The position numbers and the translations under genes were made by a program. Source: Sarea resinae (lineage: Eukaryota). From it: 20,000 nt of DNA. Where the stretch lies: positions 169,006 through 189,005 of the forward strand of contig JAPEUD010000051.1 of the NCBI GenBank assembly GCA_026026165.1, in the 5' to 3' direction. Position 1 is the first letter of the stretch; every line of letters begins with the position of its first letter. The notes beneath the pieces were generated by a model. It saw nothing but the letters and a program-made list of their open reading frames with translations, did no database searches and had not been told where the DNA came from. Shown piece by piece: positions 1 through 20,000 of this stretch.

Positions 1-68
1 CCGCGGCCATCACTTCTGTCGTTATCAGCGTCAACTCCGCACGGTGGTTCTCAGTTCACAGAGTCGCC

Positions 69-1585
69 ATGACGGCTCAACTTCCGCCAAATCTTCTGGC
101 CTTGTTCGCTCCAAGACCAGCTCTTCGATACCTGCCACCGAGTGACCATGCTCCTGAGGAGCGCAAAACAGCTCCTATCTCTGGGCTAGCCCAGTATCTG
201 GACAAACTCAACGAACCCGATGACTATACGCCTACCGAGAGCTGGCTACAGAGGAAAGACCGTTTGAAGCAAGAGAGAAAGGAAAAGCAGGAGAAGCAGG
301 TCACCGAAGGATTCGCAGAGTGTAAGTGTGGGCCACTGCTGACAACGTTTCGGTTGAATCGCTAATGTAATGAACTCAGATGACCCGACAAAGGATCCTC
401 AGGCTCGCGGAGATGCGTTCAAGACTCTGTTTGTTGCTCGATTGAGCTATGAGGCCAAGGAATCAGATCTCGAGCGCGAGTTCGGCAGATTTGGTCCCAT
501 CGAAAGAGTCAGTCTTGGAATACCCTCTGACGAATCATCATTTTCTAACCTCACGCTTGCACAGATCCGAATAGTTACTGATACCAACAGTGAAGGAGGG
601 AAGCCAAAGAAAAAGACTCACAGAGGCTATGCCTTTATTGTCTATGAGAGGGAGAAGGATATGAAGGGTATAGCAAACTCCATCCCCCCTTGTGGCTTGA
701 CCCAACACATGAGAGACTCAGTGGGCAAAGGTCTCCACATTCACAGAATGTCACCCTTTGTCAGGTACATGTTTATATGTTGGACTGGACTGACATCTGC
801 GCTTTGATATCTTTTTTCATTTAGCTGCTTACAAAGAAACCGACGGTATCCGCATCAAAGACAAACGAGTATTAGTCGACGTTGAGCGTGGCCGTACTGT
901 CAAGGGCTGGAGGCCAAGGCGCTTTGGGGGCGGGTTGGGCGGACGCGGGTACACCAAGGCAGCCCCTCCCAGGCCAGCTGGACCAGGGGGTTTCGGCCCA
1001 CCAGCAGGGCCCGGCGGCTTCAGAGGCGGCGGATTCCGTGGCGGCTTTGGTGGCCGAGGCGGCTTCCGCGGTGGTTTTGGTGGCGATCGAGGCGACCGTG
1101 GTCCTGGGGGCCGAGGAGGTATTGGGTATCAGGGAGGTGGGTTTGGTGGGCGTGGCGGCTATGGCGGACAATCAAACGGTTTCGCTGGTGGGCAGCCACC
1201 TCCAAACGCTCCTTCAGGACCTGGGGGTGGGAGAGGGCCTGGTGGGTATGGCCGAGGGTCCGATAGTCCGGCTCCCAGCACAAATGGTGGGTACGGTGAG
1301 CGTGGCGGTCGCCCTTATGAAGATAGGCCCCCTTATCGAGACAGAGGCGATAGAGGTGATAGAAGTGATAGGGGATATGGAGGCCGTGGCAGTGGCAGCA
1401 ACCGAGAGCCGGTAAGATCGCGAGATGGAGGAGGGTACAGAGACCGAGATCGCGACGGTGGCCGTGATGGTGGCCGTGATGGTGGCTATGGCAGTCGACC
1501 AAGAGACGACGATTATCCCCCCAGCAGGAAGAGGTATCACGACAACGATGGATATGACGACCCTCGAAGCAAACGAAGATATTAG
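69..1585 (+). CDS. SNP1: U1 small nuclear ribonucleoprotein 70 kDa (U1-70K), 4 exons: 69-321, 380-507, 565-667, 825-1585; ~414 aa
   Basis: N-terminus [20 protein letters not shown] with [10 protein letters not shown] (RNP2) and RGYAFIVY (RNP1), followed by [40 protein letters not shown], all diagnostic of U1-70K/SNRNP70. Introns 322-379 (GTAAGT..GCTAAT..CAG), 508-564 (GTCAGT..CTAAC..CAG) and 668-824 (GTATAG..CTGAC..TAG) give a continuous 1245-nt frame ending KRRY-TAG. RGG- and RD-rich C-terminal tail. Confidence 0.96.
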
Positions 1586-1651
1586 TATCAACCTGGTTCC
1601 GGTTTGTTAAACGACTATCTCATCTTTCAGCCTCCATTCTCTCTCAATTAT

Positions 1652-2070
1652 CGGGTAAGCCGAAGGGAATCTACGCATCCGCCTCTTTTCAGCCGACGGA
1701 CATCCTCAGAACGCGCTCTACGAGCTTCAAAGGTAGTCAAGCTCTCATCGGAGACACAGTCACCCCAAGGGCACTCGGATTCAGAAGTCGTCAATATTTG
1801 CTTATCGGCTACGCTTCCCTCGGTTGGTAGGGGTTAAGGATCAATGGTTTGTGAGGCGGTCATGTTTCGTTCCGAAGGATCTGATGTCCTTTGTTTTTTC
1901 GTGCTTCGGGTAGGTATCATTAAGGGTTAAAAGTGTAAAACATGGATGGTTCAGGTAAGGTCTTTGAGGTAAGACCGTCTAGTATCCTAGGCATCTGACT
2001 TGATGATCTTGTTTATCGTGTTACGTCTCGCACTGTACTCTGATCTGTATGAGGGGGTCCCATGGTAAGC
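1652..2070 (+). promoter_or_regulatory. Cluster of consensus 5' splice-site-like (U1 snRNA-complementary) motifs in the U1-70K 3' flank/UTR
   Basis: CGG|GTAAGC (GT at 1655), CAG|GTAAGG (1955), GAG|GTAAGA (1969), ATG|GTAAGC (2065), plus weaker GTAGTC (1733), GTAGGG (1827), GTGAGG (1851), GTAGGT (1910), GTATCA (1914), GTATGA (2047). The motifs are seen directly; a regulatory function is inferred. Confidence 0.55.
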
Positions 2071-2185
2071 AGCAAGGCATGGACAAGGATACTTTTATGC
2101 AACTCTATTGGGTCATGGCGTCGTTACTATGTACAATATCTTTCCCGGAAATTTCCTGGACTCCTCGGTAGACCTTTTCAACTAG

Positions 2186-3107
2186 TTATTCCTCCATCGC
2201 GTCAACTTCTTTGACCTCGTTCGTCGCAGCACTCCAATATCTGTGAGCTTATTAGCATGCAGATACAATCTTTTTGGGGGGGCGCATGGGATGCTTACGC
2301 CTTGATCTGGACCCTAAACTCGGCGGTCGCAACACCGAATAGCTTCAGAAGCGCTGTTTGATGACTATTCAGTACACTACCTTCTTTGCAGACGGTGTAT
2401 GGTTGATCCAGCGTAACCTTGCCCTTGACTAGGCTCGTTGGCATTCCCATTTTCCGTACGGTCTGCTCCAAAGAATGGGCCATTGGGACATCTTCTTCCG
2501 CGGGAATCTCACCACCCTGCGAGTACACCGTCCCTGCCGGAACGGTGAAGTCACGAGTTGCGTGAACACCGGCACGGGCAAAGTCTGTCTGAGCATATGT
2601 AGAGAAGTATGAAATGATGTCGTCGGTAGGTCGAGATGTGAAGAGGAGGCCCACATTGCCGACCAAGAACTATAGCAGAAATCAATAACATGTTGAGACA
2701 CGGCCACTTGAAGAAGATGGACGTACCTTGGAGAGCTTGCTGAGATTGGGCTCATATTCGTCCTCGACTGTGGTTCCCAGCGCCTTTGCCATGACTTTCG
2801 TCTTGCCAAAGAATAATCTACCCACGGGCATTCATGTTAGCACGACGGCCGATGGCATCCCCGATAGACCATCTACTGATCTCATAGGCGGGCAGAAGGT
2901 GAGGCAATAGACTGACCTGCTATCTGAGAACTCGGTCCTTACATCCTTCAGGTAGGTGTTCCGCATATTCTCGACGGAAAAGACGAAGCAGTACTGGTAC
3001 TTGTCCACACATTCTCGGACCTGCTTGAAGAGTTTCTGCGACAATTCCTTTCCCTTCTTCTCTACCTTGGACAGGTGAACGACCTTGGCGCGCTTCGACT
3101 TCGGCAT
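2186..3107 (-). CDS. MRT4: mRNA turnover protein 4 / ribosome assembly factor Mrt4 (uL10/P0 paralog), 4 exons: 3107-2917, 2817-2727, 2669-2299, 2240-2186; ~235 aa
   Basis: [87 protein letters not shown]. Introns 2818-2916, 2670-2726 and 2241-2298 are GT-AG with correct phases; total 708 nt. Confidence 0.95.
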
Positions 3108-3594
3108 GGTGAGAAGGGATTCAGATCTGCTATCGATAAGAGTGGCCGGCTTTGATAGTATCGCGATGCGATGCGATGCGATGTAGAGAATCGATTTGTG
3201 CCGTTTCGAAAATATGTCAAAAATACTATCGACATCGGCATCGGAGGAAGTTTTACGCGAGACTGCGGAGAATGGCCCGGCAAGGCACGACAAGATAGCC
3301 GATCCCAACCTTCAGACCGTGCGAGATGCTTCATGCTACCAAGGGCAGTCAGTGTTCCAAGTACTGATGGTGAGATACCGATCCAATTGGTCTTGCGCAT
3401 CATGTTATTAGTCCCGAACTGAACTCGAAGATGCCAATGAACCCAACGACCGTTCCGACTCGGTCAGATCGCTACGTCGAAGCTTGATCATGCGGCAGCG
3501 CAGACGACGATAATCGACTCTGTAAATTACGGATACTCTTTATATAAGAGGTCGTTGCTCCTAGAGCACGGCGCTTCGACTCAGGATACTCGAA
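3108..3594. promoter_or_regulatory. Divergent (head-to-head) promoter region shared by MRT4 and MDM10; TATA-like TATATAA at 3541-3547
   Basis: 487 bp between oppositely oriented start codons. TATATAA lies ~50 nt upstream of the MDM10 ATG, CCAAT motifs are present, and (GCGAT)4 is at 3163-3182. Confidence 0.55.
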
Positions 3595-4891
3595 ATGCTC
3601 GGATTCATGGACTACGTGCAGAAGGCTTTCTATGAAGCTTCCGAATGGAATCCAGACCATTCCTATGGTTCTTTGACGGCGACGGCTCGAGGTAGGCCAC
3701 CTCCGGCATGCCCGCAATGGACTGCAAGCTAAACCCTTGAACCACAGCTCTTCTAGACTTTGAGACTCCTCACGGCCTTCAACTCAACGTATCTTCTCTG
3801 TCGTCCCCCAATCTTGCGACTTCCTACAACCTCAGTAGTATCGGCGTCGTCGACGGATCGCTGTCATATCTTTACTCGTCTTTACCATTGCATTATACCT
3901 CCAGGAGCAAACTCATAGACCTCCACCATGTGATCCCTGGCTATCGGCATCTGCCGGAGCTGCGGCGACCAGATGAACCGTGGTGGTGGGAGATATGGCG
4001 CGGCGGCAAGAGAGTAGACCAGCAGCGTAAGAAAGATTCAGCTTCGGCCAGCCGTCGAACCAATATCCGCAATTGCTAATGCATTGAAATCCAGCCACCC
4101 TTCTCTATGGCCGACTTTTTCTCCCCCATTCAACCCTCGAAGCCCTCTACCTCCGTCGCATATCCCCCACCCTCCAACTCAAGGTTTCCTGCGTATCCGA
4201 TTCGCGCCTGAAAGACGGTGGCACGATCCTCGCCCTCCTCTCCCAGGACAAAGGCAAATACAGCACCGAGTACCTCTACAGCACCGACTCGGCACTCCTC
4301 GGCATCCGCGGCCTCTACAACTTCGGTCCGGATCCACGCGACCAACCCACCGTCGAGCCCAAGCCGACCTCCCCGGGCGAAGGCCCCTACGGCCGCTTCA
4401 GCGCCGGCGCCGAACTCTACTACGGCGTGCTCAACAAAAGCGGCGGCATGAGCACCGGCCTCCGCTTCACGACGCTGCCGCAGCACACGGGATTCCCTTA
4501 CACGATGACGCTCACGCTAAACCCACTGATGGGCAACGTGTCGTCGACGTACGCCGTCAAGGCCGGCAAGGCGCTGACGCTCTGCTCGCGCTTCAACTTC
4601 AACTTCTACTCGTACGAGTCCGACCTGCAGCTCGGCCTCGAGCTGTGGCGACGCCGACGGAAACCCGAGCTCGACTGGGTCTACGCGAAATTGGGCCGAC
4701 CGCGGCCCGAGGGGGGCGATGAGGACGTCGCCGGCGTTCTGAAGGCGAAGCTGGCTCAGGACGGTAGCATCGGCTTGCTCTGGGAGGGTCGCTTCAAGGA
4801 GCTGTTGTTCAGTCTCGGAGGCTGCTTCGATATCAGACGGCGGGATCAGCCATTCCGGGCCGTGGGCATAGAACTGCAGTATTCCTCCTGA
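3595..4891 (+). CDS. MDM10: Mitochondrial distribution and morphology protein 10 (outer membrane beta-barrel, ERMES/SAM component), 3 exons: 3595-3691, 3748-4026, 4095-4891; ~390 aa
   Basis: [134 protein letters not shown]. Introns 3692-3747 and 4027-4094 are GT-AG; 1173 nt in frame. Confidence 0.95.
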
Positions 4892-5548
4892 AAGTATATA
4901 TATCTTATAGGTTAGGCACCATTCAGCATAGCGTTTTGGCAATGTTCGTCCAATGCATGTGTTTTTTAAAAAAACTGCTGTTCTTTGCCTCGAGGCCACA
5001 TGTAGTCAAGTTGATCTCATATCTGCGTCAAGTAATACCATGGGAGCGAGGCCGCTGATCCAAATCATGAGTCCAAGTGCTCAACGTTTCGATGGCTAAA
5101 GTCGTCATGAGTGGATGCCAAAAACCGGCAGAAATCAAGACGCATCTAATGAGCAGTGGCCACATCTGCAGTGCATACAAGGCACGAGGGACACCGAGTT
5201 TATTTGAACCGATTTCAATACTTTTCTAGCATACGAGGAGGATGCGTGTACGTCCAGCAGTGAAACAGGAATATTTCCTTCCCTGATCAGAAACTATCCC
5301 ATTTGGAGCCGACGACAGCGGCAAGAACGACAAAATTCATAGCGCATAAACGTAACGACTGATTAGTAGAAGACCACCAATACAGTGGCCACCCCACAAT
5401 TCTCGTCCTACCCCATCTTCATCCTTTCCATTACGCATTACTCACCAAGTGTATGTTGTTCGCAACGGTGGTATCATGAAACAAAACAGTACTTTCCAGA
5501 ATAGCAACACGCAGAGTAGCAATTTTGGTTGCGTAGAAAGGAAAGTAT

Positions 5549-8500
5549 CTAGGCACTGCCGGTGAGGACCGGATTATGCGCACCCAGAAGAGTCTTACCC
5601 GACGAAGGGCCCGTTGGAGCTCCGTCGAGACCAGAGTCAATTGTACCATCAAGACCAGATGTGCCAGCGTGAGCGCCAGTCGTGTCGGCATTAGCGCCAG
5701 TCGCGTTTTTCAGAGAATAGTCCCCTTTCCCTGAGCTTCCAAAGGCCTGATCCACTTGATTGGTGAAACCAGCTGAGCCGTTGGTTGCCCCATAACCACC
5801 ATTCGCAGCACTGGTGCTACCATTGGTGACCCCATGACGAGACTTGCGAGAGATAGGAGAAACCTTCGGAACACCCGTGGACTCTTTAGCGGACCCGATC
5901 GAGAATACGGGTGACTCCCATTTGTTTCCTTTGGCAGCCAATTCTTTGTATTCGGTGGCCTTAGTGGATATCCCACCCGGAAGCTTGATGTCCTTGAAAA
6001 TAGAGTCATGTTGAGTTACAGCAACGTTGACTTTCTTGTCCTGGGCCACTTCTTGGCCCTTTTGCTTTCCTTCCATCACCTTCTTTTGAGCGGCTGATGC
6101 GTAACGAGAATAGATGTTCGGAGCATTTTCGGGATCGTTCTGAACCTCTTTTCCAGCACGTTCAGCCTCCTTATGGATCTCATATGCCAGAGCATCAAGC
6201 TGGTGAACTTGGTCCCGGATCTGCTTTTCGAGAACCTTTTGAATAGCAGGACGAATAACCTTGAAAAGCAAGGGCTTGAAGACAGAAAACAGAAGCTTGT
6301 GCTTAGACTGCTTCAGCTTGATGTTGAGATGCTTGACATCGACGTCCACTTTCTCAATCTTGAAAAAGTGTTGCGTATCGGTTTTGTCGGCAGTCGCGAG
6401 CTTAACCTTGAAGCTGAAACCTTGGCCACCCATGAAAATATCGGCAACGCCCTTGTCCTTGATAGAGGGGAACCCAGTCTTCTTGTTTACGTAGTAACTC
6501 ACATCTATATTCCAATTAGCTTTCGCCATAAAGCCTTATCGTAAAGGCATATTTACCTTTCAAGTCCATCTGGATGCCTGAAACAGAAAGCATGACCTTG
6601 TTGTTATTCTTGTTGCTGATGTGCTTGCGACCCCATCGGAAGTAATTGTCGCTCCCGAGCTCGAAGACGTTCGGTGCCAGATTATCGCTCTCAATCACAA
6701 GGTTCTCTACGATAGCGTCCATGGTAGGATCGCTGTACTCAATTCGGGGAATTGGCACATATCGAACACTCTCGAAGATCCCAGGGAGGATCACACCGGT
6801 AAGGTCCTTGATAAGATGCTTCTTGAAAGTCGGCTTACCATTCTCGTCATTACCAAGATCTGTGAAAAGCTTCTGCACAGCCTGACCAAACCGCTTATTC
6901 TGAGGATCAGCGTCAAATTGGTTGCCAAAATACTTGATCTCATCAATGACGTGATCGGTGTGAGCACGATAGCGGTCACGAAGAAGGTAGTTTCCGCGGT
7001 CGTAGAGTTTGTTATACTCTTCTGTAGCAGCATCCTCCAGAATGAAGCCCTGCTCTTTCAGACACTTGCGGATGTACGTGTCGACCTGCTTGAACCAATT
7101 TTTCAAATCCGGATCTCTGTCGGCATCGCGGTAAATAGTATTCACGGAATCAAAAAGATCGTCCAGAGACGTGCTATTGGCAAAGCGCTCGATCAGAGTC
7201 TTCGAAGAGGTTAGCAGAGTCTTTGTCGGCTGAAAAGCGAACTACATACCCGAAGGTCGGCTTCTGCAATACGAAGACTATCATCGCTATGCGCACCATC
7301 AACAGAACCCGCGCCTTGACGAGCGATGTTCTTGCTGTGTCCGCCATATGTCTCGGCCAGGTTCAACAAAGTCTCAATCGCATTGTAGTCTGTTCAGGAT
7401 ACCATAGTCAGTTTCCTATTTTGCTCGCAGGAGGGTATTACACTGACAGTCTGGATGGCCTTGAATCTCGACAATCATCTTCTTCAAGCGCCAGATAGTC
7501 TGGTCCCGACGCTCTTGCGGCATTTTGTCCGACAGGTACTCTTTGGCCTGACCAGTAGTGTTTCGAGCGCGGTCTTTCGTCTCATCTGGCACGTTCTCGG
7601 AAGCCTGGCCGCGCAACGTCTGAGCACCAGCCTTGGCCCCAGATTTGGCGTCCAGTCCAGAGGATGACCCCTGCTGCTGATCCCTTGCAGCGAGGTCGGC
7701 CGCATCGGCAGGGTCTCTGGAGCCAGTAGGGTGAGCTGATTGGGTCGCATTACCTGCGGCATTCTGCAGGTCTTGTCCTGAGACAGGCTTTTGCTTGTCC
7801 TTTTGACTCTTTATCTGGCTCTTGATATTGCCCGTGGACAAATCAGGAACATCATGCCAAGTATTGTCCTCAGCAGGCTTATCAATCTGGGACAGCTGCT
7901 CCTCAGAAGGGTTGACCTTGTTCGCGACATTCTGGGCAGCGTCACCAGCAATGTCGCGAAGGAGTACGGTCACATCGCTAACTACAAATAGGTCAGTAGG
8001 CATTGTAAACATAAGCAGTTAAAAGACTCACGAAGCTTTCTGAATTGGCCATTGGAGATGATCAATGTTCCAAGAGTCCTGAGACCTTCTAAGGCCTTGT
8101 TGCCATGTTGACGAGCCGTATCTTTATCGATTGGAGCTCCCGGTTTTTGCGCATCACCACCAGTAACTTGACTGGTCTGCCAGACGAAGTCTTGCAACAG
8201 ATTGCCGTCATTCTTTGTCAAGACAAGGTACTTTGCTTGTTCGATCACGTTACGAAGATCGGCAACTAGATCGCGACCCTCTTCAGAGAGCTTCTTGGAA
8301 GGGCTTGTCAAGGCTTTTGACGCAAGGGCGGTGTTAAGAGCAACATCGATTTGTTGATTCTGTGCAGACGGTGTTAGAAGAATGAAGGCGGCAAGAACGC
8401 GCGAGAAAACTTACGGATGGAACCTTTCCATTGGCAAAGGCTGCGATGAGAAAGTCAACATCAGTATCAAGCTCGTTATAAAGTCTAGGCGCGAGAGCCA

Positions 8501-8644
8501 GCTCCTGATTGATGGAACTCGCGTCTTGCTTAACGGGGTCAAAGAGGCCTTACCGGTGTAAATCCCATAGAATTGGAGCTTCTGATTCACATCTTGTTCC
8601 TTTTGCTTCACGTTGGTCGGTCTGTTGACCCCGGTAGAAGTCAT
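5549..8644 (-). CDS. Conserved fungal protein of the DUF5923/DUF4449 (HAM1-like, BPI-like fold; S. pombe C32A11.02c-like) family, 7 exons: 8644-8554, 8440-8415, 8359-8032, 7981-7448, 7389-7250, 7199-6557, 6504-5549; ~905 aa
   Basis: Spliced frame of 2718 nt with consistent phases: KLQFYGIYTAFANGKVPSNQQIDVALN..GNLLQDFVWQT..LIISNGQFRKLLSD..RLKKMIVEIQGHPDY..TLIERFAN..YVPIPRIEYSDP..IQMDLKDVSYYVNKKTGFPSIKDKGVAD..LPGGISTKATEY..WESPVF. Includes a 26-nt micro-exon and an AAG acceptor at 7200-7202. Family name recalled from motif similarity, not from a search. Confidence 0.85.
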
Positions 8645-8806
8645 GGTGACAGATGTGACGTCGCGTTAGCGATCACACGTATCCAGAAGCAACAGCGAGC
8701 TGGATTTATCGATAGAAAGATATCAAGATGGATGGGAGCGATGGTGGAGATGGAAAACAACACGATAGAAAGATGAGTGACGGTTTGGGGGTGCGTATTT
8801 TGGAGA

Positions 8807-8843
8807 GGGTGATGGTGAATGTGATGGTGATGGTGATGGTGGA
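8807..8843. repeat. (GAT/GGT)n low-complexity microsatellite in the purine-rich leader upstream of the 905-aa gene
   Basis: gggtgatggtgaatgtgatggtgatggtgatggtgg; reads (CAT/CAC)n and pyrimidine-rich on the transcribed minus strand. Confidence 0.7.
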
Positions 8844-9079
8844 TGGGAAAGGAAGAGAAGGCAGGAGATGATGGGAAGGGCAGCCACTTAGTTAAGCAAG
8901 GAATTGGCGCTATGGATTGGGTGCAGGCCAGTTTGCAGCAGCAGAGGCTACCTGTTGTGTACGGGGACAACAGGGACAAAAACAAGTCGTTTCTCGTCGC
9001 GCACGCACAGAAGCCACATCTCGAAAGAAGGAGCGTTCCTCGTTCCTCGTTTCTCGTTCCTCGTCTGCTCAGGGCAATT

Positions 9080-10615
9080 GGTACCTACCCTTACCTACCT
9101 TACCTTGCCTGTCTACCTCCTACCTCCCTGACCTTGAAACTACCCACTGCCCTGTGTACTGTGATCTACGAGAATTACGTATGGCTTGGTTGGCCATTAG
9201 CTTGCGAATCGATGTATATTGCAGTCCTTCTCATCCTAAAGGAGGACCCATCCATCTACTAAAGCCATCCTACCTCACTAGCCCTGCTTGACGCTTGACG
9301 TGGGAGGAATTTGATGCATACCTTACCGTGCCCAGCACCTTCCCAGGATCATCATTCTGTTGCTTGGGCGCTACCTAGGTAGGTCGATAGCAAGACGGGC
9401 CTAATTGCCCAGTTTGCGAAACTTGGTGCTCGCATCGAACAATGAATGACGTTGACGAAGGTGACGTTCAGACGTCGTTTCTCGTTTCCCAACAGCGCCG
9501 GCCCAGAACGCAAGAATCAGCGCGGGCTGGGGAAGTCGACTAGGGACACGTATTCGGTTAAGCGTCGTGGTGATGATCCTCGATCAGCGTCGATGATTGG
9601 CGATCGGCAAGATGCCGATTCGAATCAAGAGCCATATTAGGGGCAATTTCTGGTCGAAGTGGCAGGGGCCAGTTCAGGCAATCCACAAACCCCATATACA
9701 TGTCCCATACTGACTTCCACACATAGTAGGGTACCTAGATCGTAGTATACCTCGTAGTGCGGCTTCGATCCCTGATCTCTTTCGTCGCGTAAAATCTTGG
9801 TTTGAGCCAACCCCCTCAAGTAGCCAAAGTCGTTCAAGCGGCCGGCATAGTGGGATGATCGAGGCCATTTCTTCTCCACGACGGTACGGAACGAGATGGC
9901 GAGACGTCAAGTACATATTAAGTACAGGCTTCGTCAAAGCACCTTATTTAAGTGATCTGCACAAGTGCCGTAGCAGTGACGATAGTATCGTATTTAAAGG
10001 CTCGGACCTTTGACCCGCCTCAAATCAAATCAGTGTGAGTACCTACCTACCTACATGGCCTGGGCTACCTTGGGCACCTGAGGTTGGAGGCCGATAGACA
10101 ACTTCATACTTTTAGTATCGCAGCGCAGTCCCTATCACAAGCCAGCCATGTAGGTAGGTAAGGTACCTTAGGTAGTAGGCCTAGAGGCTGCTGGCTGCGT
10201 CGGATACTTCCAGGAAACTCTCTGTCATTGATTGGTTCTGTCTGTGGCGGTGGCTCATTTTCTTATTGAATTCTGCATCTGCACTTTCAGAGCAACAGTA
10301 GTACAAAAAGTACTTCCCCAGCATTGTCAAAGACGCCACGTCTCAGTCCATGAAACTTGGGCAAGCAAATTGCGTTAGTGATTGTGTCAAAATTCTGTCG
10401 CACGTGTCGGTGAATTAGGTACGCCCGTACCTTAGTCACTGTAACCTTCACTCTAGACCCGGGACAGCCTCAGGGCAATCACCTCAATCATTTCAAGGGA
10501 ACTTCAACCGCCACCACTGAGGATTTGCCTGTTGGGATGGTCATAGCCCGAGGGTAATTCCAACTTCCATTCCAAGGATTCTGACACCTTGAACGGGATG
10601 ATTAGGTACCTAAGT
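9080..10615. repeat. Dispersed (TACC)n/(GGTA)n simple repeats and 12-bp palindromes in the long divergent intergenic region
   Basis: tacctacccttacctaccttacc (~9082-9105), CTACCTAGGTAG (9371-9382), tacctacctacctac (~10040-10054), gtaggtaggtaaggtaccttaggtag (10150-10175), TTAGGTACCTAA (10602-10613). Confidence 0.65.
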
Positions 10616-10849
10616 CTGTCAGTTCCTTCCAATCAAGGTAACTACGACGTATGAGGTTAGTATCATACCTAATTCGCCTACCTTGACTGTATCTCGGCCC
10701 CGGGGCCGTCATCAGCTTGCCGAACTGGGAGCTAAAGGTCGACTTTGAGCTCGTCCTGAGCTCACTTGAGCCTCATCAATATATCGTCGCATTTTACTTG
10801 TGAAAGCCCGATCTAGGAGGTAGGCCACGGCCGGGATTGATACTTGAAA

Positions 10850-13266
10850 ATGCCCCTCACTCAGCCCAGACGAAGTGGTCGCAGCAGACAAGCACGTTTA
10901 TCTTTCGCACCTGTCGTTTCCTCTCCAATATCTCAGCCTTCAGACCAATCGAAAGAGCCCGATACATCTCGGAACGAGGCTCTATGGTCTCCTTCTCGCA
11001 AATCAAAAAAAGTGCAAAGTAAATTGGAATTCCTTACGGGTGGGTCGACTGCGAATAAAGTCCCGCGGACAGCATCGGATGGTGGTTCGAATTTCGCTGA
11101 GACCCAAAACACACCTGCCTTAAAGACGGCCAGGCATGAAACGGACCGTCGTGGCCCTTTCCCAACACCTTTACAGTCCTCACAGCAAATTGATCCTGGC
11201 AATTGGACCAGTAGGTTCCTCTCTCCCGTAGATTCCTCCAGAATTTCTCAGCTTACTCGTTGGGTAGGATCTTCCCCTCCGAGCTATAGAGTCTCGAGCG
11301 ACAGCGATAGCGACAGTGATGTTCAAATGATACATACCTCAAGGCGCTCCTCATCACCACCAAGTCGAATCTCCCGCATCATTAGGCAAAATCGGTCTAG
11401 TAAGAACCGCACGATTGCTAAGAAAAATTCTTACGGTCTAGAGCACATTTCTTCAAGCAGTCCATCCTCAGATAAAACCAACAAATCTAGTGATAGCCCT
11501 CCAGTTCGATCCAAAAAGTCTAAGGTAGCTGCTGCAGATGACAGGGCCACTTCTTATCACAGTCCAGGCATTGCCAACGGTTTCAAATCGATCGGCGACA
11601 CCGCATCTGGCAGTCCAGACGTCGTTCCGAATATGGTCAATGATCCGTTCGGCTCCTCCCATGACTCCAGCACCAGCTCCAGTCCTCCCTTAATCACTCG
11701 ATCTCGTAGGGTTTTGAAACGCAGGGCGGACATTCTAGACGATGACAGCGATGACATAATAACGTCTCCGGCTGAGCGGGGCCGACGGCGTGCTACGATG
11801 CAAAATGAGCACGACCGAAATGGAGATTACAATGCCTCACCGCGCAAAAGACGATTGTTTTCTAGCGCGGTAAATATCAAGCAGCACGGTCAGCCGCGCG
11901 AAACGCTCAGGCGATTTGCTAGCAGTCAAGATCTAGAAGACTTGGAGGAAGACCTAGACGCGCTTCCTAAATCGGGTAAGAAATTAGCTGAACTCTACAC
12001 TATATTCATTACCTAGGTAGACACAGGACTCACGATATGGACTGCATAGGCATTTTAGACTCTCGTACTCGTGGAAAGAATGCCCCTTTATCTAACAAAA
12101 AAAGCAAAATGCAAAAGCAACTTGAGAGGCTCAAACTTCGCCGTGCAGGTCAACTAAGCAGATCATCATCCTCATCCGAGAGAGATGCGGAAACCGGGGC
12201 TAGTCGTGGGATATATGATACTGAATCGGATGATGAGCTTCGACTGACGGGTTCACTCTCCGATGATGACCAAAAGGGAAACGAAATAACCGAAACTACA
12301 GTCCGGCCAGCATCGCTCGACGTCAATGGCGACTGGGATGATGATTTCGTGGTTGACGATGAAGACATCCTTGGAGTTCCACCAGACCAAACTGCCGCTG
12401 TCTTGAGCATACCTATTGAATTTACTAGGCATGCAAATAAACGGCCAAAGGAGTACTTCAGAGATGCTGTTGAATGGATGGTTCATAACAAGCTCGATCC
12501 CGCTTTTGATAGACACGATGATCTATACAAGATGGCATTCAGAAGACTGGAGGACCAAGTTAAAGGATATGCTTCGTCTAAATTCATGTCCACTAAATGG
12601 AGCAGCGCCTTTACACGTGCCATCAAGTCTAGACCAATATTCTCTGCCGTGGAGAATATCCAACTCGATCACAACTGTGATGCATGCAATCTGAGTGGCC
12701 ATCCGGCAAGCTGGCAGGTTCAGCTCGATGGGAAACCATATCATTGTGATTCACTCGATGAAGTTACTGATTCCGAAGGTTCGGCTAGCGAAGATGATGA
12801 AAGGAAAAGCTTCAACAGTCAAGGTCTTAGTCTGCCTGATACTGATGTGGAATGGTTCCTAGGAAGGTATGATCCTCAGACCACAGAATTCTGAGAATTG
12901 AATGTATGCAGACTAAACATGCTTAGTTCCTGCAAGCACAATGCCGAGATGGCTCATGCGCTCACACACTGGCGATATCACCTGAATGATTGGGTCGTAG
13001 ATTATTTGAAGGAAAGAGGCTATACGACTAGGGACGGCATTCTTGAGCGGGAAAATTGGAGCCGCCGGAAGAGATCGCAGTATGCCGACGATGTGGTAGA
13101 CGCGATGGAGCAGGACGGGGAGATTCGCGCACTATTCAGAGACTTCGAAATCAACCTCGACGCCGCTCGCGATTCTAAGGTTTGTACAACACTATGCTCC
13201 AACGAATCTCCTTGATGACTGCCACTTACGTGAATTATATAGCCGTCCCGTTTTAGGAGAAGGTGA
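10850..13266 (+). CDS. DUF4211-domain (CCDC82-like) protein with a long Ser/Arg/acidic disordered N-terminus; exons 10850-11975, 12050-12866, 12927-13179, 13243-13266 (possible extra in-frame intron 11211-11267); ~720-739 aa
   Basis: ILDSRTRG..DDDFVVDDED..IPIEFTRHA..YFRDAVEWMVHNKLDPAF..SSKFMSTKWSSAFTRAIKSRP..CDACNLSGHPA..GKPY..FLGSSCKHNAEMAHALTHWRYHLNDWV. Introns 11976-12049, 12867-12926 and 13180-13242 are GT-AG with correct phases. Confidence 0.8.
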
Positions 13267-14092
13267 GCTGCAGCTCTGCTAACAACACTGTGTTGTGAGG
13301 TCATCATCAAGGAGTCCAACTCAGTAAAATGCTCATGAGCAAAGGCGTCGATCGCACTCGAACAGGACGAAAATCGTAGGAATCATTGAGAGGCTCTTTC
13401 AGGCTTGGATGGATGAAGTGCTAGGGGCAATCATCGTCCCAGCACTTTTGCCCAGTCATCGAAAGGCCATCGTCGGATATTAAGATCCGAGAGGAGCACC
13501 GATTGGATATGAAATGGTATTCATGAGGGCAAATTATACTGTCAGTTGAGGGGTGCTACTTGGCCTGTCACATAATTGTTTCTCCATTCTACTCTACCGT
13601 GACCGCCTTAAAGCCTTCCCTCGATCATCGTCTTCACCAAGTAGGTATATTTAGATCACTTTAGATAAAAAGAAAAGAGTGAAAGCATCGAGGACATGAT
13701 TCTGGTCGATAAAAGGGAATGCTAACCCAATCGGAGTTTAGCCAGATCCGCTCTAGTTCGCTCGGCCTCTCGGTTGTGAGCTATTCCGGGCGGATAGCTT
13801 CCATTGGAGTCATCACGATAAGGTCACTCACATCACTAGCAGCACTGTGGCACTAAAACCACGAGCTTACGTATCACCACCGCCCGCCGCTGGACTGTTC
13901 CACCTGCCTCCAGACGTGCACCTCGAATGTAATAACAATGGCTACTATTCCACTTTCCCCCAGGGACCGTATGTGCCCAAGGGACAAGGATCGCAATATC
14001 TTCTAGCCCTTTCATTATTGCTCATGTCTCGTCGATTCTTAATGGCTACGAAGAGGTCTTGAGAGAAGCCTATTTATCTATCCGGGCACACA

Positions 14093-15604
14093 ATGAACGT
14101 TGTCTGCATTTCGGCCTCTCGGCCAGGGCCGATCAGAGCGGTGCTGTTTTCGCTAGGAACTGTATTGATCTTCTTGGTCACCTATGTTTACTGGCAGCCT
14201 CCTAATATTGCTCTACCCTCCGAGGGCAATATCGACGACAAAAGCCTCGTAGAGCGACAGATTCAATTCTGGAAGGCTCTTCATCCACTTCTAGAGTTGC
14301 ACTCACCTGCCTGCGCAACACCTCGGCGTCAAGGCAGCTCTGGGGCAATAGGATTCAATGCGATTGACGGCTCAGCCAGACCAGACGTCATTTCCATGCC
14401 AGTCGAAGATATGCGGAAAATGCAGCAAGCTCACACCACGTTTCTCGAAGACATCAGGAACTCTAGCGCCCTAAAGTCTGTCCACAACCCTAACACAAGA
14501 GGTCTCGTATCTACAGCAGGAGGGTCATATCTCCCTGTCTTTGTCATATCACTGCGAATGCTACGCCGCACGGGGTCAACTCTTCCCGTCGAGGTGTTCC
14601 TAAAGGGCCCGGATGAATATGAGCGCAGCATATGCGAAGGTGTCCTGCCTTCTATGGATGCTCGATGCATTGTTTTGTCCGACATCCTTGGCGTTGTCGA
14701 TTCCGAGGTTGAGATTGCACACTATCAGTTAAAGATATTTGCTATACTGTTTTCTTCATTTGAGGACGTCATCTGGCTCGATGCTGATTGTTTTCCGCTG
14801 TACAAGCCGGAGCTGCTGTTTAATTCCGATCCCTTCAAATCAAGAGGGATGATAACTTGGCCGGACTACTGGGCGTCGACTGCATCCCCTCTATACTATA
14901 ATATTTCATCCCAGTCCGTTCCGCCTATGACTCTCCGTGCGTCATCCGAAACGGGGGAGATCATGATCTCAAAGAAGAACCATCAATTGACTATGCTGCT
15001 CTCGGCCTATTATAATTACTATGGACCCTCTCATTACTTCATGCTCCTCTCACAAGGTGCTCCCGGTGAAGGTGATAAGGAAACATTCATCCAAGCAGCC
15101 TCTGCGGTAGATGAGCCATTCTACACAACAAGTGAAAGAGTCGCTCCTATAGGCCATCCAAAACCGGAGGGTGGTCTATCCGGCTCTGCCATGGTCCAGT
15201 CCGACCCTATCGAGGATTACCTACTCACTAGTCACGATATGTGGCGTGTCAGAAACGAATCGGTAGCAAAGGCCCCACGTGCATTCTTCATCCATGCGCA
15301 TTATCCAAAATTCAATCCAGCCACTGTTTTCGGTTACAGCTGGGAGACAACCCCAACTGTTAAGCCTGACGGAGGTGACGGAAGAGCATGGATAGTTCCT
15401 GAAGGGACTATCAAGCGGTTTGGGTACGACGTTGAGGACTATTACTGGAAAGAAATTGAATGGGTCAGCTGTCACCTTGAAGACAAATTTCGCTCTTGGG
15501 AAGGTCGAGAGGGCATATGCCTTAGAGTACAGAGCTACCGAGACAATGTATTCAATTATCCGGAAAGCAATGATCTGCTTGGTATAGATTTTGAAGAGGG
15601 GTAA
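14093..15604 (+). CDS. Alpha-1,2-mannosyltransferase, glycosyltransferase family 71 (MNN2/MNN5-like), type II Golgi membrane protein, 503 aa, intronless
   Basis: N-terminal TM helix (AVLFSLGTVLIFLVTYVYW), RGLVSTAGGSY, SLRMLRRTGSTLPVEVF, YQLKIFAILFSSFEDVIWLDAD (DxD), WPDYW, SETGEIMISK, SQGAPGEGDKETF. Confidence 0.92.
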   Translation: MNVVCISASRPGPIRAVLFSLGTVLIFLVTYVYWQPPNIALPSEGNIDDKSLVERQIQFWKALHPLLELHSPACATPRRQGSSGAIGFNAIDGSARPDVISMPVEDMRKMQQAHTTFLEDIRNSSALKSVHNPNTRGLVSTAGGSYLPVFVISLRMLRRTGSTLPVEVFLKGPDEYERSICEGVLPSMDARCIVLSDILGVVDSEVEIAHYQLKIFAILFSSFEDVIWLDADCFPLYKPELLFNSDPFKSRGMITWPDYWASTASPLYYNISSQSVPPMTLRASSETGEIMISKKNHQLTMLLSAYYNYYGPSHYFMLLSQGAPGEGDKETFIQAASAVDEPFYTTSERVAPIGHPKPEGGLSGSAMVQSDPIEDYLLTSHDMWRVRNESVAKAPRAFFIHAHYPKFNPATVFGYSWETTPTVKPDGGDGRAWIVPEGTIKRFGYDVEDYYWKEIEWVSCHLEDKFRSWEGREGICLRVQSYRDNVFNYPESNDLLGIDFEEG

Positions 15605-15779
15605 GAGGGGTCTTGACCGACGTTCGCGGCGCTTTAGGCGTGTGGAAAATTGTATGTAAATCGTGGAGTTGGGGAGTAAAGCGGTCGCAAGGCCAGTCAT
15701 TTTTGAGCGTTTCGTTTATACCGGCCTTGTGCAATGTATGACCAAGTCTTCCAGGATCCGATCAACAATTGCAGGGTCG

Positions 15780-16554
15780 TCTTCGACGCCAGCTTTCCGC
15801 GACATAGTCCTCAAGCAGGAGATTCTACCTAAGCTATAAGCACGGACAGGTGTCTCTATGTCTGCGTCAAAAGACTAGCTCGTTGTATTTCTTGTATATC
15901 TAATAAGTGCTAACTATCATTGTATATCTGATGCTTAAATTAGCAGTTTTACTCACAACCTTGACAATTTTTATCCTATATCAAAGTCTAAGATCAACGT
16001 TATCTCAAATTAATTCATCTACAGAACATATTCTAAAACTATAATAGATTTACTCAATCAAGCCTTTGCCTGCTTTAAGATAGGATGTTTAGGTATCTGC
16101 AGCATCTTATAGCTAAAAGTCGACTTGCAAAGGCCCGAGGCCTCTACAGTTCTGTGCACCTACTCTCTATCACTTATACCTCATACATTAAAAGTATTGG
16201 TTTCTAACTACACCTCAAAGCTGCAACCATCTGCAGTCATAATCTATTGGTAGTGAAATAATCTTCTGCAATTTTATACAACTACTAAAACACTAGCATT
16301 GCGGCCCAACTATAGTTTCTCTATTGTTTTCCTGTGAGAGGCGCTGCGCTATATAGTAGGCAAATAGGCATAAGCCAGACGAGCCGGGTTTTAGTAGTCT
16401 TTTTGGATGGCAGATGTAGGAACAGATTTGCCTATTTACTGTACATTACATTTCTCGTGATAGACTTGATTACTTCAGGACCATTGGCACTATTAAGCGA
16501 CAGCATACTACCCCGCTCTTATCGTAACAATGGCCAAGAGTTGTAAAAATCGTA
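15780..16554 (-). pseudogene. TpA-rich, RIP-like degenerate coding relic of unknown identity
   Basis: AT/TpA-rich, CpA-poor stretch. The minus-strand frame following the NACHT fragment stays protein-like with scattered TAA/TAG/TGA, compatible with C-to-T changes of CAA/CAG/CGA. No family recognised. Confidence 0.4.
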
Positions 16555-18377
16555 TTAGAAGACCGTAAGGATGATGCTCCTAAGAATCATCATGCCATCT
16601 CTTTGCGTGCCAATCTTCTCATCGCAAAAGAAGTAGCATAGTGTCGTACGCAAGCCTGGAGAAGATCTAGCGGCGTTGAGATGTTCTGAAAGGAAGGCTG
16701 AGAGAATCGTTTTCCCGCTCCCAGGATATCCACTCACCCATAGGAGGCACGTCTCTTCCTGCAAGCACCAATCACGATACTGCGAATTAGACAAAATCCA
16801 CTGACAAGTACCATCGACGCGGCTGGGAAGCGAAGACATGTACTCTGCGGCGTTTGGCGTGTTCTGAGTTAGGAGAGCGACGCATGTTCTCTCCACATCG
16901 TTCATGGCTCATATCTTCGTTCAGCTGCTTTGCACACGGCTTGGATACTAAGAGCTAAGGTACATACAGTAAGCTGCAGAAGCAGTCGTCATTTGACTTG
17001 GGGAGCTAGTTGTCGAGCTGGCCAGTCGTCTTCCCAATTTAAGTGCCTCATGATGATTTCCCTTTCGTACCTTGGCTATAAGGAGTTGAATCTCCCCCAA
17101 GATTTGCTTGTATCCTTCATCATCTCTGCTTGAAAATCGGCACATCGACATGTGATTGGCGTTGATGGTTTGGGTTGCCTCAGTGCTAGAGATCGAAGAC
17201 GAGAAAGGCTCCACGACCTGAAAAGCCACAGTTGATTTTCAGCGACAATCGAGGCAGTACGTTGTAAGAACTGACCCTTTCATTCAGTCTGAGATAACTT
17301 ATCCCGGCTACACCCTTGGCTTCTTGGAACGTCAGAACCTGAAAATGACGATCCTTATGATCATAAAGTTTCATGAAACCCTCATGTATAAACTCGAGTT
17401 CAGTACTGTTGACCTTGAGCGTCCGGATATTTCGATCTGTAGTATCGAATCCTGATACCGAAACAATTTTTCTAATTCTTTCAGCAATTTCAGATTTATT
17501 ACTCCCTCGATGGGGAGTTCCAAGAAAGAGTATCGCCTCAGTGGACTTATAGATGTCTGTTAATTCGGGTCCGGATTCGGTGGCAGCGCGGCGAAGGACC
17601 TGTATAGCTATACATCAATCATACACACATGAGTTGGCAAGTTCTGCCTCGTCTTGAAGCGCTTACATCCTTGACGATGATACCTTATAACATGTCAGTC
17701 TATACAGCTATCCTGCATGGCCTGTGAGAGGACTTACCACCAAAGGAGTGTGCTACAAATATGAGGCTCCTTCCTTGCTGTGAGATACTTTAGCAAGAAA
17801 TCATAGATAGGGTTCGATAGACCCACGCAGTTCAATCTGAAGGTCTTTAGCGCATGCATTAGATTTCTAGCATGCGCAGTTATATTGTCTTGATTTGTGG
17901 GCCCACTGAAAAAGTGGGAGACCATTGAATCATAGCCCCATGTGAGAATCCGTGCTTCCATGCAATCCTCAGAAAGCAGATCAAGTGGCCAGAAGACCTC
18001 ATGCGCTTCAACCTCGTCTGGATTTTTGGGGCTTGTCCTTTGCTTACGCAAGAAAAGGTTCTTGATTCCTCGATGTGAGCTCCTACTTACAACCCTCGAA
18101 CCTTCTGTTTACAATTTGAGATTTTCTTTGAAAGTCCAAGTTTTTCGAGGATGGCCTTGCAAGCCGTGAACGAAAACAATACTGCAAGCGTGATCAGAGT
18201 GTTGTTGTGGCTTTCGTGGAAGGTGGGTTTACTCTGTAATGGCGTCTTCTGGATCGTGGAGGACAGAAAACCCTATATCATTGATTCTAGGCTTCTGCTT
18301 CGATAACAGAGAATCCTGCCGCGGTCTCTGTATTAGCCCTTTGCTTCGTACGCTCAGGGGGCATCATCACAAACCAT
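16555..18377 (-). pseudogene. Fungal NLR-like gene: N-terminal SesB-like alpha/beta-hydrolase (lipase) domain + NACHT NTPase, disrupted and truncated
   Basis: Exons approx. 18377-18375 (ATG), 18315-18233, 18181-17827, 17777-17738, 17683-17667, 17599-17276, 17217-16968, 16907-16555. Motifs DIVFVHGLQGHPRKTW, FWPLDLL, ARILTWGYDS, IFVAHSFGGIIVK (nucleophile elbow), FLGTPHRGS, NANHMSMCRF, then GTCQWIL..LLWVSGYPGSGKT (Walker A)..YFFCD. In-frame TAA at 18111-18109; stop at 16557-16555 comes before Walker B. The last acceptor (16908-16910) is an atypical GAG. Confidence 0.85.
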
Positions 18378-18649
18378 ATTGCTGCAACCTCACCTCAAGG
18401 CATTGTCGTCAGATACTATCGAAGAATGTAGATGATTATCAAGACGATTCGTATCGTACTCGTACCGCCCAGTGCGATTTCACCGGCCCCGAGCAATCCT
18501 GGCAAGTGGCCCTCCAATAAGCAGCGATCTGCACTGATCATCATCATAGAATCACACTGATCCGCACCATAACCAGCGATTCCGTGGAGCCCTGCTTGCC
18601 TGCCTTCCTACGAAGCCCTATACCACGAACCATCAAGGGATGCACGGAG

Positions 18650-18680
18650 GCCTGCCTGCCTGCGTGCCTGTCTGCTTGCT
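18650..18680. repeat. Degenerate (GCCT)n tetranucleotide repeat at the edge of the AT-rich block
   Basis: gcctgcctgcctgcgtgcctgtctgcttgct; a related short copy lies at ~18591-18606. Confidence 0.6.
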
Positions 18681-18844
18681 ATATTTAGCATGCCTACAGC
18701 AAGTCCTAGAACTCCTTAAAATAGTTGAGTCACGTGATTCTAGTCTTACACTGTCTATAAGTAGCTATAAATGTATTAAATAGACCACTAGATTAAATAC
18801 ATTACAGCTATTATATCTGCAATAGCTATTAGCTAATTTGCTAA

Positions 18845-19427
18845 TTAGTAGTGTTATCTATATATATAGTAATTATTATATTCTCTCTAATATAGATAGA
18901 GCTATCTGTTAGAATTGTTTTAAATTATATTTTTATAAGTAAAATCTTTAGGTAAATTTCCTATTATCTAGCAGCTTGTTTTAAGCTATATCAAGCTTTA
19001 TTTTAAAGATAAGACTTTGCTTTTTTTCTTCTATAAAACTCTCTAGCTGCTCTATATAGATAGGATTATCTAGATTAGCATTAGAAAATACAGAAGCTAT
19101 ATCCTACTAATATATTTCTAGATCTAGTTTAGTAGCTATAACTAGGAGTAGTTTTTATAGCTATAGGATTGCTAGTGTATATAAAGGTCTCTATATAGTT
19201 AACCTCTTACTTTTATAAGAAGCCTCTAGTAACCTACCTAGATTTTCTTTTATTAATTGTATTATTAAGGTTTAGCTTTGTTTTATAAACCTACTTGCTA
19301 TTAATTGTATTAGTATTATTAGGTCTAGGCACTAGCTTTAGAACTCCTAGCTCTTTTAGCTTAGTAAGCTCTTTCTACATTGATTTTAGCCACTCCTCTT
19401 TGTATAATAACTCTAGAGCTTCTCTAT
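18845..19427 (-). mobile_element. RIP-degenerated Ty1/copia reverse transcriptase fragment
   Basis: Minus-strand translation (with stops and frameshifts): REALELLYKEEWLKSM*KELTKLKELGVLKLVPRPNNTNTINSK*VYKTK..KRKSR*VTRGFL*K*EVNYIETF..LLLVIATKLDLEIY**DIASVFSNANLDNPIYIEQLESF..SLKQAAR**..IIITIYIDN. This matches the copia RT consensus (KWVFK, KARLVARGF, DY.ETF, DV..AFLN, LKQA.R.W, YVDD; YIDN at 18864-18853). Confidence 0.9.
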
Positions 19428-19958
19428 TGTTAGAATTATAACCTTAATTCTAGTCACTCTTAAGTATTAAGACTGTTATAGAATGTTATATAATAGTATA
19501 GATATATCTAGAAGCTTCTACAGACCTATAGAAGCTAATAGAACTCTATAGAACCTTATAGAAGATTCTAGAAGATTCTATAGCTATGCTGACTAAGCAT
19601 CACTACATGCTGACTAAGCATCTAGAACCTTCTAGAACTTTCTAGAATGTTCTAGAACTGTCTAGAAGTCTATAGAATCTCTTAGATATCTATAGAACTC
19701 TATAACATAAGGGTTACACAACTATCTCCTGACTTTCTTACAAAGCCTATGTCATTGTCAGCTTATTGCTTACAAATCACTCATGTAATTAGTCATCACT
19801 AGAAGTTTCTAGTAAGTTAGTTAAGTCTATATATTAACTGCCTTACACCTCTATAGCTAGAATCTCTAAGTTTAAAATACACAATCATTCTATACTATAC
19901 TTCTTTAGCACCTTCCTCTACTTATATCTTTATACTACCTTCTAACAGGTTATGAGCC
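19428..19958 (+). mobile_element. 5' LTR (19428-19947, interrupted) and primer-binding site (19948-19958) of a second copia-type element running off the window edge
   Basis: TGTTAGAA (19428-19435) and TTCTAACA (19940-19947) form a perfect 8-bp inverted terminus. It is immediately followed by GGTTATGAGCC, which resembles the GGTTATGGGCCC-type PBS of copia elements primed by an internal tRNA-iMet segment. The right end is well supported; the left boundary is inferred. Confidence 0.7.
19474..19707. mobile_element. 234-bp solo LTR-like element (gypsy-type termini) nested in the copia LTR
   Basis: TGTTATAGA (19474-19482) and TCTATAACA (19699-19707) form a 9-bp inverted repeat with TG..CA ends. 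Internally there are ~10-bp TTCTAGAA-type tandem repeats and a 16-bp direct repeat ATGCTGACTAAGCATC. No clean target-site duplication. Confidence 0.6.
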
Positions 19959-20000
19959 TTGATAGCCTGCTAAAGAAGCCTATAATTTCGTGGTTTTTCA

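Follow-up and report, generated by a model that had tools for sequence, protein, structure and literature searches.

The U1-70K gene near the start of the window (the whole 20-kb stretch of DNA that was analysed) is followed by repeated copies of the 5′ splice-site motif GGTAAG, and the question that this locus raises is what such motifs are doing past the stop codon of a gene for a U1 snRNP protein. The identity of the gene is clear from its Pfam domains (U1snRNP70_N, E = 2.9e-28, and RRM_1) and from its homologues, which bear the name U1 snRNP 70 kDa. The reading frame ends with a TAG codon at 1583-1585 on the + strand, and the stop codon of the convergent neighbor MRT4 (Pfam Ribosomal_L10 and RL10P_insert; solved MRT4 chains match at E 3e-49) lies 600 nt away. 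An Rfam search of positions 1400-2400 returned no match at E values up to 1. The features of the locus are collected in Table 1.

Table 1. Features of the U1-70K locus, in window coordinates.
Feature	Coordinates	Strand	Basis
U1-70K gene, exons	69-321, 380-507, 565-667, 825-1585	+	ORFs and sequence
U1-70K intron 3, weak donor GTATAG without G at +5	668-824	+	donor comparison across loci
In-exon site GGTAAG, codons CCG GTA AGA of the conserved peptide EPVR	1411-1416	+	codon comparison
First 3′-flank site, cgg/GTAAGC, 69 nt past the stop codon	1654-1659	+	GGGTAAGC block, identical in the window, L001 and L007
CTGAT and, after it, a tract rich in pyrimidines; resembles a 3′ splice site together with TAG at 1911-1913	1881-1908	+	sequence; weak
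Second site class, GGTAGGTATC; relatives read GGTAAGTATG or GGTGAGTATGTAATTAA, near the full donor consensus	1909-1918	+	aligned block
Tandem pair, cag/GTAAGG and gag/GTAAGA, 14 nt apart	1954-1973	+	sequence
CTGAC, branch-point-like, 22 nt past the second tandem site	1995-1999	+	sequence
Fourth 3′-flank site, atg/GTAAGC	2064-2069	+	aligned to GGTAAG in L007, lost in L001
MRT4 gene, convergent with U1-70K	start 3107, stop 2186-2188, last intron 2241-2298	−	Pfam and structure matches
RNA-library contig of a ~98% identical relative, 748 nt, depth 13	1519-2322	+ or −	contig alignment

Downstream of the U1-70K stop codon, GGTAAG occurs on the + strand at 1654, 1954, 1968 and 2064, that is, 69-481 nt past the stop, and a fifth copy at 1411 lies within the last exon on the same strand. 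The corresponding GT dinucleotides (1412, 1655, 1955, 1969 and 2065) are exactly where a sequence-only reading of this DNA had placed them. That reading had counted eight copies on the + strand of the whole window; with those at 6798, 10157, 11975 and 15600 the number is nine, and the − strand carries seven. The 16 copies on both strands exceed the 7.73 ± 2.77 found in dinucleotide shuffles, none of 200 shuffles reaching 16, and the shuffle expectation of approximately 0.08 copies per 420 nt per strand is close to the figure of about 0.1 given earlier. The weaker donor-like motifs of the sequence-only reading are also present (GTAGGT at 1910 and GTGAG at 1851, both on the + strand), and in the interval 1652-2070 there are 16 GTR trinucleotides on the + strand versus nine on the − strand. 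The window by itself gives the cluster no more than moderate significance (p of about 0.016), because 126 of 8048 strand-specific hexamers, mostly belonging to repeats, reach at least four copies in some 420-nt window.

The comparison with orthologous loci was far more informative than the window itself. A fungal U1-70K protein alignment was used to scan metagenome contigs, which gave 576 pattern matches and 416 relatives; the best 80 of the 416 relatives were taken and yielded 79 loci. The last-exon frame of 43 of these loci ends in a Pezizomycotina-type ...RRY stop, seven further loci of this type run off their contigs and were left out (L002, L006, L014, L031, L033, L034 and L042), and 29 loci are of other types. 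Removal of six near-duplicates (L012, L015, L017, L021, L039 and L043) left 37 flanks of at most 600 nt each, 20,480 nt in total. The sequence-only reading had proposed enrichment in orthologous 3′ flanks as a test, and such enrichment is present: these 37 non-redundant flanks contain 101 copies of GGTAAG on the sense strand (4.93 per kb) versus four on the antisense strand (0.20 per kb), and 69 kb of other sequence from the same loci contains 18 and 11 copies on its two strands (0.26 and 0.16 per kb). This corresponds to an approximately 25-fold enrichment on the sense strand, with ∼4.3 copies expected (Poisson p ∼ 1e-98; the loci are phylogenetically related, which makes the counts non-independent). 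No other hexamer is as frequent in the sense flanks, and one or more copies are present in 34 of the 37 flanks, two or more in 28. A 16-mer in common with the flank in the window exists in only two of the 37, so the motif has been preserved within surroundings that have changed. Across 284 kb, both strands included, there are 33 clusters of at least three GGTAAG copies per 600 nt per strand, and 30 of them are U1-70K 3′ flanks.

The array is confined to part of the sampled loci. Among those of other types, 22 of 29 were counted (five without a stop codon in the locus, one duplicate and one with a 9-nt flank were left out), and the 22 loci of these other lineages contain three GGTAAG copies in 9,282 nt, with almost none anywhere past the RRM exon. 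The named proteins nearest to those of the array-bearing loci come, by a rough assignment, from Lecanoromycetes, Leotiomycetes, Dothideomycetes, Sordariomycetes and Geoglossomycetes. Over the last exon, L058 shows 91% identity to the Podospora protein. MRT4 is the convergent neighbor in L001, L004, L007, L009, L020, L058 and L075, and no MRT4 is found within at least 2.3 kb in L011, L018, L013, L024, L036, L037, L038 and L068, which have two to five sites each. Since sites are kept in these eight loci, the array is not a by-product of the MRT4 3′UTR, and constraint from that UTR, named by the sequence-only reading as an observation that would overturn it, is ruled out. Independent of its MRT4 neighbor, the array keeps its number of sites and its layout among diverged loci of the Pezizomycotina type, the flanks of which are otherwise unalignable.

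The layout is recognizable from locus to locus, a typical fungal array comprising two to six sites. The first site, often of the form RGGGTAAGS, is located between +40 and +140 in 29 of the 36 flanks having one (median +84.5), and in 34 of the 36 it lies at least 63 nt past the stop codon. A tandem pair with sites 8-14 nt apart, most commonly 10 nt, is present in 20 of 38 flanks (window included) and across several nearest-protein classes. In the window and seven other loci the pair is preceded, 41-63 nt upstream, by a near-consensus donor (GGTAAGTATG, GGTGAGTATGTAATTAA or GGTAGGTATG), which usually has a pyrimidine tract ahead of it. Donor-like variants show the same strand bias as the hexamer itself: GT[AG][AG]GTATG occurs 13 times in the sense and never in the antisense orientation, and GGTRRGT 58 versus eight times. 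When the window is aligned with L001 and L007, the blocks without variation are those at the first site, at the donor and at the pair, one with CATCTRAC and one adjacent to MRT4. Part of the array in L010 grew by tandem duplication, in units of roughly 40-55 nt. A hairpin after the tandem pair is no more than a lead, as its consensus fold is weak (−2.9 kcal/mol) and compensatory changes are found in only three of 12 pairs. Poly(A)-signal motifs gave no usable signal (AATAAA, five sense and 14 antisense; TGTA, 115 versus 99).

The site in the last exon is written into codons. EPVR is encoded exactly with CCG GTA AGR in 13 of 20 sequences (the window and 12 loci), with neighboring conserved residues varying in codon; the other seven sequences use none of those P and V codons, and the contrast is partly circular in that the 13 were picked by the motif. 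The composition around the sites is also biased. At position −2 of 105 GGTAAG sites there are 50 G, 26 A, 24 T and five C, and at position +6 there are 35 G, 31 A, 29 C and ten T, so that the commonest form of the site is GGTAAG followed by any base except T. Real donors of the same genes, taken from the intron after the GPIER peptide, have T at +6 in 13 of 27 cases by hand count, versus ten of 105 in the array (Fisher p = 2e-5). Relative to other GTAAG of the same loci (33 of 172) the depletion of T is marginal (p = 0.04, and p = 0.08 for GGTAAG). G precedes GTAAG at position −1 in approximately 101 of 116 cases in the flanks by hand tally, versus 54 of 172 elsewhere in the loci. The −1 and −2 preferences fit pairing with U1; the rarity of T at +6 fits a decoy and is not what maximal U1 affinity predicts. 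Taken together, the 25-fold sense enrichment, the restriction to the flank of this gene, the conserved layout and the −1 and −2 preferences show an element of U1-complementary motifs that acts at the RNA level and is under selection. That the U1-70K flanks carry a selected, strand-specific and gene-specific array of U1-type motifs is well supported.

Splicing-type signals accompany one part of the array. CTRAC is found 10-50 nt past the tandem pair in eight of 19 cases versus 221 of 5603 control windows (3.9%; p = 3e-7), and in L009, L011, L018, L044, L058 and L067 this motif and the next YAG delimit intron-like units of 45-67 nt. When all sites are considered, a downstream CTRAY with YAG follows 19 of 113 sites versus 590 of 7936 control positions (7.4%), early sites almost never having one, and 94 of 113 sites are without a downstream partner. 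An acceptor-like site 0-90 nt upstream of the tandem pair is present in 12 of 20 flanks versus 1210 of 3626 control positions (33%; p = 0.013), a weak signal. The sequence-only reading had seen no branch point with a YAG partner for the donors at 1955-2065 of the window, which is mostly right: a branch-point-like CTGAC does exist at 1995-1999, and there is no YAG within 73 nt of it.

The array lies in transcribed sequence. One sequencing run, a wood-decay metatranscriptome, matched positions 1-3300 with two contigs, leaving 1-1518, 2323-2940 and 2985-3300 without cover, a gap that carries no information on these parts. The contig that spans the array is continuous over 1519-2240 and then joins 2240 to 2299, its sole joint being the removal of the MRT4 intron at 2241-2298, and none of its 12 differences in 722 nt falls inside any GGTAAG. 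The whole region between the two stop codons therefore occurs in RNA, of one strand or the other, with no joint at any site; the contig may represent MRT4 read-through or two overlapping convergent transcripts that were merged. The contigs L072 and L045 lack introns and retain five and two sites, respectively; from the presence of introns in related loci we infer that both are cDNA. Apart from a (CTA)n difference, the cDNA-like L008 and genomic L023 are colinear; a 3′UTR intron in L023, proposed from ∼70 nt missing from L008, was rejected as this same microsatellite difference. No joint at a GGTAAG site was found in the four RNA-derived contigs, a kind of sequence that drops rare forms and from which NMD would have removed spliced ones.

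We consider it rather probable that U1 snRNP binds the U1-70K transcript at the array, and that this platform exerts negative feedback on the output of U1-70K mRNA. The motifs of the flank, and in one subset of loci also of the last coding exon, would be complementary to the 5′ end of the U1 snRNA, which we take to be canonical in these fungi. The array combines a tandem pair and a donor close to consensus (GGTRRGTATG) with its GGTAAG sites, and through it the amount of assembled U1 snRNP would be coupled to U1-70K mRNA output. We infer both U1 snRNP binding and a lowering of productive mRNA upon binding from the identity of the gene and from two precedents, the vertebrate U1-70K gene and the U11 snRNP splicing enhancer (USSE); the negative sign of the regulation is assumed. 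In its fuller form, to which we give a little better than an even chance, this reading describes a U1 snRNP homeostat of filamentous ascomycetes, independent of the vertebrate one, in which the U1-70K terminal exon would act as a multi-site decoy with one site written in codons, and the donor and the tandem pair would gate 3′-end formation or splicing of the 3′UTR.

Two routes, or a mixture of them, could connect bound U1 snRNP with lower output if the feedback reading is correct. The first, to which we assign a little less than an even chance, is U1-dependent non-productive splicing inside the 3′UTR. An exon junction would then stand at a distance of over 60 nt past the stop codon and expose the mRNA to NMD; in a variant of this route, an upstream 3′ splice site would be activated by exon definition, as in vertebrate U1-70K. 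This route is favored by the splicing-type signals around the tandem pair and by the distance of the first site from the stop codon (at least 63 nt in 34 of 36 flanks). The second route, about one chance in three in our judgment, is binding without splicing, by which cleavage and polyadenylation would be blocked or the RNA would be retained in the nucleus and degraded by the exosome. Speaking for this second route are the unspliced state of the RNA contigs, the scarcity of T at +6, the site within the exon and the large number of sites that have no partner. A mixture of the two takes up the remaining, smaller share.

Feedback is not the only purpose for which U1 snRNP might be recruited to this transcript. 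The array could serve the splicing of intron 3, with its weak donor, or telescripting, in which premature cleavage is suppressed and full-length mRNA can form, with no feedback or a positive one. The weakness of that donor is itself conserved: by hand count, G is present at +5 in one of 26 intron 3 donors, whereas the intron before it has this G in 24 of 27 (Fisher p = 9e-11). The occurrence of long unspliced 3′ regions in RNA-derived contigs would also suit such a positive role. However, the distance from intron 3 downstream to the sites reaches ∼1.3 kb, to place an abundant core particle under positive feedback would be an unusual design, and the circuits known for snRNP proteins are negative (PMC3798272 and PMC5473595). 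We therefore regard recruitment for a positive purpose as unlikely.

Slightly less probable still is that the sites are ordinary 3′UTR introns, constitutive or alternative, with several donors and no role in sensing. The six loci in which a branch-point-like motif and a YAG past the tandem pair outline units of 45-67 nt, and the occurrence of near-consensus donors such as GGTAAGTATG, are what such introns would produce. They do not explain, however, why 94 of 113 sites are without a partner, why T at +6 is found in only ten of 105 sites when real donors of the same genes have it in 13 of 27, or why the RNA-derived contigs are unspliced, and the upkeep of four to six donors behind this one gene would be left unexplained.

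The rarity of T at +6, a base favorable to U1 pairing, could instead indicate that GGUAAG is bound by another RNA-binding protein, or that the motif acts in DNA as an oriented element, for instance as a terminator or as the site of a transcription factor; its likeness to a 5′ splice site would then be incidental. This we consider improbable, since the motif stands behind the gene for a U1 protein, the variants that accompany it are all donor-like (GGTRRGT, 58 versus eight; GT[AG][AG]GTATG, 13 versus zero), the −1 and −2 preferences would agree with U1 pairing, and branch-point-like motifs go with the tandem pair. That the cluster arose by chance, or by a local duplication of recent date in this genome, can be dismissed, for although 1.6% of the hexamers of the window reach four copies in some 420-nt window and the L010 array was partly enlarged by tandem duplication, GGTAAG is enriched across the orthologous flanks and the array recurs in 34 of 37 diverged ones with different sequence around it.

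The U1 snRNP is the most abundant spliceosomal particle, and to our knowledge the setting of its level is known only in vertebrates, where it involves U1A and U1-70K/U1C; for the minor spliceosome such control is known through the USSE. Searches of open-access papers and bioRxiv yielded no description of an array of 5′ splice sites behind U1-70K in a fungus. The principle is already known from vertebrate U1-70K and the USSE; the new features are the location past the stop codon, the site count, the site within the last exon, and the lineage in which the array occurs. If the feedback reading is true, the array would be the third, convergent case of an snRNP counting itself via splice-site mimics, after vertebrate intron 7 and the U11 USSE, and a clear example of convergent evolution of splice-site decoys. 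Such a homeostat would then sit in genetically tractable fungi: the element is compact and easily mutated, and its conservation across loci resembling at least four Pezizomycotina classes would open U1 homeostasis to testing in fungi such as Neurospora, Aspergillus and Podospora. The same element could reveal whether U1 bound to a terminal exon represses 3′-end formation or export outside animals. The array would account for the stumbling of gene predictors at the U1-70K locus, and arrays of 3′UTR motifs would be worth seeking behind other splicing-factor genes.

Several known systems resemble the fungal array in one respect or another. U1A limits its own mRNA: the protein binds a 3′UTR element that imitates its snRNA loop. 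The fungal array would likewise let a U1 snRNP protein limit its own mRNA through the 3′UTR, with the difference that its motifs mimic the substrate of the whole particle and not U1 stem-loop I. In U1 interference, as in papillomavirus late 3′UTRs, U1 snRNP on an unpaired 5′ splice site of a terminal exon reportedly inhibits polyadenylation, U1-70K contacting the poly(A) polymerase. The two systems have in common donor-like motifs in a terminal exon, unspliced in the fungal case as far as the RNA-derived contigs go, with several weak sites acting (or, in the fungal case, predicted to act) jointly; U1 interference is known outside fungi, whereas the fungal motifs, mostly partnerless (94 of 113) and located in the terminal exon or flank, are known from sequence. 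The autoregulation of U1A through a polyadenylation-inhibition element is mentioned in PMC3798272.

Two further pathways bear on what would follow once U1 snRNP is bound. Polyadenylated RNAs with an intact 5′ splice-site motif reportedly undergo nuclear retention and PAXT/MTREC-exosome decay (PMC9074902, 10.1101/2024.07.23.604837, PMC11629677), the retention pathway needs U1-70K, and fission yeast has a counterpart, the MTREC complex (PMC9074902, PMC11629677). As described there, this pathway resembles the proposed one in that U1-70K is the means by which a 5′ splice-site motif left unspliced in a mature mRNA is read as a signal for retention and decay, but it is a quality control of misprocessed RNA, whereas the fungal array would provide gene-specific feedback. 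In Neurospora, NMD is reportedly triggered by introns near the stop codon (Zhang and Sachs 2015, as cited in PMC7746235). In the form in which that citation presents it, EJC-dependent NMD acts on 3′UTR introns more than ∼50 nt past the stop codon; the first fungal site lies at least 63 nt past it in 34 of 36 flanks and intron-like units occur in six loci, with no spliced form in the RNA-derived contigs.

The USSE is the closer parallel in architecture. Tandem 5′ splice sites in U11-48K and in the U11/U12-65K 3′UTR are bound by the snRNP and not used for splicing. In the 65K 3′UTR the USSE governs which isoform of the 3′UTR is made, which poly(A) site is used and whether the RNA is retained in the nucleus (PMC5473595). 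As presented in that source, the USSE shares with the fungal array tandem 5′ splice sites at short spacing, an mRNA for an snRNP protein and a position in the 3′UTR. The USSE, however, consists of U12-type sites recognized by U11 and is ultraconserved in animals and plants, whereas the fungal GGTAAG sites are of the U1/U2 type, typically more numerous (two to six), and conserved in motif identity and layout only. The sites of the USSE are not used as donors, and the fungal sites are retained in three RNA-derived contigs, which drop rare variants.

The closest parallel in gene identity is vertebrate U1-70K (SNRNP70), where several 5′ splice-site motifs in intron 7 bind intact, U1C-containing U1 snRNP additively and lower the productive U1-70K mRNA (Rösel-Hillgärtner et al. 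2013, PMC3798272); the cluster activates a 3′ splice site just upstream of it, and the resulting mRNA is directed to NMD (PMC3798272). The differences from the fungal array are those of place and partner. In vertebrates the cluster lies within an intron, and its use creates a premature stop codon, whereas the fungal flank sites all lie past the stop codon and are joined by one site in the last exon; the vertebrate alternative 3′ splice site stands just upstream of its cluster, whereas the fungal acceptor-like signal is weak (12 of 20 versus 33%), with no junction observed. No sequence homology is expected between the two. Nevertheless, the gene family is the same, both elements are clusters of 5′ splice-site motifs, and the fungal array, like the vertebrate one as described, lies in the U1-70K pre-mRNA and contains at least three such motifs conserved among relatives.

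The downstream member of the tandem pair in the U1-70K array (two sense-strand GGTAAG motifs 8–14 nt apart in the 3' flank, at 1954 and 1968 in the window) is immediately followed on its 3' side, in the window and five of the loci, by a small putative hairpin and then by CTTACTGAC. This last element is branch-point-like and contains CTTAC, and because CTTAC is complementary to GTAAG, base pairing could sequester the second tandem site. Covariation in the hairpin is weak, with compensatory changes in three of the 12 pairs. The array has also been enlarged in one locus from the metagenome contigs, L010 (2369–2650), via tandem duplication of units of roughly 40–55 nt that carry one GGTAAG each, giving six sites in total. 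Closer to the stop codon, at +27 to +77, an additional conserved donor-like motif, GGTGGGTAT, is present in L003, L004, L007, L019, L058, L067 and L075; it takes the form GGTGGGTGT in L007 and is often preceded by TTGT. The window contains no exact copy of GGTGGGTAT.

Coordinates of the hairpin and of two intronic features of U1-70K genes
Feature	Position	Strand	Remark
Small hairpin after second tandem site	L009 4165–4210; L011 4173–4220; L018 4176–4222; L044 4198–4238; L020 4156–4202; window 1964–2004		
U1-70K intron 3	window 668–824	+	homologous intron in 25 loci
GGTAAG cluster in intron of animal-like U1-70K	L056 and L057, 2330–2438 and 2940		motif positions

Apart from the U1-70K array, the window holds a single cluster of at least three GGTAAG motifs. 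It belongs to a − strand run (9090–9330) in which GGTAGG and GGTAAG recur in the manner of a microsatellite. This run is outside any 3' flank, and a − strand ATG, at 8643, follows ∼450 nt downstream of it. The region 18700–19900 is repeat-rich, with CTAGAA, TCTAGA, TCTATA, AGCTAT and similar hexamers reaching 6–9 copies per 420 nt.

The otherwise low-complexity C-terminal half of U1-70K (window 1390–1582 and corresponding regions in the loci) contains two strongly conserved peptides of 10 and 19 residues, the longer of which is C-terminal. On the MRT4 side, alignment of the window with L001 and L007 reveals an invariant 27-nt block (window 2112–2138), located 48–74 nt downstream of the MRT4 stop codon on the − strand and containing on that strand UGUACAUA, which we take to resemble a Puf-type UGUA motif. 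The convergent U1-70K/MRT4 pair itself was found in L001, L004, L007, L009, L020, L058 and L075 and is common to Lecanoromycetes-like and Sordariomycetes-like loci.

Within the U1-70K gene, the donor of the intron after ...EREKDMK (intron 3) is weak, a feature conserved across the window and 25 loci (GTATAG, GTACTG, GTAAAC and similar). By a hand tally of the listed donors, G occupies position +5 in only 1/26 of them, versus 24/27 donors of the intron that precedes intron 3 in these genes (Fisher p = 9e-11). The intron is read through in several database proteins, and may constitute a second U1-sensitive step. Its position is identical to that of an intron in the animal-like locus L056. In the animal-like L056/L057 gene, the ∼820-nt intron after ...EFEKEHDMH contains GGTAAG at 2330, 2408 and 2433, and GGTAAGT at 2940. 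Besides the 3'-flank arrays, this is the sole cluster of at least three GGTAAG per 600 nt on one strand that a scan of 284 kb, covering both strands, detected in a U1-70K gene, and it may correspond to the known cluster in intron 7 of the vertebrate gene.
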